A stretch of 61,572 nt of DNA, filler included. It is 12 parts of 12 records of this genome, joined end to end, with 100 filler letters (N's around TTAATTAATTAA, not from the genome) between each part and the next. Parts side by side here need not be neighbours in the genome. Positions count along the whole stretch, not along the records: positions 56,909 to 61,572 come from SRR7504441_5099; 11 more parts are not named here. One strand, 5' to 3'. Position 1 is the first letter of the stretch. The number at the start of each line of letters is the position of its first letter. Positions 1 to 61,572 of the stretch are shown piece by piece. The position numbers were made by a program, and so were the translations under genes. The notes below the pieces were generated by a model. The model searched no databases, had not been told where the DNA came from, and was given only the letters and a program-made list of their open reading frames with translations.

Positions 1-71
1 CCAGCCGGCCGGACCTGAACGGAACCCGCTGCCGGCTCCTCCAGTTCTGGGGCTCGAAGAACCGTTGGAAG

Positions 72-2475
72 GTGCTGCTCGAGAGCTCGGGCAAGCAACT
101 GGGCATCCGTGACTCCAACCTGGAGCCTGTCCCGCCCGGAGAGATCTCGCCGCTGCTCCGGCGTTTCGAGAAAGTAGCGGTCGAACGGCTAGAGCAGCCC
201 GCTCACCCCACAGACGGGCAGGGTCGCGAAGCGACCGTAAGGCGGCCGCCCCCGCGCTTCGTGCCGGCCGCCGCCGAGCCGGCCGCCGCCCGGTGCAAGA
301 GCGCACCGTTGGCGCGGCGGCGGAACGGGAGCTCTCGCGAGCTGGACAGAAAGTTCAGCGCGGCGTTCGAGCAGGTGCGTCAGCTGGCCGAGCAGACGGA
401 CCGTCGGCAGCTGGATAAACTGAGTGCGCGCGGGATTGCGATGGCGCGCGGGCTGTTTAACAAGGCCGATTCTGACCAGAAAGGCTGGGCAAGTCACAAC
501 CAGGTGATGACGGCAATTCGCGACACAAAGGGCTCACACTCGCTGCTGCTCAGCGGCCGGAGCTGTAAGCAGCTACTGGCCCGGCTGGATCCTAGCGGGT
601 CCAAGAAGGTGCATCAGCCGGAGCTGGCGGGCGTGTACCTCGAGCGATACTTGCAGCAGTGCACTACTCTTTCTCTCATTGGATCTGCCAGCAAACACGA
701 GCCCGATCTCCTGGCCAAGACGTTCAACGACATGACTGAGAGTGCGCTCGCCGTGTATGCCGAGCTGGCCGAGGCGGCCGAGATCGCCTGCACCGCGGCG
801 AGGCTGCAAGGCCAGCGGACAGTGGAGCCGTCAGGAGCCGGGTCCCTTGTGGTGAGCCACCGGAGCGTCAAGAGATTCCTCCAGCAGCACGCCGGCCTGC
901 GAGGGCTGCTGTTTAGCCGGGGCCCGGGCACGGACGAGCTTTGCTCATGGCCAGAGGTTTTCTTTCTGCTCGGGCACCGGCAGAGCCAGATTAGTAGGAC
1001 CCAGCTGGTTGAGCTGCTCATGTGTCGGCCGTTACAGTCGGAGCAGCTGCTCGAGACGACCCTGCGCGAGGCTTGGACTGCCACCGAGCAGCTCCGGGCC
1101 GCTAACCAGCTCGCGGCCCACGAAGAGAGTTTGCAAGCAGCCGAGCGGCGGCACCAGCAGACGTTGCTCAAACTAGCTGCAAAGCAGGCGAGAGAAGCCA
1201 AGCAGGAGGGACAGACCCGGCCGGCGGCGCCTTGCGGCCAGAGCGAGTCGGAGCCGGCGGTGGAGCGAGCAGAGTTTGCGCCGGACCCAAACCTGGGGGT
1301 GGGGCTGGAGTTGAGGGAGGTGGGAGACCCTGCATACATGTCGATAGTGACTCTCGAAGGGCAGCACGGAATGCCTGAGATAGGCAAGCACGGCCCTGCA
1401 AACGTCTCGCTGGCCGACGCCCAGCTGAGTGTGCAGATGATGGAGGAGGACCTGACCCCATTGCTCCGGAGGCACAAGATGCGCGCTCAGGCACGAGTGA
1501 GTCAGCTGGGAAAGAATCGGCAGCTCAAGCTCGCCAACGCTCGAGTCAGTCAGCCCGCACCCAAACAGTCGCCAGAGGCCCCGAAGGAGCAGCCAGACGG
1601 GCCCAACCACAACGCGATATTCAGACAAGACGCACCTCGCTTTGTGCCAACTCACCCAGCCAGCCCAGTTCAGCCGACAATTGGAAGACGCTCCCGCAGT
1701 AGGAGCAAGGCAGCCCGGAAGCCAGACAACGCCGATCCAGAGTCGCAGCACCTGGAGGCGAATCTGCAGTACTTTGAACGATTCTCGTTGTCCACAGGCT
1801 TTCCGAACATCGCGGCCGATCCCAAACTGAGCCCGAGCAAGAGCCGTCCCAAGCCCAGCAGCCCACAACCTCCAGCCCGCCCGATCCGGGTAGCAGAGCA
1901 GTCAACAGGCAAGTTAGACGAATGGGACATTCACCTGCGGCGGCAGGCAGACCGGGCCGCCCGTGAGCGCGAGGCAGCCAAGATTCTTGACCCGAGCTAC
2001 GTGCAGCCGGCTGTGCAATCTTACCGGGACTCAAGGAGCAGCCCCTCCAGACAGTCCAAGCCGGCTGCGCCAACTACCAGCTCAGCAGACTGGGAGCCAC
2101 GCACGACCAGCACGCCCAAGCCCTGGCCGCAGGTGACTAGTGGTCTGTTGCAATCAAATGACCTGGGTGGCAGGTGCAGAGAGCCGCGGGCTCTGCTAGG
2201 CAGCGTGAGCTGGAGGACGCCACGGAGGCCCAGCGAATCGCAAAGGTGTCACATGACCTTCGTCGCAAATTGCAGCAGGTTAATCATGCCGAGTGATTGG
2301 GCTTTCTGACAAAGAATTGCAGGCACGGGTTGCGCGGAACATGTCGCAGGCATCTCTGGCGCATGCAATCAACATGCAATCCAGTGAGATCAGCGCCATT
2401 GAAAACGGGACAGCCCAGCCCAACAAGCAAGTGATAGCGGAGCTGGAAAGAGCTCTGGGCGCCAAACTACGCTGA
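72..2475 (+). CDS. Large protein: EF-hand-like region, coiled coil, PAM2-like motif, C-terminal MBF1/EDF1-type HTH (5' end uncertain)
   Basis: The 72..2132 frame joins via GT-AG introns 2133-2173 and 2279-2322 (both phase 0) to RELEDATEAQRIAKVSHDLRRKLQQ-ARVARNMSQASLAHAINMQSSEISAIENGTAQPNKQVIAELERALGAKLR*, a typical MBF1 C-terminus. EF-like loops FNKADSDQKGW and LDPSGSKKV. Confidence 0.7.
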
Positions 2476-2815
2476 TTCGTTGCCGATTCTTGGGCTGCAT
2501 CGTCAAAGTCAATGTCTGTGTGATGATCAATGTCTACGTAACACGAACAGCTGTTCACACTGCCACACTGCGGTTTACGCGGTTTGAGATCCCATATATA
2601 GATCCCATAAGATTCCACAAGGTACTAACAAGGTACCCAGACGAGTACCGTGATGTTTTCTTGATTTTTGATAAATTAATTCCTATAACTTGCAACGCTT
2701 TCAGCCTACTTTCAGCCATTAGACTTCAAGAGATCGAGAGGAAACTTCGCCCGTGAGGCTCCTGGTACCGACCCGCACAGTATGGCCAACGGAAAGCTGT
2801 TGGGCGCGAACGAAC

Positions 2816-4576
2816 ATGCCCGCCAAGAACCCGAGTCGGGCGGGCGATGAGCACGCTTACATCGAGATGAGCGCCCCGGGCGCCCAGCCGGCCCCGCGAC
2901 CCGTCCGCCCGGCGGCCAACTGGCTCCGGCCTTGGCCCCTCGCGGCGGCCGTGCTCTTCCTGGTCAATGCCCTGCTCATCGTCGATGTCACGATTCTGGG
3001 CACCAAGCTGGCCGACGGCAGCCAGTGCGACTCATACCCGGTGCGTTGGCCTCACCCCCTGTCCCAGTGACTGGGGCTGCAGGCTCCCAATGCCCAGATA
3101 GATTGGTGGAAGCGTCACTGGAAATTCCCGCGGCAGCTAGGTCTCGCGGTGGCAACATCGGGGGCAACAACATCGGTCGTGGACCTAGCAGCAAGCTGGC
3201 AGCAGCGGGGTCCGCATCGGCGCATTCTGTGCAAGACCCTCGGAGATCCTAAGTTGCCTGGCAAGCGGTATGCGGGCGAGCAGCGGATTCAGATTTGTTA
3301 TCCAGATCCAGGATCTACCAAGCCACAGAGCAAATGGCCGCTGCACATCACGATGCACGGCAATTTCGGCGGAGGCTGGTTTTCGTGGGCTTATCTCGGC
3401 TTGCAAAGGCAGATTGCCTCGTTCGGGTTTGTGGTGGCGTTGCCCACATCGTGTGCAATCGACAGTGAGTGCAACAACGGACAGTCGGACTTCCTCATGG
3501 CGGCTGCAACAATCCGATTCCTGGAACAATCCAATCCAGCCACCATTCCCGTCGACTGGGATGCTGCCTACAGCGTCTCTGGCCATAGCACAGGAGCACG
3601 TGCCGCGCTGATGATAGCCGCACTCAACGACAATCCAGAATATCTGAGGAACCTGACCACGTTTAAGGTGACTGAGCTCGACAGGAAAACTTTGAGCAAA
3701 GTCAAGGCTGTGGTGGCAAACCATCCGGATCCGATGTACGCGCATGACCAGAACCCAGATGTCGAGAATTTCAACATCACTTCCACCCCGTGTTTAGTGC
3801 TAACAGGCACGTATGACATGATTGAACCTGAGTTTTCAGCCTGGAAGACGTTTACGATGATAACTAGTCCAGACAAGGTGTTCATGAACGTACGATACGG
3901 GACTCATCTGCAGCCATTGATCGGGCACCCAGAAGGGGCATATATTGCTTATTTTTCGCAGCTGTTTGCACTCAATGAGACATCCCGCAAGAATAAGATT
4001 TATGGCAACCAGATCGGCTCGCTGAGCAACTCAGGTCTGTGGAATTTTGCAGTGGCTGAGAAAGGATCGCGAAATAATGGGGGAGGCCAACGACAAATTG
4101 GTTTTCTCGGGTGCCGACAAGATGGGGGAGACGTCCCCTCGAGGTTTGCCCAGTTTTGTAGTCTGCCTTTCGATCAAGCCCATGTACCTTCGCAGAAATC
4201 TCAGAAGTATACTGCACTACTGAAACAACATGATACCCTGATCAAGTGTCTCATCGGGGGTGCCCAAGGCGAGTACGCCTTTACGTCGTCGCCTCAGAGA
4301 TGCTTTGCTGCACGCTCGCGGCTGAGCGTGCTTTGGAATCAACATGAGGACTACATGAGAGCTGCACGACTGAAGTATTCCGCCTCCCTGAGAACTCAAC
4401 AGAAGGTGCTGATCAGCTACATGGCCGAGCTTGAGCTTGTCCTGTGGTCCCTCCAGTCCGGGGTGCTGCAAGGCGCCGCAGAAGAAGAGCTTTCGCAGTT
4501 GGTCGAGAGAGCAAAGATTTTGCGAATGAGAATGGTATCTTTGCCGATGATGCGCCAATTGAAAGAGATACCGTAG
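2816..4576 (+). CDS. Membrane-anchored chlorophyllase-like alpha/beta hydrolase
   Basis: ATG 2816 and a TM segment (LAAAVLFLVNALLIVDVTILG). GT-AG intron 3041-3082 joins in frame to ORF 3149..4576, which has MHGNFG, IASFGFVVALP, nucleophile motif SGHSTGA, VLTGTYD and GTH. Confidence 0.7.
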
Positions 4577-5011
4577 TGAGTCATCAAGCCGAGCCCAAGC
4601 ATCGAAGGTACTAGATACGGCTCTGATGACTCGGAAGGCGAGAAGGCGCGCTTAGTGACGCGAGCTGGTTAGTAGAGCTCGGTTCTAATAGAGCGCTTTA
4701 TTCTAAAGAAATCGGTAGATGGAGTGCCGCCGTCATTCTGGGTTGGGTGATAGCTTAATTAACCTACGAGTTGAGCTGTGTTAGAGCTCCATAGCCAATG
4801 CAACTTGGTTTTAAGTTGTGTTAGGGCTGTCCAGAGCCATAGCCATAGTCTACTTAATTGATCTTTAGTCTACTATGAAGTTCACACGGACGCCCGAAGC
4901 GTGCGCCACGCTCGAAGCCACGCTCCAAGCTCAACTCCTCGCAACATGGCGGTGCGCGCGGCCTGCCCGGTCTGGACGGCCGATGAGTAGCGGGCCGGCC
5001 GTGCGCTGAGC

Positions 5012-5111
5012 NNNNNNNNNNNNNNNNNNNNNNNNNNNNNNNNNNNNNNNNNNNNTTAATTAATTAANNNNNNNNNNNNNNNNNNNNNNNNNNNNNNNNN
5101 NNNNNNNNNNN
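5012..5111. other. Artificial contig linker (N-run/TTAATTAATTAA/N-run); first of 11
   Basis: Identical 100-nt all-frame-stop spacers also at 9084-9183, 15460-15559, 22365-22464, 27831-27930, 31314-31413, 35815-35914, 39990-40089, 45445-45544, 49734-49833 and 56809-56908. Confidence 0.98.
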
Positions 5112-5165
5112 CGGCCATGGTTCGTCCGTTGGAGCTCGGGACGGCTCAGGCCTTCGCCGTAATAT

Positions 5166-6206
5166 ATGCCGGCCGAACCGGCTAAGGGCGGCAGCCTCGG
5201 ACGGATCTTGGGACAGCAGCTGCTGGCCCGGCCTAGCCAGACAGTGCTATGGCTGCTCGACGCCGGGCTGTCCGACCAAGACGTGGTGGCGCTGGCCGGG
5301 GCGGTGGCCGAGCACTCTGAGCTGCGCCAGCTGTGGCTGGACGAGAACTGCGCTGGGGCTGCGGCAGCTGTGGCGCTGGCAGAGGCGTGCCGCAGGTGCG
5401 CGAGCCTGCAGCACTTGCGCCTCGACGAAAACCCAGCCCTAGGCGACCCGGGTGCCCGAGCGCTGTCCCAGGGGCTGCAAGCTTGTCAGCTGCGCGCCCT
5501 GTGGATGGCGGAATGCAACCTGACCGGGGCCAGCGGGCAGGAGCTGGCGCAGGCGCTGGCTACCGGCTGCCAGCTCCGTAGCCTGTGGCTGGGAGGGAAC
5601 CAGCTGGGGGACGTCGGCGCTGCGGCGCTCGGTACTGCCCTAGGGGCGCGGCACTGCCGGCTGGCGGAGTTGGGGCTCGGCGACAACCAGATCGGGCCAG
5701 AGGGGGCGGCGGGGCTGGCGACTGGGCTGCGGAACAACCGTTGGCTCCGGCGACTGGACTTGAACGACAACGCAGTGGGGACTGAAGGGTGCTTGCGGCT
5801 GTGCGCGGCGCTCGGGGCATCCAGCGGGCTCGAGGAGCTGCGGCTGCGTGACAACCAGATCGACGACCAGGCTGTTGGCGAGGTGGCCAGGGCGCTGGAG
5901 CGTGCGTCGAGCTTGGTGTTGCTCGGGCTGGAGGATAATTGCATAGGGGATCCGGGAGCGGAAGAGCTGGCGACGAGTCTGGAGCAAGCTGCTCCAAAGG
6001 CCCAGCTGCGAGTGGACGGCAATCCAGCCTGCCCGGGCAAACTCGGGCGACTGGTCGCCGCGGCGGTGTGTATAGCGGAGCAAGCTGGGCGTCCGAAAGT
6101 GCCGGATTATCGCTGGCCAGTCGACAAATCTCAGACACGGCGCTCTCCTCACTCAGTCGAAGCGCTGACGCGGCTAAGACGCTCATGTAAAGTGCATTTG
6201 TTGTAA
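5166..6206 (+). CDS. RNI-like leucine-rich repeat protein (NLRC3/RanGAP-type LRRs)
   Basis: ~28-aa repeats LxxLxLxxNxIGxxGAxxLAxAL (e.g. LRSLWLGGNQLGDVGAAALG, LAELGLGDNQIGPEGAAGLA). Confidence 0.85.
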   Translation: MPAEPAKGGSLGRILGQQLLARPSQTVLWLLDAGLSDQDVVALAGAVAEHSELRQLWLDENCAGAAAAVALAEACRRCASLQHLRLDENPALGDPGARALSQGLQACQLRALWMAECNLTGASGQELAQALATGCQLRSLWLGGNQLGDVGAAALGTALGARHCRLAELGLGDNQIGPEGAAGLATGLRNNRWLRRLDLNDNAVGTEGCLRLCAALGASSGLEELRLRDNQIDDQAVGEVARALERASSLVLLGLEDNCIGDPGAEELATSLEQAAPKAQLRVDGNPACPGKLGRLVAAAVCIAEQAGRPKVPDYRWPVDKSQTRRSPHSVEALTRLRRSCKVHLL

Positions 6207-6249
6207 AATGCGGCGTGCGTACAGACGATTAATCTTTGCAATGTGTTGC

Positions 6250-8940
6250 AAATCGCCGTGGACTGATCTCTATTGAACGAATTGTACACCACTGGTCGCA
6301 CTGGTACACCACTCGGCGAGGCATACATGTACCGGTATACTGCCGTACTGCCATGGATAGCGCTGACCGGTCCGCTTCGCGTCATGGATAGCGCTTCGCC
6401 TCTATGCTTCGCCTCACCCCAGTTTATTTTGAGAATCAGATTGAAAGCAGCTCTAGGAAGGACATATGCTAGAGTTGTAACCACCAAGCGACGAGAATTG
6501 GCTCACAGAAAAGTAAATCGCCGGCATCGACAGGAGCACAACTGAAAACGTTACAATTGTGATGGCTCCGAATTTGGTGAATATCTTCCGTGCGCGGTAA
6601 ACACTGAGGAAAAGCGAGTCCGACTCATGACGCTTGCGCAGCACCAAGAATGTCACGGCGGGAGCCGTGCCAAGCACAACCAAGAGGCACAGCGGGATCC
6701 AAGTCCTCGCTCTATCGAACTGCCCGTTTTTGCACACTAGATACACAGGATCGATTGCGAAGATGACAACGACCAATGAAACGACCCATCCATACCAAGC
6801 AAAGTTCAGACGGAGCCAATGGGCGAGACCAAGATATCTTGAATCTACAGCGAGGTCCGTCGAGCCATCAGGCCGACCAATCTCCGTAAGCGGCCCTGAA
6901 ACATATCAAAGCTTGAAACCAGCGAAGGGCAGACCTTGCGGGAGTCGGTTGAGGATAAAGTCTAGCATGCCGATGTCGGCCTTGCCGATTGTAAAGATAG
7001 TATCCTCGACTAGCAGCTTACTCAACCCCGTTGCGCGCAGGTAGGCAACAGTCTGGTTGTCTACATACTGAGGCAACTGGAACTTAAGCAGGCAACCGAG
7101 CAGAAACACAATTAATCCCATCAGTGAACCTGCTATCGGCAGATTATCGTCTAGAGCAATCATCTGCGAGACAGCTCAGCTGGGAAGTGCAGCAGTCACC
7201 TTGAGCCACTGAAACGGTACAAGCGCCATCACCACGATCAGTAACGTCGATGTCTTGAGTGCGCGGCCGGCAGGCACTGCCCTAACCAAAAACTCGACCT
7301 AACCAACCGTTATACGTTACATATAACGTTGACAATGAACACCGTCCGCCGATTTGCAGGCAAGTGATGGTCAAGATGAAAACTCTCAGGGTTGGCCTCT
7401 CCAGTAATGCTGGACTCACCCACAAGTTGCTCACCGGAGAAGATTTCCTTCCTTGTCTTCTGCCGGTCACAACAGCCCGAGTCAGTGACTCTCTGTTCGC
7501 CGAGCCTTGCAATCTCAACGTCCAGCCTGCAACCCGCTCACCGACCAACTAGCCGCGCATGCACCATTGGGCAAACGGCACCCACTCACACCCGGCATGC
7601 CGCAGCGGATCCAGGCGAGAGCAACTTTGAGCCTGTTTAAGCAGCTCACTGTGAGCCTTCGACAGTCGACAGCCGGCCTGGAGAGACTCAACAGCCTTGT
7701 CAAGCTCAAACAGCGCAGGGAGTTTGCTCACGGTACTCCAGGCCAGCCACTGATCAATAGTGATTCCGTCCTGCACGTCCCGCAAACGCTGGAACCAATC
7801 GGCACACGCGGCTTCAAAGCGGTTGCATCGCTGAGGCCCGATCCCCTGATAGCCGAATCTCAGGATCGGTGACATTCGGTAAAAACCCTATCACCCCAAT
7901 TCGGGCCCTGCTATGCCAAAAGCCGACACCTGAAGAGTGAGCTTGCAGGTCAGTCCTTGCTGGTCGGCCGACGATGCTGGAGGCGAGACTGCAAGCACCT
8001 CGAACAGCGCACGTAGTTGTGCAGCTTGAAGTGTGCTGAGTCCACTCTGGCCGCTTTGGAGCTTGGCGAAGCACTCGTTAGGACAAAGCTGCTCGGCTGG
8101 GAAAGGGCGATTATCCACATTGTCTGACAGTAGCTTTACGTATGAGCTCTTCCAGAACAGCCGCATGCATTCTTCCAGCACGATCACAAAGCACGCAAGG
8201 CAGAGCGTCCCCACCATGACAACATCCGACCAAAACCTGCAATGGGCTCAGACCGGCATGCTGTGCCTAGCACACCATCCGCGCGAGCCGAATTCGGGGA
8301 AGTTGCCCTCACAGCTGTCCTTGTAGTACATGATTGGGTATGAGCAGGTGCAGGAGGATACCCCGAGAATGGCCTTGGCAGCATCCGACTGAGCCTGACT
8401 GGCGGTCTCTAATGGATAGCATTCGGCTTTGAAAGTCTCATAAAGCGTGTAGAGCACATAGTATCTACGACCCCCTAGTAGTCAGCAGCCTAGTAGGCGA
8501 TACTAGGGGTACCCAAATAGGTCGAAGAGCACGTTACTCCAGCGCCAAAGCGTGGGCAGCCAGCCCCAGCCCGACTGCCGACGTGCCAGCCGCTGGCCGA
8601 ACGACTTCCAGCGTAGCACGCGGCACAGCCGTTGCCCCCGGGCGATTCGTCCCGGGATATCCCGGTCAGACCCCTGGCACTTCCAACTGCTAGCCCTCGC
8701 CTCGGAGGAGGGGACCACTGTGTTGGAGGAGTCAGCGGCTGCGGCTGCGCAGCCTGAATTCACCCTGGGTGCACCTCTCGAGCCGCACTCGGGCCGGGTC
8801 TCCTCCAGCCACTGTCTCATCTGGTCCTCCGCCGGCCCCGAAGGCAAGACTTCCACTGTCTCCAGGTCCAGTCCCTCGTCTGTGGCCTCCGCATCGGTGG
8901 ACTGGCACGGCCAACAACCCGGCTCCCGGCCACTGTCCAT
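6250..8940 (-). CDS. Multi-exon multi-pass membrane protein of unknown function (3' end approximate)
   Basis: Chain of minus-strand ORF pieces (8503-8940, 8248-8457, 7891-8217, 7549-7875, 6906-7163, 6453-6776) with several hydrophobic helices, separated by ~40-nt gaps consistent with introns. Confidence 0.5.
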
Positions 8941-9390
8941 GCAGTTAGCTATAGCCCGTTCTTCACAAAAACGTAGATCTAGAGATCTACGACCAGAAAT
9001 ACGCGATCGCGATCGCGAGGGACCTGCATCCAGGCATGACCAGTGGTGTTGAGAGGGAAATGATTTTGTATGACGTTCCAGGCNNNNNNNNNNNNNNNNN
9101 NNNNNNNNNNNNNNNNNNNNNNNNNNNTTAATTAATTAANNNNNNNNNNNNNNNNNNNNNNNNNNNNNNNNNNNNNNNNNNNNCCGAGGAGTGCATGTTT
9201 GTTCGTCTGCGTCTTCGAGTTTCTCTCTTCGGGCGACTCACTCGGGCGCAAAAAAGTTCTCTCTCGCCTGCATGTAATTGTTCTCAGCCACAAAATATAA
9301 ATAGAAATAGAAATAGTATTGCGCCGTGAGATTACATGTATGAAAAATAATCGTGTCAATCATAAGTATCTCAAACCACATGACATCTCA

Positions 9391-11907
9391 TCACAGGGTG
9401 AACACATGATCTGGTGGCCCGAGCTTACAATTACCCGTCCATACATTCAGAACGCCCTGCATGAGATCAAAGATACCAGTCACCTCGCTGAAACAATCAT
9501 CCGGACCGGTATGATTCCTATAGACTGGCCAGTTGCCCTCGGTGTCGCCGAGGAACCGTCGCATCCCGCCTAAATCCTGAATCGGTTGCATCTGCCGCCA
9601 GCGGTTGGCTCGGCTCTGTGTGCTGTTATCTGGAAATTGCTTGGCCTCCTTTAACTCTTTGAACTCATTCCCATGAAAGTAGCTCTCACCCGGCCCAATC
9701 GCCCTCTGTGCCACCCGTCGCCCGCCGCCGGTGTCCACCTCAAGCTGCACCAGCCGGCTATTCGTACCACGCCATCCCAGTTGGTAGCTCATCGCAGTTG
9801 ATACGTTCGGCTGGGCGGCCCGGGCAATCGCTTGGTCAAGTGAGCTGGCAGTGAGTAGATGCCTCGCGGCGAACGCAGTCCCGATCCCACCGAGCTGATA
9901 CCGGCGTGGAAACAGGCTGTTGACGGTATAAACTAGCCCGTGGCTATTCCAACTGATATCCATCCCCGGAAGGTAGCCCGGATAGACCCAGCTGCCCCAG
10001 CTCAGGCTATCGCTCCGCCGTGTGGCAGTGATGAAGTAGGCGAGGGTGCGCCAATCCTGGGTCCAGTCGTCGGTATGCCCGAGCAGCATCCCACTTGGCT
10101 GGTTTAGCATCACGGACGAGCATTTAGCCACCCTCAGCTTGGGCTCGGCCAGCTGCACCAGCTCTTCCCTGAAGTTGTTCACAACTAACCGCCCAACCGG
10201 CACACCGGACCCGTCCGACATCCCCTCAAGCTCCTCCCAGTAGAGCGGAAACGCCGCCTTTGAGTCCCGGGCCAGCGAGGCCAGCACAGCCGCTCCTTGG
10301 GTGCCGTTGGTGTACCGGAGCAGCAGCTGGAGCTCCGGGTCCGGCGCCTCGAGCATCACCCGCCGGATACTCGGCCCGAACTCCGCCCCAATCGCCCGGC
10401 CGAGCTCCCGGTGCCCTGCCAGGTCGTCCGAGTACGCGATCCGCAGCTGCCGCACCGCTGGCGAGCGCTCAGCTTCGGCGGTCACACATGAAGCATTAAG
10501 CGCGGGTGAGACGGCCATAGCCGCGCCGTGCAGGCTGCCAGGGGTGCAGCGCCAGCTGAGGTCAGAGAGCGGAGCGCGGCCGGCAGCGAGCACCGAGACG
10601 TTCTGCAGCCGCAGGCCGTGCACCCCGCCAGGCCCAAGCGCAGAGGGCTCGGATCCGGCTTGGAGCCACCCAGCTGAGCGGTGCTTGGGGTCGCAGCCGT
10701 AGTCGACGCAGCCCTGGCAGCAAGTCAGATTCCGGGCGACGATGTTTTCAAACACCACGCCGGTCACCCTGGCCACGTCCTCAGGCGGGGGCGTTCGGTG
10801 GCCCTTGACGGTACCGAGATTGACATCAACCCCAACCGCCATCCCAGCGCTCAGAATTTCGATGTTGCGCCAGGTTACGTTGGTCACCTCCCCGCCCCGT
10901 GGCTCTGGCGTTGATAGTTTGAGCGCGATCCCGGCATATCCGACTGTGTTGTGTTCAAACAGGATGTTGTGAATGCCGCCCGACATCTCGGTGCCCACCT
11001 TGAGTGCGCCGCACCCGTCGCCCAACCCATGAAAGACGTGCGGGCACGACGCCGATCGGATCAGATTGTACCGGGCCCGGACATCGGTGCATGGCCGGCT
11101 GTGCGCTCGCCCGATCTGGTTGCGGCCACTCTTGATGCAAATCGCATCATCGCCGGAGATGATATCATTGTGTTCGACCAGCGCGCGGGTGACGGAGACG
11201 AGATCGATACCGTCTGCGTTCGGGCCATAGCAGTCTTCGGTCTGGTTGGTGCACCCCCCGCGGCCGCCACTTGGGTTCCGCACAGTCACGTGGTGAATGT
11301 GCACGTCTGAACTCTCAAGCACCACTAGATTCCAGAACCCGCTCGCATTCGTCCCAAATCTCGAGAGCTCCACCCGCCGACAGCCTTCGATCACCGCCAG
11401 CCGCGGCCGGCCGTATCGAAGCTGGCCTTGGCTGTTGGCTCTGTACCAGAAGAAGCCGTCGCCGTCGATTATGCCGGGGCCAGTGATCACCAGGTCTGAG
11501 ACGTTCACCGCGTGGATAAACGGGGCATACTGCAGCGCATCCCCATCGATGCCGTTGGCCCAGGGCGCCACTGTCGGCCAGTCTAGGGCGCTCAGTGCCT
11601 TGATCCGGACGCCAGCCTCGAGCACCAGCGTCAGGTTGGAGAGAGTAATCCGCAGCGGCCTGCTTAGATAGAGGCTCTCACCGCTCCCGGGCCGCTTGGG
11701 CACGATCAGGGTGCCACCGGTCCGGGCCAGCTGGGCGAACGCCTTTATGAATGCTGGCAGGTTGTCCGCCGCGTCCGGCGAGCCGCCAAAGTCGGTCAGC
11801 CGCACGGTCGGCCCGCCCGCACCGCCGGAGGTGACCGGGACTGTCTGCAACGGCCACGGCCCCGCGGCTGCTGCGGCCACTGCCGCGAGCATCAGGACCG
11901 TCTTCAT
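9391..11907 (-). CDS. Secreted GH28 polygalacturonase-like domain fused to a peptidase C45 (AAT/Ntn hydrolase) domain
   Basis: Signal peptide. GH28 motifs NADGID, GDDAICIKSG, LKVGTEMSGG. The C-terminal half has FPLYWEELEGMSDGSG, Ntn nucleophile AK-CSSV, GHTDD and WNSHGL. Intronless 838-aa ORF. Confidence 0.85.
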   Translation of the reverse strand: MKTVLMLAAVAAAAAGPWPLQTVPVTSGGAGGPTVRLTDFGGSPDAADNLPAFIKAFAQLARTGGTLIVPKRPGSGESLYLSRPLRITLSNLTLVLEAGVRIKALSALDWPTVAPWANGIDGDALQYAPFIHAVNVSDLVITGPGIIDGDGFFWYRANSQGQLRYGRPRLAVIEGCRRVELSRFGTNASGFWNLVVLESSDVHIHHVTVRNPSGGRGGCTNQTEDCYGPNADGIDLVSVTRALVEHNDIISGDDAICIKSGRNQIGRAHSRPCTDVRARYNLIRSASCPHVFHGLGDGCGALKVGTEMSGGIHNILFEHNTVGYAGIALKLSTPEPRGGEVTNVTWRNIEILSAGMAVGVDVNLGTVKGHRTPPPEDVARVTGVVFENIVARNLTCCQGCVDYGCDPKHRSAGWLQAGSEPSALGPGGVHGLRLQNVSVLAAGRAPLSDLSWRCTPGSLHGAAMAVSPALNASCVTAEAERSPAVRQLRIAYSDDLAGHRELGRAIGAEFGPSIRRVMLEAPDPELQLLLRYTNGTQGAAVLASLARDSKAAFPLYWEELEGMSDGSGVPVGRLVVNNFREELVQLAEPKLRVAKCSSVMLNQPSGMLLGHTDDWTQDWRTLAYFITATRRSDSLSWGSWVYPGYLPGMDISWNSHGLVYTVNSLFPRRYQLGGIGTAFAARHLLTASSLDQAIARAAQPNVSTAMSYQLGWRGTNSRLVQLEVDTGGGRRVAQRAIGPGESYFHGNEFKELKEAKQFPDNSTQSRANRWRQMQPIQDLGGMRRFLGDTEGNWPVYRNHTGPDDCFSEVTGIFDLMQGVLNVWTGNCKLGPPDHVFTL

Positions 11908-12003
11908 CCCCGTACGTCCAGCCGGCCCTCGGAGCGATAACCGTTACAGACTGCCGTTATTGCTGAATCGCCAAGGCGCCTCACCTCAGCATGTCCATAC
12001 CAA

Positions 12004-12843
12004 ATGTACGCCGGCGCGCGGCAGCAGCAGATGATGGGCTCCCACTTCCCGCCGACTGCCTACGGCCCAGGCGCCCCCGGCGGCTTCGCACCGCCACACG
12101 GCTTTGCACCGCCGCAGCACGGCTTTGGGGGCCACCCGATGGGCCATCCCGGCGGGTACGGCGGCCATCCAATGGGGCCGTACGGCCACATGCCCAACCA
12201 GAGCGTGGAGACTAATAAGATGGGCTCGCCCTACCGGATGGCTGACGTGATGGGCGGGTACCACCCAGGTCACAAGACGCCGCACCAATCGATGGAAATG
12301 ACGCTGGCCGACGAGAAGGCCTGCCGGAAGGCGTTCGAGGACAAGCTGGCCGACGAGAAGAAGGAGTACGACGCGATGATCGCCGCCAGGGACCAGGCTG
12401 CCAAGGAAGGCGGCTACGACTGGGACCCGGCCTACATGACCCAGAAGGAGGACGAGCGCGCCCGACGGCAGGCGTACGACGATGAGCTGAACAAGGAACG
12501 GAGACGGTACGCCACAAAGATTAAGGAGTGGGAGCGGATCAGCATTGAGCCGCACGAGCTGGAGCGGAAGGAGAAGGATCTGGCCGATCAGCACGTGCAG
12601 TTCCAGTGGACTGGCTTCCGTGGATACCCGCAGCAGCAGGCAATGTTCCGGAGGGAAAACATCAAGTACCAGGAGGACAACCTCTGGAAGGAGCGGACCG
12701 CGATCGAGAAGGAGATGTGGTCAGCCGTGCACGGCGGCGGCGGCGAGCACCACCAGCAGATCCCGGGGATGGGCCCTGCCAACCCCTACGGGAATGAGAA
12801 TCGGCACGGCTCTCGCCACCGTGCGGATCACCAAGGCATGTGA
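12004..12843 (+). CDS. Hypothetical protein: Gly/Pro/His-rich N-terminus plus charged coiled coil
   Basis: 279-aa ATG-started ORF with coding-like codon use, GFAPPH repeats and a K/E-rich helix. Confidence 0.65.
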   Translation: MYAGARQQQMMGSHFPPTAYGPGAPGGFAPPHGFAPPQHGFGGHPMGHPGGYGGHPMGPYGHMPNQSVETNKMGSPYRMADVMGGYHPGHKTPHQSMEMTLADEKACRKAFEDKLADEKKEYDAMIAARDQAAKEGGYDWDPAYMTQKEDERARRQAYDDELNKERRRYATKIKEWERISIEPHELERKEKDLADQHVQFQWTGFRGYPQQQAMFRRENIKYQEDNLWKERTAIEKEMWSAVHGGGGEHHQQIPGMGPANPYGNENRHGSRHRADHQGM

Positions 12844-13082
12844 ATGCCGAGCCCTCGCTCGGGGCCTAATCCGTACCTCGATATGCTGTGTTGAGAGAAT
12901 ACACCACTTTGTCTTGTATACAAATGTATACAGATCCATCGCTTGTGCACCGACCGCTCTCTGCTCCAACGCCTATCATTGCCGGCCGCTTAGATCTTGG
13001 GTCATCACGCAAGTGCCCGTTCACGCTCAGATCGAGTCCTCCGAGCTCAAAGATCTTATATATGTACAAATATTGTATGAGC

Positions 13083-14219
13083 TTAGTTATCATGATGCCT
13101 GGTGAGGCTTACCTCGTGACTTACTAACATTTGTGGACTTTCAGCGCTCTCGTCAAGCACCCCTACCTTGCCTTCGGGGGGCTGCTCTTGAAGCGCGAGA
13201 GGCAGCACCCCAATCTCTACGATGCCCTGTGCCACCTGCTCGCCGGCTGCACTCTTATTTGGGATTGAACACTCGGAATCGTCGTCCCGATCCTGTTTTA
13301 TATCCGTGACCGGCCCACACTCGACTTGTTCCGTCTCCTCGTCCAAAGGCGCCACAACGTACCGGAGCAGCGCCACCAACCACAGCGAGTTGACGAAGAA
13401 GAAAATGCCATAAATGAACGGGAAGAGCGACGCTTCGTCCCTCTGAGTCCCTTCATAGGAGAGTGTTAGGATCGCAAGCGTCAGCGTCACGTTCTGCACT
13501 CCGGTCTCGAGGGCGATAGTCCGGCAGTCCCTGCGGCTGATTCCGAGCATAGCGGCCACCCCGAACCCGAATCCAAACCCGAGCGGCTCAAACAGCGCTC
13601 CGCAAATCCAGAGAGAGGCCGGGGCATCTCCAAACAGGTGCGCATTCTGCGCCAGCACAATCGCCACCGCAGCCACCAGGAAGAGCCCGCCGAGTACCGA
13701 CGAGATCAAGGTGGCCCACTCCCAGATAAACTTGGGTCCGATCTTGGTCTCGGTGTTGTACCGTCTGAGGGCCAGCCCGCCTGCACACGGCAGCACGACC
13801 AGCGCCACCGCTAGGCTAATAGTGAGCCAGGGCAGCTCGACGCTGGCCCCGTAGAGCTCCTCGAGTAGCAGGAAGGCCAGCAACGGCAGGAACCCGAACG
13901 CGAGCACGGTGGAGAAGAAGGACATCGTGATCGAAAGGGCCACGTTGCCCAGGCTCCAGTAGGTGAACAGGTTGGAGAGCGTGCCGCCGGGCGAGCAGCC
14001 GACCAGAATCAGACCGACCGCGTAGTTGTCTTCCATCTCGAAAGCCTTGGCCATCCCGAAGGCACAGAGCGGCATGAAGACGTACTGGCTGCTGAATCCT
14101 ATCAGCACCGCCTTCGGATGCTCCAGCGCGGTCTCGAAGTCGGCCAGGGTGGTCGAGGTGCCCATCCCGAGCCCGATGAGCACGATCGTGATCCCGGCCA
14201 CCACCGAGAAAAGGTCCAT
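13083..14219 (-). CDS. Bile acid:sodium symporter (SLC10/BASS family)
   Basis: Motifs GLGMG, SQYVFMP, GCSPGGTLSNLFTYWSLGNVALSITMS and TIALETGVQN; multiple TM helices; likely ATG at 14219. Confidence 0.92.
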   Translation of the reverse strand: MDLFSVVAGITIVLIGLGMGTSTTLADFETALEHPKAVLIGFSSQYVFMPLCAFGMAKAFEMEDNYAVGLILVGCSPGGTLSNLFTYWSLGNVALSITMSFFSTVLAFGFLPLLAFLLLEELYGASVELPWLTISLAVALVVLPCAGGLALRRYNTETKIGPKFIWEWATLISSVLGGLFLVAAVAIVLAQNAHLFGDAPASLWICGALFEPLGFGFGFGVAAMLGISRRDCRTIALETGVQNVTLTLAILTLSYEGTQRDEASLFPFIYGIFFFVNSLWLVALLRYVVAPLDEETEQVECGPVTDIKQDRDDDSECSIPNKSAAGEQVAQGIVEIGVLPLALQEQPPEGKVGVLDESAESPQMLVSHEVSLTRHHDN

Positions 14220-14329
14220 GACCGCGCTCCGGCCGCTTGTCGCCGCGAAAGGCTGCGACCCGGCCGCTCGCGATGATGAGTGACCTCGGTGGGATGTTTT
14301 TGGGCAACCACCACAACTGACACACGAAG

Positions 14330-15207
14330 TCACTGAGGCTGGCGGCGAGCAGTGCAGGCGGCCGGCTGGCCGGGCTGGCGGCGGACTGGGGGGCGGGCCG
14401 GGCCGGAGCCAGCAGCAGCTGGGTCTACCTGCCGGGCCTGGCCAGTAGCCACCGCGGGCGCAAATCGGCCGCGCTCGCCCGCTGGGCCGAGGTGCGCCGA
14501 GGGGGAGGTTGCGCCAGCAGCAGAGGCCAGGCTCGGGGAGAGCACTGGTGCTCGCTGGGGCTCACAATGCGAGGGGGTCGACTGCGCCCGGACCTGACCG
14601 TCGGTCGGCTGGTCCAGGATACGTGCCAGGCGCTTCAGGAGCTCAATCGGCAGCCCGGACCACAGCGGCACCGTCTGGTGGGGTCCTCGCTCGGGGGCAT
14701 CGTGGCCAGGTGGGGCGGCCACCGATCTCCAACTGACCGTCTGGGCAGCTGGGTGGCTGCCGACGCACCCGAGCTGGTCGAGGGATTGCTGTTACTCGCC
14801 CCGGCGGTTGGATTTGCCGAGAAGGTATCCACAGCCGGCCGCTTGGTGGCCATCCAGGGCAGGTGACCCGCTTGGCCGGAGGGCAGTCGGTGCCGGTGGC
14901 ACTCCCGAGCCGATACTGCGGCGAGATCCGGCTAGGGCGTGGGCTGGTGGATGAGCTGCGCAGTGGACAGTACACCGACGTTAAGGGTATGGCACGGAGA
15001 GTGAAGGCTCCGACGTTGATTGCACATGGCGACATGGACGACGCGGTGCCGCTGCACGGCGCGAGCCAGATGGCCAGCTGGTTGACCGAGAGTCATCTGG
15101 TGGTGTGCGCCAGGGGTGATCACCGATTGAACGAGCACTTTTCGCGAGTGTTGGTCCGGGCGAGCCGGTTCTTTGCAATTGATGGTTGCACGCAGCCCTA
15201 TAGCTAG
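14330..15207 (+). CDS. ABHD10-like alpha/beta hydrolase (multi-exon; start uncertain)
   Basis: Exon pieces read VYLPGLASSHRGRKSAALARW, LVGSSLGG (nucleophile), LLLLAPAVGF, LIAHGDMDDAVP and GDHRL. Confidence 0.75.
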
Positions 15208-15559
15208 CAAGCTTCGGGTATAGCGTTGCCGAAATCCGCTTCAGGAGAACTGTAGCTATGTAAACTAAATATTGCTTAAACAACACATGCCAACTGAGCA
15301 ATAAACTAAGCATTAGCTGACCGCTACTTTCCTACAATAATATTACAATCATCACACTGATGATCAATAATTGTACGAGTACTCGTAGAGTACTCGTACA
15401 TATACACCTACAGTTGATCATGATTGTATTCGTACGTACGATACCATGTAAAATCAATTNNNNNNNNNNNNNNNNNNNNNNNNNNNNNNNNNNNNNNNNN
15501 NNNTTAATTAATTAANNNNNNNNNNNNNNNNNNNNNNNNNNNNNNNNNNNNNNNNNNNN

Positions 15560-18500
15560 ATAAGGAAAGAATTGGTTAAGAGCAGGCCCCGAGATCGAGC
15601 AGATCGTGGCATTGCTCTTGAAGCTCCATGGCGAGCATGGCTCTGCGATCTATAGCGGGGATAAGCTGGCATGGCTGGATCCCGAGTACGTGCCAATAGT
15701 GGAGCTACCTGCAGTGGGCGAGCCGGTAAACACCGCCTGTGAATAAGGAAATGACTGTTAACAGGAGCTGCGTGACTTTGAGCCGTCGAGCCGGTCGGCA
15801 GAGGATCAGGTTAACGCCGGGTTCCTAATCGAGCAATGACCCGTTGACACAGCGCGAGGCGGCCGGGCGGCTCGAGCTGCTGCAACGGGTGTGAGGCCTG
15901 AGCGATCTCGGCTGAGAGCTCGGTGCAGGCTGCAGACCGAGGGTTGGTGCAATTGCAGCCACAGGAGCCAGGTCGGCCGGCGGTGCTGAGCATGGCGGAG
16001 CTAATCGCCAACTTGCCGGTGCCTATGCTATAATAGTGTAGGTATACTGTAGGGTAGTAGTATCTGTTTGGCGGAGCTAATCGGCTGAGCTGGTCGCGGC
16101 AGGAGATCGGAGGAGTGATGGGCGTGTTTGAGTCTGGCGACAAGTACGAGCGGTAACCGCTTCTAACTGCTTTCAACGGCTTCCAACCCGGGAGTTAGGG
16201 CCGAGCGGATATTAAAGTTGCTCAAGATGTTGCAGCTCAAGGGGATGGGCTCGGTCGAGGTGCCGGTTCAGGCCGATGCGGCAGTTAGGGTGGGCTACAG
16301 CTGGCAGAATGGCCTGATTTGTGGGACCGATGCCTGGCCGCAGCCGAGGCCGAAGACGGCGGCGCCGAGACGGTGCCTGGCCGAGCATGATCAGTTGGAA
16401 GTGAGTTGTGAGACAGGTGCCAATGGAGGTAGACGAGCGGGGAGTGCCGTTTACGCACTTAAACCTGACCAGTGTGCCCGACGGTACAGCTGAGCGCGAG
16501 ATCGAGCCTATGGAGGTTAGAGACCGGTGGCGGGGTGGTGTGCGAGCTGGGGGTTAGGTGCGATATTTCGTGGTGGACGTGAGCAAGATCCGTCTGGGGG
16601 GCGATCAGTCCAACGAGCTGGTTGTGAGCATGGAGCTCAACCCAAGCACACCAGACGATACGAGCCCGTGGGTCGCCTGGAAGCTCTCAGGCAAGCCAAC
16701 AGAGCTTGACAACCACGGGCTGAGCTCACCCGACAAGCCTAGCGTGATGGCTGCCAACGGTTACGACAAGCGCAAGTTTGAGCTCCGAAGAGCCGACCCG
16801 CAGCCGGGCCCGTGGGTGGTGGCGGTGTCGGCCGCCAAGATGGCGCGATTCAAGGCGGGCACTTGTGTGCAGCGACATGCTGATCAAGCCGGCAGGTTTG
16901 GGTAAATCACGTGAAGGAGGCCTATCTGCAGGCACACGCGCCGCCGCCGCCGGAAGCACCGCCGTCCAATCTGCTGGCAAGCGACAAGCGTAATGCAGCG
17001 TACGAACTGTTCGCTGCGGTGGACGGGGACTGCAACGGATTCTTAGGGCTCGAGGAATTTGAGAGGATTGCGTGCTGGCTGTGCGGGGCGAGCGAGGCCG
17101 AGGCCAGGGAGAGCTTTGTGGCGCTCTCGTATGATGGCGTCGAGCTCACTGTGACGCAGTTCTACCGGTAACGGTTATTGCTATTATTACCACTGTGACG
17201 CAGTTCTACCAGCTGCACCTGGGCGCATTCCCCTTATTTTATTCAGGCCTGGCCCAGGGGTTTCTGATCGCGTGGTGCAGCTGGTGCTCACAGCGCTTTG
17301 CCGAGTTGGACAGGAAGAGCTTCGAGACCAAGGTGCCTGGCTTCAGTAATCTGTGGCTGAGAGCGCCCGGTGCAGGTGCATGTGCTCACAGAGCGGCTCA
17401 AGCTGCTAGACCAAGTACCCCCCGACCGCCAACCGACCGGCGCCTCAGCGGAGCTGCCGTTCCACGCCAGCCCGGACACTGCAGCGCTGTCGAGCGCACT
17501 GTCGAGCGCTCTCAAGCTAGAGACTACGTGGATACAAGTCTCGGAGCCCAGACCGCGAGGGGCGGGAGTGACGGTAGCTGTCAGCATCCGGGATCCGGAA
17601 CAGCGCACTTCGGATGAGCTGACCAAGCTGTACGTGGATGCGCTCGCCGAGCTGCAGGCGCAGTACAAGGACCCCAGCTCGAGATTCCGGTTAGCCAACC
17701 AGCTGTTGAGCGACCAAGTTAACTCCGCAGCGCCTGTCGAGTCCTGTCTCGAGTCGCAGCCCCGGGCGTTGCCGCAGCCTGGGCGGGCCAATCTGAAGCT
17801 CGAAGGGGTGCGCGCCCTGTTCAACGGAGCGCGCTGGTGCGAGGAGGCCAGCTCGGCCAGCCTGGGCAAGATCAGCTTGGTCGGCGAACCGGTGCCGTCT
17901 CAGCTGAGCAAGGGAGTGCTGTTTGTGGAGGTGGAGGTGGCTGATCAGTGTGAACAAGTGCTGGCGAGACTGGAGCAGCTGGGCGCGGTGGGAGCGCCCG
18001 TTAATAGGGGCCTACGAAGCGATGGCGTAGCCGCCAACCTGCCACCGCTTCGTATTAGTATAACTAGTGTAGTACACTTGCGCCCCCTGTACTATATACT
18101 ACTTATACTACTGTACTGACTACACTACTGCGGTGGCAGGTTGGCGGCTACACGCTGCGCAAAATCGAAAGGGGGGAGTCCCAGCCAGCGGAAGGGTTGG
18201 CTGAGCCTGCAGCGGAGGAGTCTGTGGTCGACTTTGAGGCTGTGCCGGTGGCCAAGCCGCCGGCAGTCAAGGAACCCCAGTGGATTGACGCCACCCTGAT
18301 GGTATATGACTGATAGTAGTACAACTAGTAAAGTGAGTAGTATGGTATGCAGCCCGAGTGGGTTGACGCCGCCCTGATGGTATATGACTGCAGGTACTGC
18401 TCCCAGCCGATCGAATCGACCAGCAGAAGCTCAGCGCGGAGCTCAGCTCCGTGCTCCAGCTCGACCCGGGGCAGCTCTCGCTGATTTCCGTTGAAGGCAA

Positions 18501-21500
18501 AGCCAAGCCGATGCGACTGCCCGATGGTCGTGAGGAGCCGGTCACAGCAGTCACAGTCCGAGTCGCCAGCGGGCCGATCGGGCCATCCAGTGCAATGGAG
18601 GCCTTGCGGGCCGCCATGGAGGACGATCGCTCGGCGCTGTACACTGCTGAGCTGACACAGGCGCCCGGCAGCCGTTTCAGGTGGTGACTGTGTCCGTAGG
18701 CCAGTCGGATCCACCGATTTTTCGATCCAATCCTCAAGCCGAGCTACACCGCCTCAGCAGCCCAGGCGCTCCTAGGGCTGAGCCAGCGCCGGTGCCACCA
18801 ACCGCTTCGGTGACGGCGTAGCTGTGCGGGGCTGAGGGGGAAGTGTTCAGGTGGGCTGACGTGACGATGCGGCTCGTAATGGACTTCGAGGCAGTCAAGG
18901 CAGCGCAGCCTCGGCGGCAGTTTGAGGCTGCGGTGCACCTTCCTAATTAGGACTATAGCTTAACAGGGTATCGCGGCAGGTGCAGCAGGAGCTCGAGCAG
19001 CTGCTCGGTCCAGGGAGCATTTTCAGGGTAATAGCCATCCGGGCCGGCTCAGTGGTGGTTGTGGTGCGCGTCCTCAGGGGCAGCGTCCACGACGCACCGC
19101 CGGTGCTGGCCACCGTAGAAAAACTGCAGCAGCTGGTAACGGAAAAGCAATCTGGGCTGCACAAAACCGCGGTGCTGAGCAAGCTCGACCCGGCCAGCTC
19201 GTTGCTAGCGGTCGAGAACGGGCCGCTCGAGCCGCAACATCAGTGGGCAGAGGTCAAGTTCGCGATCCGCGGTGTGCAGCGGCAGGAGCTCAAGCCGAGC
19301 TCCGGGAGCCGTCTTGGGCTGGAAAGCACGCTGGTGGACGAGCTGTGCGAGCTATGTGGACTCGAACCTTCAAGGCTGAAAGTGGCCCAGCTGGCGGAGG
19401 GCGCGGGGCAGGCCGTGGAGGTCACAGTGCGGATTCAGATGCCGGAAAATCCGGAACGGGTCTCGGCGGTGGAGGCCGGTCGGGCGCTGCGCGAGCTGCT
19501 CGAGGCCGGGCTGGAGGGGCACGTGGGCCGGCTGCAGGGGCTGGACAGCAGCACGGAGGTGACGGTGCGTCCGGGACCGTTGCAGAGCGAGGAGGCGATG
19601 GAGCTGGCCGCGCTCTGGCGGTCGGCGGTGATGCGCGTGACGTTTCAAGTGGCGATAGCAGTCCCGGAGAGCTTCGACCAGGACGGGTTTACAGGATCGC
19701 TGGCGGTTTACTTGTCCGACGCAGTGGCCCAGCTCCCTCAAGGCACCTGCCAAGTCCAGTTTGTGCCGGCTGGTTCGATCAGGATCGAAGAGCTGGCGCG
19801 GCGCGGCGAGTTTTTCGACCTTACGGTGGATGGCTTTCTAATTTGGGAATAACCATAGCTTAGCACCTTCCTGATTAGCCAATAGTCGTGGCTTAACGGT
19901 TTACGATGCAGATTGGGATCTGCGGCCGGGACCTGACCCAGTTGGAGAAGCAGTTGAGGCGGCTGGCGGGGCTCGGATCGAGCAAGATGGTCGGCGGCGC
20001 CCGAGTGTGCAAAGTACTCCAGGTGCGCACAGCCGGGGCGGTCCAGGCGGCTGATCAGTGGCAGGTGCGCCGGACCGACGTGCCGGCGAGCACGAGTCAA
20101 GTGTTTGAGCTGCTTGACTTCGACAACGACGGGTTGGCGAGCTTCGAGGCTCTCGAGCAGGAATTTGCCGGCATAATGGAGCGGAGCGGGAAGGCGGCCG
20201 ATCTCGGGCCGCGCAAGGTGTTAAGCTATGGCTATTACCTAATTAGGAAGGTGTTAAGCTGTGGTTGGTTCGTATTTGGGAAGGCGGTCGAGCTCGGGCA
20301 GGTGGTCGCATTCATGCGAGTTTTCAAACACATCAACGCCTGGCGCGGCTCCAGTCTGGATCAGTTCACGCTGTGGCGGTGTGCCTTCCTAATTAGGAAC
20401 TATGCATAGCTTACCATCTTTCCAACTAGGAAATGGGCATAGCTTAGCAGGATGCTGCCACAGGTTTAACGGCATCTGGGAGAGGCTTGTGCTGCTCTGC
20501 CAGGACGCACCGGTCCCAAGCGACGCCGTTATCTCGCTGTTGCCCATGTTTGACACGGAGAAGAGTGTGGACGCGGACGGGGACGGTAACATCGACATGG
20601 ATGAGTGGCAGGAGGCTGGTGGCTCAAAGGAGCAGTTTGGAGTTGCTGACCTGGACGGCGACGGGGTGCTCGATCCCTATGAGATGAAGATGCGCGCGCT
20701 GGCCACTGGTGGGTTGGCCGGGCCTCAGGGATCTGGGCCGGCTCCGAGTGTGTTGATATCGCGCAGCCTGGCCGATCTGGCGCAATACAGCGAGCCCAGC
20801 ACCAGGCTTGGAGTGGCGGAGCAGATCAGGTTGTTTGGGGTGCCGGTGTGGGCTGGCTGTGACGCGATGTCGGTGAGGCTGATTCAAGAGGCCGAGGAGG
20901 CCGGGCTGGAGCTGTATTTGAGGAGGGGGCAGCTGCCGAATCACGACGAGTGGGACTACAGGCAATACTACTATTATCATTATTACTTGTATTATTATCA
21001 TTATTGAGTGAGACTGCAGGCAGCTGGAGGCCGAGCTGCAGCCCGGGGGCGGGTGCATGTACCAGTGCACCGTCAGGCCGCCGGAGCCGGGCACATGGTA
21101 TGTCGGGGTTGCTGGGATCCACATCGTGAGCTGGCGGCTGGAGCTGGAGCTGAGAGGCTGCAAACAAGCTTACCAGGCGCCTCAGCTGCTCTCGAGGTAA
21201 CTCACCGACTCTATAGCTGAACACCTTCCTAATTAGGGAACTGATATAGCTTAACGCCATCCTGACAAGATGCTGCGACAGATGGTCGTCTTACACCGCT
21301 GCTGAGCCTAGTCCTGCGTCCGGGCGGCTCAGTGCCGACAGAAGGGAACATGCGAGCGCAGTGTTTGCATTCTTGGACTACAACAACGCCGGCACTTTTG
21401 AGCCTGAGCTGCTGCATGTGCTGTGTATGCGCGCTGGCTACGATCAGCTAGGCGAGCGAACACAGGGTGGGCACTTGTGTTGTGAGGCAGGGCTGACTTG

Positions 21501-22282
21501 TGGGCAGGTGCCCCCGCGGATGCGAGCACTGGCTGCTCGCCTGTGGTGGTCAGGCTCACTGTACAGTTTAAGGCAAGTTGGCTGCTTGCACTGTAGTATA
21601 GCGTATACTATTCAGTCGGCCGCTTGCACGTGACATCTCTTGTCAGTTAACGCGCGACGACATCAAACCGGATTCGCCAGTGCGCGAGCAGTTTGTGGCA
21701 GACACAGTGCAGGGGCTGGTAGCCGCGCTGGGGTTGGAATCGGCGATGGTGACCATGGCTAGCCTGGATGCCACCGCGACCGGTACCAGCGCGGTGATGG
21801 AGATCGAGCAAAGCTACAGCCCAGCGGCTGTCAGCGTAATCGGCTGCGCGGACCGGCTGCGAGAGCAGCTGGAGGACAACGGCAGCTCACTGCACTCGGC
21901 GCGACTCTCTGTCTCCTGGGGGAAAGCTACCCAGGAGGTGCAGCCGGAGGTGTGGACGCTGAGCCCACTAAGGGCCGCAGCCAAGGAGGCTGGCGTGGAC
22001 GAGGACGGCGAGGCAAGCTGCTGGCCGAGCAGGCGGCTGACAGGCTGACGGTGGCAGGTAACGCTGCTCGTCTTCTATCGTTGGTGCCAACGGCTTTGGG
22101 GGGAGCTGTCTGTTGTGCAGTTTGGGGAGACAATGACGCAACTGGCTCGGAGCGCAAAGGTGATTGTGTGGATGGTTTAATTAATAGTATCACAGTCGCC
22201 CGATTGATGCTTGGGGCTGCAGGAGATTGGGGCTGCGATGCAACGCAGCCCAGCCGGAATCTTGAAGAAAGAACGATTATGA
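15560..22282 (+). CDS. Very large, intron-rich protein with several EF-hands and repeated SEA-like alpha/beta domains (5' partial)
   Basis: ORF pieces can be joined in frame by short introns (e.g. 16855-16895, 18000-18139, 18302-18393, 19826-19911, 20379-20463, 22013-22057), ending ILKKERL* at 22282. EF loops DGDCNGFLGLEE, DFDNDGLASFE, DADGDGNIDMDE, DLDGDGVLDPYE; SEA-like IRAGSVVV. Not all junctions are resolved. Confidence 0.65.
18933..21281. repeat. ~33-nt intronic repeat family (consensus ~CTTCCTAATTAGGNAATANCCATAGCTTAACAC) in five introns; introner-like
   Basis: Copies in introns starting at 18933 (1 unit), 19826 (2), 20218 (2, reverse orientation), 20379 (2) and 21197 (1.5). Confidence 0.85.
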
Positions 22283-22537
22283 TGTTCAAAACGTAGCAAC
22301 TTGCTTCAAATGAGCAATCATTGTTTGAGTTCTATACCGGCTTATTTGAGTGAAATAAAAGAGTNNNNNNNNNNNNNNNNNNNNNNNNNNNNNNNNNNNN
22401 NNNNNNNNTTAATTAATTAANNNNNNNNNNNNNNNNNNNNNNNNNNNNNNNNNNNNNNNNNNNNTCACACACACATGGGGTTTAGTTCTTCGGTATTTGG
22501 CATGGTTACTCGTACTAGATCGTCACAGTTGGAGCTA

Positions 22538-25500
22538 TTATTCATCATCAAGATAGTCTAGTAGCACCATCGCCTTCTCGCTTGCCGGTTGCCACCGCCA
22601 ACTACTAAACAACCCACCCATCTCTAAAGTGTAGAAGGACAGATCAGACCCTTCGTAGCACACACCTTTCTTTGTCAAATGCTTGATTTGCTTGGCAGGC
22701 ATCGGGCAGCCTTGGCATTCTTGGTGCAGGTTTTGCACCGCTGACCACCTGGCACAGCACCATAAACCAAGCAGCATTGGCACAACAGCCACACCGGGCA
22801 GGCCGGCAGTCGGTTGCCAGGATCCGGATAATCGAGAGCTTGTGCGTCACGTAAAACAGCTCCGCCGAGCGGGCCCGGGGCTCCTCCCGAAGCAGCAGCT
22901 TGCCGTCTCGGCAGGCGAGCACACTCGGGACGAAGCACTTGACGTAATGATGCTGCCAGCTGGCTCCGCTCCGTTGCCACATGTGATGCAGCTCGCCGTC
23001 GGCATCGCAGTAGAACACGAGCAGCTGGCCGCGCACAACCGTAGCCTCAGGCTGCCCACGGCCACACAGCGGGGCCTGCCCCGCGTCAGACAATGCCACT
23101 CACTCAGGGGCTGCCTTGAGTGCCGCGGTCAAGCTGTACAAGTCGGATTGCTCCCCGCTGCCCATGGCCCAGATCTCTCCGTTGGTGCTGCACAGCAGCT
23201 GCCCATCCGACCCGGCGATCTGCAGCCCGCTCAAGCCACCCACCCAGCGCTCGCACCGGGTTGTGACTGCCTGAGCAGAGCCGCGTGTTCACCGGCGACT
23301 GCATGTAACCGATCACCGGAGAGCTGGTCTGCCGAGACAGCGCCGTGCTGTTTGTCCTCTTGGCTAGAGCACCGCAGCTCCGTCCGCGCCGGATCTGAAG
23401 GTTTGGCCGGTCCTCGCTCCGTGACTTCTGCCGGACCTTGACTCTAGGCGACCTGGTCGAGCGGCCATCGGGAGTGAGGCTCTCGGCACTGTCCACAGGC
23501 GACCAGGAGGACGACCGACGATGGTCCGGCGACGCCTGTGACCTAGGCGTGGAGCTAGACGACCCATCGCGAGGCCTGGCCGCCCTCGCCTTCTCCAAAG
23601 CTGAGAGCATCGCCGCGCAAACCATCTCGGCGCCCTGAAGGTGCAGCGTGGCCGCATCGGTCACAATCTCTAGTTGCCGCTCCGTGTGGACCATCTTCTC
23701 TATCGTGGACACATCCACCGAGGCCTTGAGCCCCCCCGACCCACTCAAGCTGAACCACTGCAACTTGCCGCTTTGCACCACAAACCGCCGATTCTTCCAA
23801 AGTTCAAGCCCGCGTGTGCCCTTCTTCTGGAGCACCGCGCTGAAGAAAGGCTCCTCCTGCCACCCAAATCCGCCACCTCGGCCAGCAGCGCGCCGCACCT
23901 CCTCTGCCGAGAGGGCCTGGACCCGGAACCACCGTCGTCGGCGCACCTTGGAGCTCTCGCGCTCCATTGGCCGCCACTGCCGGGTGCCGTCTACCTCCTC
24001 GAGCCCACCATACCACCAATCGTCGGTCAGACTCTCCATGGTCCAGTCGCACAGCCACAGCCAGCTGCCCCCATTGCTCTCTAGCCGCCCAGCCGCCGCG
24101 CACCCGGCGTGCAGCCCCTCCACCATCTCTGCAGATGAGACCTTAGACCCATTGTCATGCTGCCAGCCAGACAACTCGTGCTCGCCCCCCGGCGCGGCCC
24201 ACATCCCGTTCGGCCGCCTCAGCTGGGCCTCCCACGCGTGCTGCTTCTCTGCCGCCTGCACGGTGGCCAGCACCTCGTGGATCACGCTGCTTGCCTCGGG
24301 CGTGCTCGTCTGCAGGTCTATCCCCGGCCCGTCGGCCGCCTCGCCACTTGCCATCGCATCCGCCGGCAAAAACACTTGCTGCAACCCGTCTCAACCGCCG
24401 CGCCGGCCGCGGGCGCACCATCCCCCTCGCAGCCTGGGCACAGAAGCTTGCAGTGACCTCTCGTGCCAGCGCTCTCTCTAGCAGTGCCCTCAGCGGCCTC
24501 GGGTCAACCCCAAGCAGCAGCTCAGAGCTGTCCCCAGTCGGGGTGGCGCACAGCCGGGTGGCCTTATTCGAGCAGAGCGCCGGCCAGAGCACTACCTGTC
24601 CGTTGCGATTAGATTCAGTCGAACAGAGAGCGGTGCCTTGAGGATCCCCAGCTCCAAAGGCTCCAGCGACTCGAGCGCTTCGGCTCGGGATTGCCCGGTG
24701 CTCAGCGGCGTCATCTCGCTGCCAGGCGGCTGCCCGCCGGAGGCCGCCTGCCGTAGCAGCGAGAGCAGAGACGGCCGGCTGACTAAAGGCTGGCCGTGCT
24801 CCGTCTGCCATGCGGCCGAAGCCGACCATTCCCCGAATCGCCAGGCAAGCAGCGCGGTCGCAACCAGCCCGAGCGCCCCCGCCACGTGCCAGAGCACAGT
24901 GAGCAGCACCACCGCGCTGATACTCTCCAGGGCGAACCACTGGTCCTCCGCGTGCTGGCTGGTGCGCCCTGCCTTGACCGCGTTGCAGGGCATTGTGATT
25001 GGGTGTGGTGAGCCGCAGGCCGAGCAAGAGAGCTCAGTGCTCTTGGCGAGATCCGGACAAACCTCCTGCTCGGCGAAGCAGGCGGCCAGCTCGGCCATCC
25101 AGGCGCTGTGTCCGGCCTTGTGGGTGCGGGCCAGCCAATCGGCCAGTCGAGGCTCGAGCGCCGACTCTAGTAACGGATGCTCGTCGCACACGGCCGAGTG
25201 CAGCTTGAGCTCGGACCCGCCGGCCTGCTCCGGGGCGCAGCTGTACTCGGATTGGATCGCGATGTGCGCCACTGCCGGCAGCCCGGGCAGTTTAGCGGTC
25301 TGGAGCACCCGCCAGCCTAGCCCGCTCTGCCGGAGAGTATCCCACTCGCGGCTCTCGACCGACTGGTGCAGGTGGCACTCAACCAGCCTGCCCGGCAGCA
25401 GCGAGCCCGGCCCGAGGTCGCAACGGAACCTCAGGTCGCGGGTGCGCTTGCCTGGACCGTCCGCGGCCGCCCACGGCCCGGCCGAGAGTTCCCAACAGCC

Positions 25501-25605
25501 GCGGGCCCGCAGGAAGCCGAGCAGGAAATCGGGCTGCTCGAACGCGCACCCGAACAGCTCGGACGGCGAGGCCGACAGCCGACGGCACATCTCCACCGCC
25601 TCCAT
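22538..25605 (-). CDS. Putative membrane-contact-site protein: VASt/StART-like, TM, DysF, PH and a C-terminal beta-rich domain
   Basis: The N-terminus LSASPSELFGCAF...WELSAGPW...RTRDLRF is VASt-like, followed by a TM hairpin. Introns 24596-24636 (GC-AG) and 24379-24418 join the ORFs. DysF signature DDWWYG...VRRRRWFR; PH signature LQKKG...WKNRRFVVQSGKLQWF. The 3' exons are approximate. Confidence 0.65.
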
Positions 25606-25654
25606 CGACCCACAGAGGGCCTCACTCCATCAAGTGAGGTCGTTGAATTCCGTT

Positions 25655-26747
25655 ATGATTGAATTATTGATGCATGGGGCCTCGACGGAGAGGTGGTTGG
25701 CGGAGGCCCAGGCGGCGCGGGAGGAGCTGGAGCACCAGCTGCAGCTGGCGAGCGCCGAACTGGATCTGCCGCCTGGCCCAGTCGGCCCTGCCCGGCTGTC
25801 AGCCGAGTGGATCGCCCAGCGCAAAGCCGCGATCAGCCAGCTGGCCCCCCGGCCGGCCGCACCCCCGGCCAAACGGCTGATCAAGCCGGCCAAGCCGAGC
25901 CGCCGTTGGGACGGATCGACCCGCCCCCTCCCGACCGCCCCGCCCCCGCGGCCTTCCGGGTGCCACCCGCCCCGCCGCCCAGCTAAGGGTGTTGGGGCAG
26001 CCCTAGGCCAGTTCCAGGCTCGACTTACACAGCGCCCCCCCAAAGGCCAAAACGGCGGAGCAGTCGGAGCAGTCGGGTTGCCGTGCGGAGGGAGGCCGAG
26101 CAGGGGCGCTGGGACAACTCCAAACAGCTGCATACCCGGGTCGGGGCCAGCCCGGCTGTGTCGCTGCTGGACAGCCCCGTGACCCGTGTAGGATTCAGAG
26201 CTAGGCCGGTGCCGGCGGCTAGCAGCCAACTGCGGTTCTCGGAGCAAATGGCACAGCAGGAGAAGGATCGGGCGGCTCGGCGGCACGCGCAGGCGACTCA
26301 GCTGTTGGCCGACCGAGTTCCGTTTGAATTTGAAAAGAGAGAGCAGCTAAAGCAGCTAGAGCGAGAGGTCCGGGCTAGTCTGGCGCTCGCACCGAGGCCG
26401 GGCCGCAGGTGGCCAAAATGGAGGAGGGGCCAGCGCCCGTGCGGCCGGTGGCCAGGCCGATCCCGGACTTTAAGAAGGAGCACGATCGGCAGGACAAACT
26501 GCAGGAGCGGAGGCAGCTGGAGCGGCAAGCCCGAGGGGCAAAGGCACGACCGAAGGAGTTCTATGCTAGTAGAGCCATACCGGCCAGATCGACGGGGGAT
26601 CCGAGTCTGGGCAGCGTAAGCTCGCTAGAATCAACGGAAGGGCTAGAGCACGATGACGACTCAAACGATTCATCCTACGATACTCTGACTGACACCGAGC
26701 TTGATGCTACGGCGCCGGAATATCCGAGTGCCGAAGGAGTCGAATAG
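25655..26747 (+). CDS. Hypothetical Pro-rich/coiled-coil protein, weakly FAM161-like
   Basis: Multi-exon ORF pieces with VPFEFEKRE and PIPDFKKEH...PKEF; acidic C-terminus. Confidence 0.45.
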
Positions 26748-26779
26748 AATAAACAATTACATGTTATGCTGCATCTCAA

Positions 26780-27830
26780 TCTCTTTACATATATATACGA
26801 ACCACCAAGAGCGCTTCTCCTCCGGGCGAGGCCAGGCCTTTTATGGCCTTTTGGGCCTTCGCCCTTCATTCGAAGCTCAACCTCGTGAGTTTAGCGTATA
26901 CCAGAGCTGCACCGTCGATGGGTTGCTAAAGGGCGGGCTGGTAGCACAGCCCTGGGTCCTTGCTGTTGCCACACTCGCACCCACAGGGGCAAGCACCTGC
27001 ATCCACAGGTTTATTCCATTAGAAACGCGGAGCCACCGCTGTCGCATCGGTGCCCGAGGCAGGGGTTGGTGGGGGTGGGCCCGACCCCGTCGCACGCCGC
27101 CGGCTTGGGGCTCGCCTGCGCCAGTATCAACATCATCAAAATATCCAACGAGTCACCAGCTGGCTGCAGATGTCCTCCAGCAGCGTCTTGTTCCCGTCCA
27201 TCTCTTTGCCTGGCAGCCAACCGCTCAAATCCGATTCACCCAGCTGTTGCCGTTGATCAGAACCGTTGGGAAGTGCTGCAACGCCTTCCGCTCCGGCAAC
27301 TCCAACTGCTTGGCCCACAGCGCCGACCTCCGGCTGGAAGACTCAAAGCATCGCTGGGCGGGTGCCAGGTCGAGCCCGGCCTGTTAATTAACGGATCATT
27401 GCTCAGCAGGAAGGCAACAGCGGAGACCTGGCGCCCGCAGTGCGCTAGGAAGGTCCAGTTAGCGTGGTACCTCCCCTCGAAACAAGCCTGGCCCGCCGTC
27501 AGAGCCGCCCGGAGAGTGAAGGCACCAGGAATTCAGTTAGCGCGAGCATCTTGCGGCCGGTGCAGCCCGAGTCGGGGCAGAGCCCTCGTGCCTGCGTCAC
27601 ATGAGTATTAGGCAATCAATGTCAAAACACCAGGCAAGTCTCCCACTGATCCACCCGGCAGCCGGTGTCGATCACCACGCCGTCCACCTCACCCGGCCGC
27701 TCCCTCAGATCATCGGGCCGGCACACCTTCTCGCCCGGCTCCGGACAGATACTCGTACGGTTGGGCCCGAACCGCGGCGCTGGGAATGCCGTTGGGTTGA
27801 ACTGGAGGGCAACGGACTCGGCCAGCCCCT
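26780..27830 (-). CDS. Partial multi-exon hypothetical gene running in from the contig end
   Basis: GC-rich coding-like minus-strand segments with intron-like interruptions; no family recognised; limits approximate. Confidence 0.3.
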
Positions 27831-28135
27831 NNNNNNNNNNNNNNNNNNNNNNNNNNNNNNNNNNNNNNNNNNNNTTAATTAATTAANNNNNNNNNNNNNN
27901 NNNNNNNNNNNNNNNNNNNNNNNNNNNNNNATTATTGTCGACAACAAGGGCTCCACCACAAATCATGCTTGCCTCGTGACTACGTATACTTCATCAAACT
28001 GAACCTAGGGTCGTTATTTACACATATCAAACCCCTGCAGCTGCATATCGGCGAGCCACAGGTCTGAAGAGAGGGCATTGCTAATACAATGGATGCCTCG
28101 CCTGAGTTTCCTTAGAGTGTGTGGGCCTGCCATCT

Positions 28136-29431
28136 TTACCACGGCAGCTCCGTGCCATCATACTGCAGGAATTTGCCGTTGTCGGCAGTGGTGCAGCTCT
28201 CGATGCAGTCGAGCATCCCATTCACGCTCTCTGGGACTTGCAGCCCCGGGGTCCGGCCGCCGGCCGAGCCCATATCCGTCGCAACGTGCCCCGGCGACAT
28301 GGAGATGAACACGAACCCCTCGTCCTTGAGCTCGCCACCAAAGCACCGGCTCATCATGTTGTTGGCGGCCCGACTCATCCGGTAACTGGCCACACCGCCG
28401 TACCGGCCCTGGATCCCCCAGCACTTGTCTATCGAAGCCAGCTGCGAAGAGAGGTTGAGCACCACTTTGGTTCGGCCGGCGCGCAGCAGAGCCAGAAACG
28501 CCTGGGTAGTGGCAAGGGTGCCCACCACGTTGGTGGACAGCACGTTCATTACATCGTCCGCGCAGGCTGACAGTATCGGATCCACAGGGTGATTCTTGCT
28601 CGATATGCCTGCGTTGTTGATCAGCACGTCCACAGCCTCCACACGCGATCCGATAGCCTCAGCTGCGGCCGCTATCGACGCCTGGTCCTGAAGGTCGAGT
28701 GGGACCGCGAACGACTCCGGGTGCCCCTCGAGCAGTGCCTGCAGCGCCTCGGCCTTGGCCGGGTTGCGACAGGTGGCTACGACCACAGCGCCCCTCTCCA
28801 GCGCGTACTGCACGAACCCTAGTCCGAGGCCTCTGTTGCTCCCAGTGACCACCACCACCTTGCCGGCAAGCCCGCCCTGGCACGCCGCCGGCCGGGCCAT
28901 TTCGAAACCGCGCCCGACCAGGAACTCGGTGCTGCGCTTCTGGAACGCCTCCGCCCCCTCGCCTACCAACTCGTGAAACTGGAGCCCTTCGGTCCGATCG
29001 CAGAACAGCGCGTGCACCGCCCCTGACGGGATCTCGAGCATGTCGCCCGCCCCCAGCTCGGCCGTCTGGCGCTCGGTTGGCTCGCCGTTCGGCCACTTGG
29101 AGACCAGGACAGCCCCGCCCCGGATCTGGAACAGCTCGTCGATATCGTGCCGGTGCGGCTGGAGCTGCTGGCCCGGGGCGTAGTCCATCACCCGCGCGGC
29201 CCGGCCGTCCACCTGCACGAAGCACTGGACGAAACCGTTCTCGAGCCACGAAAGCTGCTCGCAGCCGGGCTGGGTGTTGCAGTGGATCTGGCGCAGCTCG
29301 GCCGACTCGGGCACCGAGTAGCCGGCCGCGCGCATCCGGGAGCGGGCGGCGTCGGCCAGCGGGCCGGTGAGCGCCCCGGCCTCCACCATCTTGTTGGCCG
29401 GGGCCTGGGCGTCTGTCGAGTCCTCGGGCAT
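28136..29431 (-). CDS. Cupin domain fused to a short-chain dehydrogenase (C-factor/CsgA-like SDR)
   Basis: Cupin motifs PHRHDIDELFQIRGG and GDMLEIPSGAVH. SDR motifs VTGSNRGLG, DVLINNAG, YRMSRAA, SPGHVATDMG and the terminal DGTELPW. Confidence 0.88.
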   Translation of the reverse strand: MPEDSTDAQAPANKMVEAGALTGPLADAARSRMRAAGYSVPESAELRQIHCNTQPGCEQLSWLENGFVQCFVQVDGRAARVMDYAPGQQLQPHRHDIDELFQIRGGAVLVSKWPNGEPTERQTAELGAGDMLEIPSGAVHALFCDRTEGLQFHELVGEGAEAFQKRSTEFLVGRGFEMARPAACQGGLAGKVVVVTGSNRGLGLGFVQYALERGAVVVATCRNPAKAEALQALLEGHPESFAVPLDLQDQASIAAAAEAIGSRVEAVDVLINNAGISSKNHPVDPILSACADDVMNVLSTNVVGTLATTQAFLALLRAGRTKVVLNLSSQLASIDKCWGIQGRYGGVASYRMSRAANNMMSRCFGGELKDEGFVFISMSPGHVATDMGSAGGRTPGLQVPESVNGMLDCIESCTTADNGKFLQYDGTELPW

Positions 29432-29619
29432 GGCTGCTGTGGGTTTTGCGACGCTGTGGTGGAGTGGCGCCAACTATTACTGTTAACTACTGTTCAGACC
29501 GAATTCTAAATTTTCCAACAAGACCGCGGTCAAGGCGGTCTCTCTCTCTGCGTATCTCTGCGACGATTGCGGGCGGGCGTGGCCTGTTTGTGTTGCTGAT
29601 CGGGTGGCTGCCGACCATC

Positions 29620-30093
29620 ATGGCGGACGGCGCGCCCGACTGGGAGGATATCAAGCACAAGTTCATCGGCGGACCCTACGCGGGCGCGGGCGGGATGGCT
29701 GCGGGCGGCGGGTCGGTGGGTGTTGAGGACTTTGTATCCGACGACGAGGCCATCCGGGCCGTCAGGCTGTTCCCTGGGGTGATGCGCTCGTTCGGTGGGC
29801 TGGGACCGGATGCCACCGACGAGCAGGTCGCCCAGAAGTTTCTGCCGGCCTTGAAGGTGATGCTGCCGCACGGCGGGTACTTCCACGACACACTGTACAA
29901 CATCCAAGTACTCGACGCGGACACCATCGTCTGCACCACCGGCGACATGCAGCTGACCGCCCCCCGGGCCAGCGGGGCGTGGGGGGTGCCCAAGCCCGGC
30001 AGCCCGGTCCGGACCACGATGCGGGTGGCGGCCGGGCGGGTGGAGATGGACTTGCATGGGGTGGAGATGTGGGCCTGGCGGACCGAGCTCTGA
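29620..30093 (+). CDS. Hypothetical protein (~157 aa)
   Basis: ATG 29620 lies within ORF 29446..30093; high GC3 and globular composition. Confidence 0.55.
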   Translation: MADGAPDWEDIKHKFIGGPYAGAGGMAAGGGSVGVEDFVSDDEAIRAVRLFPGVMRSFGGLGPDATDEQVAQKFLPALKVMLPHGGYFHDTLYNIQVLDADTIVCTTGDMQLTAPRASGAWGVPKPGSPVRTTMRVAAGRVEMDLHGVEMWAWRTEL

Positions 30094-30455
30094 CCCCGGC
30101 ACAGCCCGCAGCCGGCGCGACTGATGGCGGCGGCAGCGCATCTCCGCATGGTGGACGAGTAGGCGCTCGGTTACTGGAATCCTCCACAGATATCGGCTAC
30201 CTGTACAAAAGATAACACGTAGAAATGACCAATTGCCAACATGGACCCACGTTTCGTTGTGTCGAGATTGATTTCATATATTGTATTTTTTTACTTGTCT
30301 TCTGGAAGTATAACAAGTAACAAGAGCATGAGTGTCGTATACATGGCTATAACGAAGTAATAAAGAATATGATAACGAGTTGTCCCCAATCAAACATCAC
30401 GACACTTGGCCGGAGCGGTCGTCGGATCCGTCGATGGGGCCGGCTAGATGGCTAA

Positions 30456-31313
30456 TCAGCATAGCTTCCTGAGCTGCTCGATCAGATCGGACGACTTGTC
30501 CTGTCCTCGCAGCCCATATTTCTTGGCGAGTGCCTGCAGCTGCTTCCTTTTGAGCGAAGGCAGGCTTGCTCCGTCGAACGGGTGCGGCTTGTTGAACATC
30601 GAAGTCTCGGTGGCCTGCCCCCCGCCGCTCAGCCGGCGCCCTCCGGCTCGCACCTCATGCCAGAAGTAAAATGTGCCTGGCTTAGATGTGCTCTCTTCAC
30701 GCGACCAGCCATTCGGAAGGTCATCTACACAACCCGTCAACACCCAGCCTCCCCGGAGCCCGCACCGTCGCCTTTGGCCACCTTGGCCGCAGGCGCGTCC
30801 GCTGCCGCCTCTTCGGTTTCCTCGCGAGGACGCTTTGCAGAGGCCGCTGCAGCTGCCGCTTCTTCAGCAGCCTTGGCAGCTGCCGCTTCTTCAGCCGCCT
30901 TGGCAGCTGCAGCCTCTTCAGCCGCCTTAGCTGCCGCCGCCTCCTCCTCGGCAGCCTTGGCCGCCGCCGCCTCCTCAGCTGCCTGAGCTGCCGCCGCCTC
31001 TTCGGCTGCCTTGGCTGCTGCTGCGGCGTCCTCAGCTGCCTTGGCCGCCGCTGCTGCCTCCTCAGCTGCTTGGGCTGCCGCTGCTTCTTCGGCCGCCTTG
31101 GCCGCCGCCGCGGCCTCTTCAGCTGCCTTGGCCGCCGCAGCCGCTTCCGCAGCGGCTTGGGCTGCGGCCGCTTCCTCGGCCGCCCTGGCAGCAGCTGCTG
31201 CTTCTTCGGCCGCCTTGGCTGCAGCTGCGGCCTCTTCAGCTGCCTTGGCTGCCGCCGCCTCTTCAGCTGCTTGGGCTGCTGCAGCCTCCTCGGCCGCCTT
31301 GGCTGCCGCCGCC
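30456..31313 (-). CDS. C-terminal part of a protein with Ala/Glu/Lys repeats, a WW domain and a SAP-like domain
   Basis: The minus frame reads (AAAAKAAEE)n, then DDLPNGWSREESTSKPGTFYFWHE (WW) and SLKRKQLQALAKKYGLRGQDKSSDLIEQL (SAP-like); two short introns. Confidence 0.7.
30835..31313 (-). repeat. Coding minisatellite, ~27-nt unit encoding AAAA(K/Q)AAEE
   Basis: More than 15 degenerate tandem units running into the contig break. Confidence 0.9.
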
Positions 31314-31413
31314 NNNNNNNNNNNNNNNNNNNNNNNNNNNNNNNNNNNNNNNNNNNNTTAATTAATTAANNNNNNNNNNNNNNNNNNNNNNNNNNNNNNN
31401 NNNNNNNNNNNNN

Positions 31414-34400
31414 AGATGGTGGTCGAGTGGACCAATCAGCACGGGTGTGGGACCAACCCCAAGACCCATTGCGAGATCGTCATCCAGGCAGCCAGTCCCC
31501 CGGGCCGCCGGCTGAGCAAGCCCGGCAGTACGCGTGCGAGGACACACTCGATCCGGGCCAGAAGTACCGGGTTGGTGAGAACACCGGCTCGCCCCGGGAC
31601 GGCACCCCAAAGGACGCAAACGACGCGGCCACCGACCGGATCCCGGAGGATGAGGAGAGCGGCAAGGCGGACACGACCGAGCACCGGCGGTTTGGGATGC
31701 ACGAGAGTCCTTCGTTCTATGAGAAGTGCAAGCAGCGAGAGAGAAACAAAGGGCTGTACACTGCAGACCGGAACGTGCGGAACGATGCCCGTGGCACCCG
31801 CCAGAACCCGAACGGCAACCGGCGCGGGCTGGAATGTGACGGGCTGTGCTGATTGTGGCTGAGAGTTGCTGTCAGGCCCCGAGGAGAGGGATTATTACCC
31901 ATATTGGGCACCCAACCCGTGGCGGGATGTGGCTGTGATCACTTCTAGCGCCGAGCGGTGCGCCTACTACAAGAAGGCCTCGATGAACGTGGCGGCCCGG
32001 GGCGAGTGCGTCTCGGCGGGGGAGGTTTTCCCCAAAAATCACATCTATTCTCCCAAGTGCCGTCGGCAAACGAACGCAATGTCGGCAGAAGACCGGAAGA
32101 ACCGGGGCCAGTGGTGCGACTGGCTGCCGGGCCGGCCGACGGGGCGGGCCAGGTTTAATAACAAGAAACAGTGCGAGGCTGATGGGCATAAGTGGGTGCC
32201 AACTTGGTTTGACTTGGACCACCCCGCAAGCAAGAAGAGTCTTGAGGCTGCCAAGGCGATCAAGATGAGCTCCACCGGCAAGATGAACTATGAGGTGTTT
32301 GACGGGCTGCCCCAGTCGTCGCTGTGCAACACCGCAGCGATCAAGAAGCTCGAAGGCGGCAGTGGGGTCGAGAACCTCAAAATGGATGCGTCGGTGTGGG
32401 AGCCTAACAGCAACCTGGTCAAGTTCGAGAATGACGGAATCCTAGTGCCCCAGCGGCAGACTGTCTTCACCAAGATCAATTACCAGTCTCCGGTGCGAGT
32501 CGACTTCACGTGGCGTCAGGTGCTCTCTCAGCCTGTCTGGTGCTGAGCCTTAAGCATAGGTGGGCACTTCAACTGAGTGTGTCAAAGCCTATGTTGCGGA
32601 GAAGAGCGGCAATAACTATTTCGGGCTCAACGGATGGGGCATCGACCCATTATATAGGACTTATCCTTCTCGACGGGATGTGCGGCTCCGAAATGATCAG
32701 AGTCCGTTCAAGTTTGGGCATGTTGGAGGGCTGACCAGTGAGGAACAGACGGGCGGCTGTTTCATCAAGGTGCCGGATACTTGCCAGAACAATGGTTTCA
32801 AGCAGAAATACGCGGCTTGGGCCAAAGACACTGACAGAAATTCTCAGCATGATGAAAAGAGGTGCAAGGAGCAGCGGGTGAAGGACTTCAACGGCGCGTG
32901 TCGGATTGAGACTGGCACAGAGACCAAGTGGCTTGAGCCGGCATGGGTGAGCACAGATCAGACCCTGACAGTGGAGGTTTGGGCCAACAAGACTGCCTCG
33001 TTCAGCAGCAACGGACAATTCATTGCCAACGTCGAGATGCAGGAGAACGATCAGCTCATGTCAGGCCGGATTGGCTGGAGCAGTTGCATCAACTCAAAAC
33101 TCAAAGCAGTGAAGGTCACCAAGCCAGCCAGTTATGGACTCGAGACCCAGAAGTGCGCAGACGAGCTCAGGACAAGCGTGGTCGGCGACAAGGCTGTGTC
33201 ACACACGTACGGAGCCAAGTTCTCCGGTCCAGCTGATGATTGCGATGGCGAGGAGTCTGCCCAGCCATGCACCAACCGCGGGTGTCCCGAAGCCAAAGGT
33301 GCTTCGAAGCCCAAGGTGGTTAAGCTTTCTGGATACTTTGTCCCCACCAAAGCAGGGAATTTCAAGATCGACGTGAAGGGCAGCTATGGCTCCGAGTTGT
33401 GGCTCGATGACAAGAAGCTGGCGACCAATACCGACAAGGATGGAGCGACTTTTGGGGGCCAGACGGGAAATTTGCAGGCAAACAGAGCCTACAAGCTGCA
33501 AGCGTTTGGACGAGCCGTGACAGTCAAATCTGTTGGGTGCTTTGTCAAAGTTCCCAGAGGCTGTCCAGGCCAAAAAACCGGCTATCTGCGCGAATACGGA
33601 GACCCTGAGGTATGGAACAGAGATTGGCATGGCGAGAGGTATCGGAACGCGTTCATAGATCAGGCTGCCTGCTTGCGGCGGACGACAGAGTTCAACAATT
33701 GGTGCAAAGTTGAGAACAAGGCAGAAATGAAGTATATCTCACCCAAGGAGGGCGGGGGGACCTTCCGGCTCTTGGTGAACAATCAGCCGATGCAAACTAT
33801 TTCAGCGGACTACAAGGTGTGCACCACTGCCAACTGTGCGGAAGAGCCTCGGAACCAGTTGTGCCAGACCAGAGCGAACGCAGACTGCGAGTGCGACAAC
33901 TGGTTTGATCACGATCCTAAAATGGGGATCCCCAAGGAGGCTGGCAACTGCTGCATGCGGCCAAACAAACAGCCTAAGACAGGTCCATGGTGTTACTGTA
34001 GGGGCAAGAAGAACCAATTTGCCATGTGTGAGCCTGAATTTGCAGCACACAAAGGCAAGCTCTTCAGTCTGGAGCAGGAGCAGGAGCAGAACAAGCTAAC
34101 AAGTGATGAGTGGACGGAGGCATCGCCAGCTGGGCGGAGCCTGCTAGCCCTTGTAGACGAGACTGCAATGGCGCCCACCACTGGGCCGAAGGACACAACT
34201 GCTGAAAAGCCCCAGACTGCTGCAGTAGACTGTCTGGATGGCAAGAGCAGCACGGCGAGAGAAAATCAGCTCGGGAATGCTCGTGATACTTCCAACCCTG
34301 ATAGTGCAATCCCACACGGTGTCAATGCCAACCGGTACATCTGGACCGTGCCTGATCACATCAACGACAATTGTGTGCTCCGACTGCGATACAACATTTC

Positions 34401-35790
34401 GACAAGGTGCCACTGCCCACCACATTCTCACCTGCCCCACCGCTCAACTGGTGCTGTTGCAGCGACTATCCGGATTGGGCAAACGATGGAACTCCGCTCA
34501 CCACTTCGGCTGCAAATGCGCGTCTCCATAACAACAAGTACGTGGGACCTGACGGCAAACCAACCAGTACCTGCCCCCTCGGCGCTTGGTGTGACGGTTT
34601 GACAGGCTCGCCGATCATGCAAGACCCCTATGTTGGAATCGGCCCGGACCCTCAGAAGGTGTTTCTCAGCCTTGCAACCAACACCAACCAGTATGGCCGC
34701 ACATTCCAGGACCGGTCATACGTCTTTTCGATCAAACCTAGGCCCGCAAATGTGGATGCGAATGCCAAGATCTACAACGTGAACGTGCGAGGCAAGAGAG
34801 GAAACATTGTCCAGACTTACCCGGCCGTCGAGTACGACTTTGTGCCAAACGATCTCTGCCTGCAAACGAACGACTACATCCACTTCCAGTGGACGGGCTC
34901 CGACTACAATCCGCAGCGGAACCCGAACGACGCCGAAGGCGCCGGAGATTTGACTGCTGCGAACGTGAGACAGGCATCAAGAGCCGACCGGACAAACTTG
35001 GTGGAGATGGACGCCAGCGGCGCACCACACACTAAGCCAACCACAACCAAGCGAGTGAACAACGAAGGTCCGTTCCCGGAGTCGCCAAGTCAGACTGGTG
35101 CTGGCAAGCGGAAGGGAGAGGTGGCTGGCGGAATGAACTACCCTGCCGGATTCCTCAGCGACTGGGGGAAGCAGACCTACACTGGCATGTTTTGGACCCC
35201 CCAGAACCAGCCCGACTGGAACACAATCCAGAAGCTCGCGTTCTTGGATCAGGAGCAGCGGCTGCGTGGCAAAAACCAGCAGTGCAAGACACTGGAGCAA
35301 CTGGTCCAGATCAACAACCAGCAACAGCGTGAGCGGTACTACCCAGTCTATTGCACTGTGTCGGCCTGAGTAGAGTGTGGCAGGGATCCCCAGAACTGCG
35401 CCAAACTGAACGGTGCACATGAGCCATACTTCGACGTGGGGCTCGTCCAGGTCCGCCCGGCCGCCGCGACACGGCTTGACACTGTGGCAGATGCGCAAGC
35501 CGGGCAAGTTTACTTACTTTTCGTCCAGGAACAACAACTTCTCGAACCGAAACCAAGCTGGGTTTGTGTGTGTTGGGCAAGGCCAGTGCAACGCCAACAA
35601 GGGCTGCCAGCAGCTGGTTGAGGAGGAGCTGATTCAAAAGATGAAGACAGAAGCGGCGGATGGCACCGAGCTGCTGGAAACCGAGGCAGAACCGAAGCAG
35701 CAGCTGGCGGACGAGTGCGACGCTGATTGTGTGGCGGCTCTACAGACGAAGGTGGCCAACCTGGAGCAGCAGCTCCGTGAGCACAAGTAG
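31414..35790 (+). CDS. DD3-3-like protein with a large inserted region (PA14-like, Cys-rich and kringle-like modules); 5' partial
   Basis: Family motifs [80 protein letters not shown] and SSRNNNFSNR. Short introns include 31488-31528 (GC-AG) and 31836-31875. Confidence 0.85.
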
Positions 35791-35914
35791 ATTGCGCTTT
35801 TCGGAATGACTTATNNNNNNNNNNNNNNNNNNNNNNNNNNNNNNNNNNNNNNNNNNNNTTAATTAATTAANNNNNNNNNNNNNNNNNNNNNNNNNNNNNN
35901 NNNNNNNNNNNNNN

Positions 35915-38468
35915 CCGGAGCCAGAGCCGGAGCCCGAGCCAGAGAAGCCGGTCGAGTTTGTGCCTCGGGCGCGGGCGGCGTATGCAGGCCGACGAGAGAA
36001 CTTTGTGAGGCAGAACCTGAACACTTATAATAAGAAGATCAGCGGGCTCCGTAAGGCCTCGGGGCAGGGCCGGGCCAAGCGGGCGGTCAAGAAGTCCAGG
36101 CGGGAGGCTGGGGCCCCGGGCGAGGGCTGGTCGATGGCGAATGACATTGAGCTGATCGCCGTGGCCACCGGCCGGAGCACAGTGGACGAGCAGGAGTGGG
36201 ACAAGGCCTGCCTCGAGATGGAACTGCCGGCCCCCGGGGCGGCCAGACCGCTCCGGCCCGGCGAGGAGGTCACCGAGGAGCGGCTGCGGGCGGCGCTCAA
36301 GCAGCACTTTGGGCACTGTGAGTTCAGACCGGGGCAGTTGTTCGCGATCGAGCGCACAGTGGCCGGGCAGTCGAGCCTTATCATCCTACCGACCGGGGTG
36401 GGCAAGTCGCTCTGCTACCAGCTCCCGGCGCTGTTCCTGCCGGGCCTCACGCTGGTGGTCTCGCCTCTGATATCGCTAATGGCAGACCAGTTGGCCAAAC
36501 TGCCCAAAGCTGCCCCGGGCGCCATGCTCACCTCTCAGCTAACCCCCGAGCAGTCTGCGGACGTCTTCCGGCGGGTGCGCGACGGGAGCTGCCGGGTGCT
36601 GTTTGTGTCGCCGGAGCGGTTCCTGTCGTACAGCTTCATGGCGCTGATGGACTCAATCCAGATCTCGGTTGCGGTCGTGGATGAGGTGCACTGCATGTCC
36701 CAGTGGTCTCACAACTTCAGGCCGGCCTACCTCAAGCTCGGTGGGATGCTCCGGGAGCGGCTCGGGGTCGGCTGCGTGCTGGCGCTCACAGCCACCGCCA
36801 CGGTGGCCACCCAGCGACACATAACTGAGGTGCTTCAGCTGCCAAATGAAGGCAGGCACATCCAGGCTCCGATCCGGGAGAACCTGCACTTGTCAGTCTC
36901 CCGCGAGGAAGTGGCCAGCAACAAGCTTCACGACCTGTGCAGCCTGCTCCGGAGCCCAAAGTTCCGGCAGATGCGTTCGATCATCGTGTACGTGGCCTTC
37001 AAGTGGCAGGCCACTGAGCTCGCGAGCAAGCTAGTCGAGAGTCAGTTCGCTGCAGCACCGTACCACGCCGGTCTGCCTGCGCACGAGCGGTCGACGGTTT
37101 ACCGCAGGTTCCTGGAGGACAAGCTCAAGGTGGTGGTGGCCACGGTGGCGTTCGGGATGGGGATTGACAAAGCGAATGTGGACGGCGTGGTGCACTACAG
37201 CATGCCAAAGTCTATCGAGGCGTACGTGCAAGAAGTTGGCAGAGCCGGGCGAGACATGCGCACTCAGGCCGTCTGCCACACTTTTCTGTCGGACGACGAC
37301 TGGCTGCGCTTCCGGGCGCTGCTGCACAGTGACGTAGTGGATCGGGTGACAATCTGCGGGATCGTGCAGGCGTTGGTCTGCACCAAGGACATAGCAGCGC
37401 CCAAGAAGCGGAAGCGGGGCCAGCTCAAAGGGCTCCGACACAACATGGCGATCGAGCAGCTGCTGCGCGAGACCAAGTCGCTGCTCCCCAACACAAAGTG
37501 CGTGATTCACCTCGACTCGCTAGAGAAAGAGCTCGACGTCCGAAAGGCATCGGCCGGGCCAGGCTGAGCTGAGCTGTGTGCAGGAGCTGATTGAGACGAT
37601 CATTTGCTATTTGGCCAAGTTGGGCCACCTGCGCACGCTGCCGCCGGTCTGTGGCAAGTGTTCCGTCGAGTTTCGGCGGCGAGACCCATCCGAGCTGTCC
37701 AGCTCACACAGTGTTGTCGAATACATCCTGCAGAAAGTCAAGCCGCTCGCAGGCGGTCGGTACAAGTTTGGGATGGCTGCGGCCGCCAACGGGCTGCGAA
37801 TGCCTGTCAAGGCAGTAGAGCAGCAGCTGTTTGGGCTGCAGCGGATGCACGAGCTTCGGTACGAGCTGAGCGAGCCCGGGCCGCACTTTGAGCTGCTCAA
37901 GCTTCCGTATGGGGCTGATATGCCGGCGCTGATCGACCACCTGCACAAGATCATGAGCCAACTGGTCACAGCCAACCTCGCCAAGCTGAACGCGGCCTAC
38001 CTGTCGCTCCGTGAGGCCGTGTGCTGCGAGGGGCACGCCAAGGCGGCCAGTTTCCTGCACGAGGCCCGGGCCGAAAGCCAGGCGCTGCACAGGGCAGTGT
38101 CAGACTACTTTGTGGAGGAGAGCAGCCCGAGCTCTGTAAAGCTGCCGGTGATGGATTGGGTCGAACAGGAGGCCAGCTCTCGCGGCAAGACGCTCCGAGC
38201 CGAGGTGCAGGCGTTCATCAACCGGGAGGGCGCGGCCAAGCTGCAGAGCGGCCGGTGTGTCGCGTGCATCTTCCAGGGGATACCCAGCCCCAAGTACCCA
38301 ACTGACGTGTGGAAGAAGCGTCCAGAGTGGGGACGGTACGTGTGTGTGCCATTCGAGCAGATTCGGGCGGTGGCGAATGAGGAGCTGCAGTTGGCTTGGG
38401 TTGGGCTGGAGGTCGAGACCAATGCGAAGAAAAAGACAGCTAGAAGTACATGTACTCAGAAAGAATAA
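35915..38468 (+). CDS. RECQL4: RecQ helicase, RECQL4-like (5' partial)
   Basis: RENFVRQNL, LPTGVGKSLCYQLP, VDEVHCMSQWSHNFRPAY, ATVAFGMGIDK, YVQEVGRAGRD. GC-AG intron 37547-37583 joins the C-terminal exon with VACIFQGIPSPKYP...WGRY, typical of the RECQL4 C-terminus. Confidence 0.9.
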
Positions 38469-38688
38469 ATTAAGAATCTGCATTGTGCACAATAAGTCAT
38501 TCATGTAACAACCCGTACCGGTCGTCTGCCACCATGATTGTGTTGCGAGTCTAGCAGTGACCCTAAAATGAGGGGGGCGGGGGGACTCGAACGCCCGCGA
38601 TCGGGGGTTCACATGCCCGGTATATTCGGTGTGTACAGTGTACGTGTGCATCGGCAGGCCCGGGCGCCCGGCGCAATTCAGGCTTCAT

Positions 38689-39870
38689 TTATTCACCTAG
38701 TATGTTACGTACGTACGCAGTATGTGAGGCCGCGTCACCGCCTAGTTGCTGCGAAACCTCAAGCAACCCGCGACAGCCAGCAAACACTCCGAGGTGTCCA
38801 CTCAGTTTCACCTCCTGTGTCCACCGACCCAGACCTCCTGTGCGCAACCCGAAGTCCTTTTCCGGCTGCTGCCCGACGAGCGCGCTCACGTTGAGCAGCG
38901 GGATGTCGACATGATACGACACGACGAACGACGCATTGGCGTTGCGTGAAAACGCCTGGGCCCCCGCGGGAGCGATGCTGCACGGCGTGGCCGTCCCGGA
39001 CTGCAGCCACGCCCGGCTGGTCGGGTCGGCGGAGTCCATCACCATCCCACGGCACGAGCCGCCGGATGCCCCACACACAAACGCTGTCGGGCCCGCCCCG
39101 CGCTGCTGGCCTTGACGCAGGAAGTAGATACAGACGAAGTTCCCAACGGCGTTCGATACCGAGTACCCTGTGAACACGCTCTCCACGTACGCCACCGCCC
39201 CGTCGCCCAGTGTTTGGCCGCCCACCCTGCCGTGGATTCGGGCGTCGAGAGCAGAGAACGAGTACGCACCGAGCTCCTCCGTGGTCGGCACGAATCCGAC
39301 GCCCCTCTTCGGCCACGTGCGGCTGTCGCCCTGGGGCGTGAGCCGGATGCCCTCCACGGTGAGGTTTACCCGCTCCGCTGGGCTCGAGCTCACCCTAAAG
39401 GTGGCGCCCCCGCCGACCTGGCCACTCCGGGCGACGCTCGTCTTTGACTCGTCCTGCCATGTCGCATTCCACGAGCCCGGATGAAGCCTCCCATGCGTCT
39501 CCACCGAAAACGAGGAGCCCCACGCGCTCGCGAAATCGCAGATCCCGCCCCCGGCCTCGGAGCGATAGCTGCCTGCGCCCTCGTCGAACCAGACGGCGAA
39601 CAGCAGCACGTCGCGCCAGTCACCACATCGAAGATTCTGCGCGCCAGGCTTGGATGCGTCCAGGCAGAGCACCTCCGCCAAAAGCGAGACGAAACCGCCA
39701 GTCCCAGAGAGGGCCTGCACGAAGATGCGCTGCGTGGCGTATCGCTCGTGCAGTATCGCCCTTGAAAACGGCGTGGCGAGCAGTGGCGTCTCTCCCGGCA
39801 TGGTGCAGTTCTGCGGCGCCCCCTCGCCGCTCGCCAGGAGCAGAAGCATGGACAAAAGCGGCGGCATCAT
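38689..39870 (-). CDS. Secreted hypothetical beta-rich protein
   Basis: 393-aa ORF with signal peptide MMPPLLSMLLLLASGEG; no family recognised. Confidence 0.6.
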   Translation of the reverse strand: MMPPLLSMLLLLASGEGAPQNCTMPGETPLLATPFSRAILHERYATQRIFVQALSGTGGFVSLLAEVLCLDASKPGAQNLRCGDWRDVLLFAVWFDEGAGSYRSEAGGGICDFASAWGSSFSVETHGRLHPGSWNATWQDESKTSVARSGQVGGGATFRVSSSPAERVNLTVEGIRLTPQGDSRTWPKRGVGFVPTTEELGAYSFSALDARIHGRVGGQTLGDGAVAYVESVFTGYSVSNAVGNFVCIYFLRQGQQRGAGPTAFVCGASGGSCRGMVMDSADPTSRAWLQSGTATPCSIAPAGAQAFSRNANASFVVSYHVDIPLLNVSALVGQQPEKDFGLRTGGLGRWTQEVKLSGHLGVFAGCRGLLEVSQQLGGDAASHTAYVRNILGE

Positions 39871-40196
39871 GCCTTGTCTCCTCCAGAGTGGTCCTCAACG
39901 ATATTCCGGAAGTATAACGGAACACAGTTCGAATTCCAAGCAACATGGTGTCCGCTGATCTGGAGGAGCGGATGCTGCCGGCGGAAGAGNNNNNNNNNNN
40001 NNNNNNNNNNNNNNNNNNNNNNNNNNNNNNNNNTTAATTAATTAANNNNNNNNNNNNNNNNNNNNNNNNNNNNNNNNNNNNNNNNNNNNGACATGTATGC
40101 GATCCTGCGACCGTGTGGGCAGGCCGTCAGTCGCCTGATAGTAAACTCGAACTGACCGCCTGCCGACCGAAGCTGCCGACAGCTTGCTGAGGGACG

Positions 40197-41150
40197 ATGG
40201 TAGGCGTTGAGCTATCCGCTAAAGCAACTACGGTGGCGCAGGTGACTACCCGCCGCTCTATCCTGCTGATCTCCATCGCCGCCCTTGCGTGTGCCTTCCC
40301 CCAAGCCGAAGATGAAATCGTCCGCGAGGTGTGGCCTCTCCGCCCATCTCGGCTGACGCGCGGGGGCAGCCCGACCTGCCCCAAGCCAAGACCGCCCACA
40401 CTGGCGAGCCGCCGCCCTCCTGGTCTCAACCTGAAGCGGCAGGCGCGGTGGTGCCCGAGCTAATGCAAAGCGAGTCGGGCTTTTTGGGGATCGGCGAGAA
40501 GCTCAGCAAAATGAAGAGCGCCGCCCAATCGATCGGCAATTCGATCTACGAAAAGATCGCCGGGCTCAAGTCCGCGGTGAGTGCCGTAAGGACGGTGGCA
40601 GAAGTAAAGCGCGGCGGCACCACGGCGGTGCTCAAGGTACGGCTGGCCCGGTCGCGGTCCAGCAACCCTCGGGCAGAAAGTAATGTCAAAGCTGAGTGAG
40701 CAGACCGCCACCAAGCTGAGCTCGGTGCTCGGCCACCTCAAGACCGGGGCCAAGAGCATCCGCGTGGACGTTTCGCCCACAGTGGATGTGAACAGCGACG
40801 TGGTTGTCAACGTTGGGTCAGATATCAACGTGAGCAGCTAGAGCCGCTGGTGCAGAGCAGTGGAGCAGGTGACAATGCCCAAGATGTTGCGGCAAAGGAA
40901 GCCGAACGACAAAGATATGGGGGTTTGGAAGGTATACAGCACTATTCCTGGCACAGCCTCAGTCTTCTGCAGGAGGATGGGCACGTGCACGTGCGAGTGA
41001 ACCCGATCGTCAATGTCGCCGACGAGGACTTTGTGAATGTTGGAAAGAATATCAAGGTGCAGTTCATTGTATATATGATATCTCAATGCCCCAGAACCGA
41101 GATCTGGCCGAGATTGCGATCGAACTCATGGCTACGCAGGTCACTGGTGG
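40197..41150 (+). CDS. Small secreted multi-exon protein with an internal Val/Asn/Asp repeat (3' end approximate)
   Basis: Signal peptide SILLISIAALACA. Exons read ELMQSESGFLGIGEKLSKMKSAA..., IRVDVSPTVDVNSDVVVNVGSDINV and VHVRVNPIVNVADEDFVNVGKNIK. Confidence 0.5.
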
Positions 41151-41587
41151 CCGGACAACTCTTCCCGCCGATCAATGAGTTACCAATGAGTACCACAAGT
41201 CATGACTCATGCAGACTCACTAACCTACTACCGTACACACACGGCCCACCATCTGTGGACTGCCTACTTATTGCGAGCTGGTCGACAAGCTCAATCTTGA
41301 TAGTTGTGTACTCCGGTTCAAAGAGATTGATTCGAGATACTGACTGATGTATGATTGATAAAACATGATTGTTTCTCATACGAGTACAACTATTTATGTA
41401 CAAGATGTACAAGATAATAGTTTGAACACATGTAAAATCTAAACTTTAACACTTTAATCTAGTACGTAAGTCTATTTGTAAGTACGGTAACTAGTACGTA
41501 CGAGTACGGTAGTCTATCAGATGCAATGCCGTGATTGTCTTCGAACGATTAGTCTTCGCCCAGCCGCCGGTGTAGCTTAGGTGTAGC

Positions 41588-44098
41588 TCAGCCGCTGGCC
41601 ACAACAACGTGCGGTCCCGCAGAAACCATATCCAAGCACAAGTAGGCGCCCTTGTTTGGTCCTGACAGGTCTGGTCGGCCTTGCTTAGTCTGACCATCAA
41701 GGAGCAGCTTAACATCCGAAGTGGCCATCTCTCGCAAGGGGACGCACAGCGTCGCCTCGGTGCTCTCTGGCACCGTCACGTTTAGTTGTACCAAGCCAGC
41801 TTGCTGCCTCAGATTTATACGGACGGGACCTTTGGGCGTTGGAACAACAATGGCCACCGAGCTCAAATTGCCTGGAGCAGGTCGCGCAGTCCATTTCCCC
41901 CATCCAGGTGTGACTGGCCGCACTCCCATCAGCCCTGAGGCGATAGCGCTCGCAGGCGTGGACGACCAGGGGTGAGAGTGGGTGCCGTCGTGTGGGTACC
42001 AATGCTCCCAGGTGGCGGTCGCCCCAAGATTGATCATGTGGCACCACGAGTGATCCGTGCACTGCGTCATCAGCTCGAGCGCCGTCTGACCAAAATCCAA
42101 TGACGACGCGCGGTCATAGAGCCCGTGAATCAGCGAGTGCGACGAATAGGTGGAACCAACCATCCCCTGGCCCTGGAGATAGCTGAGTGCAGCAGCAACT
42201 CCATGCTCAGGCGTCACCCCGAGTGAAAGCAGGTAGTGCTGCGAGTGGAACGTCGACCCTGGTGTCTTGTCACATACTCCATCGCACCACATGCCATCTG
42301 CATTGTACATCCGGCTAAGCATCGCAGCCTTGGTGCGTGCTGCCTGCGCCGACAGCCGAGAAGCCCACTGAGGGCGATTTGTAGCATTGGCCAGCTCCGC
42401 CAGGAGCGTCATGCTTCTAACAGCAAAGGCATTGATAATCGAACTTACAGGAGAAAAGTTATACCCTGCACGAAACTTTGGCAACCAGTCTATGTTGTCA
42501 CAGCTCCTCCCGCCATCCTGGACGCCTTCAGGAAAAGTGGCCGTGTCATTGTGGCAGATTGGAGAGTTGCCATCAAAGAATGGTCCAATCCAATGGCCGT
42601 CAGGTGCAGTGAGAGTGCTGCTGAAGTTGACAAGCTGGCTATCAGGATCGACGAATGGCAGCATGGTGTTGTTGACCAACAGCCCAAAGTTCTGATCAGC
42701 AAGCGAGCTATCCCCGGACTGCATGTAGTGCTCATGCGTCAGCAATATCGAGTATTGCTTCCATTCCGTCGGCCAGGTCGGGTTATTAAGCACGAATTGC
42801 GTCGAGTGCCGGGGCCACGCTCTCTCAGACCGGAGCGCCCAGTAGCTCCGAGAGGTGACGAATCCGTCGGCCTCATATGGGCACCTCTCGCGCACGTTGG
42901 AGTCGGTGAACGTATCGAGCACATTGTATTTGATTGTGTTGTAGCACAGATTCCACACCCTGTCGAGCATCGTCGAGGACGACGCAAATGAAGCCTCGTC
43001 CTCCCACGGGTAGGACGCCGTCCACTGGCTCAGCGAGAAGTTCAGTCCGGCGTCGCGCACGTTAGACGCCTTGAGGCGTATCTCACCATACCTCCACAGC
43101 CCAACATACTCGTGCTGCTCGAATCTGCTCTCGCCTGCAGCTAGGGTGAGCTGGGAGACGTACAACGGGATCTTGTTCCAGTTCTCGGGGTCGAACGGCA
43201 GCCCAGGGACCAGCACCGAGTGCTTATCGAAATGCCCCAGCTGCTCGGCCAGTCTCACCTCCACTTGGGCTCCACTGCCCCCCCACGCCTCCGCAGTGGC
43301 TGCAGGCACCACCAACGAGACCCCCGCAGTGCGCTCCTGCCCAAAATCAAAGAAGTAATGATCCGCTGAGAGCTGCAACAGTTGTGTTGTCTTCAGACCA
43401 GTCTGGATCACAATCGGCAGCGTCGTCTTGGCCACCGGTGGCGAGGCCACACGGCGTTGCTCTGCCTTTGACCACCCCCGGGCCGCCGGATCGAATTGGG
43501 CCAGCCGCCAATCGGAGATATTTGCTAATGGCCGCGCATCGATATCCTCGTTGACATAGTAGTGCCCCCCGCCGGTGTCCAGCTGACCCTTTTTGAAGAT
43601 GCTGTCTGCGTTGAAGCTGAACCAGTCGCCCCCGCTCCGCACCCGCCCCACGCACCGGCCGGCCGCGTCGAGCAGCTCGGCCTCGAGCATCACCCAGCCC
43701 GCAGCCCCGCCGTTCGGCTGGAAGCACTGAAGCGCCAGGCTGATCGAGCCGCCTCCAGCCCGGAGCACCTCAGCGGGCACCTCCACCGAGTCGAAGACGG
43801 CGTTGGTCGAGTCAACTGACACGGGCACCTCGCCGCGCCCGGGCCCGGTGGTCAGGTCCAGTCCGTTGACAGAGAGCCGGTACAGACCGAGCACTTGCTG
43901 CCTGTCCAAATTGTCCTGGGCCGCCGAAACCAGCACTCGCATCCGCGCCGGGGCGGCGGACAGCCGCAGCGTCGGGGGCCGGAGCAGCACGAACGAGGCG
44001 CCCCAGGCTGCCGGCGCCCAGATTCCCATCGTCTGATTCGAGAAGCCCTGCGCGTCCGCCACAGCTAAAAGGGTGAGGGCTCCTATCAGCCATTGCAT
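41588..44098 (-). CDS. Alpha-L-rhamnosidase (GH78)
   Basis: Signal peptide; FFDFGQE, FTDSNVRERCPYEAD, WPTEW, GATATWEHW, THSHPWSSTP and VPTPKGPV; intronless 836 aa. Confidence 0.92.
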   Translation of the reverse strand: MQWLIGALTLLAVADAQGFSNQTMGIWAPAAWGASFVLLRPPTLRLSAAPARMRVLVSAAQDNLDRQQVLGLYRLSVNGLDLTTGPGRGEVPVSVDSTNAVFDSVEVPAEVLRAGGGSISLALQCFQPNGGAAGWVMLEAELLDAAGRCVGRVRSGGDWFSFNADSIFKKGQLDTGGGHYYVNEDIDARPLANISDWRLAQFDPAARGWSKAEQRRVASPPVAKTTLPIVIQTGLKTTQLLQLSADHYFFDFGQERTAGVSLVVPAATAEAWGGSGAQVEVRLAEQLGHFDKHSVLVPGLPFDPENWNKIPLYVSQLTLAAGESRFEQHEYVGLWRYGEIRLKASNVRDAGLNFSLSQWTASYPWEDEASFASSSTMLDRVWNLCYNTIKYNVLDTFTDSNVRERCPYEADGFVTSRSYWALRSERAWPRHSTQFVLNNPTWPTEWKQYSILLTHEHYMQSGDSSLADQNFGLLVNNTMLPFVDPDSQLVNFSSTLTAPDGHWIGPFFDGNSPICHNDTATFPEGVQDGGRSCDNIDWLPKFRAGYNFSPVSSIINAFAVRSMTLLAELANATNRPQWASRLSAQAARTKAAMLSRMYNADGMWCDGVCDKTPGSTFHSQHYLLSLGVTPEHGVAAALSYLQGQGMVGSTYSSHSLIHGLYDRASSLDFGQTALELMTQCTDHSWCHMINLGATATWEHWYPHDGTHSHPWSSTPASAIASGLMGVRPVTPGWGKWTARPAPGNLSSVAIVVPTPKGPVRINLRQQAGLVQLNVTVPESTEATLCVPLREMATSDVKLLLDGQTKQGRPDLSGPNKGAYLCLDMVSAGPHVVVASG

Positions 44099-44150
44099 GA
44101 TTGCAAAATAACGGATTCAGCTGGTCGGCAGCACCGCCTGCGCGCCAGGC

Positions 44151-44873
44151 ATGGCTGGGAAGCGTAAGCGGGGCGCCAGGGCGACCCGGATCGCGTTCGG
44201 TTCGCTGCAGACCAACTGCGAGCCACTGCAGGCGGCACTGCGCAGCGAGGGCCTGGCGCTGATCTCCGAGCTGCCGGCCGGGCTGCGGCAGAGCCTGCGT
44301 GCGGCGCTGGACAGTCTGGCCGGGTTCTTTGGGCTGCCGGACAAGACCAAGGACCGGGCGTCACTCGGACCGACCGGGGAGATCGGATTCCTGCGCGGCG
44401 GGGCCACCAGGCAGCAGTGGCACCAGGAGGCAGGGGCCGAGCCGGAGATCTGGCCCGCGGACACCCCAGAGGGGTTCAGGCAAGCGCTCTCTGCTGCGGC
44501 CGAGGAGCTGCGCCGGGTAGGGGAGCGCCTGACCGCCGGATTGGGCCGTCCGAACGGGGCCAGCTGGGGCCAGGGAGAGGCGATGCTTGATTGCTACCAC
44601 TACCGGGAAGCCGGGGTGGGCGCCGAGCTCTACCCGGTGCATATAGACCCCGGACTGCTCACGTTCGGGCCGCTGCCTCGAGGCGAGGGCCTGGAGGTCA
44701 AGCTGCCGGGCGGCGAGTGGGCCCGGCTGAGTGAGCTGGCCGCGTCGAGCTCCGATCTAGTGGTGTTTGCCAATGCGGCCTTGCCGGTGTACTTGGAGGA
44801 GGCGGTGCCGCTCGAGCATAGGGTGGTAGGGTGCGGCGTGCCACGGCTCTCAATGCTCTACAACATTGGATGA
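44151..44873 (+). CDS. 2-oxoglutarate/Fe(II) oxygenase (IPNS-like)
   Basis: HxD motif PVHIDPGLLT, GLEV, distal EHRV and RLS. Confidence 0.85.
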   Translation: MAGKRKRGARATRIAFGSLQTNCEPLQAALRSEGLALISELPAGLRQSLRAALDSLAGFFGLPDKTKDRASLGPTGEIGFLRGGATRQQWHQEAGAEPEIWPADTPEGFRQALSAAAEELRRVGERLTAGLGRPNGASWGQGEAMLDCYHYREAGVGAELYPVHIDPGLLTFGPLPRGEGLEVKLPGGEWARLSELAASSSDLVVFANAALPVYLEEAVPLEHRVVGCGVPRLSMLYNIG

Positions 44874-45565
44874 AACGCATCGTGTACGAGTAGCAATGCC
44901 ACGATACTTTAATAAGTCTTGTAAGCATATCCCCTATGGGCGTTCATCTCTATCAATACAATTAATGCGGATTTAATGCGGATTATTAGATTTGTTGTTT
45001 TCATTTTGATTTGTTTCGACTTGGCTGTATTAGTACCGTACGGAGTTAGTACGGAGTTGGTATCGAGCAGCGCAGCAATGCCCGTCCAAGCTCTATCCAA
45101 ACTCAATTCCAAGTCCACTCATCATGATCAACTAATTACTTTTCGAGCTCGAAGAGTCGTACGGTACGTGCTGCTAACTACCCATGAACGAGTTGCTTCA
45201 TTCACTCGTGCATGACACAACGCACACACATTTATTCCGAGTTAATCGCGTGCACTTGTAACGAATTCGACCATAGCTAGCCTTGTAACGAACTTGATCT
45301 CTATTGGGTTATCAATCAGCGCCCCAGTCTTGTAGTTGTTTCGAACACTCGACTGGATACTCAGGTTGTACGAGCTAGCGTTGTATTCGACTGGGCACGA
45401 GAGCCGGTTGCGGTGAGATATCATACGCCAGAAGTATGTCAGAGNNNNNNNNNNNNNNNNNNNNNNNNNNNNNNNNNNNNNNNNNNNNTTAATTAATTAA
45501 NNNNNNNNNNNNNNNNNNNNNNNNNNNNNNNNNNNNNNNNNNNNCCCCCAGGCTCAGCCCTCCCC

Positions 45566-46205
45566 ATGGAAGAGTCTGGGTCGGATGAAGCCCACTGCGA
45601 GGAGCGTCGCCCGCGGGTGGGGATTCTGATCGACTACAGCTTCGAGGACATGGAGGCACCGAGCCTGCCGGCCGGCCCGAGCAGCGCGGCAGGTGATGTA
45701 TCCCAAGCTCCGGCTGCAGGAGGAGGGGATCCAGATCGTGGTGGCCGGTGCGCACCCGGCCGGCACTAAGTACACCGGCAAGTTCGGGTACCCCGTGAGC
45801 TCCGACCTGCACGTGGACGACTTGGACGAGGAGGAGCTGGACGGGCTGATCATCCCCGGCGGCTTCGCGCCAGACTACATGCGTCGGGTGCCCAGGATGC
45901 TGGAGCTCGTAGCCCGAATGGTCGAGGCGCGCAAGCCCGTGGCGGCGATATGCCACGGGCCCTGGATGCTGTGCTCGGCTCGGGGGGGAGACGGGCGGCC
46001 GGTGGTGTCGGGGGTGCGCTGCACGAGCTTTGTGGCCATCAGGGACGACGTGGAGAACGCGGGGGGGATCTGGGTTGACGAGCCGGTGGTTGTGGACGGC
46101 CCGGTGATCACATCGCGCAAGCCGGACGATCTGCCGGCGTTCTGTCAACAGATCTTATCGGCTGCAATTAGCCACTTTCTGCAAGCTGCAGGCTCCAACG
46201 ACTAA
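45566..46205 (+). CDS. DJ-1/PfpI family protease/deglycase
   Basis: RVGILIDYSFEDME joins VMYP via GC-AG intron 45656-45692; also LIIPGGFAPD, AAICHGPW and TSRKPDDLPAF. Confidence 0.92.
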
Positions 46206-46275
46206 TCCATAACCTTGAATCTTAATTAAACTTAGTTAGGGTTCAGTCATGCCGCTATGTGTCTTTTCACCGGAG

Positions 46276-47488
46276 TCACGCAATCGAACAGCCGGGTGAG
46301 CAGGGCTGCGCGCCGGGCTTCTTCCCGTGCACTCTTCGGAACTCCTTATCAAAATCGAATTCGGCACCGTGTCTCACGAAACCTGGTCCGAACCCCTTCA
46401 GCCGCCGGCGCGTCCACCACGCTTTGCACAGCACCGCCGCGTGTGTCCCGTGGGCCATCTGCACCATCGCCGCCAGCTCCTCCAACGACGCAGCACCGCT
46501 TACCTCACACGCTATCAGCTCCCAGCTCTGCTCCTCGGCTGCTAGGGCCTTCCCCGCCCTGCAGCTGCAACCCACTCGACCCAGCCCCGCCAAATCCAGC
46601 CCCGTCAAAACAAGCAATGACTCCCGGTACGGCAGAATCACCATGGACCGTCTTGCAGTGAACAGCCCCGAACGGCTGGCTGCGAGACTGCTAAACGTGT
46701 CCTGCATGCTTGACAGGACCTGCTCTTGTGTAAGCCGCGCGACAGACGGCTGGTCGGCCTCGGACATGGCCTGCGCCACCGCCTGAGCCAGCAGCGGCGC
46801 GGCGATGTCCTGTGCCCGGCTGCCCTTAAGGTCCTCTGCACGTACCGCCGTGAGCACTGCTCGGCCTGGCCGCACCGTCAACCTTGGCGAGCACCGCGTG
46901 CTTTGAGGCTTGCCAGGCCTCCCAGGAGAGTTCATCAGTCTCCTCGAACAGCCGGGCGACCACAGCCTCCATCCCAGCCCCGCCGCTAGCTGCGAACCAG
47001 TCGACCCTCCCTGGCTCGGCCCCGTCCCCCCCCGCCCGGACAGCGCACCGGGCTAGCACATGCTCGACCTCCTCCCCACAGTCCACAGCCTCCGCCACAG
47101 CCGTCCGCCAGGCGTGGGCCTCGGCAGAGTTGTAGAGCTCGCCGATTTGGGACGCCCGGCTGGAGCCTGGCCAGCCTTCGGGGAGCCCCTCGGTCCGATC
47201 GAGGAAAGCCGCCATGTGCTGCTGGAACCGACTGTTGCCGGCGATGGCCAGGGCGGCCAGCTCACGGGCGGTCCACAGGTCTAGGCTGAGGCTCTTGACT
47301 CTGCTGATGTGCACGCCCAGCCCTCTGTGGACCCCGGCGCAGGTCTCGCAAAACAGCACCCCGGACAGAACGCAGCTCCAGGCCGCCCCCGGCTCGAGAC
47401 GTCCGGCGCAGTCGACGCAGCGCTCGCCGGAGACTAGCGAGCGCACCTCGTCGTCTTTGAGCTCCCGGCGATCGACAGTGGTGGACAT
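46276..47488 (-). CDS. ArfGAP-domain protein
   Basis: CVDC...W...GVLFCETCAGVHRGLGVHISRVKSLSLDLW. GT-AG intron 46836-46875 joins ORF 46276..46935. Confidence 0.88.
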
Positions 47489-47882
47489 GCTACCGAAAGC
47501 CGTTTTGAGCCCGGGAAATACTGTAAGACGATCGAATGGCGGCTTCGGACTCACAGCTACAGCTGACAAAGCCCGATAGATTAACGCATGTAAAACCACT
47601 ATGAAACCACAACTAATTCGATCAAACATGCTCATGTCGGGTCACTCCTTACATGTAGATACTGCTTAAGCTACATGTATAGTGATCATGATCACGTCTA
47701 CAGTTCAATGTTACTGTATCATTGCTACCTTTTCCGTAGCAAAGCGATTGCGGTGACCCTCTTGCTGTTCGTTTCCGTAAGCGCCTGCCTGATTCCCATA
47801 CTCTTCTCGCCTTGCCCGCAAGTTTCTCACCGCCATCTCGAAGTGCTCAGCTGCCAGGGGCGCGCGCATCTCTTCGAAATGA

Positions 47883-49586
47883 TCAGTTTCTGACAATGAT
47901 TATCGTGTCAAACACCGAGTCGTCCTCGTTAATCACTTGTTCGAACGTCAACACAGAAGCGTTTGAGGTGGTCATTCTGCCATATCCCCACTTGGAGAGT
48001 CGTTTCCTCACCCAAGGATTCTGCCCCGGATAAAATGTATCCAAGCCCGGCGCGCCTCCTGCACCCGAGGTGATGTGCAGTGGTGCCAAAGGGTTCTGGA
48101 TGATTTGTGGATTCGTGTAGTTGGCAGCCGACCAATCGCCAACAATGGAACCATTCATGATAGGCCACACAGACTCATAATTGTGCTCGTGCCCAGCAAT
48201 ATAGATGTCGACCTTGTACTTGCTGAACAAAGGCTCCAAGTCTGCTCGTACCTGGGCAATGTGGGTACCATAACTCCAACAGCCCACCTCTTGATCTTGG
48301 TCAGCTGCCAGATCGCCATCCTGGTGCAGCTCGGCGGTGAGGCTGTCAGAGGTGCAGTAGATCGGGAAGTGCGAGCCGACAACTATCCAGGGCACAAGAT
48401 CTCGGTTGGCTGCTGCCGACTGGAGGTCCGCCCGAAGCCAGTCAAGTTGGGGTTGAATCCACACCGAATCGGCCGTATTGTAGTATGCATTCAGATCCAA
48501 CGCCACGAAATGCACTAGGCCGATGTCCGTGCTATAGAACCTGGATGATCGGGATGCTTGCGATCCCCCATGCGTGCCAATCCCCACCGCAGATCCTACA
48601 GTGACAAAAGCGTGCAGTGCCGGGAGCGAGGCCTTGGCATGCTCTTGGCCATAGATGACCCCGTAAGTTTCGTTCAAGTAGTGCTCTGCTGTCCAATAGT
48701 CGCCTGCGAATTCATGATTGCCGAGCACAGGAATCCAAGGAGTGCTCCCAAGGCAGCAGTCGGAAAAAGCATTGAAGTAGCCATCGCCTCGGCTCCCTTG
48801 CGAGTCTTCTATGTTGTATGCATGGTCGCCGAGGTGCACAATAGCATCAATGCGGCCCGCAGCTGCATCTCGTTGAAGATTTCCCATGTTGTTGTACGAA
48901 TAGACGCCCATATCGCCATAAATTGCGAATTTCGTGGGGTGAGCAGCATCCCCTGTCGCGCTGTAAAGCGCTTTGAAAGTGCGCACGTGCGACCAGTCGC
49001 TGCTGCCGCTCTTGACCTGGTAGCTGTACGTCTGGCGTGGTGCGAGCCCCGACATTTTGACGAAGTGCATGTAATACGCCCGGTGCCCCTGGCTCGGGTC
49101 GATGTACACCCGGGTGATGCCTCGAAACACACGGTCGGCTCCGTCCGGCTGACGCACCAGCGCCTGTGGAGCTGCGGGGCTACTCGACTCGTTAAACGTG
49201 ACGAACGCAACCACCATGATGTCGCCCCGCCCGGGATACTGCAAATTGATTTGCTCCGGCATCGCAAGGCTGGGCGGCCCGCAATAGCCCCAGTCGCCTG
49301 CAGCGCTGCCTTTGCAGTAGCACCAGTACGTGGAGGACGGGTCGTGCGAGGGCATGGCACATCGGTCGGCCGCATCGGACAGCGGGTTGCCGCCCCGCCA
49401 CTTTGCGTCCACTGCCGATTGGTCCCGTCCGTTGCCGTCGGCAGCCAGGTGGCTCCAACGGGCGCAGCCAGCGGGACAGTTGGACGGGGGGCGCATCGGC
49501 ACCGAGGCCAGCGAGTCAATCATCTCGGCACGGCCCAACCCCGCCCAGCACGCAATACTCAACAACAGCGCTCGCCCCCTGGACAT
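47883..49586 (-). CDS. Purple acid phosphatase (ACP7-like) with an N-terminal Cys-rich module
   Basis: Signal peptide; PEQINL, FN3-like domain and metal motifs GDMG, GDHAY, GNHE, SHFPIY, GHEHNYE. Confidence 0.92.
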   Translation of the reverse strand: MSRGRALLLSIACWAGLGRAEMIDSLASVPMRPPSNCPAGCARWSHLAADGNGRDQSAVDAKWRGGNPLSDAADRCAMPSHDPSSTYWCYCKGSAAGDWGYCGPPSLAMPEQINLQYPGRGDIMVVAFVTFNESSSPAAPQALVRQPDGADRVFRGITRVYIDPSQGHRAYYMHFVKMSGLAPRQTYSYQVKSGSSDWSHVRTFKALYSATGDAAHPTKFAIYGDMGVYSYNNMGNLQRDAAAGRIDAIVHLGDHAYNIEDSQGSRGDGYFNAFSDCCLGSTPWIPVLGNHEFAGDYWTAEHYLNETYGVIYGQEHAKASLPALHAFVTVGSAVGIGTHGGSQASRSSRFYSTDIGLVHFVALDLNAYYNTADSVWIQPQLDWLRADLQSAAANRDLVPWIVVGSHFPIYCTSDSLTAELHQDGDLAADQDQEVGCWSYGTHIAQVRADLEPLFSKYKVDIYIAGHEHNYESVWPIMNGSIVGDWSAANYTNPQIIQNPLAPLHITSGAGGAPGLDTFYPGQNPWVRKRLSKWGYGRMTTSNASVLTFEQVINEDDSVFDTIIIVRN

Positions 49587-49966
49587 CTCTTCGGGTGGCA
49601 CAAGTCTGCTCCGCGTAGCCCCGGCTGCCAGTGCCCCGCAGATCGAGCCAACCGCAGATCGAGCCAACCGACTCAGCAGACTTTGTATTTGTGGAAATTA
49701 GACTAACACACCAAATGGTGGTGAGCAATGGACNNNNNNNNNNNNNNNNNNNNNNNNNNNNNNNNNNNNNNNNNNNNTTAATTAATTAANNNNNNNNNNN
49801 NNNNNNNNNNNNNNNNNNNNNNNNNNNNNNNNNATAGATTGGTTCGTACACTGTGATCACACTATCTCATGGTGCTCTCAGGTGACACATTGCTGAACAA
49901 TCTCGTCAAGCGCGTCCATCTCCGTACTCATGTACTGCATGGTGAGCAACATGCATCACGATTCGA

Positions 49967-52900
49967 TTACGATTCGATGCACATGCCGCCACGGCACAAA
50001 GGCGTCTTCTCTGTTGGAGGTGGGGAACAGAAGCAACGCTTGGACTTGTCGCAGCAAATCTCGCACACACGATAACCATCTGCATCCTTTTCGTGGCATG
50101 CATGGTCTAACACCCCCTCTGGGATTTTGCCCAACGCTGCCTGGTGGGTCGATACGACAGCAGAGATGTTTGCCAGGACGTCTTTGACCAGTTCGGGAGG
50201 TCCCTTGACTGGGAACATCTCCGATGGATCGTGCTCTATGTTGAAGAGCAGCCACGGCACCTGTTTGCCATACGGCGAGTGAGCGCTACCACTTTGATTG
50301 AGGAACCCTCTCTCAGGGCCTGCGTGTGGCTCATTGGGCTGCTCAGTCCAAAGGTGCGCCTTGTACGGGCCAACTCGCACCGCCTGCAAGGTGGCGCCCG
50401 CATAAAAGAACAGGGCTCTATCTGAATGTGGCTTGGGCGCGCCGGTCAGCATGGGCAACATGGACATTGAATCATAGATGCGGTCCCTCGCCAGTGAGGC
50501 GCCTGCAGCATGCGCCACCGTAGCGAAAACATCAGTTGTAGAGACCACTTCATGTCGCACCTGAGGTTGGATCACACCTGGCCACACAACCAGTCCAGGC
50601 TCTCGCAGCCCGCCCTCCCAGGTCTGAGTCTTCGAGCCGAGGAACTGCACAAAATAGAGGTGGGTGAGTTCCAATCAGAAGTCAAGGCTTACCATGTGAT
50701 TTGAGCCTGTGTGGGCCTCCAGCTGCCGGCCAGGCTGCAGGTGCTGGTGCGCGTCTGGAGCACCGTTGTCTGAAGACATCAAGACAAGTGTATTGCCTGC
50801 AACACCGGCTGCCTCTAGAGCGCTAACGACGGCGCCGATTGAAGTGTTCACTTCGGTGACGCTGTCCCCAAAGATGCCCCGCTTGGATTTGCCTGCCTGG
50901 GCCTTGCCCGCGTACTGTGGCGTGTGTACATGGCCAAATGCCATATACAGGAACCAGGGATCCGCTGACGAGGAGGCACGCTTCACAAAGTCCACAGCAT
51001 TGGTGGTGTAGCGTGCATTGATTGTGGCAAGATCGACCGGCTGCTCAATCACAGTGGTGTTCTCCAGCAGAGGCAGTGGAGTGCACCCATAGTAGTCGTC
51101 GGACCAGCTCTCATCGGTGCGATTGTTGAATGCGAAGCCCATATCCACAGAGTAGGGGATTCCATAGTAGGTATCGAAGCCATGTGCAGTTGGCAGAGCA
51201 TCAGCGACAGAGCCCAAGTGCCATTTCCCGATCTGCACGAAATAGCGGTATGTAAGTTCCAAAATAGCGGTGGGTAAGTTACCATGTGAGTCTGATAGCC
51301 CTGAGTTTTGAGCATCTCAGCCATGGTGATCTCGCTATCCGGCAGGCCCATGTCGCTCGAGCAGGAGAACACTCCTTGTCCACCTGAGCTCGTCGAGGCC
51401 AGGCCATAGCGGATCGGAAGTCGACCGGTTAGCAGAGCAGCACGGGATGGCGTGCAGATGGCGTGGGCCGAGTACCACTGCGTGAAACGGGCGCCTCGTG
51501 CAGCGAGCTTGTTGACGTTTGGGGTCTCTGTTGATGGCGAGCCATAAACTTCCCAGTCGCCGTAACCAGAGCTGCAACACTGAATCAATCACTGCTACCA
51601 GCAGTGCGGCAACTCACTCATCTACAAAAAACATGATGACATTTGGCTTGGCAGAAGTGGCCTCGGTCGATGGGATGTAGTTCGAGCTTGAGAGCTCGTC
51701 TGGCAAAGTTGTGATATTCGGAAGAGTATCTTGGCAAACAAACAGGTCCATGTTATGAGGCTCGCAGAGGCATGTTGGGCTCCCGTCCGAGTCAAGCTTG
51801 TCTGGGCAGCCGCAAAAGGCCGCCCCGCCGCTCTGCTGGATCGTGCTGTCCCATCCTAGAGCAATCTGGTTGGTGACTGGCTCCAGGCTGGCAATATGCG
51901 CGTTGATGGCACTCGTAGCAATCTTGAGTTGCTCATCGAATTCTGCTTTGTTCCTGACTGGGTCGAGTGGGAACCGCTCTGAAGGGTCTTCGTCGATGCG
52001 GTAGATGAGTGGAGTTGGCTGATACACGCCTGGTGGCATGTAGCGTACCGTGCACGACTCCTCCGTCGCAACGAAATGGGTCTTGTAAGCCCCACACCGC
52101 ACAGCCCACAGCCCTGGGTCTACCTGGTTCTTCAGTGGCGACTCCATCTCTGTGCCGCAGAACTTGGCATCAGAGCAGCCCTTCCAATAAAAGATACAGC
52201 TGTGCGCCGATTTGCTTCCGGGCTGCAAAAGCAGCGGCATCATGTCTCTGCCATCAAATACCCGATCCGTCTGTAGAGCGACACCTGCGAGTTTCAAGAT
52301 TGTTGGGAAAATGTCATACGTGGCAACGGGCTCGCTCTCGATCCGTGGCTGGATCACACCCGGCCAGTGCACTATGCCGGGCTCTCGCACCCCGCCCTCC
52401 CACACGCTGCCCTTGCCATCTCGGAATGGACCAGCCGAGCCGCCTTCGAGATGCTCGATTGTCCAGGGTCCGCTGCAAGCCCATTGTCATGCGGGCACAC
52501 TGAGGTGCGCATACTTATCTGACGAGAAGAAGGTGACAGTTGTGGCCGCAGCGCCAACCGAGGCCACACTCTGGATCACCTGCCCAGCCAGCCAATCCAG
52601 CTCCTGCACAGCATCTCCAAACAACCCACGACGCGACGAGCCACAGAACTCTGGTGATACGAAATCCGGGACATGCACGTGCTGGAAGGCCAGATAGAGC
52701 AGCCATGGCCGCTTCTCGGCAGTGCTGTTCCGGATGAAACTATCGGCAAACGCTGCGTATCGTTGGGAGAGCGTATCGAGGTTTGCTGGCTGCTCGACTA
52801 CAGCGTCTCCGGCAAGCAGAGGCAGTGGCGGGAAGGCGCCTTGCTTGCTCCACGCACTCTTGCCCATATCCACTGAATATGGGATGCCGTAGTATTGTTC

Positions 52901-53384
52901 AAAGCCGCGGCTCGTGGGCATGTATTGCGGCTTGGTGCCGAGGTGCCACTTTCCGATCGCAGCAGTGGCGTACCCTGATTCCTGTAGAGCCTCGGCGAAG
53001 GTGGTCTCGTTGGTTGGGAGTCCAGCCTTTGGCGCGTTACTGAACACCCCGCCGAGCCAGCCGCCGCCGCAGGTGCCGCTCCGGACGCACAGGCGGCCAG
53101 TCATCATGGCGGCCCGGGAGGGCGAGCAGATGTGGAAGCCGCTGTACCAGGCGGTGAACTTGACGCCGCGGTTGGCCAGGTCGTCCAGGTTGGGAGTGCT
53201 GGTGGTGGGCGCGCCGTACACCCCGAGGTCCGCGTGGCCCATGTCGTCGGCTGCACCGGGGGCTCGGGGCCGGCCGCAGCCGGGGCGCACCGAACAGGAT
53301 GACGATGTTCGGCCTCGCCGGTGGGTCTGGAGCGCACGCGGCCAGTTGCGCCAGAAATACCGGGAGTAGCCCGAGCCTGTTCAT
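49967..53384 (-). CDS. Arylsulfatase A-like protein with two complete sulfatase domains in tandem
   Basis: Signal peptide. Domain 1: PNIVILFADDMG, CSPSR, GKWHLG, SDNGP. Domain 2: PNVIMFFVDDSG, CTPSR, GKWHLG, SDNG. GT-AG introns 53251-53290, 52473-52514, 51572-51617, 51233-51282 and 50645-50692 each restore a conserved motif. Confidence 0.88.
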
Positions 53385-53727
53385 CGGCGACTGCTGCCAG
53401 CGGGCACAGCTGCCGGGTTGGCAATTTTACCTTGAGCAAGCACGCCGGATGAAGTGATGAACAGGAGCTCGCCACGCAGCCTGAGACGGCTCCGGCCGGG
53501 CGGGTGTGCTGGCCAGCCAACCACGGTGCTGACCATACCGCTCCAGACGCTCGGCAAGCGATGAGCTGCCAGTGACATTAGCCTAATATGCAGTTTTAAA
53601 CATTAGTCTCGTATAAGTCTCGTAAACAATATTATCCGAATCAGTCCTCAGGATAAGATTAATCGCTCAAGTGTGATCGAGTGGTTAGACACTTTTGAGG
53701 TTCTACAGGTGTCCAGAAGTTCAAAGT

Positions 53728-56700
53728 CTACCGATGTAGTAGCCTCGGAGGAGAACCGCGGCGTAATCCGATCTTAGGCGACGGCATGCTGATCTTATAT
53801 GGCGAGACCGAGCGGCTGGCGCCCAAGCTGGCCGGGGTCCAGCCCATGCTGTGTGCCGATGGCGCTGGCACCAATGGTGTGTATCGCAGGGTATTCCCAA
53901 TCTGCCTCCAGATCAGCATAGCCAGCCAACATACGAATACCGGGGCTCGCCATGGCTGTGCAGCTGGCGTGCTCCGGGAGAGCTGAAGCTTTGTCAGCGC
54001 AGCACTGTACCAAACCTCGCATGCAAGGCCTAACTGGCAGCCGGCACCTTCGGTCCTCAGCTCGCAGCCTGTCGTTGGCCCACCAGCGAGGCTCGGACGC
54101 CGCCGGCACTTCAGGCACTTGGATCGCGACCTCTGGCACAGGCGCCGGGGCTGATCCCTCCAGTTGCAGCCGTTTGGCGCTGGTGGAGAGTTGCAACTGC
54201 TTGGATCGGCTCAGCTCGGCGGCTTGTTGCTCCTCGAGTTGAGCCTGGGCAGCTTCCAGCCCTGCGCGCTGGTGGCCCCTCTCAGCCTGCCAGGAGGTCA
54301 GATTGATGGCCGGTGGATGGCTGCCTGCTCTGCCTGCCGTTGCCGGCGCCTGGATTGCTCGAGCGCCTGCATCTCGGCCTGCCGCTGGTCGAGTAGAGAG
54401 TGCACCTCCGAGTGCACCTGCGCTATGTCAATCGGACCCACAGTACGAAGCACACCTGCTTATGCAGCTCCTCTTCACTTCGCCTGACAACCTCCTCACT
54501 TCGCTTGACCGCCTCCTCACTTCGCCAGACAACGGTGCGCCGCTCTGGCTCTTCCTGGTGCCCTTCCTGCAGGCCATCAAGTCGCTTCCTGGCTTCCCCC
54601 AGCAGACTTCGAGCTTGCTGTCGCTCTTTGTCTGCCGCCTGCTCTGCCCGCAGCTGCCGGCTTTTTGCTTCGAGTTGCGCGTTCTGCCTCTCTTTGCTCG
54701 CCTTCCACGAGTTCCTCGTGGCAGTCATCGCATCATGCACCTCCAACCGGAGCTGGTCCCTGCTCGCCGCATCGCCCGCCTGCTCCCGATGCGGACTCCT
54801 GGCGCGGTCTCCCCGATTTTCTGATTCTGCCGCGCCCTCATCACTATGTGCGGCCCGACGATTATGCTCCCGCTCCCGCCGCCGCTTTGCATTTAATTGC
54901 TGGTGCTGCTGCTCCTTAGCGGCCATCATGCTGTGCACCTGCTCCTGGACCTGCCGCTGCCGCTGCTCTGCCTCGAGCAGCTCTGTTTCGTCCTTTGTCT
55001 GCCTCTCCATCTCCAGATACATCTGCAGCGCCTCGAACTCGGCCTCCCGAGCCGCTTCGATGCTCGTTCTCTCCTGCACTTCTCGCGCAACTCGATCGGC
55101 TTGCTCCTGCTCTCTGTCCGCTTTATCCTCCACTCGCTTTCGCCTCCTCGCCGAGTCCAGCTCCGCCGCCTCCCTCTCCTTGGCTGCCATCATCTCATGC
55201 ACCGCCAGCCGCAGCTGCTCTGTGCTCGCTGCCTCGTCCGACTGCTCCTTTCTGAGCTGCTCGGCCGCCTCCTGCTCCGCCTGCACCCTGCTGACGTAGT
55301 CGCCGCCAAGCCGCAGCTGCCGCCACTCCGCCCCGGCCTCTTCCATTGCCTGCCGCACCCGCTGGCGCAGCTCCTGTGATTGCTCTGCCCAGCTCTCCGC
55401 CTGACGACCAGGTGAGCTCTTTTTGCTCATCTCGAACGCTTTGTATTGCTCCTCCAGCCTGGCCTCCCGGTCATCCAGGCTCAGCTCTAGCTGCGCTGGA
55501 CTAGCGGCGCCTTCAGCTTCGACTGCAGCCTCCGGCTCAGCAGGCAGCTGAGCCGACTCCGGGCCAGTCGGCATCGGCTGCAGCAGCGCTGATACCGACA
55601 TTGGTTCGGGCAGCGACAGCCGGGCGCTAGCCGGCTTTTGGGGCGAGAGCGACTGGAGCATGGCCTGTCGCTGGTCCAGCTGCTCGCCCTCCTGCGACAG
55701 CTGAGCCTTCTCTTGGTTCAGCCAAGCCTCTCCCAAACTGGTCCGGCTCTTGACCAACTCCAGCAGCGCAGAGTCTCGCCCAAACTGCACCTGGGCCACC
55801 AGCGCGCCCGCACAGCGCTGCGCTCGAGCGAGTAGCACCCGCGCCCAGTTCAGCCGCGCCCGCCACATCCACACAGCCGACGCGACCCGCTCGGCCAGCT
55901 TAATCGCCTCACGGGCCCGCTCCTGCCGCATTCGGCGCAGCCACAGCGCTGTCTCGGCTCGGCGCCGCCAGGCGAGCCAACGGCGGTGGGCGCGATGCCA
56001 GAGTATCTTCTGGCCCAGCTGGTGGGCGTGGCTTGCCAGCTGCACGATTGCCCTGCGTGCGAGGAGCCAGAATCTGGCTGCAACCGCCCATTGATGGATC
56101 ATCAGCGCCGCCCTCAGCCGGGCCTGCCGGTCCCTCTCAAGCTGCTTGTGGATCAATTCGGCGCGGCTCCGGTTGGCTCTGAGCCTCTCGAGTTCCTGCT
56201 CGCGAGCCCAGCGCCAACGGGCGCTCATCACCTGAAAGCAGACTGCCATCGCAGCAAGAGCGCGACTCCACAGGATCTGCCGGAGCCTCGACACTCGCTG
56301 CCACCACAGCGTGCGCCACTTCCATCGAAGCAATCCCCGGGCGGCCCGACGCTTCAGCCTGAGCTGGGCTGACTGGCATAGCAGCAGCTGAGCCGCGAGC
56401 CATTGAGTGTATCCAGCGAGCATCCTCCTCACAGCGAGCTTGGTCCAGCCCACCAGCCGGATCATTTGTGCCCGCCGGTCCCACCACTGCTGGGCCCTCC
56501 GCCACCGGCCGAGCAGCAGGATGCAGAACTGAGTAAAAACAAAGATCTGCAGACAGCTCAACATGCAGACAGCACCGACTTCCCACCTTGATACGCCACC
56601 ATCTCCAAGCCAACGTCTCGGCCGCTTCGATGCTCGCCCGCCCGAGAGACCAGAGCGAGCTCCGAGCCCGGTCAGCTGCACCGGCCGGTCAGCGGCTCAT

Positions 56701-56808
56701 ATCGAGCCACGCACCAGCTGCTGCCATGTGCCACCTCCGGAACGGGCCACGGCACCGCGCGACTCCCACCAGCCAGCTGGCCCGCGCAATCAGAGCCATC
56801 CCGGCCAT
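53728..56808 (-). CDS. Large coiled-coil protein with a Trp/Arg-rich (Sfi1-like) N-terminal region; 5' partial
   Basis: 752-aa ORF 54423..56681 plus downstream exons; periodic W/R-rich helices followed by an E/Q/R/A coiled coil. Confidence 0.55.
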
Positions 56809-57182
56809 NNNNNNNNNNNNNNNNNNNNNNNNNNNNNNNNNNNNNNNNNNNNTTAATTAATTAANNNNNNNNNNNNNNNNNNNNNNNNNNNNNNNNNNNN
56901 NNNNNNNNTTGCGCGCAGCCCAACCATACCGTCGCAGCCAGAGCTGTCATAACTAGACTCGGCCGATGGGCTTAGGAAGAATAGTAAAGTGATACTAAGT
57001 CTCGAGATACAAATCTGAAACGTGCTTTCGTGCGAACTCCACCTAAGCTTAAGCTTAATTAAGGTTAGGCGGACATCGGTCAGGTTGAGCGCATCAATTT
57101 CACCGACTAACTATCACAGACAACAACAAGTTATCAATAATTCTGAGAAGATCAAGCACGCGTGTGCGTGCTTGTTTCACTC

Positions 57183-58544
57183 TCATAACAGGTGTGGTGC
57201 TCTACGCTGAATTAGCAGCTTCAACTGTAACGAGGTATCGACCAGCTTGCTGTTTAAAGTGCTTGTCTGCCGCAACAGACTCGCTCTCTCGTTACCGCGG
57301 TCTTGCGCGAGCATGGTGAGTAATGCTGAAAGCTGGGATGCGATTCGATGCAGTTGTTTGATCACGGGCAAGGTGGCCTGAACAACAGTCGTGATTGGCT
57401 TGAGCTCAGATCGGGCACCGGGCTAGTTGGGGGCGAGAGCCGTCCTATGGGAACCAACAGGCTTTGTTCTAAATCAACAGAGATTGCTTCTGCCTCGTAG
57501 TCCAGCTGAAAACGCGCACGAGTCAACTATATTGTACGCGTAGACCACTGGGACCTGATCCAAAGGGTCTTGGTAGATAGCTCGTTCAGCAGGCGACTTC
57601 AATGCCTCGTTCTGTGCTTCTACAGCCATGCACAGCATCGTCTGTCAGGCCAGTCAGCCGGGCCTAGGCCTAAGCTCCACCTGCATCCCTAGTTGGTCTG
57701 AGAGCCCAAGCAGCGCTTCTGACTGGGCTTGGTGTGCAGCTGAGAGCTGGTGGCACTCTTTGGCCAAGCTTGCACTCCTGCTCTGCTCCTCTGCAAGTCG
57801 AGAGCGCATCGCCACAAGCTGTTCCTCGGCGCCTGTGCTGGCCAGCCTTTGGACCTCGGCCTGAGCCTCGAGTTCCACCACACGTTGCTGCAGCATTCTA
57901 GCCCTGCCGTACATTCATCCAGCCGCCCTGGCCAATCACAGCTGCCTGGCATCGGCTTCGGCGAACTCGTCCGCGGCCACCACCAGCAGCTGGTGCAGCC
58001 TGTGCATGCCCGCCGGATCCCGACTCTCCTCCGGGTGCTCGCAGCCCAGCTCGTGCGCGCTCATCCTGGGCGAGCCTTCGGGCTGACGCTCGAGCTCAGC
58101 CAGCAGCTGCTGCTGCTGCTCCAAAAGCCGCTTGCTCTCGGCCAACTGCTCCGAAAGCCGCAGCACCGTCTCGCCGGATCCAACCTGCGCCGGCTCGGGG
58201 GCTGGCGCACCGGCCGGGCGCACCGACTGGGACAGCCGCTGGTTGTCCTCGCGCAGCTCCCGGAGCAGCTGTGCTAACTGGCTCTGGCTCCGGGTCAGCT
58301 GGTCGCACTTGCGGCTCAGATCGGCCAGTTGGAGCTCCTGCCCGCCGGCTGGGGGCTGTGGGTCGGCCTGCAGCCGGGCCAGTTCGTGCTCGAGCCGGTG
58401 CTGCTGCTCCAAGGCCGCGTCCAGCTGAGAGATGAAGAGCAGCTTGTCCTCGTGGTGCCGGCGCTCGGCCTGGGCGCTGGCCTGGAGCAGCTTGGAGACC
58501 TGGCTGCTCAGCCGGGCCGTCTCCTGTTGCTGGTCCCGCATCAT
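57183..58544 (-). CDS. Multi-exon coiled-coil protein
   Basis: ORF pieces 57936-58550, 57654-57914 and 57183-57371 with L/Q/E heptads. Confidence 0.55.
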
Positions 58545-58612
58545 CCCCACACTGCAGTGATGGGCCTGTCACTGGCACTCACGTCCATCTTCTGGAGGGT
58601 GGGCGTTGACAC

Positions 58613-61116
58613 ATGGAGGCTCCGGGGTCTGAGCCGGAGGCGCCGGTGTCTCAGTTCGCCCTGCTGAACGAGCTGGCCCAAGCGGAGGGCTGGGTGCTGG
58701 ACGTCAAATCCTCCCAGAACCCCAGATTCAGCGCCAAGGCCGAGTTCGGCGGCTGCGACGGCTCGGGCTGCGGGCACTCGATCAAAGAGGCCCGGCACGC
58801 GGCGGCCGAGGAGCTGCTCCACCGACTGGGGGTCCCGCGCCAACCCAAGAAGCCGGCGGCCGCCCAGCTGCAGGAGCTCACCCAGGCTCGGGCCTCGAGC
58901 TACAGGCGGCAGAAAGCGGCGTTCGGGTCCTCCCGCTGGCTGTATCAGCTCAAGTGGACCGATACCGAGTCGCCGGCGTTCGACGCGGTGGTGACCATGG
59001 CCAATAACCTGGTCGCGCACGAGCAGGGCGATAGCGTGGGGGTGGCCAAGGACAAGGCGGCGGCTTCGGTGCTGGGCAAGATGGGCATACAGGGCCTGGC
59101 GCCATGGGCCGACCAAGTGGCAGCCCTGGTGCTCGACAAGTGGGTCCAGCTGAACAGAGCGGTCGGGGTGCAGGCGCAGGAGGTGTTTGGCAACTCGGTG
59201 GTGGCCGGGTTCGTCCAGCTCGGCCCGGGCAGCTCTGAGAGCAAGGTGGTCTCGATCGGGGCCGGAACATCGCACTCGCCCGATCTGCCGACAGAGCGGC
59301 CGGCGCGCTGCCTGTTTGACTGCCACGCCGAAGTGCTCGCCCGGCGGGGGCTGCAGCGGTACTTGCACTGGCAGGTAGAGCAGGCCCATGAGCCCGAGTG
59401 CGAGAGCATCTTCAGCCGGAGGTCGGATGGGCTGGTGCTGCAGGAAGGCATAGAGTTCCACTTCTATGTGAGCAAGGTGCCGTGCGGCGACGCAGCTATC
59501 AACCCCTCGACTGAGGGCTGCACGCCTTGTAATATGCAGCCCTCGCTTGGCGGCCGTGGGCCATCTCTCCCAAGCTCAATCCATGCCCACTGGCCTCGGT
59601 TCCAGCGGTCCACACACGGCAGACTCCGGTGCAAGATGGACACAGGCGAAGCTCTTTCAGTCCTCCCTCCGAATTACGACGATGTGGACGCTACCGAGAG
59701 ATACCGCAAGATGAGCTGCAGCGACCAGATTCTGCGATGGAACATCTTGGGCCTGCAGGGTGCTGCGCTCTCTTGGCTCTTGGCCGAGCCGATCTACATG
59801 AAGAGCCTGGTGCTTGACTCGGAGCAGGTGCTCCACTCCGACCTGTGCCGGGCCGTCTGCTGCCGCGTGAGCTGCTGGCCGGCTCAGCAAGCTCTCGAGC
59901 TGCCGCGGCCGTACAGAGTGAACCACCCAGAGCTGCTCCGATCGTGCTACAGCCATCCGCACTATCGGCCGGAGTCGGCAGGCCACAGCAAACAGAGCGG
60001 GTCGGGCGCATATGCAGCAGTCTGGAGTGCGGATGCGTCGGAGCTGGAGCTGATAGCTGACGCCACCAAGGGGACTTGTCTGAGGGTGGCCGACCTTGAG
60101 GAGAGCCAGAGTGTCAAGTGAGCTAAGCCAGCCGGCTATTTAGCTGCTGAGCGTGCCGGGGCAGGTCGAGGTTGTACCAAGCGGTCGGGCACCTGCGCTC
60201 GATGCTCTCGATTCAGACCAGGTACCTGCGACCGGATGAGCCTCATGAGCCAGAGTCGCAAGACCCCCAGAGCGAACTGTACGAAACCTGTGTCACTCTG
60301 AGAGGCGTGTCAGTTTCATCCAAAGGACCCAACAGGAAAGTATCTGAGAAGAGCGCGTGCGAAAAGATGCTTCAAAGCGTGCAGTCGTTGGCTGTGAGCA
60401 GCGTGTGTCAACATTCGCTCTTTCATTCTTTCTGTAAGCTGATTGAATCCGGTGGACTTGCTACACCAACTAGTGAATTCAATTTCAGTGTTGCAGCAGC
60501 AACTGGTGACAGTCGCTACGCATCAGCAGCTCAAAGTATGCACTCTCATTTCGAAAATAGCTGGGGACAGAAATGGTTGACACTAGATGACCTGAAGAAC
60601 ACTCTGTCAAAAGCAAGTACATCAAACCCTTCGAAGGGGATATCTCCAACTGTGTCCAGTGTGATCAACTCCCTTGGTGGTGCATCACTCGACAGGACAG
60701 AGGCAAATGAGCCACTGGCAGGAGATGCGCATGATGCTCATCCATCCATGAAAGCTCTGCAAGCCGATGCGCCCGTCTTTGTGCCCGTGCGAGCTGCTGC
60801 GGCGGATGCATCTACCCCTGTGCGATCGCAAGCTGCTGTGGTGGATGCATCTACGGGCTTATACATGCGAACAGCTTCGATGGATGCAGCTATCGCCATG
60901 CAGTCAAACTTTCCCATGTACAACCCTCTCCAGCAGGCAGGGCCCCTCCTTACGCAATCAAGTGGTGCATACGACTACTACAACACCAGCAATATGCAGG
61001 CGAACAATAATTCATACATTCAACAGAACGCGAATGTTTCTTACCCACAGCCCATGCCACAACAATACAACGAGTACGACTACTACAATACCGGTACTGG
61101 CGAATGGCTGCATTAA
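58613..61116 (+). CDS. ADAR: ADAR-like dsRNA adenosine deaminase (2 N-terminal dsRBDs, deaminase with an inserted third dsRBD, PAM2 motif, Q/N/Y-rich tail), ~818 aa
   Basis: dsRBD helix-2 signatures GHSIKEARHAAAEELL and GDSVGVAKDKAAASVL. Catalytic motifs DCHAEVLARRG (59318), PCGDA (59480) and MSCSDQILRWNILGLQGA (59711). Phase-2 GT-AG intron 60118-60164 joins ORF 60172..61116. Confidence 0.88.
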
Positions 61117-61572
61117 TCTGTCAGGCAGATGCTTTTGTCAAATCATTGATGAGCAAGGAGTATAAGCGGAGTCTTTTACTAGAATTATGATTATTAAATT
61201 AAAGTCAATATTAGTCCACATCGCAATGGAGGTGAAACTTGAACACGCTCTGTCGCAATTGATTTAATCCAAATAATTTTGGACATCGCAACACCTAGCT
61301 CTAACCTAGCTCGGAGTTTATTGCATGACATCAAATTGAATGAAGTCATCTCCTTCGTATATAAGGATACGAGGGTTGATATACTTAGATTGTATCTGTT
61401 CGTTGAAATGAACGAATGATTTGTTCAATTATGTTCATCATTTGTTATACTGCACGCTGATGCCCCAGCCCCAGAAGAATATCGCACAGGACACGCTGTA
61501 CATGTGGTCGCACCAGCAGCTTCGGCAAATTTTGCAGATTGGCATGGCAAGCAGGTTGCAGTCCCTGGTTCA

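Follow-up and report, generated by a model that had tools for sequence, protein, structure and literature searches.

In 2009, Gao and Lynch reportedly described introns created when an exon segment that contains AGGT is duplicated in tandem. Fill-in at staggered breaks is presented as a source of small tandem duplications in the available section of another report (PMC8355091). The neointrons of Daphnia pulex are attributed to repair of staggered double-strand breaks (PMC4202315, citing Li et al. 2009). As the accessible part of that source describes them, they are AT-rich, carry at the end away from the adjacent exon a direct repeat of 4 to 12 bp of that exon's end, and were proven by presence/absence alleles; the origin of the inserted DNA was mostly unknown, and internal repeats were read as later staggered breaks that enlarged young introns (PMC4202315). 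The introners of algae and dinoflagellates appear, in the available parts of two preprints, as many dispersed copies in either orientation with fixed target duplications of 3 to 8 nt that supply splice sites, codons sometimes being added or deleted (bioRxiv 10.1101/2022.06.06.494994, 10.1101/2020.10.14.339549). Amoebophrya hairpin introners and the nonconventional and intermediate introns of euglenids are, in the portions available, mostly without GT-AG borders (PMC7789003; PMC3935182, PMC4770533), and in Amoebophrya inverted repeats of 8 to 20 nt join the intron ends while direct repeats of 3 to 5 nt overlap the borders (PMC7789003). The internally symmetrical (stw)introns of Hypoxylaceae fungi carry terminal inverted repeats of 45 to 55 nt that form one long hairpin joining donor and acceptor, again according to the part of the source at hand (PMC8469720).

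The locus compared with these systems lies in a window of 61.5 kb, the whole stretch of DNA that was analysed, which consists of 12 short contigs of 3.4 to 7 kb each joined by linkers. The source assembly is very fragmented, and the organism is a GC-rich microbial eukaryote. All repeat cases are confined to one contig (15560-22364), within a single gene on the plus strand. An earlier note on this DNA had listed five direct repeat pairs, all of which are present; cases added here are marked as such.

16118-22048, + strand: host gene, conceptual coding sequence of 1570 codons with 16 predicted GT/GC-AG introns of 28 to 170 nt
15993-16007 and 16069-16083, + strand: direct repeat TGGCGGAGCTAATCG, 15 nt, 15/15 identical
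17147-17166 and 17191-17210, + strand: perfect direct repeat, 20/20
18027-18048 and 18130-18151, + strand: perfect inverted repeat, 22 nt (added, absent from the earlier note)
18275-18312 and 18353-18390, + strand: direct repeat, 38 nt, 35/38
18681-18850, + strand: borderline direct repeat, a 170-nt GC-rich predicted intron with TTCAG/GTGG at both junctions (added)
20188-20209 and 20278-20299, + strand: direct repeat, 22 nt, 20/22
20948-20964 and 21006-21022, + strand: direct repeat, 17 nt, 15/17
21580-21629, copies from 21580 and 21618, + strand: direct repeat GGCYGCTTGCAC, 12 nt, 11/12 (added)
18938-21256, + strand: 33-nt unit family CCTTCCTAATTAGG..ATAGCTTAAC, 8 clear units in 5 predicted introns, at 18938-18970, 19833-19898 (two), 20215-20284 (two, reverse strand), 20384-20449 (two), and 21224-21256

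The exon chain of the host gene is open from the ATG at 16118 to the stop codon at 22046-22048. With splice sites placed by reading-frame logic and codon scores, each of the 16 predicted introns has a frame-compatible GT/GC-AG solution, several sites having more than one, and their removal yields a single ORF of 1570 codons. Donors are predicted to be GT in 13 cases and GC in 3, acceptors AG in all 16, so that borders and frame are those of U2-type spliceosomal introns throughout this model. The coding sequence has a GC3 of 0.77. With 13 long ORFs from the other contigs as its training set, a codon-usage score selects the same frames as the exon chain. EF-hand families are matched at 20480-20950. 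The only relatives found were two protein fragments, P0001, to which the exon 18980-19849 is 41% identical, and P0003; protein searches returned no spliced relative spanning any junction of the gene, which is lineage-specific and fast-evolving.

The repeats exceed chance in counts against shuffled controls. An ungapped scan for direct repeats with copies 20 to 150 nt apart and a score of at least 13 found 6 in the target contig and 0 in every shuffle of all 12 contigs (five dinucleotide shuffles per contig), and the other 11 contigs gave 0, 2, 1, 0, 10, 0, 0, 0, 0, 1, and 2. The contig with 10 matches holds one Ala/Glu-rich coding repeat, and four further high-scoring matches checked in other contigs were likewise coding repeats. 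When AT-rich islands were counted as repeat-flanked at a score of at least 12, 6 of 14 qualified in the target contig versus 1 of 73 elsewhere (Fisher p = 3.8e-5), and this sole outside island is again a coding repeat. Each repeat sequence occurs in the window only as its local pair, the sequences at different sites have nothing in common, and all pairs except 15993/16069 fall on predicted short introns, in keeping with the earlier description of local repeats concentrated in one gene. With copies 88 to 100% identical, the repeats are probably young.

The pattern is not general across the gene. When 16 of its junction sets were compared with 552 mismatched junction pairs, a significant own-flank repeat, surpassing all or nearly all of those pairs, was found in only 6 and not in the other 10. 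The borderline case at 18681-18850 scored 9.0, a value attained by 0.038 of mismatched pairs. Short repeats spotted by eye at nine other junctions were no better than mismatched pairs. None of eight control introns had a repeat involving its own exon, and one had an internal tandem repeat. Small tandem duplications are seen in other introns too, as 22-nt units at 51233-51282 and as pairs of 33-nt units.

When the insert and one copy are deleted, the frame is open and scores well for codon usage at 17147, 20188, and 20948, and likewise at the hairpin. Such an outcome is expected of an insertion that duplicated its target in what had been a continuous exon, and these sites fit the intron birth proposed in the earlier note. 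At 17147/17191 (own-flank score 20.0), 24 nt of TAT-rich filler separate the copies; a GT-AG intron of 53 nt is predicted at 17151-17203 (codon score 25.7), exact excision of 44 nt is an alternative (27.0), and a rival 79-nt GT-AG model scores 10.4. At 20948/21006, the filler is 41 nt of TATTA type with 15% GC, and the own-flank score of 13.5 was attained by 0.004 of mismatched pairs. The predicted intron here, 20962-21019, is GC-AG, frame compatible, and equal to the exact 58-nt period, with the duplicated CAG/GCA at both ends as had been noted; a GT-AG alternative at 20950-21019 fares similarly (codon scores of the two models, 12.9 and 12.8). The 20188/20278 pair (own-flank score 17.0) surrounds a predicted GC-AG intron, 20194-20283, equal to the exact 90-nt period, with an alternative GT-AG intron starting at 20218. 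It encloses two reversed 33-nt units (20215-20280) rather than the TAG/TAC/TAT-rich filler that characterizes the other four of the five original pairs. Its repeat opens with GGGAAGG and the unit with the reverse complement, CCTTCCC, so the 20278 junction has microhomology.

The 18275/18353 pair has an own-flank score of 30.5. Its copies enclose 40 nt of TAGTA filler, and the sole frame-compatible GT-AG intron nearby runs from GT18302 to AG18393 (92 nt), so the final 27 nt of the upstream exon and the first 11 nt of this predicted intron would recur inside the intron. The segment 18266-18301 is coding by codon score (+4.1). The 78-nt period retains frame 2, whereas the downstream coding frame is 1 and the join needs 92 nt; a simple insertion into a continuous exon fails on frame at this site, and the pair is at best compatible with enlargement of a preexisting intron. 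All three mismatches between the copies are conservative changes at first codon positions, which is odd for a freely drifting intronic copy, though with n = 3, and counts against reading the repeat as a repair scar. The 21580/21618 repeat, with 26 nt of TAGTA filler, lies within a predicted 139-nt intron (21508-21646) and has an island score of 11.0, under the cut-off of 12; the intron model around it is the least certain part of the gene model.

The copies at 15993 and 16069, separated by 61 nt of TAG-rich filler (16008-16068), lie upstream of the likely start codon at 16118, in a leader or upstream region, with an own-flank score of 15.0 that was equalled by 0.000 of the 552 mismatched pairs. 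Dropping one 76-nt period downstream of the ATG at 15992 leads to a stop codon, and an alternative 42-nt intron at 16019-16060 would keep both copies exonic. In this position, the pair does not support the labels "intron" and "flanking exon". A DNA-level process blind to splicing would be expected to produce such a case.

The inverted repeat at 18027/18130 closes a long hairpin over 81 nt of TAGTA/TACTA filler, with a predicted GT-AG intron of 113 nt (18027-18139), beyond which the right arm extends 12 nt into the following exon. The RNA fold of 18010-18165 has an energy of -74.8 kcal/mol (z = -8.3), and 0 of 200 shuffles were equally stable. Frame is kept either by the 113-nt intron or by exact removal of the 125-nt palindrome. 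This repeat fits the template switching suggested earlier, or snap-back copying. A second inverted repeat, suspected at 20360-20480, did not reach significance (z = -1.9; 7 of 200 shuffles matched its stability).

This extremely stable hairpin, removable in frame as a whole, and the frame-compatible exact-period removals at 17147 (44 nt), 20188 (90 nt), and 20948 (58 nt) would also suit repeats that guide exact noncanonical excision at the RNA or DNA level, as proposed for the introns of Amoebophrya and euglenids. We regard this as very unlikely, since exact removal breaks the frame at 18275 (78 nt) and 21580 (38 nt), every one of the 16 introns has canonical GT/GC-AG sites available, such a repeat is missing from 10 of the 16 junction sets, and the 20360-20480 inverted repeat is not significant. 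The hairpin likewise sets both splice sites within one helix, and the 38-nt intronic copy includes the 5' splice-site region once more and differs from the exon by the three conservative changes only, as might be seen if the repeats were kept for a function in splicing (decoy sites, spacing, or regulatory RNA structure) rather than being recent scars. The chance of this seems to us small: direct repeats are unable to pair with each other, the sequences at different sites share nothing, one pair is not within the coding region, and young repeats are expected to have nearly identical copies in intron and exon. Unmerged contig-end overlaps or wrongly closed gaps in a short-read assembly could be suspected from the fragmentation and from the three continuous ORFs restored by exact-period removal. 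An artefact is nonetheless very improbable, as the unrelated AT-rich filler must come from reads that join it to the copy on either side, mismatches occur in four pairs, unmerged overlaps would give neither the hairpin nor the 18275 site (92 nt rather than the period), no Ns are nearby, and the pattern is limited to one gene.

The earlier proposal of filler synthesis needs changing, as the filler is not random synthesis. TAGTA occurs at 29.9 per kb in six AT-rich fillers versus 0.55 per kb in the window, and the AT-rich fillers have 15 to 43% GC versus 64% for the coding sequence. The filler pairs U5/If and If/Ig have TAGTAGTAYAACTAGT-like stretches in common that were matched by 0 to 0.7% of shuffles, so the fillers are not random, and the filler at 20188 is made of the 33-nt unit that recurs in four more introns of the gene. 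Among the AT-rich fillers the similarity is at the level of motifs only. Such sharing hints at a common source or element, and a template for any AT-rich filler was not found within the window. The 33-nt units occupy 5 introns spread over 2.4 kb, in either orientation, somewhat resembling an introner family, and a profile built from the 8 units recovers only those 8 at E <= 1e-4, the best match in the other 54.8 kb having E = 2.4. These units and the shared TAGTA motifs could reflect small mobile elements that make introns, the flanking repeats being target-site duplications. Their long, variable lengths would then point to insertion by target priming or paired nicks, not by a classical transposase, and their clustering to local hopping. 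We consider this doubtful. Only 1 of the 5 introns holding units has a significant flanking repeat, terminal inverted repeats are absent at the direct-repeat sites, neither filler type recurs in the other 54.8 kb, direct reading showed neither poly-A nor any other tail beside the duplicated copies, and insertion into an exon fails at 18275.

The best reading, to which we give about an even chance, is that introns were created or enlarged when staggered or resected double-strand breaks underwent error-prone repair, which left the repeats as scars. The events would be young and at the DNA level, not a splicing device. At about seven places in one gene, short AT-rich, stop-codon-rich DNA would have been inserted and 12 to 38 bp of neighbouring sequence copied alongside it, in direct orientation at six sites and inverted, by snap-back, at another. 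This could occur by fill-in of long overhangs, microhomology-primed copying of the flank, and capture or copying of short AT-rich sequence. Inserts in coding sequence would be tolerated since they are removed as short spliceosomal introns, using GT/GC and AG sites in or adjoining the duplicated copies. On this account, new introns may have arisen in once-continuous exons at 17147, 20188, 20948, and the hairpin at 18027, and existing introns may have been enlarged at 18275 and 21580. The range of repeat lengths and the inverted version fit variable stagger or snap-back better than a fixed-cut transposase. Counting against break repair are the shared filler motifs, the 10 unrepeated junction sets, and the frame failure at 18275. 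Seven events in 6 kb versus none in the other 55 kb would require a local cause.

Set beside the described systems, as far as the available parts of those sources go, the locus resembles each in some features. The structure at 18027-18151, where an inverted repeat pairs the ends of the predicted intron and folds into a long hairpin, resembles both the Hypoxylaceae (stw)introns and the Amoebophrya hairpin introners. However, the (stw)introns belong to one sequence family, leave no flanking duplications upon their seamless integration, and have arms free of exon (PMC8469720), whereas here a single hairpin has its right arm partly in the exon under the GT-AG model. Unlike the variable borders in Amoebophrya and euglenids, canonical borders are available at every site. 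Direct repeats in those introns measure 3 to 5 nt. An inverted repeat joining intron ends is significant here in only 1 of 16 introns. As with introners, short repeated sequences form predicted introns in both orientations, with splice sites apparently recruited from the duplicated target and adjacent codons now and then gained or lost; the duplications, though, measure 12, 15, 17, 20, 22, and 38 nt instead of a fixed 3 to 8 nt, and the copies amount to 8 units in 5 introns of one gene in the window searched, with none outside the gene in 54.8 kb. Introns formed by AGGT duplication have a duplicated junction that gives both splice sites, as do CAG/GC at 20962/21019, AAG/GC at 20194/20283, and TTCAG/GT at 18681/18850. 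In the pure form of that model the intron is duplicated exon only, and it was rejected for this locus, where unrelated filler of 24 to 81 nt separates the copies at every site.

The Daphnia neointrons are the kind of event already known. As in Daphnia, the AT-rich fillers here contrast with the exons in composition, and a direct repeat of the exon end is found in 5 of the 16 junction sets, with no significant repeat in 10; it is in register at 20962/21019 and 20194/20283 and out of register at 17151/17203 and 18302/18393. Unlike in Daphnia, the fillers share motifs, and the seven putative events lie in one gene. One copy is inverted, by apparent snap-back, and the repeats span 12 to 38 bp as opposed to 4 to 12 bp, an unusually long form of this kind of event.

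All five repeat pairs that the earlier note had described around AT-rich filler were found. We name the sites by their repeat starts (15993, 17147, 18275, 20188, and 20948), and the copies are identical at 15 of 15, 20 of 20, 35 of 38, 20 of 22, and 15 of 17 positions, respectively. Within the window, each repeat sequence occurs as its local pair and nowhere else. Comparison with shuffled controls sided with the repeats: an ungapped direct-repeat scan (copies 20 to 150 nt apart, score of at least 13) gave six in the contig at 15560-22364 and none in five dinucleotide shuffles of every one of the 12 contigs. Counts elsewhere were zero to two direct repeats per contig, except for 10 that stem from one Ala/Glu-rich coding repeat. 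AT-rich islands with a flanking repeat scoring at least 12 numbered 6 of 14 in the contig at 15560-22364 versus 1 of 73 elsewhere in the window (Fisher p = 3.8e-5), and that single outside case is a coding repeat. TAG/TAC/TAT-rich filler, attributed to most pairs, is present in four of the five, while the 20188/20278 pair flanks two reversed 33-nt units; the density of TAGTA is 29.9 per kb in the fillers versus 0.55 per kb across the window. It is very unlikely that the repeats are an assembly artefact, because the copies are separated by unrelated filler and four pairs carry mismatches.

The contig at 15560-22364, which holds all of these pairs, is one of 12 contigs of 3.4 to 7 kb each that make up the window. 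Spacers separate the contigs, so genes on either side of a spacer are not genomic neighbors.

Spacers of the window and domain matches of the host gene
5012-5111, 9084-9183, 15460-15559, and eight more: spacers, each 44 N, TTAATTAATTAA, and 44 N
20480-20950, + strand: EF-hand family matches in the host gene

Trained on 13 long open reading frames (ORFs) of the remaining contigs (GC3 0.74), a codon-usage score picked out clear reading frames in the contig at 15560-22364. Because codon usage is shared, this contig and the others are most likely from one organism. The source is a GC-rich eukaryote. The best named matches of a RecQ-like ORF are from Viridiplantae (land plants and streptophyte algae; 42 to 51% identity), and a transcriptome protein shares 69% identity with a rhamnosidase-like ORF. 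Rfam gave no matches across the whole window. Two other ORFs are of separate note. One at 58610-60121 (+ strand) carries a double-stranded RNA binding motif and an adenosine-deaminase (editase) domain in Pfam, an architecture like that of ADAR, here in an apparent microbial eukaryote. Another at 9394-11943 (- strand) is intronless, with 850 codons and both glycoside hydrolase 28 and acyl-CoA:6-aminopenicillanic-acid acyltransferase-like domains.

The host gene runs on the + strand from the ATG at 16118 to the stop at 22046-22048, its exon chain staying open for 1570 codons after removal of 16 predicted short introns. These introns are 28 to 170 nt long, 13 being GT-AG and three GC-AG; their splice sites were all deduced from reading frames, which agree with the codon score. 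Intron density is far greater than in the neighbors; other contigs bear unbroken ORFs of 835 to 850 codons, and the readable introns of four other genes are plain GT-AG introns of 40 to 56 nt. The largest exon (18980-19849) is 41% identical to a 257-amino-acid protein, P0001, and has just three matches among 1.84 billion representatives, none of which crosses a junction. The exon at 17376-18026 had no match among proteins of 119 to 380 amino acids. Given three matches for the largest exon and none for the second, the host gene is, on these searches, lineage-specific. An atlas search returned nothing scoring at least 0.9. Compared with P0001 residues 213 to 257, the exon aligns with this sole genuine relative until 12 residues short of its predicted end (intron start at 19826), with unrelated sequence beyond; as a lead only, this divergence could reflect an intron at that position that is read through in a related organism.

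Further cases were added to the five. A 22-nt perfect inverted repeat (18027-18048/18130-18151) surrounds an 81-nt, partly palindromic filler, and the RNA of 18010-18165 folds into one long hairpin (-74.8 kcal/mol, z = -8.3; none of 200 shuffles equally stable). A 12-nt direct repeat (21580-21591/21618-21629; 11 of 12 identical) surrounds a 26-nt TAGTA filler. The 170-nt intron at 18681-18850 has TTCAG|GTGG at both junctions, its own-flank repeat being borderline (0.038). In an own-junction test, each 5' junction window was scored against the 3' window of its own junction set and against those of the rest. The 24 junction sets comprised the leader element at 15993-16083, 15 of the 16 modeled introns (21508-21646 omitted), and eight controls, giving 552 mismatched pairs.

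Own-junction scores, each above essentially all mismatched pairs
15993 pair: direct, 15.0
17147 pair: direct, 20.0
18275 pair: direct, 30.5
20188 pair: direct, 17.0
20948 pair: direct, 13.5
18027 pair: inverted, 22.0

Own-flank repeats thus mark a subset only: of 16 junction sets tested in the host gene, six have them, namely, all five whose filler is AT-rich and stop-rich and a single one of the five with 33-nt units. Repeats of 5 to 12 nt seen by eye at 16153, 16401, 16516, 16855, 17333, 18933, 19826, 20379, and 21197 were withdrawn, as they were no better than the mismatched junction pairs (0.14 to 0.58). Seven of the eight control introns gave nothing in this test; the eighth, 51233-51282, scores because it is made of two tandem 22-nt units. 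It belongs to a sulfatase-like gene (- strand) and has AACTYACCCACCKCTATTTTG in common with another intron of that gene, 50645-50692, so that intron-specific short repeats, like small tandem duplications, are not confined to the host gene.

If an insert entered a continuous exon with target duplication, deleting the insert and one copy must restore the frame. The frame is restored on deletion of 44 nt at 17147, 90 nt at 20188, and 58 nt at 20948, as it is when the entire 125-nt palindrome (18027-18151) is taken out. The exact period at 20188 is a predicted GC-AG intron with AAG|GC at both junctions. At 20948 it is likewise a predicted GC-AG intron, with CAG|GC at both junctions, which is compatible with the proposal that the duplicated CAG/GCA supplies both GC donor and AG acceptor. 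GT-AG alternatives at these two sites lose or gain a few codons, and codon scores do not discriminate. At 17147 the sole canonical solution is GT17151 to AG17203, a predicted 53-nt intron with GTGACGCAG at its start and its end and with three codons lost. A 79-nt GT-AG intron at 17168-17246, with a GTAAC donor and a pyrimidine-rich acceptor, was rejected on its codon score (10.4 versus 25.7 to 27.0). The 78-nt period at 18275 stays in frame 2 while the exon that follows reads in frame 1; GT18302 to AG18393 is the only solution. Within the predicted 92-nt intron (18302-18393), the final 27 nt of the preceding exon and the intron's opening 11 nt are copied; most simply, a 51-nt AT-rich intron gained, at its 3' end, a 41-nt copy of its own 5' junction. 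The earlier inference of intron birth or expansion divides by site, with birth-type frames at 17147, 20188, 20948, and 18027 and a fit to enlargement rather than birth at 18275. The three differences between the exonic 18275-18301 and its intronic copy 18353-18379 are all first-codon-position and conservative (Q/E, I/V, T/A), changes that would be unexpected of a drifting noncoding copy (n = 3). A longer predicted intron contains the 21580 pair. The 15993 pair precedes the ATG at 16118; after an upstream ATG at 15992, period removal leads to a stop, and in an alternative model both copies remain exonic. Exact-period excision as a general rule was discarded, since it breaks down at 18275 and 21580. 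Repeat- or hairpin-guided noncanonical excision, as in passages on Amoebophrya (PMC7789003), keeps the frame at four sites and breaks it at two, and every site offers canonical splice sites; we consider it very unlikely.

The fillers are not random. Those at 16008-16068, 18049-18129, and 18313-18352 have stretches such as TAGTAGTAYAACTAGT in common, matched by 0 to 0.7% of shuffles, and the two TATTA-type fillers weakly resemble each other. No template for the AT-rich fillers was found elsewhere in the window. AT-rich islands at 4733-4890, 46194-46253, and 57033-57073, in three other contigs, are noncoding with palindromic cores CTTAATTAA / TTAATTAA and may be another short repeat family. Eight clear copies of the 33-nt unit (CCTTCCTAATTAGG..ATAGCTTAAC) are spread over five introns within 2.4 kb, sense in four introns and reverse in one. 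The unit's profile had no match in the other 54.8 kb of the window, and a literature search for its core found nothing related. At 20188, where the unit is reversed, the 22-nt repeat starts with the reverse complement of the unit's first 7 bases, a microhomology at the junction. The first coding intron (16153-16198) has three tandem units of ~10 nt (CTTCTAAC, CTTTCAAC, and CTTCCAAC), which we presume to resemble repeated branch-point motifs; alignment of the 33-nt units with these or with the sulfatase repeats was unconvincing. Motifs common to several fillers and a 33-nt family that behaves like an introner make a mobile-element, introner-like origin of the inserts the main rival, yet an improbable one: the target duplications of introner families, in the relevant passages of two preprints, are fixed at 3 to 8 nt (bioRxiv 10.1101/2022.06.06.494994, 10.1101/2020.10.14.339549).

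We are evenly divided on whether the repeat-flanked inserts are DNA-level events of error-prone break repair, a reading to which the variable 12- to 38-bp duplications, the inverted case, the microhomology, the noncoding pair, and the near-identical copies all point. Long staggered break ends would be filled in during error-prone repair, with the flank copied directly or by snap-back, and splicing would rescue the inserts that fell in coding sequence, the copies having splice sites within or next to them. The origin of new spliceosomal introns is a long-standing question, and to our knowledge few origins have been caught in the act, namely, the neointrons of Daphnia and bursts of introners. 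If splicing and recency hold, several young events lie within one gene, the long duplications preserve break geometry (stagger length, snap-back copying, and microhomology), and the locus shows reading-frame rescue by cryptic GT/GC and AG sites of the duplicated copies; if they are not confirmed, this is a curiosity of one contig.

Daphnia neointrons, in the passages describing them, are AT-rich, with the end of the adjacent exon recurring as a 4- to 12-bp repeat at the intron's far end (PMC4202315), and the process inferred there is of the same kind as that proposed for the host-gene inserts. A bolder and doubtful reading is an undescribed, active intron-making process that would repeatedly deposit, in one locus, a short stop-rich TAGTA/TATTA cassette with a 12- to 38-bp target copy, direct or hairpin. 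One gene would then display birth, enlargement, and hairpin forms together, with target copies several-fold longer than introner target duplications or Daphnia repeats.

Follow-up and report, generated by a model that had tools for sequence, protein, structure and literature searches.

Eight units of a 33-nt repeat are spread over five short GT-AG segments of one gene, where they make up most of what appear to be five introns, and at both of the positions that a homologue allows to be compared the intron would be older than the repeat it carries. As the account that we favour, albeit tentatively, it is proposed that a low-copy tandem repeat was recently and locally copied, at the DNA level, into pre-existing introns of this single gene. 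Where introns resemble each other in sequence, their creation by a mobile element is usually considered proven; here, the content of the introns and their position appear to have different ages. The case is a small one, namely a single gene with introns predicted from DNA; if it turned out to be general, introner surveys using intron-intron similarity alone would overcount intron gains.

The window and the host gene

The window, i.e., the whole stretch of DNA analysed, is 61,572 bases long with an overall GC content of 0.594 and is composed of 12 contigs of 3.4-7.0 kb, between which stand eleven identical linkers, each made of 44 N, a 12-nt spacer with stops in all frames and again 44 N. The host contig, namely the fourth of the 12 (15560-22364), carries one intron-rich gene on the plus strand, for which a crude path search, based on codon usage and using no splice model, gave a span of 15591-22012 and about 17 introns. 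The product of this gene is a lineage-restricted protein with EF-hand motifs, the corresponding Pfam matches being confined to 20465-20956. Since five studies of marine and aquatic metagenomes have runs that contain pieces of the host contig, at low depth, the source of the window is an uncultured, GC-rich marine eukaryote. On another contig, an acid phosphatase finds its best matches in unnamed transcriptome proteins (53% identity) and in a choanoflagellate protein (42% identity).

A repeat unit of 33 nt

In each unit, a 13-nt box, the core of which is palindromic, is followed by a spacer, a 10-nt box and, finally, 2-3 nt. In the alignment of the units, the spacer between the boxes differs in sequence from unit to unit and measures anything between 3 and 8 nt, which is why a pattern with a fixed 7-nt spacer gave 0 matches. 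The 10-nt palindromic core is present 4 times in the 61,572 bases, against 0.03 expected, a count reached by none of the shuffles (0/100), and all four copies lie within 18942-21237. With up to one mismatch, the second box gives 12 matches in the window against 0.99 expected, 8 of these 12 within 18955-21255 and the remaining four isolated at 4750, 33319, 40206 and 47576. Searching the window with a profile of the unit returned 8 units with E-values of 2.8e-9 to 1.5e-4, all within 18939-21257, the best match outside the host gene having an E-value of 2.5; six of these units are in forward orientation and two, located in 20218-20283, on the minus strand. The 13-nt box is identical in four units and the 10-nt box in three, and similarity between introns is found in all 10 of the 10 possible pairs (z of 6.5-24 versus shuffles). 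The unit is a real copied sequence, the two boxes being far too long and too exact for an independent origin. The string of the 13-nt box was not found in the literature and, for the core or the 10-nt box, no relevant paper was present among the matches listed.

Inside introns 2, 3 and 4 (numbered along the gene, see below), units follow each other with a start-to-start spacing of 33, and the same unit-to-unit junction is common to introns 2, 3 and 5, from which it follows that the template was already tandem when copied. Tandem Repeats Finder reported no array of period 33 (0/10 rows), the copies being too few (about 2.5 at most) and too divergent (69-78% alike). Terminal inverted repeats were found within none of the five introns, the inverted pairs being all between intron 3 and the others; at introns 2, 4 and 5, flank repeats remained within the null, and no MITE-like target duplication of fixed length was observed. 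For intron 1, flank duplication was left unscored as the scoring windows overlap, and the scores obtained for introns shorter than 57 nt (16019, 16153, 16516, intron 1, 20989 and Ib) were discarded as artefacts of such overlapping windows. The RNA folds of introns 1 to 5 are unremarkable (z of +0.53, +1.16, -1.04, -0.85 and -0.58, respectively). Rfam gave no match over the units; two sub-threshold matches were obtained, both in exons.

Rather than the remains of copying, the boxes could be functional intronic signals, e.g., sites for splicing or transcription factors or strong branch sites, kept alike by selection or conversion, in which case their similarity would say little about the date of copying. 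Exact boxes standing beside spacers so variable are in line with such a constraint, as are the CTAAT and TTAAC that the boxes contain, which we read as consistent with the general branch-site pattern; likewise, the 3 SNPs and 1 indel found within introns in one metagenome all fall outside the boxes. The boxes are, however, absent from the dozen or so other introns of the gene, from the introns of other contigs and from the presumed introns of the homologue at the same sites. Together with the lack of any stable RNA fold (z of -1.0 to +1.2) or Rfam match over the units, and the fact that four identical copies of 13 nt still require a copying step, this makes an explanation by function alone improbable.

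Five putative introns built of the unit

All five segments lie on the plus strand, start with GT and end with AG. Intron 1 (18933-18979; 47 nt, phase 0) contains one short unit at 18939-18966, with a 3-nt spacer (E-value of 2.8e-5). Intron 2 (19826-19911; 86 nt, phase 0) contains two forward units, at 19834-19866 and 19867-19899, which are more degenerate than all the others, and intron 3 (20218-20301; 84 nt, phase 0) two units in reverse complement, at 20218-20250 and 20251-20283. Intron 4 (20379-20463; 85 nt, phase 2) again contains two forward units, at 20385-20417 and 20418-20450, followed by a 3' tail of 13 nt in common with intron 5. Intron 5 (21197-21281; 85 nt, phase 2) is a chimera, where 16 nt unrelated to the unit come first and the shared tail last; between them, one full unit (21225-21257) is preceded by a partial one (21213-21224) and followed by another, so that the repeat starts mid-unit. 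For the 3' end of this intron, frame and motif gave 21281, the path search having preferred 21356. Outside the units, the introns retain just 6-8 nt on the 5' side and 12-13 nt on the 3' side. Exon 4 (20302-20378; plus strand, 77 nt), located between introns 3 and 4, is flanked by their repeats as an inverted repeat with arms of 67 nt, 76% complementary. The non-unit 5' part of intron 5 resembles an intron of another contig, namely intron Ib of a sulfatase gene (15/17 nt, z of 4.3); the possibility that intron Ib represents a degenerate unit was rejected, as it matches only this non-unit part and gives no match to the profile.

The profile search and the counts of core and box bear out the first-pass annotation as regards its description of the sequence, namely five GT-AG segments of one gene mostly built of units of about 33 nt, in both orientations (four segments forward and one, 20218-20301, reversed), as tandem copies in variable phase, and without clear terminal inverted repeats. 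Its further claim, that removal of the segments restores the frame where checked, holds in so far as 603 codons without stop are obtained once introns 1-4 are removed; for intron 3, which is open in frame, removal is not required by the frame alone.

Several features indicate that the five segments are probably spliced out as spliceosomal-type introns. Their GC content is 0.44-0.49 versus 0.59 for the window, and about 0.62 in the exons around them; their lengths modulo 3 agree with the changes of frame between neighbouring ORFs, and the forward units have stops in all three frames. The path search recovered introns 1, 2 and 4 exactly, plus the 5' end of intron 5, and attributed a high coding score to the exons. 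With respect to intron 3, a variant with a 4-nt insertion after 20250 is present in one metagenome contig; such an insertion would not be tolerable in a coding segment, which argues for intron 3 being non-coding. Introns 1, 3, 4 and 5 are covered, with few changes, by independent contigs of another study, and the segments are therefore not an assembly artefact. In four runs of metagenome DNA contigs, which cover small shares of the stretch and leave intron 2 uncovered, no joints across introns were found. That the segments would not be introns at all, and that the contig would be misassembled or the gene a decaying pseudogene with repeat insertions, might be suspected from some odd features, namely the exact exon copies described below and the many very short predicted introns. 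This is nonetheless very improbable given the coverage by contigs of another study, the high coding score across the exons, the single frame that the five GT-AG segments restore over 603 codons and the homologue, in which the exons are kept open and the breaks fall at the same borders.

Age of the intron positions

The positions of introns 2 and 3 could be compared with a homologue represented by translations of metagenome-derived ORFs, 41-51% identical to the host protein. An exhaustive profile search with exon 2 against 1.84 billion representative proteins gave three matches, all metagenome ORFs, and a word-based protein search with exon 3 plus read-through gave two, both metagenome ORFs as well. 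Longer homologues of exon 2 were searched for and none was found; in a protein-guided search for the locus in metagenome contigs, the patterns matched at 98 places, none of them a relative.

At the border between exon 2 and intron 2, P0121, P0124, P0125 and P0126, which are variants of one homologue (41%), stop matching within at most one codon. Ten codons past the end of the exon 2 match, P0126 is frameshifted relative to P0121, P0124 and P0125, as expected for non-coding sequence. A similarity of the P0121 tail to exon 3 was dropped as it was not significant (E-value of 17). On the other side of intron 2, P0127 and P0128 (48-51% identical) begin to match at the very first residue of exon 3; right after the last residues of this exon, where a Val codon fitting GT follows in both, they lose the match to the window as well as to each other. 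The read-through of the homologue extends over 25-58 codons without stop and contains nothing resembling the unit: the forward unit has stops in all three frames, and nothing in the read-through corresponds to the only frame in which the reverse unit is open. These breaks of homology at introns 2 and 3 probably correspond to introns of the homologue.

Consequently, the two testable positions out of two, namely those of introns 2 and 3, would be older than the repeat. While the host protein has diverged to 41-51% identity, four units retain an identical 13-nt box and three an identical 10-nt box, from which it follows that the repeat should be far younger than the two positions and the copying recent. 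In the first-pass annotation, the unit was regarded as a generator of introns. The comparison speaks against this view, as both comparable positions (2/2) are also interrupted, without the unit, in the 41-51% identical homologue; on the contrary, the two observations that this annotation had itself named as refuting it, a motif confined to the locus and ancient intron positions, were made for 8/8 units of the window and for introns 2 and 3, respectively.

Distribution of the repeat

Within the window, all units (8/8) belong to one gene. The other 11 contigs contain 0 units, which is weak evidence since they have few introns. No exact copy of the two-box motif, searched as three variants differing slightly in their specified bases, was present in three public DNA collections (GTDB genomes, IMG/VR and JGI metagenome contigs), and no excess of depth was observed over unit-bearing bins in the four metagenome runs with pieces of the contig. 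In metagenome runs, a thousand-fold pile-up was seen over a simple AT-rich repeat at 20969-21005. In one metagenome contig of 175 nt, the match is limited to 45 nt of the unit region and does not continue into the flanking sequence, so that at least one copy of the unit may lie elsewhere. The 60-nt exon flanks of the five repeat introns are unlike each other (20 comparisons, z of at most 3.7), so that no segmental duplication is involved. Altogether, the repeat family appears to be low-copy.

These data bear on the possibility of a true introner, i.e., a small mobile element, non-autonomous and consisting of 33-nt units in tandem, that would insert in either orientation and make introns genome-wide. 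The window would then show one of its clusters only, and its products would be introns 1, 4 and 5 or, if insertion had occurred in parallel, all five. The introns are almost wholly made of units, and the short remainders on either side of these leave too little for an earlier intron. Both orientations are usable, as a branch-like CTAAT is offered by the palindromic core on either strand and a GT after AAG by the reverse unit, and known introners do make introns in both orientations (10.1101/2020.10.14.339549). More generally, introners are described as families of introns with shared sequence, some of them short, in either orientation or without TIR/TSD (PMC3879977, 10.1101/2020.10.14.339549, PMC9860276), the IE-C introners of Micromonas, for instance, averaging 67 nt (PMC3879977), and the 175-nt contig may hold a copy outside the locus. 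The described introners nonetheless occupy novel positions in tens to thousands of unrelated genes, according to these sources, whereas one gene of the window is concerned here. Introns 2 and 3 do not stand at novel positions absent from relatives; where comparable, the positions are old and common to a distant homologue without the unit (2/2). Counting further against an introner are the 0 units in the other 11 contigs, the absence of terminal inverted repeats, the flanks of introns 2, 4 and 5, where duplication does not rise above the null, and the 0 motif matches in the three public collections without any depth pile-up. As such, an introner is considered unlikely, though it deserves to be kept in mind for introns 1, 4 and 5.

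Related introns within one gene

The closest described class is that of the "same gene duplications" (SGD) of introns in fungi, of which the present case is a variant. Half of the fungal SGDs are without duplicated exons and have been tentatively ascribed to transposition within the same transcript (Collemare et al., 2013, PMC3609843). The likeness concerns the restriction of sequence-related introns to one gene only (here, 8/8 units within the window), the flanking exons, which are unduplicated here as in that half of the fungal cases, and a free energy no lower than that of ordinary introns, in fungi as here (PMC3609843). A fold more stable than that of ordinary introns, as in fungal ILEs, is displayed by none of the five. 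Fungal SGDs, as there described, differ in being near-identical whole introns at new places, whereas a sub-repeat of 33 nt, variable in number, phase and orientation, is involved here and at least two of the positions seem to pre-date the repeat.

An RNA-mediated route, by which an intron would be transposed or replaced within the same transcript, can be envisaged along these lines: an excised intron would reverse-splice into a junction of its own mRNA, and the product, once reverse-transcribed, would recombine back and replace the resident intron. Such RNA-mediated transposition of an intron within the same transcript is not known to have been directly shown. It would nonetheless fit the strict confinement to one gene, the sense orientation of 4/5 copies, the similar size of four introns (84-86 nt), the 3' tail common to introns 4 and 5 and the absence of target duplication at introns 2, 4 and 5, and it has been proposed for the fungal SGDs (PMC3609843). 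What RNA does not give, however, is an antisense intron 3 with a copy of its upstream exon end; furthermore, introns 4 and 5 do not have their units in the same phase, and the latter has kept an unrelated 5' part. On balance, this route is rather improbable.

Copies of exon ends and a possible route of copying

Besides the units, three introns of the host gene carry, just before their 3' splice site, copies of their own upstream exon end. The first is an exact copy of 20 nt within 17147-17210 (plus strand), the two copies being at 17147 and 17191, i.e., 44 nt apart and 100% identical, with an AT-rich insert of 24 nt between them; a possible 3' splice site marks the end of the downstream copy, and the pair has a flank score of 16.0 versus a null maximum of 13.5. 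The second is a copy of 38 nt within 18275-18390 (plus strand), found at 18275 and 18353, 78 nt apart, with 92% identity and a score of 30.5, where the copied stretch comprises 27 nt of exon end together with 11 nt of intron start and only 3 nt separate the copy from the 3' splice site of that intron. The third belongs to intron 3, where the 22 nt of 20188-20209 recur at 20278-20299 on the plus strand (91% identical, score of 17.0 versus the null maximum of 13.5), 60 nt of unit sequence separating the two. All three outscore every one of 182 non-cognate control pairs. Located as they are before 3' splice sites, these copies are regarded as a signature of local templated synthesis; they look like the footprints of short patches copied locally, in direct as well as inverted orientation, and a pattern of this kind does not appear to be the footprint of a transposase with fixed target duplication. 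Local templated repair in introns has long been proposed as a source of intron change and is rarely seen, and the exon-end copies would provide a concrete footprint of it.

Intron gain by tandem duplication of an exon segment containing AGGT is a proposed model. Intron 3 resembles what this model predicts, its 3' end repeating the upstream exon end, including AG/GTG with the boundary after AG. The intron is, however, neither absent from relatives nor only exon-derived: its position is common to the distant homologue and foreign units stand between the two copies, both of which indicate that duplication did not create intron 3. Insertion into an uninterrupted exon with a target duplication of 27 nt was also considered for intron 3 and rejected, because the homologue has the supposedly inserted residues as well as an intron at the same place.

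The favoured scenario, namely recent local copying into pre-existing introns, would proceed as follows. The 33-nt repeat, younger than the introns, would have been recently copied at the DNA level from a template already in tandem, and the copies would have entered, or overwritten, existing introns in both directions, over a stretch of about 2.4 kb in a single gene. The likeliest process would be microhomology-primed copying of nearby sequence, by ectopic conversion or by local templated break repair, and a repair mechanism is accordingly only presumed to lie behind the copying. Such patches might survive only where splicing can remove them, while being harmless inside existing introns. In templated repair, the sequence copied normally lies no further than about 100 bp away, and the patches attributed to TMEJ/MMBIR are usually of a few to tens of bases from this same range. 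In these pathways, patches originate from nearby sequence, either direct or inverted, with short identities at their bounds (PMC7165422, PMC8421209), to which the exon-end copies and the reversed units may be compared. The present case differs in that units of up to 66 nt are shared across 2.3 kb and have reached fixation in a natural population.

Some observations are not readily accommodated by local copying. The 84-86 nt measured by four introns would be better accounted for by the copying of a complete cassette of intron size than by random patches; conserved boxes beside spacers that are not conserved suggest a constraint on the boxes, left unexplained by pure repair; copies lie up to 2.3 kb apart versus the usual reach of about 100 bp; and positions 1, 4 and 5 could be new. 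A bolder and rather unlikely reading would see the unit as a tiny "intron cassette", functional in either orientation and spread by a break repair that also pastes exon ends, by which existing introns are rewritten. If this were true, patches bringing a usable GT, branch site and AG could seed introns, with positions 1, 4 and 5 as candidates, and the gene would display both the renewal and the birth of introns by templated repair in the act.

Further similarities between introns of the host gene concern the intron at 16153-16198, which resembles 22040-22120, and the AT-rich introns around 16019, 18040, 18302 and 20957, which resemble each other.

Intron Sequences of the EF-Hand Gene

Besides the five introns built of the 33-nt unit, i.e., the two-box repeat, other introns of the intron-rich EF-hand gene are similar to one another (z of 4.3-6.8 against shuffled sequences, for all such likenesses), namely, on the one hand, 16153-16198 with 22040-22120 and, on the other hand, 16019-16060, 18040-18139, 18302-18352 and 20957-21019 among themselves; within-gene intron likeness therefore extends beyond the 33-nt unit. 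The last of these introns (20957-21019) is AT-rich and composed of TAT- and TCA-like triplets. It draws very high depth in one metagenome run (about 1,200 in sum), made up of reads of unrelated simple repeats that are foreign to the locus.

With respect to the 33-nt unit itself, the copies in intron 3 and those in intron 4 make up an inverted repeat of 67 nt (20219-20285 versus 20383-20449; 76% complementary), which encloses exon 4 (77 nt). In other organisms, the flanking of an exon by an inverted repeat favours its circularisation or skipping.

In two places, the end of an exon recurs in the intron that follows, just 5' of the 3' splice site, first as an exact copy of 20 nt (original and copy within 17147-17210) and second as a copy of 38 nt with 92% identity (original and copy within 18275-18390). 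For the 20-nt copy, no GT-AG pair would excise just the 44 additional bases, and the best path loses three codons there.

As for the homologue, the metagenome ORFs P0123 and P0125 end and then resume near ~19150-19170, i.e., in the middle of exon 2, where the exon of the window is uninterrupted. Because the ORFs break and restart where this exon is continuous, the homologue may possess an extra intron without counterpart in the gene of the window.

Introns of the Sulfatase Gene

On the minus strand, a sulfatase gene contains two introns of ~50 nt (51282-51233 and 50692-50645), which are preceded by seven identical exon bases and whose 3' halves are alike at 25 of 30 nt. The first (51282-51233) harbours a 22-nt tandem repeat. 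Intron 5 of the EF-hand gene resembles these introns in its initial 16 nt (15 of 17).

Other Features of the Window

A plus-strand ORF (58610-60118) carries, according to Pfam, a double-stranded-RNA-binding motif (E = 2.8e-6) and an adenosine-deaminase (editase) domain (E = 6.5e-53), an ADAR-like architecture in what is apparently a protist. At 30801-31327, a long tandem array of 14 copies (66-80% alike), with alternating periods of 27 and 30 nt, is situated within a GC-rich, probably coding stretch that reaches the end of its contig. A short palindromic motif around GTACGAGTAC is repeated on four or more contigs (15373-15391, 22507, 27750, 41379, 41498 and 44884), in AT-rich stretches close to gene ends, and may constitute a shared intergenic signal. 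Adjacency among the 12 separate contigs that make up the window does not imply adjacency in the genome; the linkers, at 5012-5111 and ten other places, are all identical (44 N, a 12-nt spacer and 44 N), the spacer having stops in all frames.

Follow-up and report, generated by a model that had tools for sequence, protein, structure and literature searches.

A dsRNA-binding domain predicted inside the deaminase domain of a protist ADAR-like protein

The window analysed here is a stretch of 61,572 nucleotides in which 12 parts, from 12 records of one genome, are joined end to end with 100 filler letters between each part and the next. An ADAR-like gene lies on its + strand, in the part that comes from record SRR7504441_5099 (positions 56,909 to 61,572), and comprises two exons separated by a short intron, its spliced product being a protein of 818 amino acids with a frame that is intact over the 818 codons (Table 1). 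In the unspliced DNA, the first open reading frame closes at a TGA codon at 60119-60121 and the second one (60151-61116) lies in a different frame. The splice sites read CAA/GTGAGC for the donor and GGGGCAG/GTC for the acceptor, and removal of the 47 nucleotides gives the in-frame junction ..SQSVK/SRLYQAV.., while inspection of the sequence by eye indicated that neighbouring alternative GT/AG pairs leave the frame broken. Furthermore, the exon junction is collinear with nine relatives (P0001, P0002, P0003, P0104, P0105, P0106, P0116, P0145, and P0255). The P0255 entry carries the label Diaphanoeca grandis and may come from a choanoflagellate or from a contaminant. The frame and this collinear homology point to the splicing of 60118-60164 as the most plausible arrangement. 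The peptides on which the original prediction of a third dsRBD inside the catalytic domain was built are all present in the sequence where they had been placed.

Table 1. Features of the ADAR-like gene, in positions of the window
Feature	Position	Strand	Basis
Exon 1	58613..60117	+	ORF 58610-60121, first ATG at 58613; aa 1-501 and two bases of codon 502
N-terminal dsRBD 1 (aa 17-72)	58661..58828	+	Pfam dsrm, 28.3 bits (cut-off 23)
Putative second dsRBD of the N-terminal region (aa ~78-157), which bears an additional loop of 14 aa	58844..59083	+	Alignment with dsRBD 2 of relatives
Deaminase, N-terminal five-sixths (aa 214-488)	59252..60076	+	A_deamin positions 1-252 of 329; HAE, PCGD, SCSD(Q)
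Intron, 47 nt, GT..AG	60118..60164	+	Frame restored; coincides with the N-terminal edge of the insert
Exon 2	60165..61116	+	
Inserted dsRBD (aa ~504-577), in which two helices flank three strands; beta1-beta2 loop long and acidic	60169..60390	+	Pfam, AlphaFold, Foldseek, VIA
C-terminal deaminase helices, resumed (SSVCQHSLF ... GQKW)	60403..60582	+	Profile match to ADR-2; AlphaFold helices
Low-complexity C-terminal tail and stop codon	60591..61116	+	Continuous ORF; L...A..F.P motif, two YDYYNT copies

Exon 1 scanned alone matches the Pfam A_deamin family with 180.7 bits (E 6.8e-53, cut-off 27), and phmmer relates it to human ADAR1 (E 1.6e-36), which is the closest solved sequence to the protein of the window, and to ADAR2 (E 1.3e-28). 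In the phmmer alignments, the zinc ligands His/Cys/Cys and the catalytic Glu (motifs HAE, PCGD, and SCSD) line up with those of both ADAR1 and ADAR2. The Glu of the flipping-loop motif is retained, and the ELIADATKG strand pairs in the alignment with the corresponding strand of human ADAR1. Downstream of the insert, the deaminase C-terminus resumes as had been proposed. Indeed, positions 74-126 of the profile made from the insert-plus-tail alignment match residues 424-477 of the C. elegans ADR-2 deaminase chain (E 1.6e-4), and the post-insert helices of the AlphaFold model of the window (H82-96, H107-113, and H116-133) also align with those of relatives. The full-length model of the relative P0001 (pLDDT 89.5, pTM 0.86) superposes over residues 136-591 on residues 319-693 of the ADAR2 deaminase (Z 41.6, rmsd 2.5 A, 342 residues, 30% identity), and the helices following its insert superpose on ADAR2 as far as residue 693. 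Since this match extends over 136-591, the modelled deaminase fold closes around the insert and is complete.

Two domains precede the deaminase. The first is recognised as a dsRBD by Pfam; the segment of the second, when taken from the window and scanned alone against Pfam, gives no match, and its assignment comes from the alignment with dsRBD 2 of the relatives, which shows an alpha-beta-beta-beta-alpha order in the P0001 model and, in P0104 and P0106, is recognised by Pfam. Counting the inserted domain as the third dsRBD is therefore sound as regards the first of its predecessors and leans on the relatives as regards the second. At the other end of the protein, the tail matches no Pfam family at E <= 10. 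Its L...A..F.P motif (60757-60786), which we take to resemble the consensus of PAM2, the PABP-interacting motif, was retrieved as a regular expression in the protein of the window and in P0106, against one of 363 other proteins.

The insert counts about 75 residues and opens exon 2. The dsRBD-like segment announced after ELIADATKG is borne out by its location inside the A_deamin domain, by its Pfam dsrm match, and by its AlphaFold model. Residues 21-71 of the exon-2 translation match Pfam dsrm with 20.6 bits (E 7e-4), and trimming to 79 aa brings the score to 21.8 bits (E 2.8e-4); both values lie below the curated cut-off of 23 bits, yet they are far from chance in a one-protein scan. Among the insert-region fragments of the family, nine out of ten match dsrm at E <= 0.1, and the insert of P0145 passes outright (39.7 bits, E 7.5e-10). 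Furthermore, a profile of the family insert region matches solved dsRBDs overall with E 2e-19 to 1e-8, Loquacious, TARBP2, Staufen, DGCR8, and dsRBD3 of ADAR1 being matched at E 2e-19 to 5e-10. The alignment of the insert was built against the matching parts of relatives, full-length MAFFT alignments having scattered the first 33 residues of exon 2. Comparison of profiles with hhalign relates the insert to dsRBD1 and dsRBD2 of the family with 96.8% and 97.3% probability, respectively (E 2.3e-10 and 2.1e-11), and separates neither of them as the source from which the insert would have been copied. A search for natural short fragments matching the region of exon 2 returned eight candidates, none of them significant.

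The AlphaFold model of the window covers 60166-60590, that is the insert and the resumed helices, separately from exon 1. Its insert is composed of H2-13, E15-21, E38-45, E48-54, and H57-75, in the alpha-beta-beta-beta-alpha order. The mean pLDDT is 68, with block means of 83-89 at residues 41-70 (the second and third strands and the larger part of helix 2), while helix 1 (51-67) and the disordered beta1-beta2 loop are the weak spots. Foldseek gives dsRBM2 of ADAR2 as the top match (E 9.7e-4). With VIA, residues 2-77 superpose on dsRBDs with Z values of 6.6-7.6, which are middling on VIA's own scale, and an rmsd of 2-3 A over 58-66 residues; 48 of the 50 entries listed are dsRBD proteins by title and the high-ranking ones are all dsRBDs. 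The insert of P0001 (H462-475, E482-488, E491-498, E501-507, and H510-526) is modelled with block pLDDT values of 93-98, and residues 460-528 match dsRBD4 of Staufen with Z 11.0 and an rmsd of 1.8 A over 67 residues. To the question raised with the original prediction of whether the insert folds as a dsRBD, the predicted structures from the window and from P0001 both answer in the affirmative. By sequence the insert is a homologue of dsRBDs, it is modelled as one, and we consider it highly probable that a real dsRBD is inserted in a real ADAR-like deaminase.

An insert at the same site was found in homologues belonging to nine other 90%-identity clusters. Of 234 ADAR/ADAT-type proteins, 15 show a match to the dsRBD profile beyond the third zinc ligand, all of them within the insert-bearing family. 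In a quick maximum-likelihood tree of 40 rows, whose support values are SH-aLRT only and whose deep forks are weakly fixed, the protein of the window and eight insert-bearing rows form one group (SH-aLRT 80). An insert-less cryptophyte protein is the sister of this family (starred clade, support 96), and the family and the cryptophyte clade are together nested in an ADAR-type clade (95), apart from ADAT1. Within this 40-row tree, the insert family and the cryptophyte protein group with unnamed sequences, outside both sampled animal ADAR groups. By sequence search, the nearest named ADAR-like protein is from a pelagophyte (36% identity). The insert family is a non-animal, protist ADAR-like one with a conserved architecture and no one-off, a point that the original prediction had missed. 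Viral contigs searched with P0001 gave no match, so that nothing among the close relatives points to a giant virus as the source. Metagenome contigs gave 115 pattern matches with the exon-2 fragment and 50 with exon 1, from which no relative was confirmed, and residues 440-599 of P0001 retrieved from the ESM Atlas ADAR/ADAD clusters only, at 0.77-0.80 and all sub-threshold.

The family shares with the metazoan ADAR1 and ADAR2 (1ZY7, 5ED1, 6VFF, and 9B83) the A_deamin fold, the HAE, PCGD, and SCSD motifs, the Gly-Glu flipping-loop motif, and the presence of N-terminal dsRBDs. It differs from both by a whole dsRBD that separates the last beta-hairpin from the C-terminal helices, by a longer loop after PCGD with the family-specific motif PSLGG..LP..HWP, and by its protist source, and in the tree it falls outside the sampled animal ADARs. 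That canonical ADARs carry all their dsRBDs on the N-terminal side, as the original prediction had it, is true of solved or reviewed ADARs in the available text of PMC11334849. The cryptophyte sister protein, KAJ1479470.1 (P0107) from Baffinella frigidus / Cryptophyta sp. CCMP2293 has the extended post-PCGD loop and the C-terminal helices of the insert family, whereas it lacks the insert: its ..NKDG runs straight into EPSISEHSLF and it has no Pfam dsrm match. The tRNA A37 deaminase ADAT1/Tad1 has in common with the insert family the Pfam domain PF02137. On the other hand, its six rows stand apart in the tree as a group of their own, its scores are much lower (for example P0052, E 1e-17), and the ADAT1-named proteins among the matches listed are without a precomputed dsrm domain, while the protein of the window has dsRBDs.

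The available part of Yabuki et al. 2025 (PMC11946409) deals with protistan ADAR-like proteins of Symbiodinium, diatoms, and paradinids, homologues of the ADAR deaminase domain from outside animals that group with ADARs and not with ADAT, as does the insert family, and it states that they have no dsRNA-binding domain. In contrast, the insert family has two N-terminal dsRBDs and the inserted one. Pelagophytes are absent from the species table of that article, as far as its accessible part goes. We found no account of a dsRBD-inside-deaminase layout in the ADAR literature consulted; any domain maps of protist ADAR-like proteins in the supplement and figure S6 of PMC11946409 or in bioRxiv supplements may bear on its novelty.

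The best explanation overall, which we favour as the probable one, is a protist ADAR-type deaminase with a complete dsRBD in its catalytic domain, acting as a duplex-binding module. Segment 60165-61116 would supply the C-terminal third to an ADAR-type adenosine deaminase of a marine eukaryote, and the order of the enzyme would be dsRBD1 - dsRBD2 - deaminase (..dsRBD3..) - low-complexity tail, the putative insertion site being a surface loop that leads from the last beta-hairpin (ELIADATKG strand) to the first C-terminal helix. The protein would act as a deaminase on the adenosines of double-stranded RNA. Its dsRBD3 would be a third duplex-binding module, set on short, confidently modelled linkers near the catalytic face, and the substrate helix would be gripped beside the edited site and not from a flexible N-terminal tether. 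As the site of insertion comes after the hairpin starting at the RNA-contacting RQxGK-type motif of ADAR2, the insert should emerge near the RNA-binding surface; we infer this position relative to the RNA path from the predicted secondary structure, the pTM, and the hairpin geometry. In ADAR2, K594 and G593 come near the RNA at the flipped base, according to the available text of PMC11334849. The odds that the inserted dsRBD contacts the substrate duplex seem to us evenly poised, and poorer for the eroded copy that the window itself carries.

The residues of the insert bear on this role. Contact of dsRBDs with RNA involves three elements: a Glu/Gln of helix 1, a GPxH loop, and a set of basic residues with which helix 2 begins. 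In the insert of the window, the usual minor-groove GPxH loop between beta1 and beta2 is replaced by a strongly acidic stretch of 16 residues (PDEPHEPESQDPQSE), and the start of helix 2 reads R-K-V-S-E, with two of the three basic positions kept and a Glu at the third. Across the family, a GPxH-type His loop exists in P0145 alone, the nine other inserts out of ten being without it, and helix 2 begins with only one or two basic residues out of three. Together with the pTM of 0.86 that the full-length model of P0001 reaches, which suggests an insert packed on the enzyme and not free, these traits favour an insert with the dsRBD fold that is no RNA clamp, namely a "type B" dsRBD for contacts between proteins (dimerisation, for instance) or for localisation, or an acidic autoinhibitory lid on the RNA-binding face, with RNA binding left to the two N-terminal dsRBDs. 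This alternative deserves consideration and appears to us unlikely, given that the same reduced basic motif occurs in the N-terminal dsRBDs of the family, so that the reduction is a family trait and no sign of a dead insert, that the insert profile strongly matches RNA-binding dsRBDs, and that the domain is kept across a deep clade. A duplex-binding module in the catalytic domain remains our preferred reading.

The integrity of the window copy has to be weighed separately, as the gene might be a decaying or non-catalytic paralogue (ADAD-like) in which the architecture is real and editing is lost. Among the family inserts, its own has diverged furthest, with a helix 1 extended by 8 aa in addition to the acidic loop, and its second N-terminal dsRBD is below Pfam detection. 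Furthermore, a Gln takes the place of the Lys in the SCSDK motif, and two C-terminal positions occupied by Lys in seven of nine relatives are Ala. We presume that these three Lys correspond to inositol-hexakisphosphate ligands in ADAR2, from which the window copy would differ in this respect, and their replacement implies that the copy may be impaired; in the same ligand set, mapped by eye, it retains the Arg-Arg that follows HAE as well as the C-terminal Trp. Such a decay is nonetheless rather improbable in our opinion, in view of the intact reading frame of 818 codons, of the retained zinc ligands, catalytic Glu, and flipping-loop Glu, and of poly(A) metatranscriptome contigs of at least 99% identity on both exons, even if such matches alone are no proof of transcription.

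These contigs stem from four poly(A) seawater metatranscriptome runs of three studies, mapped onto the window. Eight contigs, none of which differs from the window by more than one base, match 58608-58892, 58915-59064, 59964-60114, 60178-60328, and 60496-60730. None of the eight bridges the intron: 60115-60177 is uncovered, with no joint, and two X6 contigs end at 60114 and begin at 60178, respectively. While this gap would suit an artefact in which exon 2 comes from another transcript and the ADAR-like protein stops at TGA 60119, we deem such an artefact highly improbable, because a protein terminating at 60121 would be without A_deamin profile positions 253-329, the absent deaminase helices are found immediately downstream in exon 2, the frame is restored by the 47-nt intron only, and the same domain order exists in one ORF in proteins of ten clusters (the window and nine others). 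The separate transcript envisaged for 60165-61116 in the original prediction is likewise contradicted by the collinearity of exon 2 with single uninterrupted ORFs of relatives.

The ADAR that combines dsRBDs with a deaminase is regarded as an animal innovation in the available portions of Grice & Degnan 2015 (PMC4323055), Zhang et al. 2023 (PMC9989829), and Iyer et al. 2011 (PMC3239186). A protist family with two N-terminal dsRBDs and one inside the deaminase contradicts this picture, and cultured algae such as Pelagophyceae sp. CCMP2097, to which P0003 belongs, make it possible to test how dsRNA editing originated. More speculatively, the family may represent a marine protist lineage of true dsRNA-editing ADARs whose origin, or whose gain of dsRBDs, was independent of animals or preceded them. 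In such enzymes, the built-in dsRBD3 would clamp the duplex at the active-site face in a compact and self-contained manner, site selection would be unlike that of animal ADAR2 with its N-terminal tether and asymmetric dimer, and the PAM2-like tail would link the enzyme with poly(A)-binding protein and thereby with cytoplasmic mRNAs or viral RNAs. If a catalytic surface loop houses a domain that binds nucleic acid, it would constitute a natural experiment on the positioning of duplex RNA by ADARs. It would also make the protein a candidate RNA-editing scaffold, whose putative built-in duplex grip near the active site could serve for shorter guides or altered neighbour preferences.

Elsewhere in the window, a RecQ-like helicase at 35867-37567 has about 43% identity to land-plant proteins.

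The dsRBD lodged within the deaminase domain of the window protein is real and conserved, and constitutes a new domain architecture in the ADAR family, carried by marine protists. Using exon 1 as query, the top database matches are P0001 (599 aa), P0002 (465 aa) and P0003 (613 aa), with 36-44% identity, followed by vertebrate ADARB2 and other ADARs. P0003 comes from Pelagophyceae sp. CCMP2097 and is a hypothetical protein. Among 1.84 billion cluster representatives searched with a profile, matches extend through the insert region in only 8 proteins (P0001, P0002, P0003, P0104, P0105, P0106, P0116 and the fragment P0145), beyond which the score falls from 494 to 276 bits. A cluster look-up added a ninth relative, P0255 (738 aa), labeled Diaphanoeca grandis in EukProt; this insert-bearing protein (EP00040) is filed under a choanoflagellate transcriptome. 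In all 9 relatives, one uninterrupted ORF leads from the deaminase core through the ELI..A..G strand and a 70-100-aa insert to helices that begin S.[VS]SQ..L[FY]. In the close relative P0107 (KAJ1479470.1, Cryptophyta sp. CCMP2293), the strand runs directly into the helices without an insert, and in gorilla ADARB2 (P0024) this site holds no more than a short loop.

The original prediction held that the insert is dsRBD-like and that the deaminase C-terminus resumes past it, and both statements are borne out. The exon-2 match to Pfam dsrm (residues 21-71) reaches 20.6 bits (E 7e-4) on a 141-aa piece and 21.8 bits (E 2.8e-4) on a 79-aa piece, under the curated cut-off of 23 bits; the inserts of P0116 and P0145 score 20.1 and 39.7 bits (E 7.5e-10 for the latter), and 9 of the 10 insert-plus-tail fragments scanned alone match dsrm at E <= 0.1. 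Positions 4-71 of the profile of A6, the alignment of these fragments, match the solved dsRBD proteins Loquacious (2.3e-19), TARBP2 (1.4e-18), Staufen (4.8e-14), DGCR8 (2.7e-11) and ADAR1 dsRBD3 (5.4e-10). Furthermore, hhalign finds the insert profile homologous to the N-terminal dsRBD1 and dsRBD2 of the family (96.8% and 97.3% probability), and this profile has 255 domain matches in 155 proteins of the gathered set, those listed being, besides the family inserts, dsRBDs of ADARs. As the A_deamin match of exon 1 ends at profile position 252, the C-terminal quarter of the deaminase domain is absent from that exon; positions 74-126 of the A6 profile correspond to the C-terminal stretch of the ADR-2 deaminase from C. 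elegans (E 1.6e-4).

Structure prediction points the same way. The AlphaFold model of full-length P0001, computed with a 78-row alignment (pLDDT 89.5, pTM 0.86), predicts in the insert the succession H462-475, E482-488, E491-498, E501-507 and H510-526 with block pLDDT of 93-98, and its residues 460-528 superpose on mosquito Staufen dsRBD4 (VIA-align Z 11.0, rmsd 1.8 A over 67 residues, 30% identity). Residues 136-591 superpose on the ADAR2 deaminase, residues 319-693 (Z 41.6, rmsd 2.5 A over 342 residues), so that the deaminase fold closes around the insert. The spliced window protein is not a single translation of the window, and its model, made with A6, covers the exon-2 piece (mean pLDDT 68), where H2-13, E15-21, E38-45, E48-54, H57-75 and three further helices are predicted; block means are 83-89 over residues 41-70, which comprise strands 2-3 and the greater part of helix 2, the weak parts being helix 1 (51-67) and the disordered 16-residue beta1-beta2 loop. 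The best Foldseek match, and the sole one at E <= 0.001, is ADAR2 dsRBM2 (E 9.7e-4, target TM 0.71). Residues 2-77 align with dsRBDs at Z 6.6-7.6, "middling" by VIA-align's own grading, and the window insert is therefore assigned its fold from structure and sequence jointly. By title, 48 of the 50 VIA-align entries listed are dsRBD proteins, the remaining two being 9e4w_J and 9mtr_1w; HEN1 (3htx) presumably carries dsRBDs. The placement of a dsRBD inside the deaminase is well supported.

Among the sequences examined, the layout occurs in this family only. The third zinc-ligand motif is present in 234 of 256 ADAR/ADAT-type sequences (the window protein and P0001-P0255), and a dsRBD-profile match lies C-terminal of it in 15 of the 234, all being the window protein or family members. 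A quick maximum-likelihood tree (40 rows, 442 columns, SH-aLRT support only, two rows with long branches) was built without the insert columns, removed by the fill filter, and without P0145, the near-duplicates P0249-P0254 and about 200 further matches. The window protein and the 8 full-length insert-bearing rows group together (SH-aLRT 80, not starred), with the insert-less P0107 as their sister in a starred clade (96), which lies within the ADAR-type clade (95) alongside animal ADARs and unnamed sequences, and apart from the six ADAT1 rows and four oomycete rows. On these sequences, the simplest reading would be one insertion event in the family ancestor; the tree is also compatible with an ancestral insert that was lost in the cryptophyte.

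The exon-1 ORF opens at 58610 on the plus strand (first ATG 58613) and stops at a TGA at 60119-60121, and a second plus-strand ORF in a different frame spans 60151-61116. Removal of a 47-nt intron at 60118-60164 (donor CAA|GTGAGC, acceptor GGGGCAG|GTC) yields an in-frame 818-codon CDS whose junction reads ..SQSVK|SRLYQAV.. and which aligns collinearly with the relatives across it; reading by eye, other nearby GT/AG dinucleotides do not restore the frame. In four poly(A) seawater metatranscriptome runs from three studies, contigs lie on both exons with at most one differing base each and none spans 60115-60177, so that it is frame and homology that argue for the putative splice; an artefact of the gene model, to which this gap would lend itself, is very improbable.

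As regards activity, in alignments with ADAR1 and ADAR2, the closest solved sequences (E 1.6e-36 and 1.3e-28), the catalytic Glu, the zinc ligands (HAE, PCGD, SCSD) and the flipping-loop Gly-Glu all match. With these motifs and the dsRBDs present, adenosine deamination on duplex RNA would be the best-supported activity. In an antiparallel hairpin, the second strand leaves close to where the first one enters. The insertion site, which we take to correspond to about residues 617-625 of ADAR2, follows a beta-hairpin starting just past the position aligned with the ADAR2 RQxGK motif, and from this geometry the insert would probably project from the edge of the RNA-binding surface. According to a review (PMC11334849), the Gly and Lys of RQxGK come close to the RNA backbone where the base is flipped. 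The short linkers that flank the P0001 insert, of about 16 and 9 residues, are confidently modelled, which, with the high whole-chain pTM, suggests a fixed rather than floppy insert. As a hypothesis, in line with the original prediction, the inserted dsRBD would confer a different clamping geometry; that it may serve as an RNA clamp beside the active site is plausible, least so for the window's own copy.

Several observations speak against a simple clamp. Only P0145 keeps the His-containing beta1-beta2 loop among the 10 inserts, and most members have two of the canonical three basic residues at the start of helix 2. The window insert retains Arg-Lys, the third of these positions being Glu, and has a long, acidic beta1-beta2 loop. 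Since the basic motif of the family's N-terminal dsRBDs is reduced in a similar way, the reduction may be a trait of the family instead of a sign that the insert is decaying. Furthermore, the window copy has Gln in place of the SCSDK Lys (59700-59730) and Ala at two C-terminal-helix Lys positions (60470-60540) that are Lys in 7 of 9 relatives. All three are presumably inositol-hexakisphosphate ligands in ADAR2, and with them replaced the window copy may bind this cofactor poorly and could be impaired.

In earlier reports, protist ADAR-likes (28 sequences, 24 species) are stated to be without dsRBD (PMC11946409), ADARs are absent from four unicellular holozoans (PMC9989829), ADAR is called a metazoan innovation (PMC4323055), and a table entry reads 'ADAR only in metazoans' (PMC3239186). 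Full-text literature searches, to which subscription journals, bioRxiv supplements and the PMC11946409 PDF supplement were out of reach, found no paper that places a dsRBD within the deaminase domain of an ADAR, nor one that describes ADARs with dsRBDs from these algae.

Other features of the protein are as follows. Its putative dsRBD2 (58844-59083) has a 14-aa extra loop relative to homologues, and Pfam does not detect the domain in this segment scanned alone. A family-wide 25-40-aa extension between PCGD and the flipping loop (59480-59640), with conserved PSLGG.G..LP....HWP, is absent from animal ADARs and presumably sits at the place of the ADAR2 5' binding loop. The C-terminal tail (60591-61113) is of low complexity, rich in A, S, N, P, Q and Y, with YDYYNT at aa 771 and aa 806. 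It contains L...A..F.P (60757-60786, aa 700-709), shared with the P0106 tail (aa 692) and found in 1 of 363 other proteins of the set; we take it to resemble the PAM2 motif, which binds poly(A)-binding protein. A Pfam scan of the tail gave no match at this site.

Domain matches of exon 1 and large ORFs elsewhere in the window
Feature	Position	Strand	Details
dsrm (Pfam)	aa 17-72, exon 1	+	28.3 bits
A_deamin (Pfam)	aa 214-488, exon 1	+	E 6.8e-53, profile positions 1-252 of 329
GH28 + acyl-CoA:6-APA acyltransferase-like fusion	9391-11943	-	large single-exon ORF
RecQ-like helicase	35867-37567	+	large single-exon ORF
GH78-type alpha-L-rhamnosidase	41588-44116	-	large single-exon ORF
Purple acid phosphatase	47883-49697	-	large single-exon ORF

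The bacterial-type glycosidases of the window may have been horizontally acquired, and the best named matches of the RecQ-like helicase are from land plants (about 43% identity). Of the window's letters 968 are N, some of them in an assembly gap near 56.8 kb (56800-56900). A minus-strand coiled-coil-like ORF (57936-58568) begins about 45-70 nt from the ADAR-like ATG, forming a head-to-head gene pair. The RNA contigs X2 and X5, from two studies, both stop at 58608, 5 nt ahead of this ATG, which hints weakly at a very short 5' UTR.
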